From contig LSNK01000003.1 of the NCBI GenBank assembly GCA_003056085.1, positions 2,744 through 66,743 of the forward strand: a DNA stretch of 64,000 nt. Reading direction: 5' to 3'. The position numbers and the translations under genes are program-made. The notes below the pieces were generated by a model. It made no database searches, was not told the origin of the DNA, and saw nothing but the letters and a program-made list of their open reading frames with translations. Below, piece after piece: positions 1 through 64,000 of this stretch (positions are counted from its first letter, which is position 1; every line of letters starts with the position of its first letter). Source of the DNA: Parcubacteria group bacterium M6-OD1-1. GTDB taxonomy: Bacteria > Patescibacteriota > Minisyncoccia > GWC2-36-17 > M10-OD1-4.

Positions 1-3000
1 GCAGAAGTATTTGTTGTTGTGTCTCCACTGTCTACTATTGATGTGTCTGTGTTTGCATCTGCTTCGGCATCAGTTGTTATGTTTGTGGACTCATCATCGG
101 TCGTTGTTGTACTTGTGTCCGATTCATCAGTTGTTGTCGTATCTGCCGCAGAAGCATCGTCGGTTGCAGAAGTGTCGGTTGTTGTTGTGTCTCCGCTATC
201 TGCTGTTGTGTCTGTACTTGTATCTGTACTTGTATCTGCCCCACTATTTACTGATGTATCCGTTCCACTTTCTGTTGTTTCGTCTACTCCACTGTTGTTT
301 AAATCTGTCGCCTCATTTTCGGCTTCTGTTGTTGTTCCTGTCACATCTTCATCAGGACTTAAAAATCCTATTGCAGAAGCTTCCAAAATAGACTTGAGCT
401 GGTCTTTTGTAATACAGAGATCATCTATACAAAGCTTCTTTGTTTTTACTTGGTCAACCTCTATTTGTTTTGCTGTTATCTTTCCAAGCTCATCTATGCC
501 CCAAGCGCCTGAAGCGCTAGCAAGCGCTTTAATGTTTTTAATTTCTTTATTATTTAAATTAAGCGAGTACTGCCCGATGTATGCCGTTTCCCCTTGGTCT
601 GTGTTTATCATCCAAGGATTTGCTGTATTTTCTTCTGCGATATTTTCTGAAATACTGCTATATTTGCTACTTCCTCCTACATTTGCAAACATCATTACTT
701 TTCCAATTTCAGGACTATCATAATTTTCCAAAGCAATACCAAGAACCTTTCCTGTAGAAAATTCTGAACTCAAAGCCACAGCAACTCCGGAAATACTTGA
801 AGCCGTAAGTGTATCGCCTGTTTTTATTACGCCTGAAACTTTAACAGGAATTCTACCTTGTAAAGCAACCGGCAGACCATTTGTTGTTGAATATCCAAGA
901 GTAAATCCAGGTTTTGTTGAGATGACACCTACAGCATTTTTATATTTATCATTTGCCTTAACTATTCCGAAACTATCTTTAAAATCTATTGTTGTTGAAG
1001 CAGTTAAAATGTCTTCTGTTATTGCAACAACATCACCCGCCTCAAGCCCATCCTCAAAAGCTTGATATTTCTCTGCAAGGTCAGCCTGCTGAATAGTTAA
1101 ATTATCAGCATATATTGTTCCGCCTGTTGTACCGCATGCTCCTGCAACAGTAACGCACAAGGAACCTTGAACAGATAAAGTTGAGACAGGACTTGTTGTC
1201 GCAATACCAACTTTTCCACTATCAAGTACGGTAAATAAAGTACTTGAGGCGGAGTCTACAATTTCTAAAGCAGAAACTCCAGAAGTTCCATTCCCCCAAA
1301 CCGAAAGCTTAGCATAAGGTGAAGTTGTTCCGATGCCGATGTTCCCGCTTGAAAGTGTTGCACCTGCTCCATCAAGCCCAGTACCAAAAAGGAGATTACC
1401 TATGTTTAATGTGTTTGCGCTTGATGTACTTATAGCATCTATATTGTAACCAAGAATAATATTGTTTCCTCCTATTGTTAAGTTATCTCCTGCTTGGTAA
1501 CCCAGGAGAATATTGTTGTTTCCTGTTGCTAAAGCGGAACCTGCTTGGTAACCGAGAAATACATTATTTTGAAATGTTGTATTATTCCATCCCGCTCCAA
1601 GTCCCGCTCGGTAACCTACAGCTGTATTTCCATATCCTGTATTGTTGTAACGCATAGCATTTACACCTATCGCTGTATTTTCATACCCTGAAATATTGTA
1701 ATATTGAGCAAGTCTACCCACAGCTGTATTACTATATCCTGTAGTATTATTTCGAAGAGACTGACTACCAACGGATGCATTGTCAGCTCCTGTAGTGACA
1801 TAAAGGGATTCAAAACCAATAGCTGTATTATCAGATACTGAAACAGTATAACGAAGAGCTTTATAACCTATAGCTGTATTTTGATATCCTGTGGTGTTAT
1901 AGAAAAGAGAATCCTTACCAACAGCTATATTAGAATATCCTGTTGTATTTGAGTAAAGAGCTCTATCGCCATTAGCTGCATTTTCATATCCTGTTGTATT
2001 TGAGTAAAGAGCGGTTCTACCAATAGCTGTATTCATGTATCCTGTTGTATTTGCAGTAAGGGCTTGATAACCATTGGCTGTATTTCTATATCCTGTTGTA
2101 TTTGCAGCAAGAGCTTGATAACCATTGGCTGTATTTTCATATCCCACAGTATTTAAACTAAGCGCTTGATAACCAACCGCTGTGCTGCCGTCTGTTGAAG
2201 TCGCAACATTCAACGCTTGATAACCTAAAGCAGTGTTGTAAAACCCATCTGCAAGAAGCGCAGCTCCTGCTCCACTACCAACAAGTGTTGAGAAGTTTGT
2301 TGAAGAAGCGTAGAGTATTGTGTTCCCTGCTTGTTTGTAGCCTGAGTATTGGTCTGTGTTTATAAAGCCTGCTACAGAGAGTTTTGCGTATGGAGAGGTG
2401 GTACCTATTCCCAATCTGTTGTTTGTATCATCCCAGAAAAAGTTTGAGTTGTCTTGTGCTAAGTTTGAGCCGTTTGAGAAAACTACTGAACCTGCTGTTA
2501 GTGCTGTTGCAAAACTTTCTACATTTAAAGCAGATTGGTTTACAGATAGAACTCCTGATGCTGCTTGAAGTCCTGTTCCTGTTATGTCTGTTAAGTAATC
2601 AGAGCCAAGTGTGAATGCTGTTGTTGCGTTTAACATTGGAAGTGTTGAAGTTGCTGATGTTGAGGTTGCGGTAAAGTATTCTGAAACTGTTTCACCCACT
2701 ACTGAAAGCTTTGCGTAAGGGGAGGTTGTGCCGATGCCGATATTACCGGAATTTTTAACAATAAATAAATTACCACTGTCACCGACAGCAGCAGTAGAAG
2801 AAAGCATTAGTAAATCAGTTGCTCCACCATCCGCATTTATTTCCATACGAGCACCTGGGTTAGCCTCCCCAATGCCAAAATCCCCAGCAGTTGTTAAAAA
2901 AGCTACAGGGGTATTATTTGTTACAAAATTTAAATCAACATTTGAAAATGTTCCAAAATTCAGACCGGAAAGATTTACAAAGAAACCTCCTTCAATACCT

Positions 3001-6000
3001 ATTTTATTTTCAATTGTCATTTGTGCGTTATAAGAATTAGGATTTACATATAATCCATTATTAGAATTAGTCGGAGTCTGCCCACCGCCACCAATATGCA
3101 ATTCTTTAGTAGGACTCGCAGTTCCAATTCCAACATAACCCGTTGACCTATCATACACTATCCCACCACTACCAACATTAAACCCACCCGCGAAAGTTGA
3201 AGTTGCAGTTGTACTTGTCGCAGTAAAGTATTCTGCTACAGTTTCACCTACCACGGAAAGTTTTGCGTAAGGACTTGTTGTTCCGATGCCGACGTTGCCT
3301 CCACCTGTAGCAAACCATGCGCCGCCTGATGTGGTGAGTGAAGTTGATGAAGCGTATGTGAATGAAAGTCTGTCTGCGGATGGGTTGTATGTAAATGCTG
3401 ATTCCGATGCTAAAACGTCTGCCGCTGTTGTGTATAATACTGTGTTTGATCCTCCGAATGTTGAAAGTCCTGTGCCTCCATCTGCAACGGCGATATCTGT
3501 TCCGTTCCATACGCCTGAGGTTATTGTACCGAGTGATGTGATATTTCCCTGCACTGTTGTAGGAAGAGTTGAAGATATGGATGGAACTCCTGTTCCGCTG
3601 GTTATTAAAACTCCGTCATTTCCGGTTGTTATGGAAGCAAGTGCGTCTGCCGCTGTTGTGTAAAGCAGTGTGTTTGTTCCTCCAAATGTTGTGAGTCCTG
3701 TACCTCCTCTTGAAACCGCTAATGTTCCTGTTGTATCAGATATTGCGATTGCAAGAGAACTTGTTGCCGTATCAACCCAGCTTGTTCCGTTGTATGTTAT
3801 GACGTTACCGAATGCTACTCCTGTTGTGTCTACGTCTAAAAGGTCTGAAAGATATGAAGCTCCTACTCCTGCTCCTCCACTGTCTGATGAGCATACTAAA
3901 TATCCATTTGCATCTGTTGTTATCTTTCCTCCATTTCCAAGCCCTGAACAATCTATGGCTGCTATTTGAAGTCCTCCGCTTGAGAGTTTAACTCCATTTG
4001 CAAACGTTGAGGTTGCTGTTGTTGATGTTACATTAAGAAGGTTTGTTTGGATGCCTCCTGTGAATGTTGAAGTTGCAGATGTTGTTGCTGTATAGTTTGA
4101 GGCGACTACTTCTCCGACGACGGAGAGTTTGGCGTAGGGGGATGTTGTGCCGATGCCTGTATTGCCTGTGTTGTAATAAATATTAGATCCTGATGTTGTC
4201 CATTGTGAGAATAGGTTTGTTGAACCTTCCACTAAGTTGTCTGTGTTTATTGCAAGAGAACTTGTTGCCGTATCAACCCAGTCTGAACCATCCCATGTCA
4301 GTACATTGCCATATCCTACTCCTGATGTATTTACATCACTTAAATCTGAAATTGTGGCATTAAGTGAAATGGTGCTTCCTGTTAAAGAAAGTCCTGTTCC
4401 TGTCGCAAGGTCGGTATATGGTATCGCTATTGTTGAAGATGCTGTTGCTGTCCCTGAATTTAGATAAATAAATCCTGTTGAAGCGGAGAAGTCTTGACCT
4501 GTACCTCCTCTTGAAGCTGCAAGTGTCCCGGACCATTGTGATGTAAATGTATGGGTGGCTCCTGAACTTGTTATTGTTAGTCCTATATTTGTATCACTTG
4601 ATGTTGCAAAAGTTTGAGAACCTGACAAAAGACCATTTAAAGAAGTTATCCCATCTCCTATTCCAAGACATGTTCCATCGGGTTTCGTAAAGCACCCTGC
4701 TGAAATTGAGATTCCATTTGCAAACGTTGAGGTTGCTGTTGTTGATGTTACATTAAGAAGGTTTGTTTGGATGCCTCCTGTGAATGTTGAAGTTGCGGAT
4801 GTTGTTGCTGTATAGTTTGAAGCGACTACTTCTCCGACGACGGAGAGTTTGGCGTAGGGGGAGGTTGTGCTGATGCCGACGTTGCCTGTTGTACGATATA
4901 CATTGCCGCCAGAAGCACTCCAAGTCCCGACGGATCCGCCTATAAGTGAACCATTCCAATAAAGATCACCCGATGAGTCATTATAAAGTCTATTTGTTGT
5001 TACAGAGGGTGATGTGGCGCTAAAATATATCGGACCATTAACTGATAAAACATCTGTCGGCGATGAAGTTCCAATACCAATATTACCTGAACCATCAATA
5101 ACAAATCTGTCATTTGTTCCAAGTTTGGAAGAAGAGGCAATTTTAAATGAGCCTCCGTCAGAAAAATCAGAACCTATTGACCACTTATAATCCGAAGTAC
5201 TTGTAGAAGAAAAAGTAAGAACGGCATCTGCGCTTGATGTGGCGATGGTAAATGCCGTTGATGTTGCTTGTGTAAATATTGCCGTTGAAGAAGTTGCTGA
5301 ACCTATCGGGGTTGCGTCTATGCTCCCGCTGCCTATCGTTAAACCATCAACAACATAAGAATCGATTATACAATCTGTACACCCTCCTCTTGAAGCCACC
5401 GTACTAAGATCCGATGAATTGGTTATCGTCAAACCGCTTATGGAAATATCCGTACCAGCAGCCAAACTAAGCGCGCCTGTCTCGCCCTGCAAAGAACTAA
5501 CACCGGAAGAACTGACAAAAACAGAACGCCCGGACCCACCCGAAGATGAAATGACCGGATTTGAAGCAGTTCCTGTTATGGTTATATTCGAACCTGCAGT
5601 TATTTTGTTTATTATGTTAGATGCAAAAACTTTTCCTTCTCCCGCATTGATGTCAGTGTTATTGGTTGTTATTCCTCCGAAAGCCTCCATGACACCACGC
5701 GCGGTAATTTTGTTTCCAACATCAAGACTTCCAGTTATAGCCGCGCCTCCTCCTAAGCTAAGACTTCCTGATCCTGCAATATTCCTGCCAACCGTAATAT
5801 TTTTTGAAAAAACACTATTACCTGAAACATTAAGATCTAAGAGCGCAGAAAGATTTCTTGCTGTAAATGACCCTCTCACTGTTCCCGTCCCTTCAACCGT
5901 TATAGATCTCCCTATATTGGCGGAACCTCCGGTAATGAGTGATCCTTGAGAATTTACATTACCTGAAATTGAAAGACCACTGCCAATATCAACACCTGCG

Positions 6001-6800
6001 TTTATCTCAAGAACTTTAAATAAATTTTCTTCTTGATTTGATTTAATATCTTTGACAACTTCTTTTCTTGGTTGCAGCTGCTCCTCTGTAGTTGTACTTG
6101 TTTTTGTTTCTAAAACTTCCTGTGAAATATTTTTTTGTTCTTTAACTTTTTCAACGGTACTTGGTTTTTCTTCAATCTTTTTTCCAAAAAACCATTCTCT
6201 TATATTTTTTGCTATGCCGGTAAAAATATTTGCAGAAATATTTACATTTTCTTTTTTGGTCAAAACAAAACCATCGGCTGCAGAAGCAATTCTTGAAGAA
6301 TCACCCTCTGACAAAAATACTATGGAACTTCCGATATCAAAACCTGTGGACTCTGAAATTATTTTAGTAAAATTATGTCTTAAATAATTTTCATTTGCTT
6401 TTATAAATTTTACGGACTGTCCAAGTAAAATACCAAAAATAATAAAAACCCCCACATACATGACGGTTGTTTTTTTAGAAAATACTTTACTCAAAAAAAT
6501 CTCCTTAGCTAAAATTAGTTTTTTGTTTTTTAACGTCTGGGGATTTTTTTGGAATTTATTGTATTCTTGTTTTTGTTTTTGAGAAAGTTCTTTTTTTTGT
6601 TTTTGTTTTTTCTTGGTGTTTTGCTTCAAAAAAACTTCAAATGCATCTTCCTTTACATACCAAGAATTTCCAACTTTTTTCCCTTCCAATTTTCCCTGCC
6701 GACACAAACGAGAAATGTAGTCGTGAGTAAAACCACACCTTGAACCGGCATGCTTTGAAGAGATATATTTTTTCTTTTCAAAATAGAGAATTTTATCCAT
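1..6800 (-). CDS. Giant multi-domain membrane/surface protein, truncated at the window edge (more than 2266 aa in window). It has an N-terminal excisionase-type HTH, a Lys-rich linker, a TM helix and an extracellular tail-fibre-like body. That body carries GIGTTSPYAKLSV repeats, Hep_Hag-like repeats and an acidic Thr/Asp/Ser-rich C-terminal tail.
   Basis: The minus-strand frame (codon low-coordinates congruent to 0 mod 3) has no stop between the TAG at 6837-6839 and position 1. I checked this codon by codon over 6462-6836; the rest follows from the absence of any reported minus ORF in this frame. ATG at 6800 gives MDKILYFEKKKYISSKHAGSRCGFTHDYISRLCRQGKLEGKKVGNSWYVKEDAFEVF (HTH_17/excisionase-like), then a K/Q-rich linker. 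Alternative starts are TTG 6494 (strong AAGGAG SD 6 nt upstream) or ATG 6461, followed by the TM helix VMYVGVFIIFGILLG. Repeated SGNIGIGTTSPYAKLSV motifs occur (e.g. around 2706-2750, 3240-3300, 4130-4160, 4850-4880). NTxGYxNTAxGYxAL repeats are encoded around 1560-2290. All plus-strand ORFs in 11-6400 are antisense artefacts. Confidence 0.6.
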   Translation of the reverse strand, partial: MDKILYFEKKKYISSKHAGSRCGFTHDYISRLCRQGKLEGKKVGNSWYVKEDAFEVFLKQNTKKKQKQKKELSQKQKQEYNKFQKNPQTLKNKKLILAKEIFLSKVFSKKTTVMYVGVFIIFGILLGQSVKFIKANENYLRHNFTKIISESTGFDIGSSIVFLSEGDSSRIASAADGFVLTKKENVNISANIFTGIAKNIREWFFGKKIEEKPSTVEKVKEQKNISQEVLETKTSTTTEEQLQPRKEVVKDIKSNQEENLFKVLEINAGVDIGSGLSISGNVNSQGSLITGGSANIGRSITVEGTGTVRGSFTARNLSALLDLNVSGNSVFSKNITVGRNIAGSGSLSLGGGAAITGSLDVGNKITARGVMEAFGGITTNNTDINAGEGKVFASNIINKITAGSNITITGTASNPVISSSGGSGRSVFVSSSGVSSLQGETGALSLAAGTDISISGLTITNSSDLSTVASRGGCTDCIIDSYVVDGLTIGSGSIDATPIGSATSSTAIFTQATSTAFTIATSSADAVLTFSSTSTSDYKWSIGSDFSDGGSFKIASSSKLGTNDRFVIDGSGNIGIGTSSPTDVLSVNGPIYFSATSPSVTTNRLYNDSSGDLYWNGSLIGGSVGTWSASGGNVYRTTGNVGISTTSPYAKLSVVGEVVASNYTATTSATSTFTGGIQTNLLNVTSTTATSTFANGISISAGCFTKPDGTCLGIGDGITSLNGLLSGSQTFATSSDTNIGLTITSSGATHTFTSQWSGTLAASRGGTGQDFSASTGFIYLNSGTATASSTIAIPYTDLATGTGLSLTGSTISLNATISDLSDVNTSGVGYGNVLTWDGSDWVDTATSSLAINTDNLVEGSTNLFSQWTTSGSNIYYNTGNTGIGTTSPYAKLSVVGEVVASNYTATTSATSTFTGGIQTNLLNVTSTTATSTFANGVKLSSGGLQIAAIDCSGLGNGGKITTDANGYLVCSSDSGGAGVGASYLSDLLDVDTTGVAFGNVITYNGTSWVDTATSSLAIAISDTTGTLAVSRGGTGLTTFGGTNTLLYTTAADALASITTGNDGVLITSGTGVPSISSTLPTTVQGNITSLGTITSGVWNGTDIAVADGGTGLSTFGGSNTVLYTTAADVLASESAFTYNPSADRLSFTYASSTSLTTSGGAWFATGGGNVGIGTTSPYAKLSVVGETVAEYFTATSTTATSTFAGGFNVGSGGIVYDRSTGYVGIGTASPTKELHIGGGGQTPTNSNNGLYVNPNSYNAQMTIENKIGIEGGFFVNLSGLNFGTFSNVDLNFVTNNTPVAFLTTAGDFGIGEANPGARMEINADGGATDLLMLSSTAAVGDSGNLFIVKNSGNIGIGTTSPYAKLSVVGETVSEYFTATSTSATSTLPMLNATTAFTLGSDYLTDITGTGLQAASGVLSVNQSALNVESFATALTAGSVVFSNGSNLAQDNSNFFWDDTNNRLGIGTTSPYAKLSVAGFINTDQYSGYKQAGNTILYASSTNFSTLVGSGAGAALLADGFYNTALGYQALNVATSTDGSTAVGYQALSLNTVGYENTANGYQALAANTTGYRNTANGYQALTANTTGYMNTAIGRTALYSNTTGYENAANGDRALYSNTTGYSNIAVGKDSLFYNTTGYQNTAIGYKALRYTVSVSDNTAIGFESLYVTTGADNASVGSQSLRNNTTGYSNTAVGRLAQYYNISGYENTAIGVNAMRYNNTGYGNTAVGYRAGLGAGWNNTTFQNNVFLGYQAGSALATGNNNILLGYQAGDNLTIGGNNIILGYNIDAISTSSANTLNIGNLLFGTGLDGAGATLSSGNIGIGTTSPYAKLSVWGNGTSGVSALEIVDSASSTLFTVLDSGKVGIATTSPVSTLSVQGSLCVTVAGACGTTGGTIYADNLTIQQADLAEKYQAFEDGLEAGDVVAITEDILTASTTIDFKDSFGIVKANDKYKNAVGVISTKPGFTLGYSTTNGLPVALQGRIPVKVSGVIKTGDTLTASSISGVAVALSSEFSTGKVLGIALENYDSPEIGKVMMFANVGGSSKYSSISENIAEENTANPWMINTDQGETAYIGQYSLNLNNKEIKNIKALASASGAWGIDELGKITAKQIEVDQVKTKKLCIDDLCITKDQLKSILEASAIGFLSPDEDVTGTTTEAENEATDLNNSGVDETTESGTDTSVNSGADTSTDTSTDTTADSGDTTTTDTSATDDASAADTTTTDESDTSTTTTDDESTNITTDAEADANTDTSIVDSGDTTTNTS
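1560..2290 (-). repeat. Tandem 42-51-bp coding repeats encoding 14-17-aa NTTGYxNTAxGYQAL (Hep_Hag/YadA-head-like) units
   Basis: e.g. 2041-2091 and 2092-2142 are near-identical 51-mers (cctgttgtatttgcag.aag.gcttgataaccattggctgtattt..atat); more degenerate copies flank them. Confidence 0.7.
3992..4160 (-). repeat. Intragenic direct repeat copy A (about 170 bp); near-identical copy B lies exactly 720 bp downstream
   Basis: Lines 3961-4160 and 4681-4880 align base-for-base with about 3-4 mismatches (ccatttgcaaacgttgaggttgctgttgttgatgttacattaagaaggtttgtttggatgcctcctgtgaatgttgaagttgc...). Confidence 0.85.
4712..4880 (-). repeat. Intragenic direct repeat copy B (about 98% identical to 3992-4160)
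   Basis: Direct comparison of sequence lines; encodes a repeated protein module of the giant protein. Confidence 0.85.
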
Positions 6801-7486
6801 AAAATATTTCAGAATTTCTTGGGTCGTATTCCCGAACTAACTATAGTTTAACACGAAAAGTCGCCTAAGTTAAAACTAAAAACAACAAAATCTGTGGATA
6901 AAAAATAATGTTTGTTTTTTAGTAAAATATACTAAATTATCAACCTCAGAATTTCATTTTTAAAAAGCCTAACATTGCTATAAAATAAAATTAAAAGTCG
7001 TCTAAACGAACAGACGACCTTACCCCTTTTAGAGATAAAATGATCTAAATTTTACAATTTATAAATACAAAATAGAATTAATTTGGAAGCAAGGCTTCCA
7101 AATTAAAAGGTTTTAAGATTTTAAGATTTAAAAGCTTAAGGACTTAAATATTTAAACTTTTAAATATACCTGTATTTATTTCTTCAAAATATATAATTTT
7201 AAGCAACAAACTACAATAAAGCACAAACTTCTGTTTATAAGGCTTATATTCTATTTTTTGAGTTTTAATTTGGCATATTTTGTATTTTTTTGACTTTGTG
7301 ATTTACAATCACATTATTTGAAAATCAGTAATTTATTGTAATTTTACTGCAAAAACACCCTATCCAAAATAAATAAGATGCTTTTGTTTGAAATTCTAAA
7401 TTTAGTCTATTTTATTAGTTATTTCGCCTTAACGAACTGGTTAATTTTGTTCGTTATACTATAAAAATAATCAAAATACTATTAAA

Positions 7487-7525
7487 AAACCCCACTTGGA
7501 GACCTCATCTCCAGGTGGGGTTAAT
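7487..7525 (-). terminator. Rho-independent terminator downstream of atpC (13-bp stem ccccacttggaga/tctccaggtgggg, then U-run on minus strand)
   Basis: Inverted repeat with one G-U wobble, A6 run on plus strand immediately 5' (equals U-run on minus-strand transcript). Confidence 0.6.
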
Positions 7526-7540
7526 TATAGAATATTACTA

Positions 7541-7822
7541 TTATGACTCTATCTGAGTAAATATTAAAACATCATTTCCATGCACTTGCATCACAGCGCT
7601 ATCAAATGAAAACTCCTTTTCTCCTTCTGATGCACTACGAACGATAATCGGGATTTTTTCTTTAATTAAAGTAATAAAATTTGCATGCTGGGGAAGAATA
7701 TCAAAAGGACCGGAAGCGTTTTTTGAAGATATGGAATACGCCTTCCCTTCCCATAATATTTCATTGGGATTTAGAATTTTTACAGACAATAATTCTGATG
7801 TATTTATTTTGGTTTTAAACAT
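7541..7822 (-). CDS. atpC: F-type ATP synthase epsilon subunit
   Basis: 93 aa; GPFDILPQHANFITLIKEKIPIIV matches the F1-epsilon beta-sandwich motif (ILPxHAPLxTxLKPG); follows atpD. Confidence 0.75.
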   Translation of the reverse strand: MFKTKINTSELLSVKILNPNEILWEGKAYSISSKNASGPFDILPQHANFITLIKEKIPIIVRSASEGEKEFSFDSAVMQVHGNDVLIFTQIES

Positions 7823-8067
7823 ACCTTTAAGCTACAATTTAGGAAGTAGGAAGTTAAAATAAATTTTCAATTTATACTTTTGAATTTTGATTGAATTTTT
7901 AAAAAATAACCAAGATACAAGAAACAAGTTACAAACAAAATATAATAATCAAATTCCAAGTTAAAACATGATGCCGTTTTGATTATTGATTTTTAGAATT
8001 TGTTTGTTACTTGGGATTTGTTTCTTGTTACTTTATCTTCTATTCAAAATTAAAGTTTAAAGTTTAT

Positions 8068-10279
<2,212 letters not shown>

Positions 10280-10289
<10 letters not shown>

Positions 10290-11728
10290 ATTTTTTCTAA
10301 AATTTCTGTCTTCGTTTCAATATGTTTAATAAACTCATCTAAAGATATTTCTTCTTTTGCAAGTTTTCTGGTGTCGTTAAAATTTGGATCTTCTCTAAGT
10401 GATTCAATTAATATTTTTTTATATTTATCTAAAAATACTTCTTCTTTATCTAATAAAAAAGGAATGAAAGCCAAGGAAAGCAGCATTATTTGAACATTTG
10501 ATAAAACTTCATCAAAAGGATTTTGTCTTAACAACTCTTTTAAAAGTGAGCCTTGGTGTAAAATTTTCTGAGTTCTGCTGCTTACTTGCGACCCGAACTG
10601 GCTATATTCTTTTTGTCTTTCATATTCTGAAAGAAGAACCAAAACACGGTTTGCTAATTGTCTTTGTAAAATAGTTTGAGTATGACTTCCCACACGTGTT
10701 ACCGACTGCTCTACACTAATAGATGGATAATGTCCTTGTGCGCGCAATGCTGAAGAAAAAGAAAAATGACCGTCAGTTGCTGACATGATATTAGTAGGAA
10801 TCAAGTCTGTGCTGCTCTTTATACCTATTTCAAGAACAGGTAAAAGAGTAATAGAGCCACCTCCATATTTGTCATTGAAATGCCCGGAACGCTCCATAAG
10901 ATGAGCATGCTGATAAAACATATCTCCAGGATATGATTCACGACCCGGTAAACGTTCTTCAAGCAATGCTATTTCACGAACATATTTTGCATGTGTGCTT
11001 AAATCATCCAAAATAAGCAAAACATTTTTTCCTTGCTTGGAAAAGTGCTCGGCTATTGAAAATGCCACGGATGGTGCTATGGAAATAAGAGATGGCAAAT
11101 CACTTGAAAGAGCTCCTAAAACAATTGTATTCTTACCGCCATTTTTCTCAAATATACTTGAAGCAATTCTACCAACGGCATCAAGAGATTTGCCGATAGC
11201 CGCGTAGATGCAAACTGTATCCGTATCCTTTTGATTAATCACAGCATCTTTTAAAAATGAGGTTTTCCCGCTTCTTGGGGGTCCAAACACAAGTTGTCTT
11301 TGACCCATTCCAAGTGGAAATAAAACATCAACAAATGTAAGCCCTGTCAAAAACTGATCTTTTATTTCTTCTCTTGAACTAATTCCTGAGGCTATCACAT
11401 TAAGCTCAAGAGAGGTATTGTTTTCCGGGAAGCCTCCTTTGCCATCAATGCTTTTCCCAAGAGCATTGATAATGCGACCAAATAGATGATCTCCAAAAGA
11501 AAATATTTTCTCGCTTCCGCGCAGAAAAAAACGATCTCCCGGTTTTTTAAAAACAGAATCCAGCATAAGAGCTTTCACATGATCTTTTTCAAGTGAAATT
11601 ACAAGGGCCTTATTCCCATCTTCATCTCTTAAAATATTATTTATTTTTGCAGACGGCAAACCCTCAAGCGCAATCAAATATCTTTTTGCGCTAACCACAA
11701 GCCCAACTTCATTTTCATTTATTTCCAT
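10280..11728 (-). CDS. atpA: F-type ATP synthase alpha subunit
   Basis: GQRQLVFGPPRSGKTSFLKDAVINQK (P-loop), IYAAIGKSLDAVGRI, 482 aa. Confidence 0.9.
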
Positions 11729-12294
11729 TATTTTGATTGATTAAATTGATTGATCATACTAATAATTTCTTCTTCTCTTTTTTTAACAGAATTTTTAAAA
11801 GAAAAATTATAATAAATACTATTCCACACAAAAGCGCAACCCGCGACAATAGAAGAATCAACTTCTACATCCATAAATATATTTTCATTTATATTTTTGC
11901 GAAACCACTCCCCCAAATGAGAAATCTCGTCATCTGAGAACTTAACGGGCAAGTAAATTTTTATATTTGGAAGAAGATTAATATCGTTGGTTATTTCTTT
12001 TAAAATATACTGAAAGTTCTCTGTATTGAATTTAGTATAAAAATCATCTCCGTAACTCAAAAGATCATTGATTATTTTTTCAGATTCTCCACCCTCTTTT
12101 TCTTTTAAAAAATAACTCAATAGTTCTTTTGTTGCTTGAGTTTTATTTAAAGAAAAAAATGTATATTCAAAAAATTCCTTAAGCAAAGCCACTTTATGGT
12201 AAAAACCTGACTTTGTGTATGTATTGTTTATAATTTTATATGTTTGATTATTCATTTGAATTTTTGCTATCAAAAATATTTTCTTTTTTTGCAT
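11728..12294 (-). CDS. atpH: F-type ATP synthase delta (OSCP) subunit
   Basis: 188 aa, operon position between b and alpha; C-terminal VDSSIVAGCAFVWNSIYY resembles the OSCP C-terminus. Confidence 0.55.
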   Translation of the reverse strand: MQKKKIFLIAKIQMNNQTYKIINNTYTKSGFYHKVALLKEFFEYTFFSLNKTQATKELLSYFLKEKEGGESEKIINDLLSYGDDFYTKFNTENFQYILKEITNDINLLPNIKIYLPVKFSDDEISHLGEWFRKNINENIFMDVEVDSSIVAGCAFVWNSIYYNFSFKNSVKKREEEIISMINQFNQSK

Positions 12295-12967
12295 CTTCTA
12301 AAGCCTTATAAACAAGATCTGTATGATCTGACATTGATAATTCTTTCTGAAGCGCAATGGAAGCGGTTTTTTCAACTAAAGCTACTATTTGCTTATCAAC
12401 AAAATCCATTCGTTTTTTTTGATAATTATCAATTATCTTTTTTATTTCTTCAAGCTCTCCATTTAAATATTTATCTACTTTAGTCGCGCTTTCTTTTTCA
12501 AATTCTGAAAGTGTTTCTTTTATTTCATCCATTATACTATCCATTTTCTTTTCTGCTGTTTCTTTGTTTTCCTCAACGCGTTTTTGAAAAGAAAGTGAAA
12601 ATTTAGAATACATTTCTTCCGCTTTTTTTGCTGATTGTGAAATTGAGTCTTCTATTTCTTGAGTTAATTTATCAAGATGTTTTTTGTAGGATGATTCTAT
12701 TTTTTTGTTTGTAATTTTTCCATTTGAAATAAGTCTTATACTTTCAAGCTCAGCTTCAACAAGTATTTTTTGCGCCTCTTTTTGAGCATTTCCTATAATT
12801 TTTTGGGACTTGCTCTTTGCCTTTTTTATCATACGGCCATAAATAGGATAAGTAAGATCTCTTATTTGTCCATTGCTTTTAAAGTACATAAACAAAAAAA
12901 CAAGAACTAAAAAGGCCAACAAAGACACAAGACCAATAAGTAAATAAAAAATTAAAAAATTTGTCAT
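12248..12967 (-). CDS. atpF: F-type ATP synthase b subunit (long form)
   Basis: N-terminal TM helix (LIFYLLIGLVSLLAFLVLVFLF) followed by a long charged coiled-coil; operon position. Confidence 0.6.
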   Translation of the reverse strand: MTNFLIFYLLIGLVSLLAFLVLVFLFMYFKSNGQIRDLTYPIYGRMIKKAKSKSQKIIGNAQKEAQKILVEAELESIRLISNGKITNKKIESSYKKHLDKLTQEIEDSISQSAKKAEEMYSKFSLSFQKRVEENKETAEKKMDSIMDEIKETLSEFEKESATKVDKYLNGELEEIKKIIDNYQKKRMDFVDKQIVALVEKTASIALQKELSMSDHTDLVYKALEDAKKENIFDSKNSNE

Positions 12968-12978
12968 AAAAAAAATTA

Positions 12979-13854
12979 TTAAAATATTACTATTATCACA
13001 CTTATAAATATTCCCACAACGCCTATCATTAAAGCTACAATTGAATTTAAGATAATAACGGACCAGACAGATGATTTTGCAAGCGGATTTCTTCCTATTG
13101 AGATAATGCTTCTGTCTACTGCGGACATAAAATTTTTAAAAGCTGCAAATATAGCACCAAATGCGATAAGAGCTGCAATAATATATTTTATGATATTAAC
13201 CTTTGTTTCATCTTCAATTCCTCCAAATATTCCCACCTTACCGCCTTCGCTGTTACTTACCAATTCGTTTAAAAAAGGAATGCTTTTATCCGTTGATGAA
13301 TCCGAAGCGGCGATACCAACATCAAGAAGCACTTTTATGCTTCCTGTCACGATATTTTTTCCATCTATGATTTCTGTTTTTACTCCTTCTGTCTTTTCAT
13401 CAAAAGGCTCGAGTGCAACTCCTAATATGTACGAATCTTTTTTAACAACCTTCTGCCCCTTCCCCGGGACATCAGAAGATGTAATGTTGTCTCCTGGCTG
13501 TATGGGACCTCCTTCCAATGTTACATTTACCAATACTTGGCCGGACCTTACTACTGGAATCTTATTTGTTTCCGTCCTTAAAACCAAAACAGGGTTTTCT
13601 ACGGTAATTCCAAAAATATCCTCATCCCCAACCTTGCGAGACAAACTATAGACTCCATTTTTTTTATCATAGGAAATTATATCTCCGAAAAGAACATTAT
13701 CATCGGTGATGGTATATGTTAAAGCAACATTAAGGTCACTTTTTTGAGCATGCGAAAAAGGAACAAACAATATAACGCTTGTTGCTAAAACTAATAATAC
13801 TGTTAAATTAATCAAAATGCGAAACTGCATGTATAAAAATAAAAAACTTGGCAA
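12979..13854 (-). CDS. Secreted/periplasmic domain fused to a C-terminal c-subunit-like two-helix hairpin. It occupies the atpE/atpB position of the operon but lacks the conserved carboxylate.
   Basis: Signal peptide (SHA|QK). An approximately 190-aa soluble domain is followed by IIAALIAFGAIFAAFKNFMSAVDRSIISIGRNPLAKSSVWSVIILNSIVALMIGVVGIF. This is a G/A-rich helix, an RNP loop (compare ARQPE), and a second helix with no Asp/Glu. Confidence 0.4.
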   Translation of the reverse strand: MPSFLFLYMQFRILINLTVLLVLATSVILFVPFSHAQKSDLNVALTYTITDDNVLFGDIISYDKKNGVYSLSRKVGDEDIFGITVENPVLVLRTETNKIPVVRSGQVLVNVTLEGGPIQPGDNITSSDVPGKGQKVVKKDSYILGVALEPFDEKTEGVKTEIIDGKNIVTGSIKVLLDVGIAASDSSTDKSIPFLNELVSNSEGGKVGIFGGIEDETKVNIIKYIIAALIAFGAIFAAFKNFMSAVDRSIISIGRNPLAKSSVWSVIILNSIVALMIGVVGIFISVIIVIF

Positions 13855-14031
13855 ATAAGCTGCGAAACTTTTTTCACTTGTTTTTATTTTAACATATAGC
13901 CACTACAGAATAAATAGTATATTTTAATATTAACCCGACATTACAAAGCAAGGTGCTATATTCAAAAAAAACAGTTTAATAAATGGCTTTTTTATGCTAA
14001 AATAGTTAAATTATGATGGATTTATCCTGAA

Positions 14032-14556
14032 ATGTTTTTTAGGATAAAATTAAATATTATTAATTTTGATTTATTTATGAGCTTGCAATCCTTAGAAATA
14101 CAAAATATTTTACTTATAATACTGTCTGTATTGGTTTTTTTGCTGATTATTCAAAACTTTTTTTTAAGAAAAAGATATAAGAAAATATTTAAGAAAAATG
14201 ACGAACACTCAATAGAGAATGTTTTATCTGAATATTTGTCAAGAACGGAAAAAACAGAGAGAAACATCAAAAAACTTATGAACGACCTTATAAAGTTAGA
14301 AAAACATTCTGAAAGTTTAGTCAGAAGAACATTAATAAAAAGATATAACCCATTTAAAGATTCTGGATCAGACCAAAGCTTTACAATCTCTTTGTTAGAT
14401 GGTACTAATAATGGGCTGCTTCTTACTGGATTATATTCAAGGGACGGAGTAAGAGTATATGCAAAACCCGTGGAAAACGGATTAACAAAACACGGACTGT
14501 CAAATGAAGAAGCAGAGATATTAAAAAAATCCATTTTGCTTAATAAAAAAGACTAA
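14032..14556 (+). CDS. Membrane-anchored hypothetical protein (DUF4446-like)
   Basis: N-terminal TM; RYNPFKDSGSDQSFTISLLDGTNNGLLLTGLYSRDGVRVYAKPVENG resembles the DUF4446 core; start may be the internal ATG at 14077. Confidence 0.4.
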   Translation: MFFRIKLNIINFDLFMSLQSLEIQNILLIILSVLVFLLIIQNFFLRKRYKKIFKKNDEHSIENVLSEYLSRTEKTERNIKKLMNDLIKLEKHSESLVRRTLIKRYNPFKDSGSDQSFTISLLDGTNNGLLLTGLYSRDGVRVYAKPVENGLTKHGLSNEEAEILKKSILLNKKD

Positions 14557-14577
14557 TATAGATAAAACTAAATAAAA

Positions 14578-16092
14578 ATGACAAAAGAAAAGGAACAAAA
14601 TTCAATAGAACGCCCTCCTGTTATTGTGGTTTTAGGACATATAGACCATGGAAAAACCGCTCTTTTAGACTATATTAAAAAAACAAATGTAGTTTCAAAT
14701 GAATCCGGCAATATTACACAGCATATAGGAGCTTATGAAATAACCCACAATAATAAAAAAATGACATTCATAGACACTCCCGGTCATGAGGCGTTTTCCA
14801 AGATGCGTTCAAGAGGCGCTAAGGTGGCTGATATTGCTATTTTGGTTATTGCGGCAGATGAAGGCTTGAAACTTCAAACTAAAGAAGCCATAGAACATAT
14901 CAAAAAAGCGGGACTTGATATGATAGTAGCAATAAACAAAATAGACAAACCTGAAGCAGCTCCTGAAAAAATAAAACAGCAACTTGCGGAAGAAGGGATA
15001 ATGCTTGAAGGTTGGGGCGGAACTGTTTCAAATCAAGAAATATCCGCTAAGTCAGGAAAAGGTATAAATGAGCTTTTGGACCTCATAGCTCTCGCAACAG
15101 AAATTGAAGAACTTAAAGCCAATAAAGACATCCCCGGAGAAGGAGTCATTATTGAGGCGAGAACTGACGCAAAAATTGGAAACATAACTTCCCTTTTAAT
15201 TAAAAATGGACTTATAAAAACAGGGGATTTTATAGTGGCGGGAACTTCATTTGGAAAGATAAAAAAAATGGAGGATGACAGAGGAAATATTATAAAAGAA
15301 GCTCAATTTTCCGCCCCTGTTCAAGTAACCGGGTTTGACTCCCTGCCAACAGTGGGAGATGAGTTTTATATTACAAAAAATAAAAAAGAATCTGAAAAAT
15401 TAACTGAACTTAAAAAAGAAACTGAATCTTTAGGGGTTAAGTCTCAAGATAAAGACCTAACAGATAAAAAACTTATAAATATACTTTTAAAAGCCGATGT
15501 TTCAGGAACTGAAGAAGCTCTCAAAAGTATGGTTTCTGACTTGATATTTGACGATGTTGCAGTAAATATAACAAAATCAGATATTGGGGATATAACAGAA
15601 AATGATATTAAATTTTCCAGATCAACAAACTCAATAATAGCGGGATTTAAAATACAAGCATCGGGACAAATTAAAAAATTAGCTGAACAGAATGAAGTTA
15701 AAATAATAACAGCAAATGTTATTTATGAAGTAATAGAATCTATAAAAAAAGAATTAGCTTCTCTGCTAACTCCTGAAATAACAAAAAATGTAATAGGAAA
15801 ACTCCAAATACTTGCAACATTTAAACAGGATAAAACAAAAATGATAGTAGGTGGAAAAATAATAGACGGAAAAGCAAAGAGAAGGGCGAAAATGGAAGTT
15901 ACAAGAAAAGGAGAACCAATAATAACAGGTGTATTAGTTCAACTTCAACAAAACAAAGAAGATGTTACTGAGGTTGCCTTGGGTAAAGAATGCGGAATAG
16001 CATTTCAACCGGACAAATCAACAGAGGAAAAAATTGAAGTTGGAGATATTTTAGAAATATACGAAGAAGAAGAAACAATAAAGACACTATGA
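14578..16092 (+). CDS. infB: Translation initiation factor IF-2 (short form, GTPase core + C-terminal domains)
   Basis: GHIDHGKTALLD (G1), DTPGHEAFSKMRSRG, NKIDKPEA (G4); followed by rbfA. Confidence 0.9.
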   Translation: MTKEKEQNSIERPPVIVVLGHIDHGKTALLDYIKKTNVVSNESGNITQHIGAYEITHNNKKMTFIDTPGHEAFSKMRSRGAKVADIAILVIAADEGLKLQTKEAIEHIKKAGLDMIVAINKIDKPEAAPEKIKQQLAEEGIMLEGWGGTVSNQEISAKSGKGINELLDLIALATEIEELKANKDIPGEGVIIEARTDAKIGNITSLLIKNGLIKTGDFIVAGTSFGKIKKMEDDRGNIIKEAQFSAPVQVTGFDSLPTVGDEFYITKNKKESEKLTELKKETESLGVKSQDKDLTDKKLINILLKADVSGTEEALKSMVSDLIFDDVAVNITKSDIGDITENDIKFSRSTNSIIAGFKIQASGQIKKLAEQNEVKIITANVIYEVIESIKKELASLLTPEITKNVIGKLQILATFKQDKTKMIVGGKIIDGKAKRRAKMEVTRKGEPIITGVLVQLQQNKEDVTEVALGKECGIAFQPDKSTEEKIEVGDILEIYEEEETIKTL

Positions 16093-16427
16093 CAGACAGA
16101 CTAAACAAAATAAATGAACTTATCAAACAAGAAGTTGGTAAGATAATAATAAGAGAATTGGACATCCCAAGGAATGTTCTTGTTACTATAACAAGAACAA
16201 AGACAGAACCGAATCTTAGAAAATCAACAATCTTTATAACTACATTCCCGGAAAGGTTAGGAAAAGATGTTATTTTAGAGCTTGAACTTGGTATATATGA
16301 CATTCAAAAAGCCTTAAATAGAAAACTCAATATGAAGCCTGTCCCAAAAATAGAATTTAAAATAGACAAACAATCTCAGACTGAACAGAAAATTTTCAAA
16401 CTTTTAGGTAAAAACAGAAAAGATTAA
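16089..16427 (+). CDS. rbfA: Ribosome-binding factor A
   Basis: 112 aa; INELIKQEVGKIIIREL ... ITRTKTEPNLRKSTIFIT typical RbfA KH fold; ATGA overlap with infB. Confidence 0.8.
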   Translation: MTDRLNKINELIKQEVGKIIIRELDIPRNVLVTITRTKTEPNLRKSTIFITTFPERLGKDVILELELGIYDIQKALNRKLNMKPVPKIEFKIDKQSQTEQKIFKLLGKNRKD

Positions 16428-16524
16428 AATAGTTGCAAAAAATAGATCTTTTGTATACAATTTTAAAATATCAATGATGTAAAAAATTGATAAAATAATT
16501 CGTCTTATTTAAATTTTTGGATAT

Positions 16525-16575
16525 AATGGCCATGTGGCGGAGTGGTTACGCAGCGGTTTGCCCCGCTCAAAGGTC
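16525..16575 (+). other. Pseudo-tRNA: duplicated 5' portion of tRNA-Cys (acceptor 5' strand, D-arm, degenerate anticodon arm) lacking a T-arm
   Basis: 16532-16560 is identical (29/29) to 16581-16609 inside the tRNA-Cys gene. Confidence 0.7.
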
Positions 16576-16649
16576 TGGCGCTGTGGCGGAGTGGTTACGC
16601 AGCGGTTTGCAAAACCGTGCACACCGGTTCAATTCCGGTCAGCGCCTCC
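16576..16649 (+). tRNA. tRNA-Cys (GCA), CCA encoded
   Basis: Acceptor GGCGCTG/CAGCGCC, D-arm GCGGAGTGGTTACGC, anticodon loop TTGCAAA, T-arm ACCGGTTCAATTCCGGT, discriminator T + CCA. Confidence 0.85.
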
Positions 16650-16721
16650 AAGCCAGACCTTTGTGTGGGATTGCAATTTGTCATCAAATTAAAGATTTAT
16701 TTTTTTAATTTTGAATTTTTA

Positions 16722-16808
16722 TGCCCGGGTGGTGAAATTGGTATACACGAGAGACTTAAAATCTCTTGGTCGCAAGACCGTGCCGGTTCAAGTCCGGCTC
16801 CGGGCACC
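16722..16808 (+). tRNA. tRNA-Leu (TAA), class II with long variable arm, CCA encoded
   Basis: Acceptor GCCCGGG/TCCGGGC, anticodon loop CTTAAAA, variable arm TGGTCGCAAGACCGT, T-arm GCCGGTTCAAGTCCGGC, A + CCA. Confidence 0.85.
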
Positions 16809-16845
16809 ACAAAAAACTCCTGATTTTAATCAGGAGTTTTTTGAT
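16805..16845. repeat. 41-bp perfect direct repeat copy 1 (overlaps tRNA-Leu 3' end and a bidirectional terminator hairpin)
   Basis: accacaaaaaactcctgattttaatcaggagttttttgatt identical to 20054-20094. Confidence 0.9.
16811..16845. terminator. Bidirectional rho-independent terminator (ctcctgatt/aatcaggag stem flanked by A-run and T-run) serving tRNA-Leu (+) and nrdG (-)
   Basis: 9-bp stem, 4-nt loop, A6 upstream and T6 downstream. Confidence 0.7.
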
Positions 16846-16868
16846 TTTAAAAACAGCAAAATTAAAAA

Positions 16869-17558
16869 TTACCGCACATAACAATTTTTAACATATTTTT
16901 TTAATTCTTCTGCTAACTCACTTAACTCATTATCCGAATATGAAGATTCTTTTTTTAAAGCAGGTTCAATTAATTTTGTCGGAATAAATTTCTGTAAGAA
17001 ATAATTTTCCGCACCTTTGATTTCTTGCGCAATTTTTCTTAAATCATCTTTACTTAGAATAGACTTTACAATAGTTGTTCTAAACTCATATCCAACACTT
17101 GAGCTCATTAAAAGACTTATACTTTTTTTTAATTTTTCAACCGGGATTTGCCACCCTATGACTTTTGAATATTTCTTCAGCGGCGCCTTGATATCCATAG
17201 CAACATAATCAACTAATTTTCTTTTAATAAAGTTTTCTAAAACCTCCGGCCTGCTGCCGTTACTGTCTAATTTTACCAAAAAACCCATTGCTTTTATGTT
17301 TTCTATCATTTCAGATAAATCCGCATGCTGTGTTGGTTCACCTCCGGTAATGCACACCGCATCAAGTTTCCCGCGCCTATTATTTAAAAAATCATAAACT
17401 TCTGAAAGCGAAATTTCCGCGGTGTATCTTTCAGGAATAACCAATTCCGGATTATGGCAATACCTACAACGAAAATTACAACCAATCGTAAAAATTATTG
17501 CTGAAGTTTTACCCGGATAATCTATCAAAGAAAATTTTTGCAATCCACCAATAATCAT
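16869..17558 (-). CDS. nrdG: Anaerobic ribonucleoside-triphosphate reductase activating protein (radical SAM)
   Basis: CNFRCRYCHNPEL radical-SAM cluster motif; 229 aa; overlaps nrdD stop by 4 bp. Confidence 0.85.
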   Translation of the reverse strand: MIIGGLQKFSLIDYPGKTSAIIFTIGCNFRCRYCHNPELVIPERYTAEISLSEVYDFLNNRRGKLDAVCITGGEPTQHADLSEMIENIKAMGFLVKLDSNGSRPEVLENFIKRKLVDYVAMDIKAPLKKYSKVIGWQIPVEKLKKSISLLMSSSVGYEFRTTIVKSILSKDDLRKIAQEIKGAENYFLQKFIPTKLIEPALKKESSYSDNELSELAEELKKYVKNCYVR

Positions 17559-19645
17559 ACCGTTGTTTTATATGTTTCTCGTATATCAAATTCAGCTTTT
17601 TTACCGTCATTCCACTGCATTGTTGGGCGCAAGTAACCAACGATTCTTGAATACACCTCGCACGAGCTCTGACATTTGTCACAAACTTTTATCTCTCCTG
17701 AAATATATCCATGATTTTTACAAACGCTAAAGGTTGGTGTTAAAGTAAAATAAGGCAACTCATAATTTTCACATATTTTTCTCACTAAATTTTTAACACT
17801 TTCTCCGTCTCTTATCATTTCACCAAGAAAAAAGTGTAAAACCGTACCTCCGGTATATTTTGTCTGCAAACTATCTTGCAACTCTAAGGCCTCAAAAATA
17901 TCTTCTGTAAAATTAACAGGTAAATGTGTTGAATTGGTGTAAAATGGACTTTCTACGTCATCGCCTTTTCCATTGGCAAAGTTTGCATTTTCATATTTTT
18001 TTTGATCAAGAAGGGCCAGTCTAAATGATGTCCCTTCTGCCGGAGTTGCTTCAAGATTATAATTATTGCCGGTTTCTTTTTGAAAAGAAACCATTGTGTT
18101 ACGCATATAATCAAGCACTTTTTCTGCAAATTCTTTGCCTTTTGTTGTGGTTATTGTTTCTCCAAAAAGATTTTGCGTTGCTTCGCTCATCCCTACAAGA
18201 CCAATAGTAGAAAAATGATTTTCCCAATATTTCCCATAAGAAGATTTTATTTTTCTTAAATAAAATTTAGTATATGGATATAGTCCGCTATCAGTAAACC
18301 GTTCTAATACTTTTCTTTTTATTTCCAAACTTTCTTTAGCTAAAATCATTAATTCTTTCAATTTATTAAAAAATTCTTTCTTATTTTTTGCATCAAGAGC
18401 AATACGCGGTAAATTTATAGTTACAACCCCGATTGATCCTGTTAAAGGATTTGCACCAAAAAGCCCTCCACCGCGTTTTTGTAATTGTCTGTTATCTATT
18501 CTCAATCTACAACACATTGAGCGGGCATCATCAGGATCCATATCGGAGTTGATAAAATTTGAAAAATAGGGTAAACCATATTTCCCTGTTGCCTGCCATA
18601 ATAATTTAATGGAATCATTATCCCAATTAAAATCTTTTGTAATATTGTAAGTTGGAATTGGAAATGTAAAAACGCGGCCACTGGCATCTCCCTCCGACAT
18701 TACTTCTAAAAATGCTTCATTAAACATATCCATCTCTTTTTGAAATTCATGATATGTTTCTTTTTGCGGCTTGCCGCCGACTATAACCGACTGCTTTGCA
18801 TAATGCTTTGGAACCGTTAAATCTAAAGTGACATTTGTAAACGGCGTCTGAAAACCAACACGAGTTGGAACGTTAATATTAAAAATAAATTCTTGAAGAG
18901 CTTGCTTGACTTCTTTGTACCTTAATTTATCATATCTTATAAACGGAGCCAGCAAAGTGTCAAAATTACTGAATGCCTGGGCTCCCGCGGCTTCACCCTG
19001 TAAAGTATAGAAAAAATTAACAACCTGCCCAAGAGCAGACCGAAAATGCTTTGGAGGCTTGCTTGACACTTTGCCCTCAACTCCCTTAAAACCTTCCGCC
19101 AATAAGTCAAAGAGATCCCAGCCGACACAATAAACTGAAAGCAAATTTAAATCATGAATATGAAAATCACCATTTATATGAGCATTCTTGCTATTATCGG
19201 GATAAATTTTATTTAACCAATAATTCTTGCTTATTTCACTGGAAATATAATTATTTAAGCCCTGTAATGAATAGGACATATTGCTGTTTTCCTTAACCTG
19301 CCAATCAGTTTTGTGTAAATACTGCTCAACAAAATTATTATTAAAAGAATTATTAATATCTCTTAATTGTTTGTGTTGTTCTCTGTATAAAATATAAGCC
19401 TTGGCGGTTTTTTTAAATTTTGAACGCAATAAAACATTCTCGACTATATCTTGAATTTGTTCAACTTTAGGAATTTTGTCTTTTATGGTTTTATCAGCGC
19501 AATTTACAACTTTTTTTGTCAGTTCATTTGCTTCTTTAGAGCCAAATTCATCGGTTGCCTTCCCGGCCTTTATGATTGCAATAACAACTTTTTTTATATT
19601 AAAAGACACTGTCCTGCCGCTTCTTTTTTTTATTTGCTTATACAT
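17555..19645 (-). CDS. nrdD: Anaerobic ribonucleoside-triphosphate reductase, class III
   Basis: 696 aa; N-terminal ATP-cone-like region; C-terminal glycyl-radical motif SRIVGYLRP and Cys-rich Zn ribbon (CDKCQSSC). Confidence 0.88.
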   Translation of the reverse strand: MYKQIKKRSGRTVSFNIKKVVIAIIKAGKATDEFGSKEANELTKKVVNCADKTIKDKIPKVEQIQDIVENVLLRSKFKKTAKAYILYREQHKQLRDINNSFNNNFVEQYLHKTDWQVKENSNMSYSLQGLNNYISSEISKNYWLNKIYPDNSKNAHINGDFHIHDLNLLSVYCVGWDLFDLLAEGFKGVEGKVSSKPPKHFRSALGQVVNFFYTLQGEAAGAQAFSNFDTLLAPFIRYDKLRYKEVKQALQEFIFNINVPTRVGFQTPFTNVTLDLTVPKHYAKQSVIVGGKPQKETYHEFQKEMDMFNEAFLEVMSEGDASGRVFTFPIPTYNITKDFNWDNDSIKLLWQATGKYGLPYFSNFINSDMDPDDARSMCCRLRIDNRQLQKRGGGLFGANPLTGSIGVVTINLPRIALDAKNKKEFFNKLKELMILAKESLEIKRKVLERFTDSGLYPYTKFYLRKIKSSYGKYWENHFSTIGLVGMSEATQNLFGETITTTKGKEFAEKVLDYMRNTMVSFQKETGNNYNLEATPAEGTSFRLALLDQKKYENANFANGKGDDVESPFYTNSTHLPVNFTEDIFEALELQDSLQTKYTGGTVLHFFLGEMIRDGESVKNLVRKICENYELPYFTLTPTFSVCKNHGYISGEIKVCDKCQSSCEVYSRIVGYLRPTMQWNDGKKAEFDIRETYKTTV

Positions 19646-19963
19646 AAGACTTTTTTTGAATTAATTATTAAAAAAACTTGGCTAAAACGCCAAGCATCAA
19701 ACAATATCCAATATAGTCTTGAGACTTAAACGCGAGCCGAGAGCGGACTAATGCAGTCAAATTGTATGAGACCGGACTTTAACCGTTGCGCGACAGTGAG
19801 GGAATCACACCCTACTTCATCATACAAACCGCTATCTATAATTTTGTAAATACATAATAGCACAAAAAAATAATTTTCCAAAATCTTATATTTTTTGGTT
19901 TTTTGCCTTTTTTAAAAATTAAATTAAAATATTTCCAAATTTTTTCAATTAAATCCCTTCCTT

Positions 19964-20007
19964 TTAACGTAGCATATGGTGACGGTCGTCACCATATGCT
20001 ACGTTAA
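19964..20007. repeat. Perfect 20-bp-stem hairpin with GGTC tetraloop (ttaacgtagcatatggtgac-ggtc-gtcaccatatgctacgttaa)
   Basis: Base-by-base complementarity checked; followed by T-run; lies between nrdD start and the 3D-domain gene end. Confidence 0.85.
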
Positions 20008-20053
20008 TTTTTTAATTAGAATATTAGGGAAGAAATTATTTTGATATCAAAAA

Positions 20054-20094
20054 ACCACAAAAAACTCCTGATTTTAATCAGGAGTTTTTTGATT
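20054..20094. repeat. 41-bp perfect direct repeat copy 2 (terminator hairpin downstream of 20116..20607)
   Basis: Identical to 16805-16845. Confidence 0.9.
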
Positions 20095-20115
20095 ATATTT
20101 TTTGAATTTTATTTC

Positions 20116-20607
20116 TTACTCGGCGATTTCCACAATGGTATATTTCATCCCAAAACTTAAAGCCTCAGATCTTGATTCTATCCAAATATCTATCCTGTCC
20201 TGAAACCTTTTGTTCATTCTATCTTCTACTGTAAAAACTTTATCTCCAAAAAGTTCCGGAAATCTTACTTTTGTACCCAAGGGTAAGAAGTTTGCAGCTA
20301 TAGCGCCGTCATAAACATAATTTCCGCTTGCCATTATAAATGGCGTATCATCTGTTTGCCCTACCGTTGAAGAATATGCCGTTATTTTAGATTTTCCAAT
20401 GTTTTTCCATATGACAGGAGAACTTTCGCCTAAAAATGAATCATTCCCCGTGATAATTACTGCACTTTTTTCAATAGCCGTACTTGCAACTTTGCTCTCT
20501 TGTTGTAAATAAGCATCTGCTTCAATACTTTTATTTGCTGCGGCAAATAGATTTAATGGGCCAACTAAAATACTCGCAAGAACAACCCAACCAAATAATA
20601 TCTTCAT
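20116..20607 (-). CDS. Secreted 3D-domain protein (MltA-like/YuiC-like cell-wall-binding or lytic domain)
   Basis: Signal peptide; GQTDDTPFIMASG ... RIDIWIESRSEALSFGMKYTIVEI matches the 3D-domain C-terminal signature (IDxxxxSxxEAxxxG). Confidence 0.6.
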   Translation of the reverse strand: MKILFGWVVLASILVGPLNLFAAANKSIEADAYLQQESKVASTAIEKSAVIITGNDSFLGESSPVIWKNIGKSKITAYSSTVGQTDDTPFIMASGNYVYDGAIAANFLPLGTKVRFPELFGDKVFTVEDRMNKRFQDRIDIWIESRSEALSFGMKYTIVEIAE

Positions 20608-20798
20608 TTTTAAAATTTAATTTTTAGCTTTTTTACTGGAATTACTTTAAAATATCTGCATTTCCAATAAAAAAACTCCCCATAACAAAGGGAGATTCAT
20701 AGGACAATACTACACTATTTACTAAAATATGTCAACCCCATCACTTAGACACACAAACATCCTAATAATAGGTTTTGTCTTTTAATTTTTATACCTTA

Positions 20799-21431
20799 TT
20801 AGTCTTTCTTAGTCTTGTATTTTAAAAAAAGAATTACAGATGCCAAGAAAGAAACAACTATAAATAAAATGATCTGTTGTTTTAAGCTCACCATACCAAC
20901 ATAAGACAAAATAAATGCAAATGGCGTTATCCCCAATATTGTAGCACTCATATAAACTTTTAGATTAACTTTTGTAAAAGTACCTAAAGCATAACTTAAA
21001 ATATCAACAGGAATAAGCATTCTTAAAAAAACTATAGTCCAAAATACATTCTCCTTTGGCATCTTGCTTTCGTATTTTTCTAATTTTTCTAACGAAATAA
21101 ATCTTTTTACCACCGGCTTCCCAAACTTTACCGCTATTAAAAATGCAACAAAAGACCCCAAACTCCAACTTAGAATACTTAAAACTCCTGTTATCTGCCA
21201 ACCCCACAAATTTGCGGCAATAGGCATTAAAGGAACAGATGTTAAAGGAGCAATTACCGTTGTTATAAACGCAAGCAACACATATATTAAAGCTCCCCAA
21301 AAAAATGAAAAATTACTCATATAAGATTTGAGAGTTTCAATATTCTCTTGGACGAAATAAGAAACTGCCACAAATATTGCAGCAATTAATATTAAAGATA
21401 CCAAATTTTCTAAAATTCCTTTTTTGCTCAT
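20799..21431 (-). CDS. DedA/TVP38-family (SNARE-associated) membrane protein
   Basis: 210 aa polytopic; VPLMPIAANLWGWQITGVLSILSWSLGSFVAFLIAVKFGKPVV core. Confidence 0.65.
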   Translation of the reverse strand: MSKKGILENLVSLILIAAIFVAVSYFVQENIETLKSYMSNFSFFWGALIYVLLAFITTVIAPLTSVPLMPIAANLWGWQITGVLSILSWSLGSFVAFLIAVKFGKPVVKRFISLEKLEKYESKMPKENVFWTIVFLRMLIPVDILSYALGTFTKVNLKVYMSATILGITPFAFILSYVGMVSLKQQIILFIVVSFLASVILFLKYKTKKD

Positions 21432-21585
21432 TATTTTTAACTTTATACTTAAATTCTAACAAAATAATTTAATATTACAATAACGTTTAAAACCCGCTCT
21501 CACAATTAAGAATTAAACTAATATTCCATAACCTTATCATTAAATGAGATAAAAAAAGCGGTCAATACATTGACCGCTTAGAACG

Positions 21586-22329
21586 CTATACTTTCATAGA
21601 CTTTACTAAATATTTAACTTTTTTTTCATCTAATTCTGTAAAACTTCTGCTTATCCCGGAGGCAACCAAAAAACAATCCACAAGATCTACGTATTGACTG
21701 ATATTGTCAGCTGTTATGCCGCTTGCGACTGCGATTGGAAAATTCCCAACTGCATCTCGTATAATTTTGAGTTTTTTTGGTTCAGCTGGCATACCAGTCC
21801 CATCACCGCTTGTTGTTATGACATCCACAAACTCCGTTGCAAGCTTTGAAACTCGAGCAAGATCCAGTACTGGCTTTTGGTATTTGAAGGCTACTCCTCC
21901 AAAATAAAGACCATTCCAATCTTGTCTTTTTTCTAGCTCTTTTAGATTTTCTTTAGCATTAGATGCAGAATCCAAAAAACAGTTAATTCCTGCATTATCC
22001 ACCCATAAGCCTGATGCTCCAGACGGAACTTGTCTGATTGCATTTTTTGAATAGAGATCAAGACAATTTAAACCTATCCACCAATTAGGATAAGATTGAC
22101 GAATTATCTGATAAATACTCAATAATTTAACCGCAGACATTCTATGATTAATTAAAAAAACTCCATCCACTTCGGACTCTCTTGCTATCTTAACATTTCT
22201 TAAAGTCTGTTTTTGTGACTCTGCATGAATAACAACAATAAGACTGTTTTTGTTTTTAAACACTTCTTTATAACAAGACATATCGGTCTCCTTTTTAAAG
22301 TAAAAAGAACAATACCCACAACATAGCAA
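21586..22329 (-). CDS. BtpA/SgcQ-family TIM-barrel protein (start possibly at ATG 22281)
   Basis: LIVVIHAES...GVFLIN..., GGVAFKYQKPV, IAVASGITADNISQYVDLVDCFLVASGISR resemble the BtpA N- and C-terminal motifs. Confidence 0.4.
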   Translation of the reverse strand: MLCCGYCSFYFKKETDMSCYKEVFKNKNSLIVVIHAESQKQTLRNVKIARESEVDGVFLINHRMSAVKLLSIYQIIRQSYPNWWIGLNCLDLYSKNAIRQVPSGASGLWVDNAGINCFLDSASNAKENLKELEKRQDWNGLYFGGVAFKYQKPVLDLARVSKLATEFVDVITTSGDGTGMPAEPKKLKIIRDAVGNFPIAVASGITADNISQYVDLVDCFLVASGISRSFTELDEKKVKYLVKSMKV

Positions 22330-22411
22330 ATGAATCGCCTCCTGTAAACTAAACTAATTTATTTTAGGATTTAAAAAATCCAAACAAGAATGTTTGGGTT
22401 TTTTAAAATTT

Positions 22412-22486
22412 TGGAGCGGGTAGGGGGAATCGAACCCCCGTCTTATCCATGGCAAGGACATATAATAGCCACTATACGATACCCGC
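22412..22486 (-). tRNA. tRNA-Gly (GCC), CCA encoded
   Basis: Reverse complement GCGGGTATCGTATAGTGGCTATTATATGTCCTTGCCATGGATAAGACGGGGGTTCGATTCCCCCTACCCGCTCCA; anticodon loop TTGCCAT. Confidence 0.75.
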
Positions 22487-22570
22487 TTAGGATATTAATA
22501 GCTTATGGTTATTAGTGATTAGTATAAAAAATTACTAAAAACTATCAACTACAACCTATCTCCTAATTTG

Positions 22571-22646
22571 TGGTGCCCGGGGTGGGAATTGAACCCACGA
22601 CACCACGATTTTCAGTCGTGTGCTCTACCAACTGAGCTACCCGGAC
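22571..22646 (-). tRNA. tRNA-Phe (GAA), CCA encoded
   Basis: Reverse complement GTCCGGGTAGCTCAGTTGGTAGAGCACACGACTGAAAATCGTGGTGTCGTGGGTTCAATTCCCACCCCGGGCACCA. Confidence 0.85.
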
Positions 22647-22691
22647 AATTCTCTCATTAAAATTTTAAAACCTTTAATGAGAGGTTAAGTG

Positions 22692-22765
22692 TGCGCGCTG
22701 AGGGATTCGAACCCCCGACCCCCTCGGTGTAAACGAGATGCTCTAGCCAACTGAGCTAAGCGCGC
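22692..22765 (-). tRNA. tRNA-Val (TAC), no encoded CCA
   Basis: Reverse complement GCGCGCTTAGCTCAGTTGGCTAGAGCATCTCGTTTACACCGAGGGGGTCGGGGGTTCGAATCCCTCAGCGCGCA. Confidence 0.85.
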
Positions 22766-22924
22766 AAAAAGTATTAATCTACAATATATCACACAAAATC
22801 TCATTATTCAATACAAAATTCTGAATAACTCAACGCGTTGAGTTATTCAGAATTTTGTATATCTTTTTTGAAATACGAGAATAATAAGTATGGTGCGTTT
22901 ATTGTACCAAACTCGCACTTACTT

Positions 22925-23035
22925 TCAAAGCAACCACTGACGCACGCTCCGCGTGCGTGGTAATGCGAAACCAAGTCGTACGCTCGTAGAACGCCACAAT
23001 GCCCACCTCCGCTATCGTTACGGCAGAACCTCGCA
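22925..23035 (+). repeat. GC-rich structured element, copy 1 (ncRNA- or MITE-like); inverted copy at 32440-32640
   Basis: Shared blocks: gtggtaatgcg (22957-22967) equals the reverse complement of cgcattaccac (32557-32567). cctccgctatcgttacggcag (23007-23027) matches the reverse complement of ccgtagcgtagcggagg (32461-32477). A local hairpin acgcacg-ctccg-cgtgcgt is also present. Confidence 0.6.
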
Positions 23036-23121
23036 GAAATTTTCCCTTACAATTTTTCTTTTGTGAGAGCCTTTTTTTTAAAATCTAAAAAGGAAAGGGA
23101 AAATATCGACAAGTTCTATTC

Positions 23122-23208
23122 TGGTGCGCGGAAGAGGACTTGAACCTCCAAGGGATTGCTCCCACAAGCCCCTCAAGCTTGCGTGTTTACCGATTTCACC
23201 ACCCGCGC
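23122..23208 (-). tRNA. tRNA-Leu (GAG), class II, CCA encoded
   Basis: Reverse complement GCGCGGGTGGTGAAATCGGTAAACACGCAAGCTTGAGGGGCTTGTGGGAGCAATCCCTTGGAGGTTCAAGTCCTCTTCCGCGCACCA. Confidence 0.85.
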
Positions 23209-23252
23209 ATAACTTTTTTATTTTACGATTTTAATTTTAAAATAGCAAACTT

Positions 23253-23299
23253 TTACTTACTCAAAATAAAAATCCCGAGTAATCGGAATTTTTATTTTG
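23253..23299 (-). terminator. Long hairpin terminator after rplS (21-bp near-perfect stem tactcaaaataaaaatcccga / tcggaatttttattttgagta, GTAA loop)
   Basis: Inverted repeat with a single mismatch, immediately downstream of the rplS stop (23306). Confidence 0.6.
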
Positions 23300-23305
23300 A
23301 GTAAT

Positions 23306-23800
23306 CTATTTCTCCTCTTTTTTTTCTTCTTTAGACTCTTCTTTAACAACATCCTCTTTGGTTTTTTCAACAACTTCGTTTGTTTTTTGTTCTGCCTTAG
23401 CATCTTCTGATATTTCTTTTTTTGGAGCTTCTTTTATTTCCTCTTCATTTTTTAATTTTCTTTTAACCTCTTTCAGCCTTCCTCTTCTTCCTGTTGCATC
23501 TCTTATGTAATAAATTTTGGCTCTTCTCACTCTTCCGCTTTTCATTATTTCAAGCTTATCAATCACCGGGGAATGGATTGGAAAAATCTTCTCAACACCA
23601 ACACCGGAAGAAACTTTTCTTACTGTAAATGTTCCATTAATTCCATTTCCATGCTTTTTTGCAATAACAAGACCTTCAAAAACCTGAACTCTTTCTTTTG
23701 TTCCTTCTTTAATTTTTTGGTGAACTTTTACGGTATCACCTACTTTTAAGTCAACTTTGTTTTTCAGCTGACTTTCTGTAAATTTTCTTACTTTATCCAT
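23306..23800 (-). CDS. rplS: 50S ribosomal protein L19 with Lys/Glu-rich C-terminal extension
   Basis: KVGDTVKVHQKIKEGTKERVQVFEGLVIAKKHGNGINGTFTVRKV...RRAKIYYIRD; about 50-aa KE-rich tail. Confidence 0.9.
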   Translation of the reverse strand: MDKVRKFTESQLKNKVDLKVGDTVKVHQKIKEGTKERVQVFEGLVIAKKHGNGINGTFTVRKVSSGVGVEKIFPIHSPVIDKLEIMKSGRVRRAKIYYIRDATGRRGRLKEVKRKLKNEEEIKEAPKKEISEDAKAEQKTNEVVEKTKEDVVKEESKEEKKEEK

Positions 23801-23906
23801 ATATTTAAAATAGTATTTAAAACAATTAGATTTTGACGGTAAACCTGTTTTTCTAAATAAAATTCCGATGAAAATTATTTGAGAATAGGTCTAACATAGC
23901 AGATTT

Positions 23907-24851
23907 CTACTTATTTTTCAACCCCTCCAAGCACTTTTTTAAATCAACGGGTAAATCAGCAGAAAATTTCATCTTTTCTCCATTTGGCAAAAAAAATGAA
24001 ATCTCAGCTGCATGTAGAAATTGACGCTCAAATGGCAATTTCTGAAATGTTTTTTTTGATGTATATTTCTTATCCCCCACCACAGGATGTCCAATGTATG
24101 CAAAATGAACCCTTATTTGATGCATTCTGCCGGTTTTTGGCATAGCTTCAACCAAAGTAAAGTCGTCAATGTATTTTTTTACTTTAAATTCTGTTTTGGC
24201 TTCTTTTGTCTTTGTGATTTTACCATGCCTTCTTCCCTTCCCTAAAGCAACTTGTTTTGCGCCGGATCTTGCAATGGGTGCCGTTATCTCACCTTTTTTA
24301 TCTTTTATATTTCCAAATACTAAAGCTATGTATTTCTTTTTTAATTTTCTTTCTTTAAATTGATCTTTTAACCAAAAAAATATTTTATTTGTTTTAGCTA
24401 CAACCATAACACCTGATGTTTCTTTATCCAACCTGTGAACTATCCCCGGTCTAAGCTCATCTTCCCCCACATTTTTTATCTTTGGCCACTTTGCCAAAAG
24501 CCCATTTACCAATGTTTCTTTTTTATGAGATTTACTCGGATGAACAACCAAGCCTGCCGGTTTATCTATCACTGCAAAATCTTTATTCTCAAAGATTATT
24601 TTAAATTTTACATCTTTGTCCGGACTTACACTTATCTTTTCAGGGAAACTCAAGCTTACTTTTATATCATCTTTCTCTTTTAGTTTATAGTTTTTTGACA
24701 TTAAAAAACCATTAACCTTAACACCGCCATCTTCTATTAATTTTTGAAGATAACTTCTCGAATATTCTTGAAGTTTTGATGAAAGAAATTTATCAAGACG
24801 AGCTCCCACCTCATTCTCTGATATCTTAAAATCCAAGCTTTTTGTAATCAT
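23907..24851 (-). CDS. rluD: RluA-family 23S rRNA pseudouridine synthase (RluD-like, N-terminal S4 domain)
   Basis: HRLDKETSGVMVVAKT catalytic Asp motif; S4-like N-terminus; 314 aa. Confidence 0.8.
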   Translation of the reverse strand: MITKSLDFKISENEVGARLDKFLSSKLQEYSRSYLQKLIEDGGVKVNGFLMSKNYKLKEKDDIKVSLSFPEKISVSPDKDVKFKIIFENKDFAVIDKPAGLVVHPSKSHKKETLVNGLLAKWPKIKNVGEDELRPGIVHRLDKETSGVMVVAKTNKIFFWLKDQFKERKLKKKYIALVFGNIKDKKGEITAPIARSGAKQVALGKGRRHGKITKTKEAKTEFKVKKYIDDFTLVEAMPKTGRMHQIRVHFAYIGHPVVGDKKYTSKKTFQKLPFERQFLHAAEISFFLPNGEKMKFSADLPVDLKKCLEGLKNK

Positions 24852-25818
24852 ATTTCATAGCCTTTCTTACTTCCTTAAGAGTTTTTTCCGCCTCTTCGGA
24901 AGCCTTCTCTGTTCCTTCTTTTAAAATTTGAGATATATATTTTTCATCTTTTTCAAATTCTTTTCTTTTTTCTCTTATTGGATCCAAAAATTTATTTATT
25001 ACATCAGAAAGCCCTTCTTTAAACTCTTTGTACCCCAAACCTTCGTATTTTTTTTCTATATCTTTTATATCTTTTCCGGAAAAAAGATGATACATCATAA
25101 GCAAGTTTGCTAAAGCTAACCTCTTGTCTTTGTCGTAAACTATATCTTTTTTTGAATCTGTTACCGCTTTTTTTATTTTTTTAATAACTTCATCTTTTGA
25201 ATCCGATAAAAACACTGCATTATTTCTGGATTTTGACATTTTATTTTCTGCATCAAGACCCATAAGTCTTGGAGATTTTGAAATTAGAGCTTTTGGCATT
25301 TTAAATACTTCGCCAAATGTATTATTAAAAGTTTTTACCACATCTCTTGTTTGCTCTATGTGCGGTAACTGATCTTCTCCGACTGGAATTAAGTCAGCAT
25401 TAAAAGCTAATATATCAGCGGCTTGTGAGACAGGCATATTAAGCATCCCTAAAGACATCTTCCCCCCGGCAGTTGCCTGAACCTCTTCTTTTATAGTAGG
25501 ATTTTGCTGGGCGCGAGAAACTGTTACCAACATAGAAATATAAACAAAAAGCTCTGATAGCTGAGGAACTTTTGATTGTATAAATATATTTGTCTTTTTT
25601 GGATCTAAGCCGACCGATAAATAATCCAAGACTAATTCCCTAATATTTTCTTCAACCTCATCTGTTTCCATTCTGTCTGTAAGCACCTGAAAATCAGCTA
25701 TGATGTTAAACATTTCATAATCTTCATTTTGCAGTTTAATTCTGTTTTGGAGCGAACCGACATAGTGCCCCAAGTGTAAAGGACCAGTTGGTCTATCGCC
25801 TGTTAAAATTCTTTTCAT
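24826..25818 (-). CDS. trpS: Tryptophanyl-tRNA synthetase
   Basis: TGDRPTGPLHLGHYVG (HIGH), KMSKS, 330 aa. Confidence 0.88.
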   Translation of the reverse strand: MKRILTGDRPTGPLHLGHYVGSLQNRIKLQNEDYEMFNIIADFQVLTDRMETDEVEENIRELVLDYLSVGLDPKKTNIFIQSKVPQLSELFVYISMLVTVSRAQQNPTIKEEVQATAGGKMSLGMLNMPVSQAADILAFNADLIPVGEDQLPHIEQTRDVVKTFNNTFGEVFKMPKALISKSPRLMGLDAENKMSKSRNNAVFLSDSKDEVIKKIKKAVTDSKKDIVYDKDKRLALANLLMMYHLFSGKDIKDIEKKYEGLGYKEFKEGLSDVINKFLDPIREKRKEFEKDEKYISQILKEGTEKASEEAEKTLKEVRKAMKYDYKKLGF

Positions 25819-25828
25819 ATTTTAAATA

Positions 25829-26644
25829 TTAACTTTTATTATACCACTTCCAGACATACTTCAGATAACTATATATATGAACTCTTGTCAACTCACTTTT
25901 AAAAACATCAAAAAAACCAAGACCGTTATAAGAACCTCTCATATGATGATGGATAAACTCAGCCATCGGATAATAAACAACCCTAAAACCATTTTTTTTA
26001 AATCTCCTGCAAAGATCAACATCTTCAAAATACATAAAAAATCTATCATCAAAATAAGTGCCAACTTTATTTAATCTGCTTCTTTTCATTAAAAATGCTG
26101 AACCCATAAGCCAATCAACTTCCAATGGCTCTTTTACATTTTTTTTATCTTCGTATTTAAACCTATTTATTGCCTTTTTTCCGATGTTGGTTTTCCCAAA
26201 AAGAGTTCTTCTCGCCAAGACAGTCATAAATGTATAATTTCTAAAATAGTTTTGCTGGAAAGATGCGTCTTTATTTGTAAGTCTTGGGCTTAATACTCCT
26301 ACATCTTCATTTTTTTTAAGATAATCCATCATTTCAGAAATATTACTGCTTCTTTTTTTAAAAAGAATATCCGCATTTATAATAAAGATGTAATCTCCAT
26401 TCGTTTCTTTTATTACAGGATTTACTATTTTTGAAAAACCTAAATTATCTTTATTTTTGATGAACCTCACTTCCGGATATTCTTTCTCCATTTCAGAAAT
26501 CTTTTTAAAATCGGTATTGCTGTCTGCAACAGAAACATCATAATCAATGTCTTCTATATTTTTTTTTATAGAATCCAAACACATCCTCAATATTTCATGA
26601 GTTTTGTAATGGGTTACTATTATGTTTAAGATTTTCTGATTCAT
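25829..26644 (-). CDS. Family-2 glycosyltransferase
   Basis: N-terminal GT2 Rossmann core (IIVTHYKTHEILRMCLDSI...VADSNTD), DxD-like region. Confidence 0.7.
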   Translation of the reverse strand: MNQKILNIIVTHYKTHEILRMCLDSIKKNIEDIDYDVSVADSNTDFKKISEMEKEYPEVRFIKNKDNLGFSKIVNPVIKETNGDYIFIINADILFKKRSSNISEMMDYLKKNEDVGVLSPRLTNKDASFQQNYFRNYTFMTVLARRTLFGKTNIGKKAINRFKYEDKKNVKEPLEVDWLMGSAFLMKRSRLNKVGTYFDDRFFMYFEDVDLCRRFKKNGFRVVYYPMAEFIHHHMRGSYNGLGFFDVFKSELTRVHIYSYLKYVWKWYNKS

Positions 26645-26650
26645 TTTAAA

Positions 26651-27376
26651 CTAATTTTTATTTAAGAAGATGTCTCTTGCTATTTTATTTGCTTCAAACA
26701 AAGATTCAAATGTCCCGGCATCTGTCCAAGCTCCTTTCAATAAAGAAAAATTCATCAACTTTTCTTTAATATAAAAATTATTTACATCTGTTATTTCAAG
26801 CTCCCCCCTTTCTGAAAGAGAAAGTTTTTTTACAAAATTAAACACATTATTATCATACATATAAAGTCCGGCAACCGCTAAATTTGTTTTTGGATTTTTC
26901 GGTTTTTCTTCCACATTTACAATATATCCCTCATTAATCTCCGCAACACCAAATCTATTTGCATCCTCAACTTCTTTTAAGAAAACTTTGGCTCCATTTT
27001 TTTGTTTTTCAAATTCTAAAACTGCCTCTGTTATATCATCTTCAAAAATATTATCTCCCAAAATAACCGTGATTTTATCATTTCCGGCAAAATCTTCACA
27101 TAAACTTAAAGCATCTGCCACACCAAGAGCTTCTTTTTGAACCCCATAAGACAATTTTACATTAAATTCTTCCCCAGAACCAAGTAAATCCAAAAAATGC
27201 CCTGTATGATTGTCACTGGAAATTATCATAATATCATCTATGCCGGCTTTTGCTAAAGTATTTAAAGGATAATAAATCATCGGATACTTATATATCGGCA
27301 AAAGATGTTTGTTTGTAACTTTTGTTAAGGGGTGAAGCCTGCTTCCCGTACCACCCGCTAAAATAATTCCTTTCAT
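26651..27376 (-). CDS. rmlA: Sugar-phosphate nucleotidyltransferase (RmlA-like glucose-1-phosphate thymidylyltransferase, short form)
   Basis: MKGIILAGGTGSRLHPLT signature; 241 aa. Confidence 0.75.
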   Translation of the reverse strand: MKGIILAGGTGSRLHPLTKVTNKHLLPIYKYPMIYYPLNTLAKAGIDDIMIISSDNHTGHFLDLLGSGEEFNVKLSYGVQKEALGVADALSLCEDFAGNDKITVILGDNIFEDDITEAVLEFEKQKNGAKVFLKEVEDANRFGVAEINEGYIVNVEEKPKNPKTNLAVAGLYMYDNNVFNFVKKLSLSERGELEITDVNNFYIKEKLMNFSLLKGAWTDAGTFESLFEANKIARDIFLNKN

Positions 27377-27413
27377 ATTTTTTAAAAACCTACTCTTAGA
27401 AAATAGTTTATGT

Positions 27414-28244
27414 CTATTGTGTGGGAGTTGGTTTATATTTTTTTAATATTTCTTTTACAGCTTTGTGTATTTCCGGAATTTCTATTCCTTCATTTTTTAG
27501 CTTATCAGTATTTAAAACACAATTTGACCTTCCTGCTTTTGTATTTAAATCTTCTGTGTTTATTATTTGATACCTAAATTCCTGGTCAACCAACTCCTTA
27601 TACATTTCCAATATTTCTTTATGTGTTATGCTTCCAGGATTTGTAACGTTGTATATTCCTGTTTTTCTCTTTTTTACAAGCTGAATTACGGCAAATATCA
27701 AATCGTCAATAACCGTCATAGAATTTGGTTCATTTATGACTTTTTTGTAATTTGTTATCTTGGTGATAAAATTTCTGGGACCGCTCTCACTATCAAGAGG
27801 CATCCTTAAACGCGCCTGAAGAACCTGAAAATTATTTAACATATATTCTGAAACAAATTTAGTTAAAGAATAAAAACTCGGCATAGATGCAATTTCCGGA
27901 ACATCATCCTCAGAAAATCCTTTCCCATCATTATCACCCTGATATATGCAGCCGGAGCCCAAATGAACCATAAAAATATCTTTTTCAAAACATACTTTTG
28001 CAAGGACTAAAGGACCGGTAAGATTTGAATACATCGTCTCATCTTTATTGTCCTCACACCAATCAATGTTTGGTTTTCCTGTTTTCCCGGCGCAGTTTAT
28101 TACAATTTCCGGTTTTTTATCTTCTAAAACATTTCTTAATTTTTCTATATTTCCTATATCAACAGAAGCTACCTCAGCTTCATCTGCTAAAAAATCCTTA
28201 AACTTATTTCCCAAATAACCATTTCCAAATATTAAATACTTCAT
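27414..28244 (-). CDS. rmlD: NAD(P)-dependent sugar-nucleotide reductase (dTDP-4-dehydrorhamnose reductase RmlD-like)
   Basis: N-terminal GxGxxG (IFGNGYLG); 276 aa; context beside rmlB/rmlA. Confidence 0.55.
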   Translation of the reverse strand: MKYLIFGNGYLGNKFKDFLADEAEVASVDIGNIEKLRNVLEDKKPEIVINCAGKTGKPNIDWCEDNKDETMYSNLTGPLVLAKVCFEKDIFMVHLGSGCIYQGDNDGKGFSEDDVPEIASMPSFYSLTKFVSEYMLNNFQVLQARLRMPLDSESGPRNFITKITNYKKVINEPNSMTVIDDLIFAVIQLVKKRKTGIYNVTNPGSITHKEILEMYKELVDQEFRYQIINTEDLNTKAGRSNCVLNTDKLKNEGIEIPEIHKAVKEILKKYKPTPTQ

Positions 28245-28248
28245 TTTT

Positions 28249-29205
28249 TTAAATATTAATTTTACCGTCTTTATACCAATCTATCGTTTTTTTTATTCCC
28301 TCCTCAAAAGAAATTTCCGGCTCCCAACCAAACTCTTTTTTTGCTCTTGAAAAATCTATGGCATACCTTCTGTCATGTCCCGGTCTGTCATCCACAAACT
28401 TTTTTAAGCTTTCCGGTTTTTCCAAAAGCTTCAAAATTGTATCTGCCATTTCTATTGCATTTATTTCAGTATTTCCGCCAAAACAATAACTTTCTCCTAT
28501 TTTACCATTATGTAAAACCAAGTCTACACCACGACAATGATCTTTGACAAATAGATAATCTCTCACGCACTTTCCATCTCCATAAATAGGCAATCGCTTG
28601 TCTCTTAAAGCATTCAGTATAAAAAGAGGTATTATTTTTTCTGAAAATTGAAAAGGACCATAATTGTTTGAACAATTTGATATTGTTATCGGTAAATTAT
28701 AAGTATGATAATACACCCTAACTAAATGATCCGATGATGCCTTGGAAGCGGAATAAGGACTTCTTGGGTCATAAGGAGAATTTTCATCAAACTTACTTCC
28801 GTTTAAATCTAAAGCGCCGAAAACCTCATCGGTGGATATATGATGAAATCTTTTTTTATTATTTTTTAAAGCCGCTTTAAGAAGGGTGTGTGTTCCTATT
28901 ATGTTCGTTTTAAGAAATATATCCGGTTCTTCTATGCTATTGTCAACATGGCTTTCTGCAGCAAAATGAACAATTATATCACTTTCGGAAACTATTTTAT
29001 CTACTAAACTTTCGTCACATATATCGCCTTTTATAAACTGATATCTATCTTTAAATTTTTCTTCTGCTTCTTTAAGATTTTTAAGATTAGCGGCATAAGT
29101 TAACTTATCCAAATTTACAATTTTGTAATTTGAATATTTTTTGAGCATATATAAGATAAAATTAGAACCTATAAAGCCGGCTCCTCCTGTTACTAATATT
29201 TTCAT
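28249..29205 (-). CDS. rmlB: dTDP-glucose 4,6-dehydratase
   Basis: MKILVTGGAGFIGSNF, HFAAESHVDNSI, catalytic YxxxK region; 318 aa. Confidence 0.85.
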   Translation of the reverse strand: MKILVTGGAGFIGSNFILYMLKKYSNYKIVNLDKLTYAANLKNLKEAEEKFKDRYQFIKGDICDESLVDKIVSESDIIVHFAAESHVDNSIEEPDIFLKTNIIGTHTLLKAALKNNKKRFHHISTDEVFGALDLNGSKFDENSPYDPRSPYSASKASSDHLVRVYYHTYNLPITISNCSNNYGPFQFSEKIIPLFILNALRDKRLPIYGDGKCVRDYLFVKDHCRGVDLVLHNGKIGESYCFGGNTEINAIEMADTILKLLEKPESLKKFVDDRPGHDRRYAIDFSRAKKEFGWEPEISFEEGIKKTIDWYKDGKINI

Positions 29206-29209
29206 AATG

Positions 29210-30136
29210 TTATTTTTTAAACTTTCCGAAATTTCCCTTGTAAAAATCTTCTATGCCCCGCATTATCATTTGAGCCGATTTTCTTTTTTTGGAGATTACA
29301 GCAAATTTTAATATTTGCTTCAAATAAAGATAAAAACTCCAAAAATATACTCCCCACAAAACAATTAATGGCGCGTTTCTTTTAGAAAGTAAAATTGCAT
29401 TTCTAACATGATAATAATGAACTTCAGGACGCGTCATAGCTTTAAATGTGGAACGCGAAACTTTATGCCAAATATGCGCTGAAGGAACATATAAAAGTTC
29501 AAACCCTGCATTTTTTGCCCTTAAACTAAAATCAGTATCTTCATAATACATAAAAAAACTTTCTTCCAAATACCCTATCTTTTCAATAACTTCTTTTTTT
29601 ATAAGCATCGCGCATCCGGAAACATATTGAGTTTTTTTTATTTTACTCTCTTTAGGATTTTTATCCACTTCTTCATACTGTAAAGGTCTGCCTCCACCCA
29701 TCCATGAAAATTTGCAAACTGCATGCCATATAACATTTGGTTTATCATAAAAATATATTTTTGGAGCCAAAATTCCGCTTTTTTTATTATTTTCCGCCAC
29801 TTCAATGAGCTTGTCCAAAAAATCTTCTTTTACCTCCGTGTCATTATTTAAAAGCAAAAAGTAGTCAAACTCATCTTTAAATGCTTTTTTCAATGCAATG
29901 TTGTTTCCTGCGCTAAAACCCGTATTTTCCTGATTTTTTATAAATTCTATTTTTAAATCAGAATTTTTTAAACAATACTCTTCTAAAATATCTTGAGACT
30001 TCTTCTCTGAATTATTATCAACTAAAAAAATCTTATAATTAGGATAATTAATCCTCTTTAAACTTTCTATACACGAAATAGTATCTTCTTCTCCATTCCA
30101 ATTTAAAATAATAATAGCGACAGAATGATAATTCAT
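29210..30136 (-). CDS. Family-2 glycosyltransferase
   Basis: IIILNWNGEEDTISCIESL...KIFLVDNNS GT2 core; 308 aa. Confidence 0.7.
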   Translation of the reverse strand: MNYHSVAIIILNWNGEEDTISCIESLKRINYPNYKIFLVDNNSEKKSQDILEEYCLKNSDLKIEFIKNQENTGFSAGNNIALKKAFKDEFDYFLLLNNDTEVKEDFLDKLIEVAENNKKSGILAPKIYFYDKPNVIWHAVCKFSWMGGGRPLQYEEVDKNPKESKIKKTQYVSGCAMLIKKEVIEKIGYLEESFFMYYEDTDFSLRAKNAGFELLYVPSAHIWHKVSRSTFKAMTRPEVHYYHVRNAILLSKRNAPLIVLWGVYFWSFYLYLKQILKFAVISKKRKSAQMIMRGIEDFYKGNFGKFKK

Positions 30137-30145
30137 TTTAAAATT

Positions 30146-31351
30146 TTAAATTTTTATCTTCAAAAACCTTCTTTTTCCAACTTGAATTATTTCTCCACCC
30201 TTAAATAATACAACATTTTCTTTTGTATCTTTATGAACTTCATCATTTATTTTCACTCCTCCCTGCTCTATTAAGCGTCTTGCATCCGACTTGCTTTTTG
30301 CAAGTTTTGTTTCTGCGAGAAGCTCGGCAAGAGAAATTTCTTTTTTAGAAAGTTTGTATTCTTCAACATCCGTTGGTATTTCTTTTTTTGAAAAAACTTT
30401 TATAAATTCTTCTTTTGCTTTTTCCCCGGCTTTTTTTGAATGATAAATACCGACGATTGTTTCTGCTAATTCCAACTTAATATCTCTTGGGTTTTCACCG
30501 CTTTTTAATCTTTCCGAAATCTTTTTTATTTCATTCTGTGTCGCTTCAGTACAGAGCAGGAAATATTTTTCTATTTGGAAATCTTGTATTAACATTACCT
30601 TTTCAAAAATTGAAAATGGTTTTTCTCCGATACTAATATAATTTCCAATACTTTTTGACATTTTTTTAACACCATCAGTTCCTTCAAGCAAAGGAGTGGT
30701 TAATATATCCTGCTCTGGCATGTTGTAATGTCTTTGCACCCTTCTACCCATTAAAAGATTAAAAAGCTGATCAGTTCCTCCAATTTCAACATCGGCTTTT
30801 ATTTTAACGGAATCATATCCTTGAAATAAAGGATACAGTGTTTCAGTCAGTGTTATATCATTCCCTTCTTTAATTCGTTTTTTAAAATCTGATCTCCTCA
30901 AAATCTGCTGAATACTTCCTGCCATTGAGAGTTGAAACATCGTCTCTACTCCCTCTTTTAAAAACCATTCGCTATTGTAATGCACCTCTACTTTTTTTAA
31001 ATCTAATATTTTTTCTGCATGTTCTAAATAATTTTCCATATTCTTTTTGATTTCCTTATCAGTCAGTGGTTTTCTCATTTCATTTCTACCGGTAGGATCA
31101 CCTATTTTTGCAGTAAAATCACCTATTATTAATACAACTTTATGTCCAAGATCTTGAAACTGTTTTAATTTTCTCAATGGAACAGAATGTCCAAGATGTA
31201 AGTCAGGAGCAGTAGGGTCCACACCAAACTTTATCCTTAATTGTTTTTTAGAAAGCAAAGCATTTTTTAAATGCTCCTTTTCTATAACATCCTCCACGCC
31301 ACGAAAAAGGACTTCATCTATTATTTTTTCATCAGTAATTATTTTAGACAT
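30146..31351 (-). CDS. tyrS: Tyrosyl-tRNA synthetase (with C-terminal S4 domain)
   Basis: DPTAPDLHLGHSVP (HIGH), KMSKSIGN, 401 aa. Confidence 0.9.
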   Translation of the reverse strand: MSKIITDEKIIDEVLFRGVEDVIEKEHLKNALLSKKQLRIKFGVDPTAPDLHLGHSVPLRKLKQFQDLGHKVVLIIGDFTAKIGDPTGRNEMRKPLTDKEIKKNMENYLEHAEKILDLKKVEVHYNSEWFLKEGVETMFQLSMAGSIQQILRRSDFKKRIKEGNDITLTETLYPLFQGYDSVKIKADVEIGGTDQLFNLLMGRRVQRHYNMPEQDILTTPLLEGTDGVKKMSKSIGNYISIGEKPFSIFEKVMLIQDFQIEKYFLLCTEATQNEIKKISERLKSGENPRDIKLELAETIVGIYHSKKAGEKAKEEFIKVFSKKEIPTDVEEYKLSKKEISLAELLAETKLAKSKSDARRLIEQGGVKINDEVHKDTKENVVLFKGGEIIQVGKRRFLKIKI

Positions 31352-31425
31352 ACATTTAAATTAACATATTTAAATGCTTAAAATCAAATATATAAAACTC
31401 CTTAAATTTAAAATAAGGAGTTTTA

Positions 31426-31649
31426 TGTGCCTCTATTTTACCAAATCCGAACCTATTTTCAAAACAAACACCGCACGAAAGATAAAAGAAAGATTTCCCA
31501 TTCTTAAAAAACACTACTGGGGTACAGATAGTCTTTGGTCGGCAGGCTACTTTGTTTCTACCGTTGGAATTACCACGGATACAATTAAACGTTATATTGC
31601 AAAACAAGGAGACCTTGATACAGGTCAAACAGCTACTCTGTTTGACTGA
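31426..31649 (+). pseudogene. tnpA: IS200/IS605-family TnpA (Y1 transposase) C-terminal remnant
   Basis: KERFPILKKHYWGTDSLWSAGYFVSTVGITTDTIKRYIAKQ matches the IS200 TnpA C-terminus (EFPxLKKxYWGxxxWSxGYFxxTVG). The N-terminal HxH/Y1 catalytic half is absent, and about 700 bp of non-coding DNA follows. Confidence 0.65.
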
Positions 31650-32439
31650 CGGTGATACCCTGCGGCGTTAGCCTAGGGTAGTTCATTATGAATTGTGCCA
31701 AACTATCGGATGGTACAAGCAGATTGTCTTGCACTTATCCCACCCAACGCATGCAAATTTGCTCCCTTTATTTTATTCAAAATTCACAATTTTGTTGTGA
31801 GTAGTTTTAAGTGGCTATAATAGAACAATTCCACAATTTGTCCTATTAACTCAATTTTAGTGGATAAAAAATGTATCATTTCCAAAACCAATTTCTGGGT
31901 CTATTTTTTTCATTGTTTAATTTTAGCAGAGTTTTGAATTTGGACAAAAGAAAAGGACCTTAGCATATTGCCTCGGTCCTTTGAGTTGAACTCTATACCT
32001 CATGAGTGGAATACCTTTACTGCTCAGATTTTCTTTACTCAAGACACGAACCCAACCGATTTCCGTTACTGCCAATAACGCGACCAAAGCATTAGCGAAG
32101 ATAATAGTATGACAGTGAATAACAATAAAAGAAATGTTCTTAATTTATCTTTCTTATAAAATCTCATTAAAATATTTTTCACATTACACCTCCATTTAAT
32201 TTTTTTTAAATTAAAATTTATGACCTTGAAATAACGCTACTTCAATGCCGATATAAATTACTAATCCAAGAACTACACAGAGCAAAATTCCATTTGAGCG
32301 AAGTCTAGCAAATTAAGACATAAAAGTCAATAGCTGTCTATTTTTTCGAAAATTAAGCGAACTCGCAAAACCAAAATTTACCTTTGCGTTTTTTCCATTT
32401 TTTCGCCCCCCCCAATTTTTTGAATAAAAAGGGAAAGGC

Positions 32440-32640
32440 AAATTTTGTTTTTTGCGGACGCCGTAGCGTAGCGGAGGCGAGTGGCGCAGATGAGTTAGTT
32501 GTTCGCGCCCCAGAGGGCGCGAGAGAAAGTACGCGGAGCGTTCCGCTTTCTTTGTCCGCATTACCACATTATCGGAGCGTAAGATAAAGTTTAGAGTTTC
32601 CACGTGCTCCGCGCGTAAGTTAGTGTTTGTTTTGAAAATA
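32440..32640 (-). repeat. GC-rich structured element, copy 2 (inverted relative to 22925-23035)
   Basis: See copy 1; GC-rich island in an AT-rich intergenic region; spurious ORFs 32313..32603 and 32384..32587 overlap it. Confidence 0.6.
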
Positions 32641-32664
32641 GGTTCGGATTTGGTAAAATAAAAG

Positions 32665-32713
32665 CACCAGAATAGAACTTGTCCGCCTTTGGCGGGCTTT
32701 TTCTATTCTGGTG
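32665..32713 (-). terminator. Composite hairpin terminator downstream of tRNA-Val(GAC). The outer stem is a 13-bp inverted repeat caccagaatagaa/ttctattctggtg that includes the tRNA 3' end. It encloses a GC hairpin gtccgcc-ttt-ggcgggc, and a U-rich tract follows.
   Basis: Inverted repeats read directly; the same ttctattctggtg abuts tRNA-Leu(GAG) at 23114-23126. Confidence 0.5.
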
Positions 32714-32785
32714 GGCGATACAGGATTCGAACCTATGACCTCTTCGACGTCAACGAAGCGCTCTATCCAACTGAGCTAATCGCCC
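32709..32785 (-). tRNA. tRNA-Val (GAC), CCA encoded
   Basis: Reverse complement GGGCGATTAGCTCAGTTGGATAGAGCGCTTCGTTGACGTCGAAGAGGTCATAGGTTCGAATCCTGTATCGCCCACCA. Confidence 0.85.
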
Positions 32786-32788
32786 TTT

Positions 32789-34078
32789 TTATGGATGCAG
32801 CCTCTTTACATCGCGTGGAAAGAGCACCGCTTCTTTTACACTTCCTAAATTAAGAAGCTTATAAACTATTCTTTCAGAGCCCATACCCCATCCTCCGTGT
32901 GGAGGCATTGCGTATTTAAAAGCATGCAGATAATGTTCAAAGTCTGCCGGATTTACTTTAAAATCCTTCATGCTTTTTATGAGATTATCATAATTATGAA
33001 TACGTTGAGATCCTGTTGAAATTTCAATTCCTTTATACAAAAGGTCAAAACTTTTAGTTTCTTCCGGATTCTCATCATCAAGCATTGTATAGAAAGGACG
33101 CTTACGCTTTGGATAATGAGTTAAAAATATAAAATCTGAATTAAATTTTTCTTTTGCATATTGCCCTGCATAAACTTCACCTTGAGGATCAATGTCAGTA
33201 TCTTTTGACATTTCATATCCGTATTTTTCCTTTATTATCTTTTTCATTTCTTGGAGTTTTATAGCAGGAATTTTTTCCGGAATTTTAGGAAGCTCTGCTT
33301 TGTAGAGCTCTAAGTCTTTTTGGTTTTTTTCTTCTATTTTTTTAAAAATATGTTTTATAACCTTAGTAAGCATTTCCATAATATCCTCATAACCTTTTAT
33401 AAAACCAAATTCCGCATCTAAGCTTATATATTCATTTACATGCCTTGATGTAAAATGTCTTTCTGCACGAAATGCCGGACCTATCTCAAAAACTCTCTCA
33501 AAAGCACCAACACAAATTTGTTTATAAAGCTGTGGACTCTGCGTTAAATAAGCTTTTTTATCAAAATATTCTAAAGTAAAAAAGTTCGCTCCTCCTTCTG
33601 ATGCCGCTCCTGAAGTTTTCGGAGTTTTTATCTCTTTAAAATCCATATCTCTCATAACCTCGTTGTATGCGTTCAAAACCGTGTCATATACATTAAAAAT
33701 AGATCTTATAGTTTCATGTCTTATCGTTAAAGGTCTATGATCCAATAAAGTACTCAGCTCAACTTTTAAAGTTTTCTTGCTTATGTCAAAAGGCAACTCT
33801 TCTTTTGGAGACTCTATAATCTCTATACTTTCACCCATAACTTCAACCCCCATAGCAGCTCTTTCTTCTTTTTTAACGACTCCTGAAGCCTTTATAATAG
33901 AGCCAACTTTAGCGTCTATTTTTATGCCTTCAAAAACAAATTGAACCAGCCCGGACCTGTCTTGAATATTAACAAAAGCAAGCTCATTTGAAAGCTCCCT
34001 TAAACTATAAAGACGACCCCAAAGTTCCACCTTTTTGCCTATATGATTTTTAAGTTCTTTTGATAATACTCTTGGCAT
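32789..34078 (-). CDS. aspS: Aspartyl-tRNA synthetase, archaeal/eukaryal type (class IIb; possibly non-discriminating)
   Basis: 429 aa; FRAERHFTSRHVNEYISLDAEFGF (motif 2); GSQRIHNYDNL; C-terminal PHGGWGMGSERIVYKLLNLGSVKEAVLFPRDVKRLHP typical of archaeal-type AspRS. Confidence 0.75.
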   Translation of the reverse strand: MPRVLSKELKNHIGKKVELWGRLYSLRELSNELAFVNIQDRSGLVQFVFEGIKIDAKVGSIIKASGVVKKEERAAMGVEVMGESIEIIESPKEELPFDISKKTLKVELSTLLDHRPLTIRHETIRSIFNVYDTVLNAYNEVMRDMDFKEIKTPKTSGAASEGGANFFTLEYFDKKAYLTQSPQLYKQICVGAFERVFEIGPAFRAERHFTSRHVNEYISLDAEFGFIKGYEDIMEMLTKVIKHIFKKIEEKNQKDLELYKAELPKIPEKIPAIKLQEMKKIIKEKYGYEMSKDTDIDPQGEVYAGQYAKEKFNSDFIFLTHYPKRKRPFYTMLDDENPEETKSFDLLYKGIEISTGSQRIHNYDNLIKSMKDFKVNPADFEHYLHAFKYAMPPHGGWGMGSERIVYKLLNLGSVKEAVLFPRDVKRLHP

Positions 34079-34145
34079 AAAAACTAATTTAAAATGAGAA
34101 ATAAATAAACTATTACTTTAATAAAAAAGCTAAATCTGTCTAATT

Positions 34146-34225
34146 TTGGTGCGCCCAAAAGGACTCGAACCTGGGACCGCCGAGATATATCAGTGATATA
34201 ATTCTTCATTTGCACAAAATGCAAA
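34146..34225 (-). other. tRNA-like 3' fragment. A T-arm-like atatctcggcggtcccaggttcgagtcc is followed by a ...tgggcgcacca 3' end. It is preceded by an 8-bp hairpin catttgca-ttttg-tgcaaatg and has no cognate 5' half.
   Basis: Shares atatctcggcggtccc.ggttc.agtcc with the adjacent intact tRNA(UAU). Confidence 0.5.
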
Positions 34226-34231
34226 TGCCCG

Positions 34232-34304
34232 TCCACCCTCCTGGACTTGAACCAGGGACCGCCGAGATATAAGCTCGGTGCTCTACCGACTGAGCTAAGG
34301 GTGG
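34232..34304 (-). tRNA. tRNA with anticodon UAU (tRNA-Ile2-like, decoding AUA); C1:G72, discriminator A, no CCA
   Basis: Reverse complement CCACCCTTAGCTCAGTCGGTAGAGCACCGAGCTTATATCTCGGCGGTCCCTGGTTCAAGTCCAGGAGGGTGGA; anticodon stem CCGAG/CTCGG, loop CTTATAT. Confidence 0.65.
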
Positions 34305-34329
34305 ACGCACATTTTCATTTTGCTGCTCA

Positions 34330-34440
34330 TTTAAAATTATAAGCTCGGTGTTCCCTGTTTGTCCAAGAGCTAAAGCGATTGGCTAATAAACAGCAATGCT
34401 TTAGCCTCTAACCAACTGAGCTAAGAGTGGACACAAAACT
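34330..34440 (-). other. Degenerate tRNA-like fragment. The 5' half gtccactcttagctcagttggttagagg is interrupted by a gctaaagc...gctttagc hairpin, and ends in caccgagcttataat.
   Basis: Similarity to the 5' half and anticodon arm of the adjacent tRNA(UAU); no foldable cloverleaf. Confidence 0.45.
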
Positions 34441-34508
34441 CCACATAATGCTTTATAAATTATTTTATTTTCAATACAAACAAATAAATATGCTAAATAT
34501 ATGAGTTT

Positions 34509-36389
34509 TTACTCAAATTCTTTCATAAGCTCCTCAAACTCCTCCTTCTCTATAGTTTCTTTTTCAATAAGCACCTTTGCTATTTTATCTAATTTATTTT
34601 TGTTTTTACTCAAAACATCCTTGGTTCTTTGGTGAGCCTCAGATAAAACTTTTTTAAGCTCCTCATCAATTTCCGCTGCAACAGCTTCGGAATAATTTCT
34701 GCTTTCATGAATTTCTTTACCTAAGAAAATCATCTCTTCCTTATGCCCAAACATAATAGGACCAAATTTATCTGACATACCAAATTGAGTAATAAATTTT
34801 CTTGCAAGCTCTGTCGCTCTTTGAATATCATTTGACGCTCCTGTTGTCAATTCGCCAAAAACCAATTCTTCTGCAGAATATCCTCCAAGCATAACCGCTA
34901 AATCAGCCAAAAACTCGGTCTTAGTCTTAAGACTTCTTTCTTCTGTTGGAAGTCTTAGCGTGTAACCTCCGGCTCTACCTCTTGAGATGATGGATATTTT
35001 ATGAACAAGCTCTTTGTGCGCGAGCTCATAAGTTACAAGCGCATGCCCAGCCTCATGATATGCTGTGATTTTCTTTTCTTTTTCGGACAAAATATGACTT
35101 TTTCTTTCCGGGCCAAGCATAACTTTTTCAATTGATTCTAAAAGATCCTCTTGGGTTATAATCTTTCTGTTATGCCTTGCCGCAAATATTGCAGCCTCAT
35201 TCATAATATTTGCAAGGTCAGCTCCGGAAAACCCGGGAGTTCTTTCCGCCATCCTTTTTAAATTAGTATTTTCTGCAAGAGGCTTTCCTTTTGCGTGAAT
35301 TTTTAATATCTCTTCCCTGTCTTTTAAGTCCGGCTCATCCAAAACAACTCTTCTGTCAAATCTACCCGGACGCAAAAGCGCAGGGTCAAGAACATCCGGT
35401 CTGTTTGTTGCTGAAAGAACTATTAGTTTTGAATCTCTTTCAAAACCATCCATTTCAACCAAAATTTGATTTAAAGTTTGCTCTCTTTCGTCATTTCCTC
35501 CTCCAACTCCAGCACCTCTTTGTCTTCCTATAGCATCTAACTCATCAATAAATAAAATGGCTGGCGCATCTTTCTTTGCCGTTGTAAATGTATCTCTTAC
35601 TCTTCCTGCGCCAACACCAACAAACATTTCTACAAATTCGGATCCCGCCATATGAAAGAAAGGAACACCGGCTTCTCCTGCAACCGCTCTTGCAAGCAAT
35701 GTTTTACCGGTGCCGGGAGGCCCCATAAGTAAAACTCCTCTTGGTATTCTTGCCCCCATATCTAAAAACTTTTTCGGATTTTTCAAAAAATCAACAATCT
35801 CATAAAGCTCCTCCTTTGCTTCTTTAAGTCCAGCCACATCTTTAAAAGTGGTTTTACTGTTAGTGGACATCTTTGCCTTTGATTTTGTAAAAGAAAATGC
35901 CTGCATAGAACCACGCTGAGCTTGCCTCATCATAAACCAGAGAAATAATCCTATTATTAAAAGCGGCAGTAAAAACGGCAAGGTAACAGAAAGCCAAAAT
36001 GCAACACCTGAAGGCTCTTTTACTTGAATATTTATGCTTCTTAATTTTTCAGCTCCAACTCCATAGTTGGTTAAAGACTCTGTAAGTGACGCCTCTTTTT
36101 CTTTTCTTGTCTTTTGTTTTTTGTTTTCCTCTTTTAAAACTATATTTAGATTATCACCTTCAACAAAAATTTCAGAAACTTTATCTTCATTTATCTCAAC
36201 AGCAAGCTGGGATAATGTTATTTCTTCAGGCTTTTCTGTATTTGCGGTAAAAAGAGAGAAAACAGCTGAAACAGCAAGAAAAACAACAAAAGCAATTAAG
36301 ATATTATTGCTAAAACTATTTTTTTTGCCTGATTTCTTCTTTTTTGATGAATTAGGTTTTTTATTTAATCTTTTGATTTTAATTTTCAT
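34509..36389 (-). CDS. ftsH: ATP-dependent zinc metalloprotease FtsH
   Basis: [23 protein letters not shown] (Walker A), SRF region, HEAGHAL zinc motif; two TM segments; Lys-rich N-terminus. Confidence 0.92.
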
Positions 36390-36539
36390 AATAGAACTAT
36401 TTTATAACTATTTGATAAAAATTACAAATAATAAAATTCAAACACCACCTTTAATATTAAAATTCAAATATTAAAAAATTGAGTTTGAAATTTTAATATT
36501 TGAATTTATTCCGGTATTTGGATTTTGAGATTTAGATTT

Positions 36540-37772
36540 TTATTTAGCTTCTTTTTTTTCTTTCTTGTCGCTTTCTTTTTCTGTTTCTTTTTGAGAACTT
36601 AAACTAATTTCTTCAGTTTGTTTTTCTTTTTTAACAACTGAATTGACTTCTTTTATATCTTTCTTGGTTTTTTTACCAAAGCTTAAAGCCATCCTGTGCT
36701 CTTCTTTTTTAATAGATTGAATAGTAAAGTCATATTTTTTATTTTCTTCCAAAGCTTCTTTCATTTTAACCTCATTTCCAAATTCAGAAATATGACAAAG
36801 CCCGTGAATGTTTTCATCTAACTTAATAAATGCGCCAAAAGGATTTATTTTTGTAACAACACCTGAAACAACATCTCCAACTTTGTAATCTTTCTCCACG
36901 TCAATCCATGGATCCTTTTTAAGAGCTTTTATGGAAAGGGATATTTTACCTCCGCTGACTGAAATTATTTTTGCTTTTACTTCATCTCCGATTGTTACAA
37001 CATCAGAAGGATTATCAATTAATTGCCAATCAAGCTCTGAAATATGAACCAAACCTTCAATTTCTTTTATTCCAACCTCTTTTATATCCGGTTTAAATTT
37101 AACAAACGCTCCAAAATCAACTATTCCTGATATTTCCCCTTCTACTATATCACCAACTTTGAAATGCTCAAGAATTTTTTCCATATCATCATTTTGTGCT
37201 GATTTTTCAGAAATTATCAATTTATTTTCTCTTTTATCAAGATCGATAACTTTCACCTTAAATACCTCTCCTATAAATTTTGAAAGTTCTTGATATATTT
37301 TAGACTTATCTCCGCCCTCAACTCTGGGATAATGATTTGCTAAAAGTTGAGAAACCGGCATAAAAGCTGAAACACCGCCTATATTTGCAACGAGTCCGCC
37401 TTTGTTTGCATCTGTTATTTTAATATTGAAAATTTCTGCTGTCTTTTTCTTTTCTAAAAGCTCATCCCATGCCAAATCCTGTCCGGCCTCTTTCAATGAA
37501 AGCTCAACATAACCATTTTCATTTTCCAAATCAACAACTTTACCGGAAACCGAATCTCCCGGCTGCATAGGTTTTATTAAATCTTGCGCCTCATAGAATT
37601 CTCTCCCAAAAACTATTCCTGTTCCAAAAGAACCAAGATCAACATACAATTTTGACCCTTCTTTTTCTATAACAGCACCCTCAACGACATCTCCAACTTT
37701 GGAAATTTTGGAAAATCCTGACTTTAAAGCCTCGTCCATCAACAACTTAACTTGAGTATTATTTTTTTGCAT
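36540..37772 (-). CDS. rpsA: 30S ribosomal protein S1 (four S1 domains) with KE-rich C-terminal tail
   Basis: Repeated S1 OB-fold motifs (VGDVVEGAV, GDIVEGEISGIVDFGAFV, GDVVSGVVTKINPFGAFIKL). Confidence 0.8.
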   Translation of the reverse strand: MQKNNTQVKLLMDEALKSGFSKISKVGDVVEGAVIEKEGSKLYVDLGSFGTGIVFGREFYEAQDLIKPMQPGDSVSGKVVDLENENGYVELSLKEAGQDLAWDELLEKKKTAEIFNIKITDANKGGLVANIGGVSAFMPVSQLLANHYPRVEGGDKSKIYQELSKFIGEVFKVKVIDLDKRENKLIISEKSAQNDDMEKILEHFKVGDIVEGEISGIVDFGAFVKFKPDIKEVGIKEIEGLVHISELDWQLIDNPSDVVTIGDEVKAKIISVSGGKISLSIKALKKDPWIDVEKDYKVGDVVSGVVTKINPFGAFIKLDENIHGLCHISEFGNEVKMKEALEENKKYDFTIQSIKKEEHRMALSFGKKTKKDIKEVNSVVKKEKQTEEISLSSQKETEKESDKKEKKEAK

Positions 37773-37974
37773 TACTTTAATTATTTCCCTGATTTATTAA
37801 TATTTAATAAAAAAGTAAAGTATTTAAATCAGTAAAAATACTTTATTTATAAAGGGTACGATAACTTATTTTTAATGCATTGGCAATATTGACTTTTTTA
37901 TTAAAGTAGTGTATAATTACATTAATTAAAATGCACATTGAAAATCTAATATTATACATGAGGTATAAAACAAT

Positions 37975-38890
37975 GAATATCATTGAAAGTTTAATCTCTA
38001 ACTTTACGTTAGAAGGAATAATCACATTTCTGGTATTTTTATTGATTATCACCACCTTAGCATACCCAGTGATAAGATATTGCGTAAGCCATATCAACGA
38101 CAATGAAATGGCTTTAGCAAATTGGTTATTTGGATTTTACGGAAATGTAAAAGTTGGCCCCAGAGCTGTTCTTAGACTTCCCGGGTCAGAGTTTACTATA
38201 CACAGCACCGAGCCAAGAAAAGATAAGGCGGTGATTGAAAAAGTCTTTAAATCAGAGCCTGATCCAGGAGAATCCGGCTTTACAATTGAAGCTACGCTTT
38301 CATTTATTCTTTCTTTAAGTAAAGATGCTGATTGTGAAGGCTTTAAAGAATTCCATAGAATTCAAGAATCTTTGGAAAATGGAGCTTTTGTCTACATTGA
38401 GGCATGGATAGACAATCAAATAAGAAATTACAGGGGAAATGGAGAAATTGAAAATCCAAAAAATATAAAAAATGTTCAAGATCAGGTTGAAGAATCAGCA
38501 AGAACTGAACTTCAAAGACACATTGATGATTTGTCCAAGAAATCAGTTGTTATATTTGACTTCGGACTAAAACTTGACCTGGAGCAAGACGTAAGAGATG
38601 CAATGAAGCGCTCCGGCATTCAAGAATTAGACAATAAAGCATATGCGGCTAAATTCAAAGAGATTAAAAAAATAACGGCAGAATTGGTTGGAGATGACAT
38701 TAAACTTCCAAACCAACTTGCTGTTCTTATAGCTCTTAAAATTGCAAAAGAGCCCGGAGTGGACCTTTCAAAACAAATCCTTGATATTCAAGGCTTGGAA
38801 AACTTTAGGGGACTTATTGACACTCATGCAATTGAAAAAATAGCTCAAATGGCAACTAATTTCAGCAAGAACAAAAGAGGTGACAAATAA
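37975..38890 (+). CDS. Membrane-anchored SPFH/band-7-like protein (start may be 37931)
   Basis: N-terminal TM. GNVKVGPRAVLRLPGSEF and FGLKLDLEQDVRDAMKRSGIQELDNKAYAAKFKEI resemble the stomatin/HflC SPFH core and its C-terminal helix. Confidence 0.4.
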
Positions 38891-39516
38891 TGAATGCCAC
38901 TCAACTTCAAATACTAAAATTATTCAGAACCATAATAATTTTTAGCATTATTGCTGTAGTTATCCTTTTCTCGTTTTCTAAAATCTCAACTGAAAAAGAA
39001 GATAAGGAATCTCAAATAAAGCCCCGCACGGCAACCAGCAACATCACATGGAATTGCGCCGATAAGGACGGCAAAATTATTGCTATGATGGCATACGGAC
39101 AAAGCATAAAGATTACTCATAAAAAATTTCCGGCAAGGAAAAAAAATGAGTGCTCTTACGCTTATCCGGACAACTTCCGGGTAAACAATACGCCTTATTC
39201 TTCAAAGGTGTACGGCTTTCCCAAAAACAAGCTGCCAAAAAGCACAAGGGAATACATGAACAGCATTCCTTTCCCACAGTTCAAACCATGGACTATTGTG
39301 CTTGTTTTAACCAATAATCCAGACAATCCTCAAAACAACTACATAAAGGCTGCAGCATTTCAGTACGAAGGGCAATCCTTCTCTTTTGAAAATAAAACTT
39401 CAAAAGACAAACCTTTATATGTGGTTGCAATGTTTAACTATCCAGACACTATGTTCAATGAACAGATAGGCTACGGTGGATACACTATAACCTTAGGAGT
39501 TAAGCAATCAACTTAA
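38890..39516 (+). CDS. Membrane-anchored hypothetical protein
   Basis: ATGA-coupled to upstream gene; N-terminal TM; no recognisable motifs. Confidence 0.5.
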   Translation: MNATQLQILKLFRTIIIFSIIAVVILFSFSKISTEKEDKESQIKPRTATSNITWNCADKDGKIIAMMAYGQSIKITHKKFPARKKNECSYAYPDNFRVNNTPYSSKVYGFPKNKLPKSTREYMNSIPFPQFKPWTIVLVLTNNPDNPQNNYIKAAAFQYEGQSFSFENKTSKDKPLYVVAMFNYPDTMFNEQIGYGGYTITLGVKQST

Positions 39517-39523
39517 GCTAAAA

Positions 39524-39560
39524 CCCCTCTGACCAAAATGGTCAGAGGGGTTCTTTTTTT
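39524..39560 (+). terminator. Rho-independent terminator (cccctctgacc/ggtcagagggg, then T8)
   Basis: 11-bp GC-rich stem followed by ttcttttttttg. Confidence 0.8.
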
Positions 39561-39589
39561 TGTAAAATATTTTCAGTTATACCAACTTA

Positions 39590-39976
39590 TTAATACGTCC
39601 ACACACCGGCGATTGATTCTGAAATTGAAACGATAGAAAAAGACAAAATAGCTACAACGACCCCAACTACAACATAAATAAGCACATCTTTTGCTTTTTT
39701 TAATTTAGCCTCGTCTCCGCTGGCTGTTATAAATAAGATTCCTGAATAAAGACCAAAAACCACAGCAAGTAAAGCGACAAACCACGCAAACCAGTTAACT
39801 AATGATACAAATATATCTGCAATACCATAGCTGCCGGTATCAAAATTACCTTGTCTTCCTATTTGATCGCCTGTATATATCTCACCAATCCCTCCTTGCG
39901 GATAATCTTGAGCAAAAGAAACCGTCGGAAACAAAATAAAAACTAACAAAAAAACAGTTGCAATAATTTTTTTCAT
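39590..39976 (-). CDS. TrbC/VirB2-like pilin-family small secreted membrane protein (copy 1)
   Basis: Signal peptide (SFA|QD), Gly-rich spacer, then LVNWFAWFVALLAVVFGLYSGILFITASGDEAKLKKAKDVLIYVVVGVVVAILSFSIVSISESIAG. This is two hydrophobic helices separated by a short charged loop. Confidence 0.6.
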   Translation of the reverse strand: MKKIIATVFLLVFILFPTVSFAQDYPQGGIGEIYTGDQIGRQGNFDTGSYGIADIFVSLVNWFAWFVALLAVVFGLYSGILFITASGDEAKLKKAKDVLIYVVVGVVVAILSFSIVSISESIAGVWTY

Positions 39977-40030
39977 TTTTATAAAAATAAGTAATTATTC
40001 TTATATTATATCAATTCAAATTTAAAAAAA

Positions 40031-40056
40031 CAACCCTGTCAAAAAGACAGAGTTGT
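40031..40056. terminator. Bidirectional terminator hairpin between the pilin-like genes (caaccctgtc-aaaaa-gacagagttg flanked by A7/T5)
   Basis: Inverted repeat with one mismatch. Confidence 0.55.
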
Positions 40057-40080
40057 TTTTGAATGATTTTCTATTCAGTT

Positions 40081-40485
40081 TTACACTCCGGCAATTGATC
40101 TTGAGATTGAAACAATTGAGAATGCTAAAATAGCAACTACGATACCAACGATTGCATAAAGCAAAATGTTTTTTGCTTTTGTAACTTTTTCGTCGTCTCC
40201 CCCAGCTGTAATAAATAAAACTCCTGAATAAAGACCGAAAAGCACAGCAACTAAAGCAACAAACCATGCTACCCAGTTAATTAATCCTAATATCAAGTTT
40301 ACTAATTCTCCTGTTCCCGTTACAGCTCCTGTACTTCCGATATTAACACCTCCTGTAGGCGCTGTTCCAATACCTCCTGAAGGCGCTTGAGCTCCAACCA
40401 TCATAGGTACTGCCACGAAAGCAACTGCAACCATTGCCACCACAACAAATGCAATGGCTGACGGTAATGTTAAAGATAATTTCAT
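40081..40485 (-). CDS. TrbC/VirB2-like pilin-family protein (copy 2)
   Basis: Signal peptide, G/T/A-rich spacer, then LINWVAWFVALVAVLFGLYSGVLFITAGGDDEKVTKAKNILLYAIVGIVVAILAFSIVSISRSIAG (about 75% identical to the copy 1 core). Confidence 0.6.
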   Translation of the reverse strand: MKLSLTLPSAIAFVVVAMVAVAFVAVPMMVGAQAPSGGIGTAPTGGVNIGSTGAVTGTGELVNLILGLINWVAWFVALVAVLFGLYSGVLFITAGGDDEKVTKAKNILLYAIVGIVVAILAFSIVSISRSIAGV

Positions 40486-40701
40486 ATTTTTATTTTTATT
40501 TTAAAAAATTGTTAGATTCGACCTTTTTTGTTTTTAAAACTTATACACTAATTATACAATAAATTCTCTATTTGTGTCTACTAAACTGTTGATAACAAAA
40601 CAAGAATAAGAAATCAGAAATTAAGCATTTACTGTTTACTGTTTAACTTTATGTTTTATTCTTAATTCTTTTTTATATTTTATATTCTTCTCTTTCTACC
40701 T

Positions 40702-41442
40702 TTATCTTATAAATATTTCAACTATAGACAGTATACTAAATGCCAAAATAGCTACTGCTGTTCCAATTATAGCAAAGATAAATGTTTTAAAAGCTTTGGA
40801 AAGCTGCTCTGAATTTCCTGATGAGGTCATATATAAAAATCCGGAATAAAGACCCGCTGTGACAGAGATAATAGCAACAAACCACGCCATCCAATTAACC
40901 AATCCAACAAGAGCATTTACTATAACATTGCTTCCATTTGTTCCGACACAATTTGGCGTTGCAACTCCTGCAGAAGACCCAAATATATTGGAAATTAAGG
41001 CTACAATTCCCGGAGAAAGCAAAACAACAACAATACCTAAAATTGTGAAAACAAGGACTTTATTTGCTAATTTAATTTTTTCCGGATTACCACCTGATGT
41101 TAAAAACAAAAATCCCACTATTAATGTCATTAAAACCGCAATTGGCGGTATTATGTCCTGAGAAAAAAATATTGTTGCAGAACAAATAAAATCTGAAAAT
41201 GTTTCTGTGGCAGTTGGCGGCACAAAAGTATTAGATACAGAAAAATTTGCATTTTGGCACACACCTTGACCAAGATTATTTGGATTTTCAACACAATCAC
41301 TACCTGTTGCACATTCTGTAGGATTTCCTAAAGTACAAACCTGAGCTGAAACAAATCCCGAAAAACTAAAAAACACTGTAAAAAATAAAAATAATGTTAA
41401 TATTGATTTTTTTATTATTGTTCGCATCTTACTTCTGTCCAA
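40702..41442 (-). CDS. Tandem double TrbC/VirB2-like pilin-family protein with Cys-rich N-terminal region
   Basis: Signal peptide; CTLGNPTECATGSDCVENP...; first hairpin IAVLMTLIVGFLFLTSGGNPEKIKLANKVLVFTILGIVVVLL; second hairpin LVNWMAWFVAIISVTAGLYSGFLYMTSSGNSEQLSKAFKTFIFAIIGTAVAILAFSILSI. Confidence 0.55.
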   Translation of the reverse strand: MDRSKMRTIIKKSILTLFLFFTVFFSFSGFVSAQVCTLGNPTECATGSDCVENPNNLGQGVCQNANFSVSNTFVPPTATETFSDFICSATIFFSQDIIPPIAVLMTLIVGFLFLTSGGNPEKIKLANKVLVFTILGIVVVLLSPGIVALISNIFGSSAGVATPNCVGTNGSNVIVNALVGLVNWMAWFVAIISVTAGLYSGFLYMTSSGNSEQLSKAFKTFIFAIIGTAVAILAFSILSIVEIFIR

Positions 41443-41828
41443 GGATTATAAAATATTTTTGCTGTTCCTGTTGCTTGACCTGAAAAAAACAACAAGAATT
41501 CATTTATAATAATCCATGCTCCAAACACTATTAAAAGTCCTATTATTGCAGTTTTTATAGCTTTGTATCCCGCTTGTTTTTTTGCCGGCTCACCTCCGGC
41601 AATTAAAATATTAAAACCTCCCCATGCAATAATAAATACAGCAAGAGAAGGAGCCACTCCCCACATCAAAAAATTTACAATATTTTGCGTTAAATCATAA
41701 AGATCACATAAATTGCAGGGATTTCCAAGTTCACCACAAGGAACAATCGCAGCTGAAGCAGCTACGGGTAAAACTAAAACCGCTACTGAAAAAATAATTA
41801 TTAATTTATAGATTTGATTTTTAAACAT
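41415..41828 (-). CDS. Divergent TrbC/VirB2-like pilin-family protein (copy 4) with N-terminal CxxxxxxCxxC motif
   Basis: Signal peptide; CGELGNPCNLCDL; NFLMWGVAPSLAVFIIAWGGFNILIAGGEPAKKQAGYKAIKTAIIGLLIVFGAWII. Confidence 0.5.
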   Translation of the reverse strand: MFKNQIYKLIIIFSVAVLVLPVAASAAIVPCGELGNPCNLCDLYDLTQNIVNFLMWGVAPSLAVFIIAWGGFNILIAGGEPAKKQAGYKAIKTAIIGLLIVFGAWIIINEFLLFFSGQATGTAKIFYNPWTEVRCEQ

Positions 41829-41914
41829 ACTCTGTAAATTCTAAAATTTGATTTGATTTTTATTTATTCTTTAACAAAAAGATTATACTAAAATCTATAT
41901 TCTAAACTCAAGCC

Positions 41915-44900
41915 CTATATTCCCGCGACAGATCTTGCTATAGCTATTATACTAAACGATAATACAGCTACAACCACTCCAACCATTGTATAAATAATGT
42001 ATCTTTTTGCTAATTCAAGTTTTGCCGCATCTCCAGCTGATGTTATATAAGTATAACCTCCACGAAGACCATAGACAACAGCAAACACGGCAACAAGCCA
42101 AGCAAACCACTGCAAAATTGCAAGAAGCACAGCAACTATAGAACAATTTTGACTTGGACCTATGCCGGTTCCCGGAGCCGTGCCTTGAAACTCAATGCCC
42201 AAAACATTACAAACACTGCCCGAAGACCCTGTTAATTGGTTAGACCCTGTTTCACAAATACCCGTAATAATATTGAAAGACGTTCCTAACGGACAAGGAT
42301 CACCACCGCAAATTCCATCTTGCGGACAAACGCTGCTGTCCGGACATATTGTTCCCGGCGTACAAGATGTTACAAAATCACAAGAACCGGAATTTGAATT
42401 ATATACTGTTCCTGCAGGACAAGTTGGGCAGACTCCGTTTTCCGGACATATTGCTCCATTAGCACATATTGTCCCTGGGTCACAATTTCCTACAGTTGGA
42501 GTGTTGTTGTCTCCCCCAACTTCAAAAGTTATCTGACATTTATTGCTTAAATTCTGTTGTCCGGTATTAATATTTACAGCAAGATCCTGACATTGGACAT
42601 AATATGCATTATATCCTTCAACAAGACCTGAAACACTTTCTGAATGAGAAATATTATCAATGGTACTGAAAGTATTTTCCATTGTAAAAAAGTTTATAAA
42701 GCCTCCATTTTGGTCATAATAATTAGTATCAAACTTACAAACAGACGCCACGCCGGACGTCATTCCTATATTAGTATTTATCGTACCTGAAGGATATATT
42801 GTACCTGCGGGAGGATTAGATCCAGAACAAGCCGGCAAACCGCAATATCCAGAATCAAGACAAATACTGCCACCCGTACAATCAGCATCTACCGTACAAG
42901 CCTCCCCAACTCTAACCGGTATTTGACATGCTGAGGTTTCTTCTCCTGTTGTTGTATTTTCACACCTGATAAGATATCTATTTATGTCGGGTAATGGAAA
43001 TAATCCTGTTACTAAAGTTTCATGACTTAAAAGACCGGTTGCACCAAACAGTGTCATGGTCGGACTATTGAAAGTATCTTCCGGGTTTGTTGAATACTTG
43101 CAATTTACATTTTCATCTGTTGCAAGTCCTATATATGCTTGCGTTATACCAACCGGTAAATTTAAAAATACATTCATAGGATCGCTTGTTTGAGTTTCTT
43201 TAACATAAGCTCCGTCACATTGAGGAATAGTTAACCAGCTTGCAGGTTCACACTGCCCTGTTGTGGAATTCCAAATTTCTCCTTCACCGCACGGAGCAAC
43301 ACAAGAAGCACCTATATCACAAGCATCTGAAACATTTGGGTCACAAGTAGAAACACAAGTTCCGTTCAAGCAGACATCTCCTTGATTTGGACAACTTCCA
43401 TCAGATGAGCATGCGTCTTGAGGATTTATAACCGACCCAACAGAGACATCTGTCAAAACACAATCAACAAAATCAGGACCCAAAGCGGTATCATTTGAAA
43501 TGCCTTTGTAAGAAATACCGTATTCCGGATTTGGGTTATATACATAACCTGAATATGACCTTCCTTGTGAATTGGGATTGGTGCAGTCTATAGCTCCATT
43601 TGAACTGAATATACAACCCGCTCCAGAATTTGAGGTTACCGTATCTGCTGTACAATCAGCTATTGTTTCAAATCCTTGAGTTGAAATATTGCATCCGGCC
43701 GGAATTCCGGCTAAAGACCCTGAAGGCAAGCAATTTGTTAAACCATCTTCATAGTAAATACATCCTGTTGGATATTTTTCATCACAAACATTAACAATCT
43801 CTCCATTTTCTCCATAATAAATACATCCTGACAACTCAAGCGGGGCGTCTGTCGTACAATCTACAAAGCTGTTTCTGTCTACAGGATTTCCGTAAGAATC
43901 ATAATTATAATACAAACACCCATTTATACCTTCGCAATTATTTGGAGCGTTTTGCGTCGGCTGTGTACATGCCTCTCCTCCTGATTGAAGACCTATTGGC
44001 ATAAGAGGCTTCTCTGAAGGTACTATCAAAGTATCAATGATTGTTCCCCTACTCACCCCTGAATCATCAACACAATTATAAACCGCATCTTCCACCGCAG
44101 CCCTGCACTTCGCTTCTCCAGCGGTGCAAGTTGTTCCATCTAAAGGACAAATACCGCTTTCAGGACAAATTTCAAGCTCAGGTCCTATACAAAAATCTCC
44201 CAATACAGCATTCTTTCCGCAGGAAAATTCTGATAAAGAAAAATCTGTGCTAAATATATATTCTCCGGGAGAACATGCATTTCCATTGGAATAAAAACCA
44301 ATTTGAGGACATGCTTCTATAAAAGGACTGCACACGCTCAAAACATTTGGCTGCCTTAAGCTAAGAGCACAATCATAAGGTGATAAACTTTGTGAGTCTC
44401 CCGTTGGCAAAATAGTCTGGGGATTAGTTGATGCTTGAGGACTTGCAATACAAAATCCGCTTGTATTTCCATTTGGAATAAAACATGTATTATCTCCTGG
44501 ACATTGAGAATCGTTTGAGCATGTTATTAAACAAGCATTTAAATCCGGCGAAACAAAAGAAACAGACTGGGTTACTGTATCTATAGCTCCATTAATATCT
44601 GTTACTGTAAGTATTATCGTATAATTACCTTCTGCGTTGTATGTATGAGACACTACAGCCCCTGTTGATGTTGTACTATCTCCCCAATTCCAAAAATAAG
44701 ATAAAGTAGCTGTTTCTCCAAGGTCGGTATCGTAACTTGCTGAAGCATCAGCTTCAACAAAAAAATTAAAACTGTCGTTATTTGATTGGGTTATACTCGG
44801 AGAAACAACCATAGATGCTACAGGAGCAGTATTTTGAGATATTGTATTTAATGGATCGCCCGTATACACTACACTACTTGAGTCAAATTCAATCCAACCC

Positions 44901-45490
44901 AAAACACTATTTCCCCAAGCAAAACCGGACCATGTTCCATTTTGAAATACCGTCACTCCAAGATTAGTGTCCATAAATTGAATCCATCCATCCCAATTTG
45001 GGTCAACTAAAGATGAACATGAAATTGAGGTGCAAGCACTCAAAACCCTCGCCCATCCTATAATTCTATTTGTACTTGAATCTAATTTCGCAAGATAATT
45101 ACTGTTTGTAAATTGACTGTCAAAAGAAGCGTTTCCAGTCGTTGGAGGATCTCCTGTTTCTAATCTTTCAAAACTTATCCAGCCAACATTATCTGACCAA
45201 GCATGCCCTATTACGGTTCTTGCAGGAATGTTTAAAGCCCCTGACTCACTATCCATAACTATGTGAGTCCCCCAATTATTTGCGCAATCTGCAACTTGAT
45301 CACTCAAATTTTGTGATGCCGCCTCACTGCTATGACATGAAAAACTTATCCAACCAATATTATCTGACCAAGCCCAACCTCTTATATTATTATATTCCGT
45401 TCCATTTATATCTATAGCTTCAGAAAAACTCGGCATTAAAAAAAATGCAAAAAGAAAAATTAAAGTAAAAATTTTGAAAATACAACTCAT
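41915..45490 (-). CDS. 1191-aa secreted Cys-rich multi-domain protein. It has N-terminal G(W/H)AWSDN(I/V)GWISF repeats and a PKD domain. A long disulfide-rich body follows, ending in a TrbC/VirB2-like pilin hairpin (a putative pilus-displayed adhesin).
   Basis: Signal peptide; RGWAWSDNIGWISF / IGHAWSDNVGWISF / WDGWIQF / LGWIEF repeats; PKD-like SYFWNWGDSTTSTGAVVSHTYNAEGNYTIILTVTD; more than 90 Cys; C-terminus ILQWFAWLVAVFAVVYGLRGGYTYITSAGDAAKLELAKRYIIYTMVGVVVAVLSFSIIAIARSVAGI. Confidence 0.65.
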   Translation of the reverse strand: MSCIFKIFTLIFLFAFFLMPSFSEAIDINGTEYNNIRGWAWSDNIGWISFSCHSSEAASQNLSDQVADCANNWGTHIVMDSESGALNIPARTVIGHAWSDNVGWISFERLETGDPPTTGNASFDSQFTNSNYLAKLDSSTNRIIGWARVLSACTSISCSSLVDPNWDGWIQFMDTNLGVTVFQNGTWSGFAWGNSVLGWIEFDSSSVVYTGDPLNTISQNTAPVASMVVSPSITQSNNDSFNFFVEADASASYDTDLGETATLSYFWNWGDSTTSTGAVVSHTYNAEGNYTIILTVTDINGAIDTVTQSVSFVSPDLNACLITCSNDSQCPGDNTCFIPNGNTSGFCIASPQASTNPQTILPTGDSQSLSPYDCALSLRQPNVLSVCSPFIEACPQIGFYSNGNACSPGEYIFSTDFSLSEFSCGKNAVLGDFCIGPELEICPESGICPLDGTTCTAGEAKCRAAVEDAVYNCVDDSGVSRGTIIDTLIVPSEKPLMPIGLQSGGEACTQPTQNAPNNCEGINGCLYYNYDSYGNPVDRNSFVDCTTDAPLELSGCIYYGENGEIVNVCDEKYPTGCIYYEDGLTNCLPSGSLAGIPAGCNISTQGFETIADCTADTVTSNSGAGCIFSSNGAIDCTNPNSQGRSYSGYVYNPNPEYGISYKGISNDTALGPDFVDCVLTDVSVGSVINPQDACSSDGSCPNQGDVCLNGTCVSTCDPNVSDACDIGASCVAPCGEGEIWNSTTGQCEPASWLTIPQCDGAYVKETQTSDPMNVFLNLPVGITQAYIGLATDENVNCKYSTNPEDTFNSPTMTLFGATGLLSHETLVTGLFPLPDINRYLIRCENTTTGEETSACQIPVRVGEACTVDADCTGGSICLDSGYCGLPACSGSNPPAGTIYPSGTINTNIGMTSGVASVCKFDTNYYDQNGGFINFFTMENTFSTIDNISHSESVSGLVEGYNAYYVQCQDLAVNINTGQQNLSNKCQITFEVGGDNNTPTVGNCDPGTICANGAICPENGVCPTCPAGTVYNSNSGSCDFVTSCTPGTICPDSSVCPQDGICGGDPCPLGTSFNIITGICETGSNQLTGSSGSVCNVLGIEFQGTAPGTGIGPSQNCSIVAVLLAILQWFAWLVAVFAVVYGLRGGYTYITSAGDAAKLELAKRYIIYTMVGVVVAVLSFSIIAIARSVAGI

Positions 45491-46782
45491 TTAGATAAAA
45501 TTTTTGAATTAATTTCAGAAGCTGCCCTTCTTAAGGCTAAAGCTTCTGACTGCTCGCTTAAAACATGCTGGTCCATCATATTAATCAAAACCTTGTCTAC
45601 AAGAGTATTGTTAAGCTGAAACCAAGAGTCTGCGGTCAATGCTTGGTTTGCAAAAATAGCAAGATTAGGATCATCTTGTTGAATTGCAAGAACAGCTCTC
45701 TGGCTTGCCGGTTCTTCAATTTGAGAAAGGTAAAAAGCAGCATTTTTAGGTTCTGCTAAAAACTTTAAAAAATTCCAAGCAGCAATTTTATCGGGAGAAT
45801 TTGAATAAACACCATAACCCCAATAATTAGCATAATTTTTTTTGATTACACTGTCTTTTTTTTGAGGCATATAGGCTACATTAAATCTTAGCCTCGGGGC
45901 TTTTTGCAATATACTATTTTTTGTCCATGAGTAACCAAACATCATGGCTACTCTTCCTAAAGCAAACATATTTTGAGAATCATTTTTAAAATTTTGAGAC
46001 CAAGAATAATTTTCACTTTTTGGTCTTGCAAATTCAGAATAGAATTTTAGAGCATTTTCAGCTCCGGAATTTTTTTCCCTATCAAAAATAATTTCTCCGG
46101 ATAAAGGATCAGACATTTTAGATCCGTTTTGAATCATAAGCAGCGACAAAATATCGGGAGATCTTAAAATATTTTTCCCAGATCCCAAAGCAGCGCCGGA
46201 AACCAATATTTCTCCTGTTCCTGTTTTTTTCGTCAAAAGTTTTGCGTACTTTTCAAACTCTTCCCAATCTTTTGGCGGCTCTATAAGACCCGCGCTATTG
46301 AAAAGATCTATATTATAATAAAGCGCCAAAGTATCCACATATAAAGGAATCCCGTATATATTTTCTTCAAATGTAAAATCTTTTTGAACTACATCAACAA
46401 ATCTTTTTCTAAAATCATTTATAGAAAATATATCTGAAGTTACAGGAGCTAAAAGATCTCTAAACTTCGGAGTCCATGTGTTGTGTGTCATAAAAATATC
46501 CGGTCCTTTTCCTGCTGCAAAAGCACGAACCAACTCATCTTCATAATTTTGAACAGATTTTTTTCTATAAGTTATAGTTACATTAGGATTCTTTGATGTA
46601 AAAGCTTGAATAAGAGGAGTAATGGCATCTGAATCATCAAAAACCCCCCAAACCTCCAATTCAGAAGGTGGGATATTTTTAAATTTAAATTTAAGCCCAG
46701 GAACAACTCCCAGATAAATCAAAAATATAAAAAGAATAACTAGAACAACTGAACCTATTATAAGTATTTTGGTTAAATTCAT
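45487..46782 (-). CDS. ABC-transporter extracellular solute-binding protein (family 1, sugar-type), orphan
   Basis: N-terminal TM/signal anchor. DIFMTHNTWTPKF, GIPLYVDTLALYYNIDLFNSAGL and PPKDWEEFEKYAKLLTKK are typical of SBP_bac_1. No permease or ATPase is adjacent, and the stop overlaps the giant gene start (ATGA). Confidence 0.65.
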   Translation of the reverse strand: MNLTKILIIGSVVLVILFIFLIYLGVVPGLKFKFKNIPPSELEVWGVFDDSDAITPLIQAFTSKNPNVTITYRKKSVQNYEDELVRAFAAGKGPDIFMTHNTWTPKFRDLLAPVTSDIFSINDFRKRFVDVVQKDFTFEENIYGIPLYVDTLALYYNIDLFNSAGLIEPPKDWEEFEKYAKLLTKKTGTGEILVSGAALGSGKNILRSPDILSLLMIQNGSKMSDPLSGEIIFDREKNSGAENALKFYSEFARPKSENYSWSQNFKNDSQNMFALGRVAMMFGYSWTKNSILQKAPRLRFNVAYMPQKKDSVIKKNYANYWGYGVYSNSPDKIAAWNFLKFLAEPKNAAFYLSQIEEPASQRAVLAIQQDDPNLAIFANQALTADSWFQLNNTLVDKVLINMMDQHVLSEQSEALALRRAASEINSKILSK

Positions 46783-46884
46783 AGTTTGGCTTATTAGAAA
46801 TTAGTTTTATTTCAGCCGGAGACTAACCTACCTCTGACGAAAGCTCATTAGACACCTAAGAAGCTAAAAACTATCAAACTGTAT

Positions 46885-49356
46885 TTAAAGACATGTTACT
46901 GAAGAAACTTTATCTCCCTGAGACAACCTCATAAGTTTTACACCTTGGGTTGCTCTTGAAAGAGATGGAACAGATGCAATACTCATTCTTATAACCTGTC
47001 CTTTATCGGAAATGGTTATTAAATCTTTTTCTAAAGATTCAACGATAAGCGAGGAAACTAAAGTTCCTGTTTTTTCTGTTATTTTTGCCGTTTTGATACC
47101 CGATCCTCCTCTTTTTTGGGTCTTGTATTGTGAAAGTGAAGTTCTCTTGCCAAATCCATTTTTCATAATCACCAAAAGCTCAAGTTCATTGCTTTTGTTT
47201 CCTGAAATAACATCAGTTCCTACAACTCTATCACCCTTTTTCATTTTGATGGACGCAACTCCAGCAGCAGTCCTTCCCATTGACCTTACATCTTTTTCTG
47301 AAAATCTTATCGCTTGTCCATTCTCTGTTAAAATAATTATTTCATCATTTCCATAAGATATTCTGACCCACTTTAAAAGATCATCTCCTTTAAGAGAAAT
47401 GGCCTGCACACCGCTCTTTCTTACCGAATGAAATTCAGATGAAGCAACTTTTTTAATTATACCATTTTGAGTTGACATAACCAAGTAAAGCTTCTCTTGT
47501 GAATCCTTTTTTCCGAGTTTTTCTTTTACAGGCACAATAGCTGTTATTCTTTCTTTTTGACTGATATCTAAGATGTTTATTATCGCTTTTCCTCTTGTTG
47601 TTCTTGAGGACTCCGGAACTTCGTACGCCTTAGTCTGATAAACTTTTCCTCTGTCTGTAAAAAAGAGAAGGTTGTCATGCGTTGAACAAGACAGCAAATG
47701 CTCTATAATATCCTCTTCTTTTGTATCCATTCCGACAACTCCCTTCCCGCCTCTTTTTTGGGTTTTGTAAGTTTTTACATCCACCCTTTTAATATAACCT
47801 CCTCTTGTCATAGCAATAAAAGTATCTTCCTTTGGAATTAAATCTTCTTCTTTAAACTCAGAAATTGTACCTTTGACAACTTTGGTTTTCCTTTCGTCTC
47901 CATGCTTGTCTGCAACTTCTTTAAGTTCTTCTTTTATAATTCCTAAAATCCTCTTTTCATTTTTTAAAAGACTTTCCAAGTCTGCTATTATTTTCAATTT
48001 TTCTTTAAACTCATCTTCGATTTTCTTTCTTTCAAGTCCTGATAAAGTTTGAAGCTTCATTTCTAAAATAGCGGTCGTTTGAAGATCTGAAAGTTTAAAA
48101 TCTTTCATTAAAGTTTTATGCGCCTCTTCTTTATTTTTTGATTTTTTGATTGTTGTTATTATCTTATCAATATGATCAAGCGCTTTTTTAAGACCTTCTA
48201 AAATATGAGCTCTTTGCTTTGCTTTTTTAAGTTCATACTGAGCCCTTTTAGTAACAACATCTTTTCTGTGAGAAATAAAATATTCTAAAATGCTTTTAAG
48301 AGATAAAACCTGAGGCTGAACTCCATCAACAAGCGCCACCATATTTAAGTGAAATACTTTTTGAAGATCTGTAAATTTATAAAGTTTATTTAAAATTTTC
48401 TGCGGATAAGAGTCTGTTTTTAAATCTATTGCAATCCTCAAACCGTCTTTATCAGACTCATCCCGCACATCTCTTATTCCTTCAACTTTTTTATTTCTTA
48501 CAAGATCTGCTATTTTTTCTATCATCGTCGCTTTATTGACTTGATAAGGAATCTCAGAGATTATTATTTGATGCTTACCCGCTTTTTGCTCAACGATATC
48601 AACCTTACCTCTCACTGTTATAGGTCCGCTTCCAGTACTGTATGCTTTTGCAATATCTTTTTTGTTGTAAATAATACCCCCTGTTGGAAAGTCAGGACCT
48701 AAAACAAACTCCAAAAGATCATCTGCATCCGCTTTTTTGTTGTCTATTAGATAAATTACTGCGTCAATGAGTTCGTTTATATTGTGTGGAGGAATATTTG
48801 TCGCCATTCCAACAGCAATACCCATTTGACCGTTTAAAAGTAAATTTGGCAGTTTTGCAGGTAAAACCTTTGGCTCTTTTCTTGAACCGTCATAGTTGTC
48901 TTCAAAATTAACTGTTTCTTTCTCAATATCAAAAAGCATCTCTTCCGCTATTTTTGTAAGTTTTGCTTCCGTGTACCTCATGGCGGCAGGAGAATCACCA
49001 TCAATAGAACCAAAGTTTCCCTGACCGTTTATAAGCATGTATCTTAAAGAAAAATCCTGCGCCATACGAGCAAGCGCCCCATAAACCGAAGAATCTCCAT
49101 GAGGATGATACTTGCCAAGTACGTCTCCAACAACGCGAGCGGATTTTAAAAACTTTGCTGAATGTCTAAGACCCAACTCATGCATGGCATAAAGTATTCT
49201 TCTTTGAACAGGCTTTAGTCCGTCTCTTACATCCGGAAGCGCCCTTGAGACAATAACAGACATAGCATAATCAAGATATGATTCCTGCATTTCATCTGTT
49301 ATTTCTACTTGTGAAATATTTCCTATATCAAATTTTTCTTCTTCTTCTTTTGGCAT
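46885..49356 (-). CDS. gyrA: DNA gyrase subunit A
   Basis: [22 protein letters not shown] (active-site Tyr), [11 protein letters not shown]-terminal beta-pinwheel repeats; 823 aa. Confidence 0.93.
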
Positions 49357-49357
49357 T

Positions 49358-49615
49358 TTATTTTATTTTTATTTTCTGCGGTTCAAAAAAATCTTTGATT
49401 CCGGCTGATAAACTTTCGTAAATAGTTGGTAATTTGATTTTGTAGTTGTCTTCACTTGTTTTTACTTCTTTTTTTTCACCTGATTCATTAAAATTATTTT
49501 TTATAGAATTTAGCCAAACTATAAAAACTAAAAGAAAGGCTATCGTCATTAAAATTAAAAAAATCTTCACTCTGATATGTTTTGGTTTTTTTTGAATGCT
49601 TTCTACAAAATTCAT
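49358..49615 (-). CDS. Small membrane protein, hypothetical
   Basis: 85 aa, single TM ([20 protein letters not shown]); 1-bp gap to gyrA. Confidence 0.4.
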
Positions 49616-49619
49616 TATA

Positions 49620-50279
49620 TTATGCTAATCTCATCAATATAATATCTCTTTCCTCATTGGGCAAATCTTTTTTCTTTAATACATACTTATCAATTGCTTT
49701 AATGTCAGATGCCCCGGATAATTTTAAAAATTTATCTACACTCTCAAGATCAACTTTAAGTTTGGGAATTTTAAAATTCATTGGAATAACAACTCTTGGA
49801 TCTATATTCCCTACAACTTCAACGGCTTTTTCCGCACCTAATGATTTTATTTCTATGTTGTCTATTTTATAATCTCCTCCAACAGGAATCATTAAAATAT
49901 CAACCTGTCCAATTTTATCCAAAACCTCTAATGTCTGCTCCTCTGAAAAATCAGATAAATGACAAATCCTCACACCCTCAATATCAATAATATACATCGT
50001 TGATGTTTTAACTATTTCATTTTTTTCATTAAGATTAAAAGCGGAAATCCCATTGATATGAATCCCGCCAAACTCATACTCTCCGGCTCCAAAAACAGCA
50101 AATTCAGAATCTATTTGAGAATAATCATCTTTGTTTAAAATACTGTCTGAAATAAGCAAAACATCAGCTTTTCCTCTTGGAGGTGTTAAGCCGACATTTT
50201 TACTAAATGGATCAACAACAATTGTAGATCCTCCATTTATTATTTTAAAACAAGATTGTCCGTACCAAATTATCTGCAT
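49620..50279 (-). CDS. Metallo-beta-lactamase-fold metal-dependent hydrolase (UPF0173-like)
   Basis: MQIIWYGQSCFKI...GKADVLLISDS, HLSDF, 219 aa. Confidence 0.6.
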   Translation of the reverse strand: MQIIWYGQSCFKIINGGSTIVVDPFSKNVGLTPPRGKADVLLISDSILNKDDYSQIDSEFAVFGAGEYEFGGIHINGISAFNLNEKNEIVKTSTMYIIDIEGVRICHLSDFSEEQTLEVLDKIGQVDILMIPVGGDYKIDNIEIKSLGAEKAVEVVGNIDPRVVIPMNFKIPKLKVDLESVDKFLKLSGASDIKAIDKYVLKKKDLPNEERDIILMRLA

Positions 50280-50370
50280 AATAAATAAAGCCTAAAAAAT
50301 AGACTTTTAAATTTAAATTAAAAAATAAACTACTTCCAATGATACCTTATTTTAGAAAAAAAATAAAGTT

Positions 50371-51126
50371 TTAGATCTTAAAAAGCTCTCTTGCGTTCTT
50401 TGTGGTTTGTGTCGCCACATCTTCAAATGTCATGCCTTTTATTTCCGCGAGTTTTTCCGCTGTAAATTTTACATACGACGGCTCATTTCTTTTGCCTCTG
50501 TTTGGTACAGGAGCAACAAAAGGAGCGTCTGTTTCAACAAGCACTCTATCTATGGGCACATATTTTACAACTTCATCGTAATCTCTTGTAAAAGTTATAA
50601 CTCCTGCAAAAGATATATGAAATCCCAAATCAATATATTTTTTTGCCTGTTCCTTACTCCCGCTAAAAAAATGAATTACTCCGGCAGTTCCTTCCGCATT
50701 TGCTTTTAATGTTTTTATAGCATCATCATGCGCATCTCTGCAATGCACCACTAAAACTTTATTGAGCTTTTTTGCAATTTTGATATGCTTCATAAAAAAA
50801 TCTATCTGTTTTACTTTTTTATCCTCATCTTTGGTTCTGAAATAATCAAGTCCTGTTTCTCCTATTCCAACAACTTTCTCATCTTGAGAAATTTTCTCCA
50901 AAAGCTTAAAATCAAAATCTAAAGAAACATCATTAGGATGCAAACCGCAAACAGCATAAACTCCTTCTGTGTATTTATGCGCAATTTCTACGGCTTTTTG
51001 TGATGTTGGCATATCAACCCCAACATTTATCATCCAAATATCTTTTAAAAAAGCGCGCTTTATAACCTCATCATAATCGTCTTTAAAATCATCTAAATTT
51101 GTATGAGTGTGAGTATCAATTAACAT
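50371..51126 (-). CDS. tatD: TatD-family metal-dependent DNase/hydrolase
   Basis: MLIDTHTHTN, GLHPND, GETGLDYF, VVHCRDA, ETDAPF; 251 aa. Confidence 0.85.
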   Translation of the reverse strand: MLIDTHTHTNLDDFKDDYDEVIKRAFLKDIWMINVGVDMPTSQKAVEIAHKYTEGVYAVCGLHPNDVSLDFDFKLLEKISQDEKVVGIGETGLDYFRTKDEDKKVKQIDFFMKHIKIAKKLNKVLVVHCRDAHDDAIKTLKANAEGTAGVIHFFSGSKEQAKKYIDLGFHISFAGVITFTRDYDEVVKYVPIDRVLVETDAPFVAPVPNRGKRNEPSYVKFTAEKLAEIKGMTFEDVATQTTKNARELFKI

Positions 51127-51177
51127 GAGAAAGAATTAAGAATAAATATTCAATTTAATTTTACAAACATTAAAAAA

Positions 51178-52668
51178 TTAGTCTAATCTGGGAAAAAGCG
51201 GCTCCGGTTTTTTAATGCTAAGAGGTTTTTCTGACCAATCTTTTTTGTCTTTTGAAATCCCCAAAGCGGAAAAAATTCTTTCCGAAGTATCCGGTAAAAA
51301 TGGCAAAAGAAGATATGCTGTGTAAGCAATACTTAAAATAAGATCTTTTGTAGTTTTTTTGAACTCTTCTTTGTCTTTTTTCGGCAACTCCCAAAGCTTA
51401 GACTCTTCTACCATTTTATCAGAAACATCAATTAATTTAAATATATTTTCCAAAGCAACATTTAAGTGAAAACTTTCAATGTTTTTTTCATATTCTGATA
51501 TCGTATTTCTTATACTTTCAGAAATATCATTTTCAGAAATTTTAATTTCTCCTAAAATATCTTTATTTTTTTCCGCTATCGCAGAAACTCTTAAAACTAA
51601 ATTTCCCAATTTATTTGATAAGTCGCCATATCTCTCTTTAAATCTCTCATCAGAAAAATCACCGTCTTGATAAGAGGGTATCTCCCTTAAAAGATAGTAT
51701 CTGACTGCTTCTTTTCCATATTTTTCTATTAAATCAAATGGACTCACAACATTACCCAAAGACTTGGACATTTTGACGCCTTCATGAGTTATAAAACCAT
51801 GAACATATATATTTTTTGGAAGAGGAAGCTCAAGCGACAAAAGCATAGCGGGCCAAATCATCGCATGAAATCTTAAAATATCCTTCCCCACCAAATGCAC
51901 ATCTGCCGGCCAAAACTTTTCATACAATTTACCGGTTGGACCACCGAGCCCGGAAATATAATTTGTTAAAGCATCTGCCCAAACATATATTTTTTGAGTA
52001 TCATCTGAAGGAACGTTTATCCCCCACCCAACACTTTCTTTTGGTCGAGAAAAAGAGACATCAGAAACTTTTTCACTTTCAAAAAGATTAAGCATTTCTT
52101 TTTTTCTATGCTCCGGAACTATCTTTATTTCGTCTTTTTGTATGAGCTCTTTAACTCTTTCTGCATATTTTGAAAATTTAAAAAAATAATTTTCTTCTGA
52201 CACCTGCTCGGGAGCTTTTTTATGAATAATACACTCTCCATCTTTGAGATCCTTTTCATTTATAAAAGCTTCGCAACCCACACAATAAAAAGCTTCGTAA
52301 GTATTTTTATAAATATCCTCCTTCTCCACAAATTTTTTCCAAAAATCAAAAACAATAGGATAATGCATTTTTTCATCTGAAGTTCTTATGAAAGAATCGT
52401 TGGAAATGCCAAGCTCTTTCGCTAAGCTTTTAAATTTTTCTGAAATCTCGTCTACAAATTCTTTTGGAGTTTTATTTTCCAATTCAGCCTTTTGTTGTAT
52501 TTTTTTTCCATGTTCATCCATTCCTGTTAAGAAAAAAACGTCGTCACCTTTTTGACGATGATATCTTGCAAGGACATCGGCCTGCAAAAGTTCAAGAGCA
52601 TAACCAATATGCGGTTCTGCATTTGCATAAGCAATTGATGTTGTAATATAAAATTTATTTTTTGACAT
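51178..52668 (-). CDS. metG: Methionyl-tRNA synthetase (short form without C-terminal tRNA-binding domain)
   Basis: ITTSIAYANAEPHIGYALE, Zn knuckle CVGCEAF...C, KMSKSLGN; 496 aa. Confidence 0.9.
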   Translation of the reverse strand: MSKNKFYITTSIAYANAEPHIGYALELLQADVLARYHRQKGDDVFFLTGMDEHGKKIQQKAELENKTPKEFVDEISEKFKSLAKELGISNDSFIRTSDEKMHYPIVFDFWKKFVEKEDIYKNTYEAFYCVGCEAFINEKDLKDGECIIHKKAPEQVSEENYFFKFSKYAERVKELIQKDEIKIVPEHRKKEMLNLFESEKVSDVSFSRPKESVGWGINVPSDDTQKIYVWADALTNYISGLGGPTGKLYEKFWPADVHLVGKDILRFHAMIWPAMLLSLELPLPKNIYVHGFITHEGVKMSKSLGNVVSPFDLIEKYGKEAVRYYLLREIPSYQDGDFSDERFKERYGDLSNKLGNLVLRVSAIAEKNKDILGEIKISENDISESIRNTISEYEKNIESFHLNVALENIFKLIDVSDKMVEESKLWELPKKDKEEFKKTTKDLILSIAYTAYLLLPFLPDTSERIFSALGISKDKKDWSEKPLSIKKPEPLFPRLD

Positions 52669-52720
52669 AGCTTTATTTTACACGCAAAAAGAACTTAAGT
52701 AAATTAAAAATAAATGTTTT

Positions 52721-52770
52721 GAAAATCCTGCGATTTATTGAACGACCGTTCAATAAATCGCAGGATTTTC
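52721..52770. repeat. Perfect 23-bp-stem hairpin with GACC/GGTC tetraloop (ttttgaaaatcctgcgatttattgaac-gacc-gttcaataaatcgcaggattttc)
   Basis: Complementarity checked pairwise; sits between metG start and the stop of 52771..53391. Confidence 0.85.
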
Positions 52771-53391
52771 TTATTTAGTTAAAAGCTTCAGGCTTCCTGT
52801 TTTTGTTATTTCAAATATTTCAACAAAATTAATAATTTTCAAATCTTTTAAGTCACTTAAAAAGTCTCTCGGTACAACTACTTTTCCCATCCAAACACTT
52901 TTTTGAACTATTTTAAAATCCATTTTTACAAGAGCATGCCTTAACCATGCTCTCTTATGTCTATCTCTTTCAGGGATATCAAATATTATAATCGTAACTC
53001 TACTACTCTTTTTATTTTTATAATCAATAATAGGAAAATCCCCCATTTTTTTCTGTAAATTTTTTATTAAACTTATTTTTTTAATTCCCTTCTTAGTAAT
53101 TTTAAAAGTAAAACTATGATTACTTTTACGTTTTTCTAATAATCCGCACTTTTCTAATCTGTTTACCATAGAATGAAATCTATCATTTATTTTTTTCTTG
53201 TTATTTTTTGATAATTTCTGATATTCTATATTGAATCTTTTTCTAAATTGTCCATTCTCCGCTTTACGCTCAATCTCATTTAAAGAAGCACCGTAACTAG
53301 AAGTTATAAAAACATCTAAAAGATCCGCTGTATCCAGTGCAGCATCTTTTAATATTTCTAAGAATTTTAAAGTTTTATCTCCTCTTTTCAT
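52771..53391 (-). CDS. Two-domain protein with an N-terminal winged-HTH-like domain and a C-terminal Cas2/VapD-like (PaaX-C-like) domain
   Basis: N-terminal LNEIERKAENGQFRK...LEKCGLLEKRKSNHSFTFKITKKG (wHTH-like). C-terminal RVTIIIFDIPERDRHKRAWLRHALVKMDFKIVQKSVWMGKV fits the Cas2-like pattern (beta1 with Asp, basic helix, G.RVQ.SVW). No CRISPR array or other cas genes lie nearby. Confidence 0.45.
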   Translation of the reverse strand: MKRGDKTLKFLEILKDAALDTADLLDVFITSSYGASLNEIERKAENGQFRKRFNIEYQKLSKNNKKKINDRFHSMVNRLEKCGLLEKRKSNHSFTFKITKKGIKKISLIKNLQKKMGDFPIIDYKNKKSSRVTIIIFDIPERDRHKRAWLRHALVKMDFKIVQKSVWMGKVVVPRDFLSDLKDLKIINFVEIFEITKTGSLKLLTK

Positions 53392-53443
53392 AATTTATGT
53401 TAGGCGACTTTTCTGACGGTCGTTCGATAAATCGTAAATTTAA

Positions 53444-54118
53444 TTATACTTTATTTATAACTACAACAAACTCACCAAGAGTTTTATCATCTTCTAACTT
53501 TTCTAAAACCTCTTTTGCTGTACCCCTGTATGTCGTTTCAAATATTTTAGTAAGCTCACGGCAGAGAACTATTTCTCTTTCTCCTGAAACTTCAGAAAGC
53601 TCCAGAAGCGCCTTCTTTATCCTGTGCTTTGACTCATAAAAAACTATTGTGTCTTTTTCTTTTGAAATATTTCTGAAAAATGTCTGTCTTCCTTTTTTAT
53701 GCGGAGGAAATCCTAAAAACTTAAACTTATCTGCACAAAACCCGGAAATACTCAGAGCGGCCGTTACAGCACTTGGTCCGGGAATAGAAACTATATTTAT
53801 TTCTCCGCCAAAATTTTCAACGATTTTTAAAATTAGAAAACTTCCGGGATCAGATATTGTCGGCGTTCCAGCATCAGACACCAAGGCTAATTCTTTCCCT
53901 TCTTTTAGTAAATCTAAAATTTGATCTATCTTACCAATTTTGCTGTGCTTGTGATAACTTAAAAGAGGTTTTTTTATATCATACGCCATTAAAAGTTTTG
54001 TGGTAACTCTCGTATCTTCACATAAAATAACATCAACGTTACTTAGGGTGTCCAACGCTCTTTGTGTTATGTCTTTTAAATTGCCTATTGGTGTAGCCAC
54101 CACATAAAAAACTGCCAT
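53444..54118 (-). CDS. rsmI: 16S rRNA (cytidine1402-2'-O)-methyltransferase
   Basis: VVATPIGNLKDITQRALDTLSNVDVILCEDTRVTTKLL tetrapyrrole-methylase fold; 224 aa. Confidence 0.85.
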   Translation of the reverse strand: MAVFYVVATPIGNLKDITQRALDTLSNVDVILCEDTRVTTKLLMAYDIKKPLLSYHKHSKIGKIDQILDLLKEGKELALVSDAGTPTISDPGSFLILKIVENFGGEINIVSIPGPSAVTAALSISGFCADKFKFLGFPPHKKGRQTFFRNISKEKDTIVFYESKHRIKKALLELSEVSGEREIVLCRELTKIFETTYRGTAKEVLEKLEDDKTLGEFVVVINKV

Positions 54119-54193
54119 AAAAATTAACGCCTCTTTCTAAAAACATCTTTGAGAGATAAAAATATTTATTTTTCTGATTTAAAGAAATTACAA

Positions 54194-55234
54194 TTAACCT
54201 ATCTCTTCTATCTCTTTTTCTTTAGCTTTTGCATAATCATCCAAAAGCTCCCCCACTATTGTTGCGATTGGAACTGAAATTAACATTCCGATTACTCCGC
54301 CAAGCTCCCAACCTATAAGCAAAGAAATGATAATAACTATTGGGTTTAGCCCTGTCATTTTTTTCATTAAAAATGGGACTAAAATATTATTTTCAAATTG
54401 TTGAACTATTAAATAAAATATAAGAGCAAGTAATGCTAAAAATGGATCTACCATCAAAGCAACTAAAACACCTAAAAATGCGGAAAATATCGGGCCAACA
54501 ACAGGAATAATCTCAAAAATACCAGCAACAATACCCAATAAAAGGGCGTACGGGACTCCTAATATAGAAAGTCCTAAAAAGACCACAAAGCCTATAATTA
54601 TGGCTAAAATAAGCTGCCCCTGAAGCCAAAGCCCGAGCTTTCTTTCCACTCTTTTCCATAAATTTAAAATATAATCTTCGTTTTGTCTCGGAGTTATCAT
54701 TCTTATAAAATGTTCGACTCCTTTCTCTTGAGCCGCAAGATAAAAAGATATAACTATAACTATAAAAAATGTAGCAAAACCTCCAAACACACCGGCAATA
54801 GCGCCAAATGCACTTGAAGCAAACTGCTTTATTTTTTCTCCGGAATTAAGCAAGAAATCCTGTCCCGCCTTTGTGTATTCCGGTGATATTTCTATTATCG
54901 TTTTTGAAAATTTAGTTGAAAGAGTTTCATAATAACTTGGCAAAACAGATGCGAGTTGTCTTATTTCGTCTACTATCGTAGGAACAACCAAATAAAGAAG
55001 CAGAATTAAAAATAAAATGGCAACAAGGTAAACAGAAAGAACTCCTAATATTCTTGGTATCTTCTTCTTTTCAAGATAATTTGCCCATGGATATATAGCA
55101 GAGGCTATCACCAAAGAAAGAAATAAAATAATTAAAATATTTTTTATAAGGAAAAGGAAAAGGAAAAAAAGAATTATTAAAATTACTTTAAATATTGTTC
55201 TTGTTGAAATATCTAATATTTGTCTTGGTATCAT
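54194..55234 (-). CDS. AI-2E family transporter (UPF0118/PerM-like permease)
   Basis: 346 aa, 7-8 TM, characteristic C-terminal ISVPIATIVGELLDDY region. Confidence 0.65.
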   Translation of the reverse strand: MIPRQILDISTRTIFKVILIILFFLFLFLIKNILIILFLSLVIASAIYPWANYLEKKKIPRILGVLSVYLVAILFLILLLYLVVPTIVDEIRQLASVLPSYYETLSTKFSKTIIEISPEYTKAGQDFLLNSGEKIKQFASSAFGAIAGVFGGFATFFIVIVISFYLAAQEKGVEHFIRMITPRQNEDYILNLWKRVERKLGLWLQGQLILAIIIGFVVFLGLSILGVPYALLLGIVAGIFEIIPVVGPIFSAFLGVLVALMVDPFLALLALIFYLIVQQFENNILVPFLMKKMTGLNPIVIIISLLIGWELGGVIGMLISVPIATIVGELLDDYAKAKEKEIEEIG

Positions 55235-55285
55235 TTAATTTAATCTGTTTTTACAAATTGTTTTTTAAGTTAATGTATTAATAGT

Positions 55286-56014
55286 TTATAGTTTTTTGAC
55301 TACTATGTAAAGGTTGGCTCTACCGTTTTTTCCTCCAAAATAACCGCTTTCCTCTATTTTAAACCCTGATTTTTTTACCAATCTTTTAAATTCTCTCTTA
55401 GTAAAAGCATGATAATATCTTTCTGTAATCACTTTTCCTTCTTGATTTTTCCATGGTACAAAAATATCTTTAAAATCTGCCTTATGTTGACCGAGCAGCT
55501 TTTTAATGGCATACTTAAAAATCAGCTTTCTGTATCTTCCCTGCCAAAGATTCCAATTTGTTAAAATCACTCTTCCATTTGGTTTAAGAAGTCTGTGAAA
55601 TTCTTTAAGAAGATTAATTCTCATTTTAGCGGTCGGGATATGATGAAAAGCTGCTATTGAATATATGCTATCAAAAGATTCATCAGAAAAAGAAAGTTTT
55701 AAAGACTCAACAGTTAAAAATTCAATTTTTTTAATTTTGCTTGAAAAAATATCTTGAAATTTTTGTTTTGCAAGATTAATTAACTCCTCCGATGCATCCA
55801 CACCTGTGTAATTAATCTCTTTTTCTAAAAATAAACCGATAAGTCTGCCATTGCCACAGCCAAAATCCAAAACAGAATCCCCGTCTTTTGCATATTTGCC
55901 AAACTGACTTAATTCTCTCCATAAATAAGTCCTTGTCCTGTCAAAATCTTTTGAGATAAGATTATAAGCCTGTTTATTTTTTTCAATTAATTGTTTAGCG
56001 TATTTTTCTTTCAT
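55286..56014 (-). CDS. Class I SAM-dependent methyltransferase
   Basis: VLDFGCGNGRL motif I; 242 aa. Confidence 0.7.
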   Translation of the reverse strand: MKEKYAKQLIEKNKQAYNLISKDFDRTRTYLWRELSQFGKYAKDGDSVLDFGCGNGRLIGLFLEKEINYTGVDASEELINLAKQKFQDIFSSKIKKIEFLTVESLKLSFSDESFDSIYSIAAFHHIPTAKMRINLLKEFHRLLKPNGRVILTNWNLWQGRYRKLIFKYAIKKLLGQHKADFKDIFVPWKNQEGKVITERYYHAFTKREFKRLVKKSGFKIEESGYFGGKNGRANLYIVVKKL

Positions 56015-56179
56015 AACTTACTTTTTAAAAAGATTATTTTAAATAAAATTAGAACTTTTGGATTTGAATGTAGTTTGAGGTAAAAACGAAAAACCGATAG
56101 GAGTCGTACAAAAAGTACGACGAGTGAGATTTTTGATTTTTAACGAAAAAATGCGCCAAATACAAAAATTCTGAATACC

Positions 56180-57757
56180 ATGAAAACAATACTGGAAAAT
56201 TTAATATTGGAAGCCTCATCCCAGAAAAAACTGAGCGAACTTAGCTTTAGCAAGCTAAAAAGAAAACATATGCAGAACCTCGGCATTCACGGGCTTCCTT
56301 CTAATATGAAACTTTTACCAGTTTACCACAGATTAGTAAAGTCAAAAAAAATAAAAGCTAATAAAATTTTAGAATACATTATAAAAAAAAGGAAGATAAG
56401 AACCCTTTCCGGTATTGCTTCTATTACAATTTTAACAAAAAATTGGGGATGTCCTGGAAAATGCAGATTTTGTCCAACAGAAAAAGGTATGCCAAAAAGC
56501 TATCTTTCCAATGAACCTGCTGTTATGCGCGCTATTTTAAATGAGTTTGACCCCTACAAGCAAGTTCAAATGAGATTAGACTCCCTCAAAAATCAAGGAC
56601 ACTCAATAAATAAAATTGAAGTTATAGTTATAGGCGGAACTTGGTCTGCCATTCCGCATGATTATCAAGAGTGGTATATAAAAAGAATATATGAAGCGTT
56701 AAATAAAAAAGAATCAAAAACTCTTGAGATTGCAATGAAAAAAAATGAGACTTCAGAACAAAAATTAGTCGGCTTAACTTTAGAAACGAGACCGGACTGG
56801 ATAACAGAAGAAGAACTAAAAATAATGCGAAAATATGGATGTACGAGAGTAGAACTTGGAGTTCAAAGTATTTATGATGATGTTTTGGACGCATCACAAA
56901 GAGGACACAAAATAGATGCAACAATAAAAGCAACAAGAATGCTTAAAGACTCAGGATTTAAAATCAACTATCATATGATGCCAAATCTCCCGAAGTCAAC
57001 CGTCAAAAAAGATATAAAAATGCTCAAAGATATATTTTTAGATCAAAATTTTCAACCCGATCTTCTGAAAATTTATCCTTGTATGGTTCTTAAAAATACA
57101 AAGCTTTATCAAGATTTTAAAGATGGAAAATTCAAGCCTTACACAGACAAACAATTAATAAAAATAATGAAAGAAGCAAAAGAAAATGTACCTCAATATT
57201 GCAGAATCGTAAGAATCATACGTGATATTCCGGCAACGAGCATAGCCGGAGGAAGCCATACCTCAAATTTGAGAGAATTTGTTCATAAAGAAATGAAAGG
57301 AGAAGGAAAAAAATGCAAATGCATAAGATGCCGAGAAATAATGGGCGATGAATTTGATTTAAAAAATGTAAAAATGATAAGAAGAGATTATGATGCATCC
57401 AATGGAAAAGAAATATTTTTATCTTTTGAAGATACAAAAAATGATAAAATTATTTCTCTTTTAAGATTACGCATCCCTTCTCAGAAAAAAAATGAGATAT
57501 TTCCTGTTTTGTCTAATGCTTCAATTATAAGAGAAATTCATACATACGGAAATGTTGTGCCTGTTTCAAAAACAGATAAAAAAGCTCAACAGCATAAAGG
57601 ATTAGGTAAAAAATTATTAAAAGAAGCGGAAAAAATCACCAAAAAAGAATTTAATTTAAACAAAATAACTGTTATCGCAGCTGTTGGAGTACGAGATTAC
57701 TATAAAAAATTTGGATATAAAACAAAAGACACTTACATGTACAAAACATTAAAATAA
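56180..57757 (+). CDS. elp3: Elp3-family radical-SAM/GNAT protein (bacterial homologue of the tRNA wobble-uridine carboxymethyl-transferase Elongator subunit 3)
   Basis: GCPGKCRFCPTEKGMPKSYLSNEPAVMRA (Elp3 radical-SAM cysteine motif); C-terminal GNAT QQHKGLGKKLLKEAEKITKKEFNLNKITVIAAVGVRDYYKKFGY; 525 aa. Confidence 0.75.
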   Translation: MKTILENLILEASSQKKLSELSFSKLKRKHMQNLGIHGLPSNMKLLPVYHRLVKSKKIKANKILEYIIKKRKIRTLSGIASITILTKNWGCPGKCRFCPTEKGMPKSYLSNEPAVMRAILNEFDPYKQVQMRLDSLKNQGHSINKIEVIVIGGTWSAIPHDYQEWYIKRIYEALNKKESKTLEIAMKKNETSEQKLVGLTLETRPDWITEEELKIMRKYGCTRVELGVQSIYDDVLDASQRGHKIDATIKATRMLKDSGFKINYHMMPNLPKSTVKKDIKMLKDIFLDQNFQPDLLKIYPCMVLKNTKLYQDFKDGKFKPYTDKQLIKIMKEAKENVPQYCRIVRIIRDIPATSIAGGSHTSNLREFVHKEMKGEGKKCKCIRCREIMGDEFDLKNVKMIRRDYDASNGKEIFLSFEDTKNDKIISLLRLRIPSQKKNEIFPVLSNASIIREIHTYGNVVPVSKTDKKAQQHKGLGKKLLKEAEKITKKEFNLNKITVIAAVGVRDYYKKFGYKTKDTYMYKTLK

Positions 57758-57807
57758 AATGACAACTTTGGGGACGGTCGTCCCCAAAGTTGTCATTTTA
57801 TTTTAAT
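57748..57807. repeat. Perfect 28-bp-stem hairpin with GGTC tetraloop overlapping the elp3 stop (attaaaataaaatgacaactttggggac-ggtc-gtccccaaagttgtcattttattttaat)
   Basis: Pairwise check of 28 consecutive complementary positions; bidirectional terminator position between convergent elp3 and murD. Confidence 0.85.
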
Positions 57808-57947
57808 TTAGCAATCCATAAAACATAACTTACAATCAAAGCAAGGAATGAAAAAATCCAGTCGCCCGCAGCTATAAATACTGCCGTTACTATTATTGTT
57901 GTTGAAACCCAGAAATAATATTTTATATCATCCATATTTTTTTAACT

Positions 57948-59357
57948 TTAAATTACTTTTTTTACTGCGGCACGAAACTTATCACCCCTATCAAATTCAT
58001 TTTTAAATACTCCAAAACTTGCGGCTCCGGGAGAAAGCAAGACAACATCCTCCTTCTTAGAATTTTTTAAAGCTTCGGAAACTGCGTCTTCCATATTATC
58101 AACCTCAGCTAAAATATTTTTATACTTTATTTTCCTTAACTCTTTTTTTATCTTTTCTGTTGCGTCCCCATTAAACAAAATAATGCTTTTTGTATACCTT
58201 TTAATATATTTTGCAAACTCTTTATAATCCAATTTTTTATCAGAACCTCCGGCAAGTAAAATTATATTTTTAGTTTTATTAAAATCTTTACTTAAGGTTT
58301 TAAGCGCCACTATAGACGCATCCGGAGAAGTTGCCGTTGTGTCATTGTAAAATTTAACACCTCTCAATTCTCTTAAAAATTCTAATCTATTTTTTACTCC
58401 TGAAAAATCATTAACAACCTTTTGAAGGTCTGATTTTTTAATATTTAAAATACAAGCAACACACAAAGCGGCTAAAATATTTTGTTTGTTATGCTCTCCT
58501 TGTAATTTTGTTTTTTTAATATTTACAACTTTAATTATTCTTAATTTGTCTTGAAAATATACATTATTTTCTTTTAGAAAAACTCCTTTTTCTTTTTTTG
58601 ATAAAGCTTTCTCTGAAAACCAAAAAATATCGCTTTTAGCCTCTTTTGCTAACTTTTTTGTTTCTTTATTATCTTTATTAAGTATTAAAATATCATCTTT
58701 TTTCTGGTATTTAAAAATATTTTTCTTATCATTATAATACTCTTTTAAACTTTTATACTTATCTAAATGATCCGGCATCAAGTTTGTTATGACAGAAATA
58801 TTAGGACTTTTTTTAACAATTTTGAAATTATGCAAAAGCCAACTTGAAAGTTCGGCCATTAAAACATCCTCCTTTTTTATTTTTGAAATAATAGCCAAAG
58901 GAGAGACTCCTATATTCCCGCAAAGATGAATTTTTAACTTTTTTTTCAAAAGCTCATATATTAAAGTTGCTGTTGTGCTTTTTCCTCTTGTGCCTGTAAC
59001 AGCAACGAGAAAATTGTCTTTTTGAGTCAAAAATATACTCCAGTCATTGTGAATTGGGACATTATTTTTTTCTGCAATTTTTAAATACTTAGAATCTTTT
59101 GGAACAGCAGGATTTTTAATTACAATATCACAGTTTTTAAAATCCTCTTCTCTGTGTGAGCCTAAAATATATTTAATATTTTTATATTTTTTTAATTTCC
59201 TAATCTGACTACTCAATTCATCTTTGCTCCTTAAGTCTGTAATTAGAACTCTTGCCTTTTGTTTTGCAAAAAACTCCGCAGCGGCAACACCACTACCCCC
59301 TTCATACAAACCTAATCCCATTATTACAATTTTTTTATCTTTGAAAGAATTATCCAT
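57948..59357 (-). CDS. murD: UDP-N-acetylmuramoylalanine--D-glutamate ligase
   Basis: VAVTGTRGKSTTATLI (ATP-binding), N-terminal Rossmann GLGLYEGGSG; 469 aa. Confidence 0.85.
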   Translation of the reverse strand: MDNSFKDKKIVIMGLGLYEGGSGVAAAEFFAKQKARVLITDLRSKDELSSQIRKLKKYKNIKYILGSHREEDFKNCDIVIKNPAVPKDSKYLKIAEKNNVPIHNDWSIFLTQKDNFLVAVTGTRGKSTTATLIYELLKKKLKIHLCGNIGVSPLAIISKIKKEDVLMAELSSWLLHNFKIVKKSPNISVITNLMPDHLDKYKSLKEYYNDKKNIFKYQKKDDILILNKDNKETKKLAKEAKSDIFWFSEKALSKKEKGVFLKENNVYFQDKLRIIKVVNIKKTKLQGEHNKQNILAALCVACILNIKKSDLQKVVNDFSGVKNRLEFLRELRGVKFYNDTTATSPDASIVALKTLSKDFNKTKNIILLAGGSDKKLDYKEFAKYIKRYTKSIILFNGDATEKIKKELRKIKYKNILAEVDNMEDAVSEALKNSKKEDVVLLSPGAASFGVFKNEFDRGDKFRAAVKKVI

Positions 59358-59368
59358 AAAAACAATCT

Positions 59369-60535
59369 TTAAAACTTAAAAATCTCAACTTCCGATATTG
59401 CTTTTTTTATCATATCCTCCACATTAAGCTTTTTTTCAAGCTGCAAAATCATATCAATCTTTCCATGAGTTTCCGGACTTGTTGGAAGAAAAAGAGAACA
59501 ACAGTCTTCATAGGGCTGCGCTGAAATATCATGAGTATTAATTTCAGAAGCTAAATCTATGATGTCATTTTTATTCTCGCCTATCAGAGGTCTTAAAATC
59601 GGCATTTTAACAGATTCTGCAATAACAAAAATATTATCTAATGTTTGTGAAGCAACCTGCCCAAGAGAGTCTCCTGTAACCAAGGCTTTTATTTCTTCTT
59701 TTTCCGCCAATTTTTCTGCGATACGAAGCATAAATCTTCTATATAAAATAACCCTTTGTGAAGATGGGCATTTTGCTGATATCTCTTTTTGTATATCAAC
59801 AAAAGGAACAAAATACACCTTTGAACCAAATTGGTATTCATCTAATTTTTTAATCAACGCCTTTACATTTTCAGAGGATGCCTTTGTTGTATAAGGATAA
59901 CTGTGAAAATGAATATAAACAACTTTTGCCCCTCGACGCATCATTTTCCAGGAAGCCACAGGAGAATCAAACCCTGCAGATATCAAAGACATAACCCTCC
60001 CGGCTGTTCCGACAGGAAGCCCGGCATAGCCCTTTTCTTTTTTAAAATAAAAATATATATTTTTCTCTCCTACCTCACAAAAACAATTTAATTTGAAATT
60101 TTTTAAATTAACCTTTGCTTTTCCTTCAAACTTTTCAAATAAAAAACTTCCAAGCTCTACCGCTATTTCTTGAGAATTTTTAGGAAAATTTTTATTTGAT
60201 CTTTTTGCTGTTACACGAAAAGTTTCCGGAATGTCTTTTCCCTTCAGCTCATTCCAAATATCTTTTTTCAAAAGTTCAAAATCAAGAGCACTCGCAAATC
60301 CAAAAGAAAAGTTAGCAATGCCAAATACTTTTTTTAGTTTGCTTCGCACCCTCTGTTTGTCTGCCTCAAAATTTAAAAATACTACAATTCTTCCGTGTCT
60401 TCTTTCCACTTTTAAATAATCCTGCTCCTCTAAGCTTTTTTTAATATTTTGAAGCAAAACATTCTCAAAAAAATCCCTGTTTTTTCCTTTCAGGGCTATT
60501 TCATGATAGTGAATTATAGCTACTTCTTTATTCAT
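59369..60535 (-). CDS. thiI: tRNA 4-thiouridine synthase
   Basis: THUMP-like N-terminus; PP-loop SGGFDSPVASW; 388 aa. Confidence 0.85.
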   Translation of the reverse strand: MNKEVAIIHYHEIALKGKNRDFFENVLLQNIKKSLEEQDYLKVERRHGRIVVFLNFEADKQRVRSKLKKVFGIANFSFGFASALDFELLKKDIWNELKGKDIPETFRVTAKRSNKNFPKNSQEIAVELGSFLFEKFEGKAKVNLKNFKLNCFCEVGEKNIYFYFKKEKGYAGLPVGTAGRVMSLISAGFDSPVASWKMMRRGAKVVYIHFHSYPYTTKASSENVKALIKKLDEYQFGSKVYFVPFVDIQKEISAKCPSSQRVILYRRFMLRIAEKLAEKEEIKALVTGDSLGQVASQTLDNIFVIAESVKMPILRPLIGENKNDIIDLASEINTHDISAQPYEDCCSLFLPTSPETHGKIDMILQLEKKLNVEDMIKKAISEVEIFKF

Positions 60536-60543
60536 AAAATGAG

Positions 60544-61305
60544 TTACTGATTTTTCTCTCCCAGTTTTTTTTCTATTTTTTCAAGTTTTTCTAAAATTTC
60601 ATCCATTTTAGAAGCTTCGTCTTCGCCTCCTACAAATTTTGACATTTTTAAATTTCCTACACTAATTCCTTCACCTCTTTTCATAAAAAAAGAAACTGCT
60701 CCTGCAACTATAATAGAGAATAAGGCAAAACCCAAAGTCATTAAAAAGATTGCTATTATCCTGCCCCCAAATGTTATAGGAAATTTATCTCCATAACCCA
60801 AGGTCGAAAATGTAACAAATCCCCACCAAACGGCATCTTCAAATGTTTTTATATTAGAAGCAGGATCTATTCTTTCAAAAAATAGAACGACATCTGCGGA
60901 AATTAAAATAATAACTATAGTGACAATAAAAAAATAAAGAAAGTTTAATTTTTGTGATTTAAAAAATTTTAAAAACTCATCAGACACTAAAAGAATTGGT
61001 GTTCTTAAAAGATGGAAAATTTTAAAACTCCTAAAAATTGGAGCTAAAACAACGAGAACATCAAGCCAGTTTTCTCTCATATAACCAAATTTATTTTTTG
61101 CAAGATACAGTTTTGAAAAAAATTCCATAGTAAAAACCAACCATAAAGCAACATAGTAAATATTAAAATAAGCTAAAGTTGCAGGATCAATTCCTATAAA
61201 AAACTCTGCAATAAGCATAGGAATAAGCGGTAATGATGCTATTAAAAGCAAAGAATCAAACCTTTTAATAAACTCTCTTAATTTTACTTTTTTAATATAT
61301 TTCAT
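60544..61305 (-). CDS. Potassium channel (ion-transport family with TLGYGD selectivity filter)
   Basis: WWGFVTFSTLGYGDKFPIT; 5-6 TM; 253 aa. Confidence 0.75.
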   Translation of the reverse strand: MKYIKKVKLREFIKRFDSLLLIASLPLIPMLIAEFFIGIDPATLAYFNIYYVALWLVFTMEFFSKLYLAKNKFGYMRENWLDVLVVLAPIFRSFKIFHLLRTPILLVSDEFLKFFKSQKLNFLYFFIVTIVIILISADVVLFFERIDPASNIKTFEDAVWWGFVTFSTLGYGDKFPITFGGRIIAIFLMTLGFALFSIIVAGAVSFFMKRGEGISVGNLKMSKFVGGEDEASKMDEILEKLEKIEKKLGEKNQ

Positions 61306-61336
61306 AGAAAAATAAATAAACTTTTAATTTATAATT

Positions 61337-63049
61337 TTAAGTAGCCTCATGTCTTGGATGTTCGTGACCGGCTTTTAATCTTTTGTTTAGATTTTCTATA
61401 TGACTGTCTCTTTCTTCTAAAAACTTACTGAGATCAAGTCCATGTTTTTTTATCATTGCAGACACGTGATACCCCCCAAGAAAATGAGGAAGTAAAACAT
61501 AAGTAGCTCCCGCATCATACAACTTCATCGCTTCATCAATCTGATGAGACACAACTGTTATTATAGCATTTTTATTGGACTCTCTGATTTTACTTATAAG
61601 CAGTAAGTTTGTATCTAATTTTGGAATCGTTGAAACAGCCATTTTTATACTTCCAAGATTCAGCTCATTTAGAAGTTCTACATCATCCGCATCTCCATAC
61701 TCACACCTTATGCCGTCATCAGATAATTTTTGAATAATTTCCGGATTATAATCCAAAACTAAAAACTTTTTCTTTATTTTTTTAAATGTTTCCAAAACAT
61801 CGTATCCTATTCTGTCATATCCGAATAAAATTATATCATAAACACAATCCTGATAATTTTCGCTTTCATCTACTTTTTTTCCTTTTCTTTCAAATACACT
61901 TAAGTACTTTGATAAATAAGGATATATCTTATCTGCATACAAAATAAGATATGTAGATCCGGCAATAGTTATCAGCCCAACTGAAGTTACAATGGAAAGA
62001 ACCGCCTCTGTTACATGTCCGATACTAACCCCTAAAGCAACAAAAATTAAAGAAAATTCACTTATTTGAGCAACCGTAAGCCCAGCCATAAAACCCGTCC
62101 TTTTTGTATAGCCAAGCATACCCATCACTATCATAACTATAACAGGATTTCCTATTAGAATAAATGCTGAAAATACCAAAATAGGAATAATGTATTGACT
62201 TATATCCGTAAAAACCAATTGAGACCCGAGCATTATAAAAAATAGAATAATAAAGAAATCGCGTAATGGTCTCATTTTAGAACTTATTTCATAACGATAC
62301 GGCGATGTCGCAAGAGTAATACCGGCAAGAAATGCGCCTATTTCAATAGAAAGACCAAGATAATAAGAAAAAGAAGCCAACGCCAAAGACCAGCTAATGG
62401 CAAATAAAAGCAAAAATTCTTGAGACTTTGCAGCAGCTTTTGTAATTATTGGCAATATATAAAATCCAACAAGAAATATGGCTATTAGAAATCCTATACC
62501 CTTCAACACAACTTCGGACATTATGGACATAACGCTAAAATCTCCCGCGATAGAAGGAACTATCATTAAAATAACAATGACTATCAAATCTTGTATCAAT
62601 AAAAACCCAATGGAAATTTTGCCGTACAAGCTTTTCATATCCCCCTTATCTGAAAGAAGTTTTGTTATTATTATTGTGCTTGAAAATGTTAAAGCTATTG
62701 CAATATAAATTGAGGTTACAATAGGAAAGCCCATAGCCATAGAAATAAGAAATCCGACTATGGAAGTAAATATAACCTGACCTACTCCGGTTATCAAAGA
62801 CACTTTTCCAACATCTTTGATAATTTTTGGATTTAAACTCAATCCAACAGTAAAAAGCAATAACGCTATACCTATGTGCGCAAAGGCTCCGATGGTTTCA
62901 TCTGACTTAATAATATTAAGCATTGATGGACCAACAAAAATTCCCGTTATTATATAACTTATAATAAGAGGTTGCTTAAAAAGCCTAACTATTCCGGCAA
63001 TAATAGCAGTTGCGACAATGATTATACTTATTTCTACAAAAACTTCCAT
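61337..63049 (-). CDS. CPA2-family cation/proton antiporter (Kef-type) with C-terminal TrkA-N/RCK domain
   Basis: About 12 TM N-terminal region; C-terminal IILFGYDRIGYDVLETF Rossmann (RCK) domain; 570 aa. Confidence 0.8.
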   Translation of the reverse strand: MEVFVEISIIIVATAIIAGIVRLFKQPLIISYIITGIFVGPSMLNIIKSDETIGAFAHIGIALLLFTVGLSLNPKIIKDVGKVSLITGVGQVIFTSIVGFLISMAMGFPIVTSIYIAIALTFSSTIIITKLLSDKGDMKSLYGKISIGFLLIQDLIVIVILMIVPSIAGDFSVMSIMSEVVLKGIGFLIAIFLVGFYILPIITKAAAKSQEFLLLFAISWSLALASFSYYLGLSIEIGAFLAGITLATSPYRYEISSKMRPLRDFFIILFFIMLGSQLVFTDISQYIIPILVFSAFILIGNPVIVMIVMGMLGYTKRTGFMAGLTVAQISEFSLIFVALGVSIGHVTEAVLSIVTSVGLITIAGSTYLILYADKIYPYLSKYLSVFERKGKKVDESENYQDCVYDIILFGYDRIGYDVLETFKKIKKKFLVLDYNPEIIQKLSDDGIRCEYGDADDVELLNELNLGSIKMAVSTIPKLDTNLLLISKIRESNKNAIITVVSHQIDEAMKLYDAGATYVLLPHFLGGYHVSAMIKKHGLDLSKFLEERDSHIENLNKRLKAGHEHPRHEAT

Positions 63050-63076
63050 ATCCTGATAGTGATTTGAACTATTTTT

Positions 63077-63724
63077 TTATTTTAAATAAGCTCTATTTAT
63101 TAGATCTCCTTTTTTTATAGACAAAACTACATCCATTCCATTTATAACTTTGCCAAAAACAGGATGTTTGCTTGCGGAAGGCTCTTTGTCAAAATCAAGA
63201 TAAACATTATCCACTGTGTTTATAAAAAACTGCGACCCGCCTGTATTTGGTCCCGAGTTTGCCATGGAAATTGTTCCTTTTATATTTGAGAGCCCGTCTA
63301 CAAACTCATCTTCAATTGCATATCCCGGACCTCCTGTCCCCCATAAAGCTTCGTTTGATTTATCTTTTGAAATAGGGTCTCCTCCCTGTACCATAAAGTT
63401 GTCAATTACTCTGTGAAATCTGGTGCCGTCATAAAACTTCTCCTCTACCAACTTTTTAAAATTCCCCGCTGTAATCGGCATTTTATCTAAAAATAATTCT
63501 ATTTCAATATTTCCTTTTTCTGTTTCAAAAACAACAGTGGAATTTCCCACTTCACTTTTAGAAACTTGCTTTGGAGCTTCATTGATAACATTTTCTTCTT
63601 TTTTTTGTGAATTCATAAAAAAATATAACCCGCCAATAATTAATATTAATACTAAAAGCCCCAAAATGGACTTTGAATTTGAATTTTCCTGCATTTGATT
63701 TTTAAAGATTAATGATATATTCAT
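63077..63724 (-). CDS. ppiB: Cyclophilin-type peptidyl-prolyl cis-trans isomerase (membrane-anchored/secreted)
   Basis: FHRVIDNFMVQGGDP, GTGGPGYAIEDEF, FGKVINGMDVV; N-terminal TM. Confidence 0.85.
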   Translation of the reverse strand: MNISLIFKNQMQENSNSKSILGLLVLILIIGGLYFFMNSQKKEENVINEAPKQVSKSEVGNSTVVFETEKGNIEIELFLDKMPITAGNFKKLVEEKFYDGTRFHRVIDNFMVQGGDPISKDKSNEALWGTGGPGYAIEDEFVDGLSNIKGTISMANSGPNTGGSQFFINTVDNVYLDFDKEPSASKHPVFGKVINGMDVVLSIKKGDLINRAYLK

Positions 63725-63884
63725 CTATATTAGCATACCCAAATTAAGCTTTCAATAAATTTATTTAAATAAGCCTTAAAACACTAACTTTAAGACTCAA
63801 CCGCCAAGTGAGCATTAAGAGGTTTGAATATTTGGCAAAAAGTGATAATATCAATAGACTTACTGCATAATAAAGTCTAAACAT

Positions 63885-64000
63885 ATGGAAAAAGATCAAT
63901 TATACAAAATACGGCATTCTTTAGCGCATCTTCTTGCTATAGCTGTATTGGAGCATGTGTGTCCACTTACCAAAATAGCGATAGGACCCGTCATTGATGA
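63885..64000 (+). CDS. thrS: Threonyl-tRNA synthetase, 5' end (partial; short form lacking N-terminal TGS/editing domains)
   Basis: MEKDQLYKIRHSLAHLLAIAVLEHVCPLTKIAIGPVIDD matches the ThrRS catalytic-core entry motif (RHSxAHLL...IGPxIxxGFYYD); runs off the window. Confidence 0.6.
   Translation, partial: MEKDQLYKIRHSLAHLLAIAVLEHVCPLTKIAIGPVID

What the first reader, a model, noticed from the sequence alone, without database searches (positions are those of the whole stretch)
52721..53440. Stand-alone wHTH + Cas2/VapD-like protein flanked by GGTC-loop palindromes
The 206-aa protein (52771..53391) combines an N-terminal winged-helix-like region with a C-terminal segment RVTIIIFDIPERDRHKRAWLRHALVKMDFKIVQKSVWMGKV. 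This reproduces the Cas2 beta1-Asp / basic helix / G-RVQ-SVW pattern, similar to the PaaX C-terminal domain. There is no CRISPR array or other cas gene in 64 kb. The gene is bounded on both sides by members of the GGTC-loop hairpin family. One is a perfect 23-bp stem and the other a decayed copy sharing the ataaatcg arm, so the unit resembles a small cassette. It could be a PaaX-like regulator or a toxin-like nuclease.
Basis: partly seen in the sequence, partly recalled or inferred. Interest (0 to 1): 0.55.

Follow-up and report, generated by a model that had tools for sequence, protein, structure and literature searches.

The report
Cas2-fold DNA binder flanked by palindromes
A small protein of candidate-phyla-radiation bacteria that databases often call 'Cas2' appears instead to be a sequence-specific DNA-binding regulator, and its gene sits between two copies of its own roughly 40-bp palindromic binding site in most related loci examined.

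Summary
A 206-aa ORF lies at 52771..53391 on the minus strand. It has an N-terminal PadR-like winged helix and a C-terminal Cas2-fold domain that matches Pfam PaaX_M. A perfect palindrome (52721-52770) lies directly after the gene and a decayed copy (53404-53434) directly before it.

The architecture is a family trait, not a local curiosity. The family is large: 749 clusters at 50% identity score E<=1e-30. All named sources are Patescibacteria MAGs. Of 86 related loci, 72 carry an upstream palindrome and 69 a downstream one. The centre is nearly always CG-RY-CG. The arms match within a locus (80% identity) but not between loci (36%).

The upstream copy overlaps the gene's own promoter. Residue 148 in helix 1 of the Cas2-fold domain covaries with base -5 of the site (Asp with C, small residues with G, Arg/Lys with C at -4). 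Residue 74 in the winged-helix recognition helix covaries with base -13.

I conclude that this is a dimeric, PaaX-like autoregulator that reads its flanking operators. It is not a CRISPR Cas2, and I found no evidence that it is a toxin. I saw no sign of recent mobility, although cassette inversions and solo palindromes exist. Nuclease activity and any target beyond its own flanks remain untested.

The parts
52771..53391 (-). Gene for the 206-aa wHTH + Cas2-fold protein (stop codon 52771-52773)
   Evidence: ORF list. Pfam PaaX_M E=2.7e-10, above its cutoff. More than 120 full-length homologs. Identical to a protein in GCA_003056185.1.
53041..53391 (-). N-terminal PadR-like winged-helix domain (about residues 1-117). 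The recognition helix is about residues 62-81 and the wing about 85-98.
   Evidence: AF2 model with pLDDT 85. Foldseek hits to PadR, LmrR and other wHTH regulators and to PaaX. Residue 74 covaries with site base -13, z=8.5.
52774..53010 (-). C-terminal Cas2-fold (PaaX_M) domain, residues 128-206. Invariant residues are F137, D138, E141, R147, W149, R151, Q163, S165, V166, W167, G169 and G199.
   Evidence: Domain model with pLDDT 91.5. Nearly all of the top 38 PDB fold hits are Cas2 (36 of 38, plus a Cas3 and a Cas2/3 chain); PaaX 8a39 gives TMq 0.61. Residue 148 covaries with site bases -5 and -4.
53404..53435 (.). Upstream cognate site (decayed palindrome). In gene orientation it reads ACGATTTATCGAACG-AC-CGTCAGAAAAGTCGC. 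The centre is 28 nt from the ATG. It is the putative operator.
   Evidence: The asymmetric core GAACGACCGTCAGAAAAGT is shared with the orthologs L005, L097 and L098. The centre-to-ATG distance falls in the family mode of 28-32 nt.
53397..53427 (-). Putative weak promoter of the gene: TCGAAC (53422-53427), 19-nt spacer, TAACAT (53397-53402), then 5 nt to the ATG, implying a leaderless or near-leaderless mRNA. This is inferred.
   Evidence: Read from the sequence by analogy with the ortholog L005, which has TTGAAC-N17-TATAAT-7 nt-ATG, and with the family geometry. The consensus scan did not call it.
52721..52770 (.). Downstream cognate site: a perfect palindrome GAAAATCCTGCGATTTATTGAACG-AC-CGTTCAATAAATCGCAGGATTTTC. 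It abuts the stop codon and also looks like a bidirectional intrinsic terminator, with an A-tract, a stem and a T-tract.
   Evidence: Terminator-like call. A downstream copy is present in 69 of 86 family loci.
57748..57807 (.). Solo palindrome with the same centre (GACGGTCGTC) but different 29-nt arms, lying between convergent genes. Its relation to the protein is unresolved.
   Evidence: Positional homologs exist in L005 and L095, with diverged arms that are still mirror-perfect.
19964..20007 (.). Solo palindrome with the same centre (GACGGTCGTC) and 21-nt arms, upstream of the nrdD leader. Its relation to the protein is unresolved.

Best explanation
The gene encodes a 'mini-PaaX': a PadR-like winged helix fused to a Cas2-fold domain, without the PaaX C-terminal domain.

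Proposed mechanism:
- The protein most likely binds double-stranded DNA as a two-fold symmetric dimer. The partner is a roughly 40-bp palindrome of consensus TTACT-N4-TATTTGACG-RY-CGTCAAATA-N4-AGTAA.
- The Cas2-fold domain sits over the conserved CG-RY-CG centre. Its helix 1 (K146, R147, x148, W149, R151) reads bases -4 and -5.
- The two winged helices read the variable outer arms around position -13.
- One copy of the site overlaps the gene's own promoter. The -35 element lies just left of the centre, the -10 element lies at the right arm end, and the mRNA is often leaderless. Binding there would repress the gene's own transcription.
- A second copy with the same sequence lies just after the stop codon. 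There it can act as a second operator (looping or roadblock) and often also as a bidirectional terminator.

The result is an insulated, self-contained unit of site, gene and site. This unit is vertically inherited, and some genomes carry two or three diverged paralogs, each with its own arms.

Shown here: the domain folds, the conserved two-site architecture, the promoter overlap, the residue-base covariation and the stable synteny.

Inferred: dimerisation, actual binding, repression, and any role for the downstream copy. Any target beyond the protein's own flanks is unknown. So is any catalytic role of the invariant Asp138 and Glu141.
For: Domains:
- PaaX_M E=2.7e-10; CRISPR_Cas2 at its cutoff.
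- AF2 models with pLDDT 85 and 91.5.
- Foldseek gives PaaX 8a39, many Cas2 structures, and PadR-like wHTH proteins.

Architecture:
- In 548 kb of family loci there are 106 strong palindromes within 130 nt of the gene, and 95 of them have a CGRYCG centre. Elsewhere, 10 of 58 do.
- 72 of 86 loci have an upstream site and 69 of 86 a downstream site.
- Upstream and downstream arms are 80% identical within a locus and 36% between loci.

Promoter overlap:
- L005 has TTGAAC-N17-TATAAT-7 nt-ATG.
- The centre-to-ATG distance has a mode of 28-32 nt.
- A TAnnnT hexamer lies at +15 to +22 in 40 of 72 upstream sites and 18 of 69 downstream sites.
- The most common distance from the -10 element to the ATG is 5-9 nt.

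Direct readout:
- Asp148 pairs with C at -5 in 15 of 21 loci (p=5e-8).
- Ala/Gly/Val/Gln/Phe148 pairs with G at -5 in 17 of 20 loci (p=1e-8).
- Arg/Lys148 pairs with C at -4 in 3 of 3 loci.
- Nearest-neighbour pairs co-switch residue and base (p=0.001).
- Residue 74 on the recognition helix covaries with base -13, z=8.5.

Stability:
- The rsmI-cassette-metG synteny holds in five relatives.
- Identical proteins sit in one context across 24+24 contigs.

In the P0113 locus, conventional terminators stand next to both palindromes, so the palindromes are more than terminators.
Against: - No binding or expression data exist; everything here is computational.
- A regulator whose only recognisable cognate sites flank its own gene has no obvious output. 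There is no further cognate copy in the 64-kb window. Only one extra copy appears in about 470 kb of flanks, in L072.
- Perfect arms of 20-29 nt are far longer than a dimeric operator needs. This suggests a hairpin or cruciform role, or a DNA-level correction process.
- Asp138 and Glu141 are invariant, although E. coli PaaX lacks that Asp (sequence recalled from memory). That is compatible with catalysis.
- In this window the upstream copy is decayed and its promoter is weak, so the gene may be co-transcribed with rsmI.
- The covariation could equally reflect reading of a hairpin stem.
- About 15-20% of loci lack one detectable site.
Confidence: 0.6

Rival explanations
1. A selfish or domesticated hairpin-flanked element, laid out like an insertion sequence or a REP/RAYT unit. 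The protein binds both ends, and the Cas2-fold domain (Asp138/Glu141) nicks or cuts at the CG-RY-CG centre. This would promote excision, inversion or copying of the palindrome. The solo palindromes would be footprints or dispersed copies.
For: - The layout is end site containing the gene's promoter, then gene, then matching end site, as in many insertion sequences.
- In the window's ortholog group the two sites are asymmetric and arranged as true inverted repeats.
- The cassette is inverted relative to its neighbours between L006 and L087/L088, and in L008 and L033 relative to xer.
- A third cognate copy lies in frame inside a UvrC-like ORF in L072.
- Solo palindromes with the same centre but other arms occur in the window and come and go between relatives.
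- An acidic pair is invariant at the Cas2 catalytic position.
Against: - Identical proteins always sit in the same context.
- Synteny holds down to 60% protein identity.
- Paralogs within a genome are old: they show 30-45% identity to the window protein and have different arms.
- There are no multi-copy identical elements and no target-site duplications.
- Across the family the sites show no preference for inverted over direct orientation (8 versus 11, with 18 symmetric).
- Inversions can arise from ordinary recombination between flanking palindromes.
- There is no HUH, Tyr or DDE motif.
Confidence: 0.15
2. An RNA- or hairpin-binding protein. The palindromes act as stem-loops in transcripts (terminators), and the Cas2-fold domain, an RNase in some Cas2 and VapD proteins, binds or processes the CG-RY-CG loop. 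This would control termination or mRNA stability.
For: - Downstream copies are often extended by A- and T-tracts like bidirectional terminators.
- The solo palindromes sit at gene ends.
- The arms stay mirror-perfect while diverging between species.
- Cas2-family proteins have reported RNase activity (established knowledge).
Against: - The upstream copy overlaps the -35 and -10 elements, so in many loci the transcription start lies downstream of it and it is not in the gene's mRNA.
- The stems are strictly Watson-Crick, with no sign that G-U pairs are tolerated in the perfect copies.
- Conventional terminators coexist beside the palindromes.
- The closest homologs of both domains are DNA-binding regulators (PadR, PaaX).
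- A two-fold symmetric site fits a dimer on duplex DNA.
Confidence: 0.1
3. A genuine CRISPR adaptation Cas2, or a VapD-type toxin, left stand-alone after loss of its partners.
For: Pfam CRISPR_Cas2 scores 23.9 bits against a cutoff of 23.8. PADLOC Cas2 models hit weakly. NCBI names many members Cas2. The fold matches Cas2.
Against: - TIGR01573 scores below its cutoff.
- The protein is a fusion with a winged-helix domain, which stand-alone Cas2 lacks.
- There is no CRISPR array in the window.
- The gene calls printed for about 30 related loci list no Cas family besides this protein.
- The family keeps its own flanking sites, and its helix 1 covaries with DNA bases.
- No antitoxin-like partner gene is present.
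- The gene is stably vertically inherited.
Confidence: 0.03

Closest known systems
PaaX (phenylacetyl-CoA-responsive repressor, PDB 8a39; Pfam PaaX_M PF20803)
   Same: Same domain order: an N-terminal winged helix followed by a Cas2-like domain. It is the best whole-protein fold hit and gives the best TM-score for the C-terminal domain. The Pfam PaaX_M match is above its cutoff. From established knowledge, PaaX is a repressor that acts on palindromic operators.
   Different: The protein lacks the whole PaaX C-terminal domain and is 206 aa, against about 305-316 aa for PaaX. There is no paa gene context. It keeps the Cas2-type FDIPE motif with an invariant Asp. Its sites are roughly 40-bp palindromes with a CG-RY-CG core that flank the gene on both sides. 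Here the Cas2-like domain appears to read bases rather than only to dimerise.
Cas2 (CRISPR adaptation subunit; PF09827, TIGR01573)
   Same: Ferredoxin-like beta-alpha-beta-beta-alpha-beta fold. The sequence motifs (I/V)xFD(I/V) and QxSVW align with Cas2, and the Asp falls on the Cas2 catalytic position.
   Different: It is fused to a DNA-binding domain. No cas1 appeared in the printed gene calls of related loci, and no CRISPR array was found in the window. It scores below the TIGR01573 cutoff. Its helix 1 covaries with a specific DNA sequence. It is auto-annotated as Cas2 in many MAGs, probably wrongly.
PadR-family regulators (e.g. LmrR, BCE3449)
   Same: The N-terminal domain matches the PadR-like wHTH fold. 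Weak Pfam PadR hits occur in orthologs. JGI names some members PadR. Small dimeric autoregulators are typical of this family.
   Different: In PadR proteins the C-terminal dimerisation element is a helix, not a Cas2-fold domain, and their operators are much shorter.
REP/RAYT units and insertion-sequence ends
   Same: A single gene is bracketed by matching palindromic or inverted sites that its product is expected to bind. A promoter is embedded in one end. Paralogs each have their own site variant.
   Different: There is no HUH/Tyr or DDE catalytic motif. The sites are not dispersed in high copy number. There is no evidence of recent transposition.

Membership tests
PaaX family | Central Cas2-like domain (PaaX_M, PF20803) | tested here: met
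   40.6 bits against a cutoff of 24, residues 133-198. All 120 listed homologs carry PF20803.
PaaX family | C-terminal helical PaaX_C domain | tested here: not met
   The protein ends at residue 206, right after the Cas2-like domain. There is no PaaX_C hit at E<=10. The model shows no further domain.
PaaX family | PaaX-type N-terminal winged helix | tested here: inconclusive
   No Pfam PaaX N-terminal hit, only weak generic wHTH hits. The fold search aligns 126 columns with PaaX 8a39 and also matches PadR-like proteins.
PaaX family | Control of phenylacetate (paa) genes and response to phenylacetyl-CoA | not testable with these tools
   No paa genes were seen among the neighbours. Ligand binding cannot be assessed, and the domain that would bind the ligand is absent.
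Cas2 (CRISPR adaptation) | Cas2 fold with a conserved Asp at the end of strand beta-1 | tested here: met
   Nearly all of the top 38 PDB fold hits for the domain are Cas2. D138 is invariant and aligns with the Asp of 3exc, 2ivy and 7f84.
Cas2 (CRISPR adaptation) | Passes curated family thresholds | tested here: inconclusive
   PF09827 scores 23.9 against 23.8, which is borderline and covers only residues 133-172. TIGR01573 scores 21.0 against 24.5 and fails.
Cas2 (CRISPR adaptation) | Encoded next to cas1 and a CRISPR array | tested here: not met
   No array in the 64-kb window. The gene calls printed for about 30 related loci list no Cas family other than this protein. cas1 was not searched for with a dedicated profile across the whole window.
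VapD-type toxin | Small stand-alone toxin paired with an adjacent antitoxin gene | tested here: not met
   The protein is a fusion with a wHTH domain. The neighbours are rsmI and metG, with no small partner ORF.
PadR family | PadR-type wHTH domain | tested here: inconclusive
   Foldseek hits to PadR-like structures have probability about 1.0 but E values of 0.03-0.1. PF03551 hits are only weak, and only in orthologs.
Insertion sequence / REP-RAYT element | Several near-identical copies, variable location, and a transposase catalytic motif | tested here: not met
   There is one copy per type. Identical proteins sit in one context in 24+24 contigs. No invariant His or Tyr.

The most novel reading that the evidence does not exclude
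The Cas2 fold is used here as a base-specific DNA-reading module and possibly a cutting module. It is locked to roughly 40-bp palindromic repeats that bracket its own gene. If the invariant Asp138 and Glu141 are catalytic, the site-gene-site unit would be a new kind of hairpin-flanked, self-targeting element, with the solo palindromes as its footprints. Independently of catalysis, a Cas2 relative that recognises palindromic repeats would offer a concrete model for how Cas2 and CRISPR-type repeats first became associated.
Probability: 0.12. Interest if true: 0.85.

Novelty: new variant of a known kind. Interest (0 to 1): 0.6.

Why it matters
- Many 'CRISPR-associated endonuclease Cas2' annotations in CRISPR-poor Patescibacteria are probably wrong. 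They would inflate counts of CRISPR components in these lineages.
- The residue-base covariation suggests a previously undescribed use of the Cas2 fold: sequence-specific DNA recognition with a simple code. Residue 148 is Asp with C, a small residue with G, and Arg/Lys with C at -4. This is directly testable by mutagenesis.
- The tightly conserved site-gene-site module is present as two or three paralogs in some of these tiny genomes (0.6-1 Mb). It has no evident output other than itself. That raises a real question about what such units do in organisms with very few regulators.
- The palindromes' mirror-perfect divergence gives a natural system for studying how long palindromes are maintained.

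Tried and rejected
- Second family member or pseudogene in the window: tblastn with 34 family members found none.
- CRISPR array: none found.
- Known RNA family at the hairpins: Rfam returned only tRNAs and one AdoCbl-II riboswitch elsewhere.
- Phage and defence libraries: PHROGs gave nothing. PADLOC gave only weak Cas2 hits.
- The palindromes as Xer/dif sites: a conserved XerC/D-like gene lies next to the cassette in 15-17 loci. However, the arms next to the core differ completely between those loci while Xer is 63-93% identical, and the window has no Xer gene. I treat this as synteny only.
- Both hairpins lying inside the gene's own mRNA (a 5' plus 3' panhandle): rejected for typical loci, because the promoter elements lie inside the upstream site.
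- Presence/absence polymorphism at the rsmI-metG junction: the metagenome scan with RsmI returned only relatives at 41-49% identity, without the cassette or palindromes. These are too distant to be informative.
- Population variants of two family members were identical in the flanks, so they gave no microevolutionary signal.
- Literature searches for PaaX + Cas2, for Cas2 in CPR, and for palindromes in Patescibacteria found nothing relevant.

Full report
**1. The observation**

The window is low in G+C (33.5%) and matches assembly GCA_003056185.1 exactly. The named relatives carrying this protein family are Patescibacteria (CPR) MAGs of the Wolfe-, Jorgensen-, Colwell- and Giovannonibacteria type.

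An ATG-initiated ORF of 206 aa lies at 52771..53391 on the minus strand, between rsmI (53444..54118) and metG (51178..52668).

Directly after its stop codon lies a perfect palindrome at 52721-52770. It has 24-nt arms and a 2-nt centre, and the loop reads GGTC on the sense strand. Twelve nucleotides before its start codon lies a decayed copy at 53404-53434, which shares the arm ACGATTTATCGAACG.

Only four perfect palindromes with arms of 20 nt or more exist in the 64 kb. Three of them share the centre ACG-RY-CGT. The description is therefore correct. Two details need adjusting: the strand is minus, and the PaaX domain involved is the central one.

**2. The protein**

- Pfam gives PaaX_M ("PaaX central Cas2-like domain") at E=2.7e-10 for residues 133-198. 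It gives CRISPR_Cas2 exactly at its cutoff. TIGR01573 falls below its cutoff.
- An AlphaFold2 model (pLDDT 85) shows a helical winged-helix domain (residues 1-117) and a beta-alpha-beta-beta-alpha-beta domain (residues 128-203).
- Foldseek on the whole model finds PaaX (8a39) first, then Cas2 structures and PadR-like regulators.
- The C-terminal domain modelled alone (pLDDT 91.5) hits Cas2 in nearly all of the top 38 PDB matches. PaaX gives the best TM-score, 0.61.
- A profile of the domain aligns its FDIPE motif with the catalytic-Asp motif of Cas2 proteins 3exc, 2ivy and 7f84.

The family is large. It has 749 clusters at 50% identity with E<=1e-30 and 2016 with E<=1e-10. Nearly all members are 180-210 aa. 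Many are auto-named "Cas2", and a few "PadR".

The invariant residues are F137, D138, E141, R147, W149, R151, Q163, S165, V166, W167, G169 and G199. The N-terminal half is much more variable.

**3. The flanking palindromes are a family trait**

In the ortholog L005 (61% identity, same rsmI-gene-metG synteny) the gene is again flanked by two copies of a related site. The core GAACGACCGTCAGAAAAGT is shared with the window, but the outer arms differ.

I then fetched 80 loci from species-representative genomes and scanned them.

- In 548 kb there are 169 strong palindromes. Of these, 106 lie within 130 nt of the family gene, and 95 of those have a CG-RY-CG centre. Elsewhere, only 10 of 58 do.
- With a more sensitive test, 72 of 86 loci have an upstream site and 69 of 86 a downstream site.
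- CGATCG is the most common centre. CGGTCG/CGACCG and CGGCCG also occur, and rare variants are TGATCA and CAATTG.
- The consensus is ttTaCT.ac.TATTT.ACGA|TCGT.AAATA.gt.AGtAAa.
- Arms are 80% identical between the two copies of one locus and 36% between loci.
- Several genomes carry two or three diverged paralogs, each with its own arms. Examples are L045/L049/L052 on one 52-kb contig, L043/L058 in CP011209, and L005/L006.

**4. What the sites do**

The upstream copy coincides with a sigma-70-type promoter.

- In L005 the hexamer left of the centre is TTGAAC. Seventeen nucleotides later comes TATAAT, at the end of the right arm, and the ATG follows after 7 nt.
- Across loci, the centre-to-ATG distance peaks at 28-32 nt. 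The window's value is 28.
- A TAnnnT hexamer sits at +15 to +22 in 40 of 72 upstream copies but only 18 of 69 downstream copies.
- The -10 element is most often 5-9 nt from the ATG, which implies leaderless mRNAs.

A protein bound to the site would therefore occlude its own promoter.

Downstream copies are often extended by A- and T-tracts and look like bidirectional terminators. In the P0113 locus, however, ordinary terminators stand beside both palindromes, so the palindromes are more than terminators.

**5. Evidence that the protein reads the site**

Over 63 loci, two residue-base pairs stand far above background.

*Residue 148.* It lies between invariant R147 and W149 in helix 1 of the Cas2-fold domain, and it tracks base -5.
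- Asp goes with C in 15 of 21 loci (p=5e-8).
- Ala/Gly/Val/Gln/Phe goes with G in 17 of 20 loci (p=1e-8).
- Thr goes with T.
- Arg/Lys goes with C at -4 in 3 of 3 loci.

The pairing recurs within clades. Examples are L042 (Thr, GTACG) versus L043 (Val, TGACG), L047 and L054 (Gly, TGACG) versus L079 (Asp, TTACG), and the window and L005 (Ala, GAACG) versus L006, L087 and L088 (Asp, GCGCG). Nearest-neighbour pairs co-switch residue and base with p=0.001.

*Residue 74.* It lies on the winged-helix recognition helix and tracks base -13 (z=8.5).

The pattern fits the conservation of the two domains. The conserved domain pairs with the conserved centre, and the variable domain pairs with the variable arms. 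A two-fold symmetric site also fits a dimer, as known for PaaX and Cas2 (established knowledge). These are inferences from covariation, not binding data.

**6. Mobility**

Some features recall an insertion sequence or a REP/RAYT unit.
- A promoter lies in one end site, and the other end carries a matching site.
- In the window's ortholog group the sites are asymmetric and arranged as true inverted repeats.
- The cassette is inverted relative to its neighbours in several lineages.
- A third cognate copy lies in frame inside a UvrC-like ORF in L072.
- Solo palindromes with the same centre but other arms appear and disappear between relatives, and stay mirror-perfect as they diverge.

Other findings argue against current mobility.
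- Identical proteins are always found in one genomic context (24+24 contigs).
- Synteny holds down to 60% protein identity.
- Paralogs are ancient.
- No transposase-type motif is conserved.

I therefore rate an active mobile or nuclease element as a minority possibility. Inversions and solo copies can arise from ordinary recombination between flanking palindromes. Mirror-perfect arms can be kept by template-switch correction of quasi-palindromes, a known mechanism that was not tested here.

**7. Verdict**

The protein is not a CRISPR Cas2. There is no array in the window. The printed gene calls of related loci list no Cas family besides this protein. The protein fails TIGR01573 and is fused to a DNA-binding domain. 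Nothing found here supports a toxin.

The tightly conserved site-gene-site module and the apparent base-reading role of a Cas2-fold helix do not appear in the searchable literature.

Three things remain unexplained: what the module controls besides itself, whether Asp138 and Glu141 are catalytic or merely cap helix 1, and what the solo palindromes are.

Noticed in passing
window 16806-16849 and 20054-20097: A 44-nt direct repeat (98% identical) comprises the 3' end of tRNA-Leu(taa) plus a terminator hairpin. It brackets a 3.2-kb segment carrying nrdG, nrdD, a riboswitch and one solo palindrome. This looks like an att-type duplication left by an integrated island, but no integrase lies inside.
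   Followed up: partly
window 19759-19837 (-): An AdoCbl-II (cobalamin) riboswitch lies in the leader of the anaerobic ribonucleotide reductase gene nrdD. It scores 40.3 bits against a gathering score of 36.5.
   Followed up: no
window 19964-20007, 57748-57807, 22811-22860: Three solo perfect palindromes with arms of 21-29 nt. Two share the centre GACGGTCGTC with the cassette sites, and the third has ACGCGT. Their arms are unrelated to the cassette's. The 57748 copy overlaps the last codons of the radical-SAM/acetyltransferase gene. It has positional homologs with diverged arms in L005 (one copy) and L095 (two copies), and none in L097.
   Followed up: partly
L008, L010-L012, L016-L018, L021, L024, L026-L028, L031, L033, L064 (upstream of the cassette); also L042 and L084: A highly conserved XerC/D-like tyrosine recombinase gene (63-93% identity between genomes) lies immediately next to the cassette in 15 loci, and in two of them the cassette is inverted relative to it. 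Two further loci carry the gene nearby or cut off at the locus end. The window has no such gene. I judged this to be synteny rather than function, because the arms next to the core are not conserved.
   Followed up: partly
L072 2785-2830, 3410-3455, 4386-4431: Three copies of one cognate palindrome. The third lies in frame inside a GIY-YIG/UvrC-N-like ORF (3486..4625) and is followed by a 21-nt stretch resembling the cassette gene's start. The low-GC segment (about 2700-4500) is flanked by regions of about 50% GC.
   Followed up: partly
L066 1-142: A perfect palindrome with 71-nt arms and a GCGATCGC centre lies directly upstream of the family gene, at the very end of the contig. It could be real or an assembly fold-back artefact.
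   Followed up: no
window 16527-16561 / 16576-16610 and 34161-34189 / 34243-34271: Partial duplicates of tRNA-Cys and tRNA-Ile sequence lie next to the intact genes (93-94% identical). They may be scars of integration events.
   Followed up: no
window 1300-4900: A dense set of coding-like repeats: a 51-nt periodic array at about 1440-2175, and 99-200-nt repeats at 2665-4904. They are typical of a large repetitive surface protein, and this is not a CRISPR array.
   Followed up: no
window 52675-52703 (-): The metG promoter appears to be TTTACT-N17-TAAAAT, ending 6 nt before the ATG. Several family genes also look leaderless.
   Followed up: no
L095 4550-4828, L097 4358-4750: In close relatives an extra small gene (unannotated in L095/L096, DUF488 in L097/L098) sits between rsmI and the cassette. 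The junction therefore accepts insertions while the cassette and its two sites stay intact.
   Followed up: no
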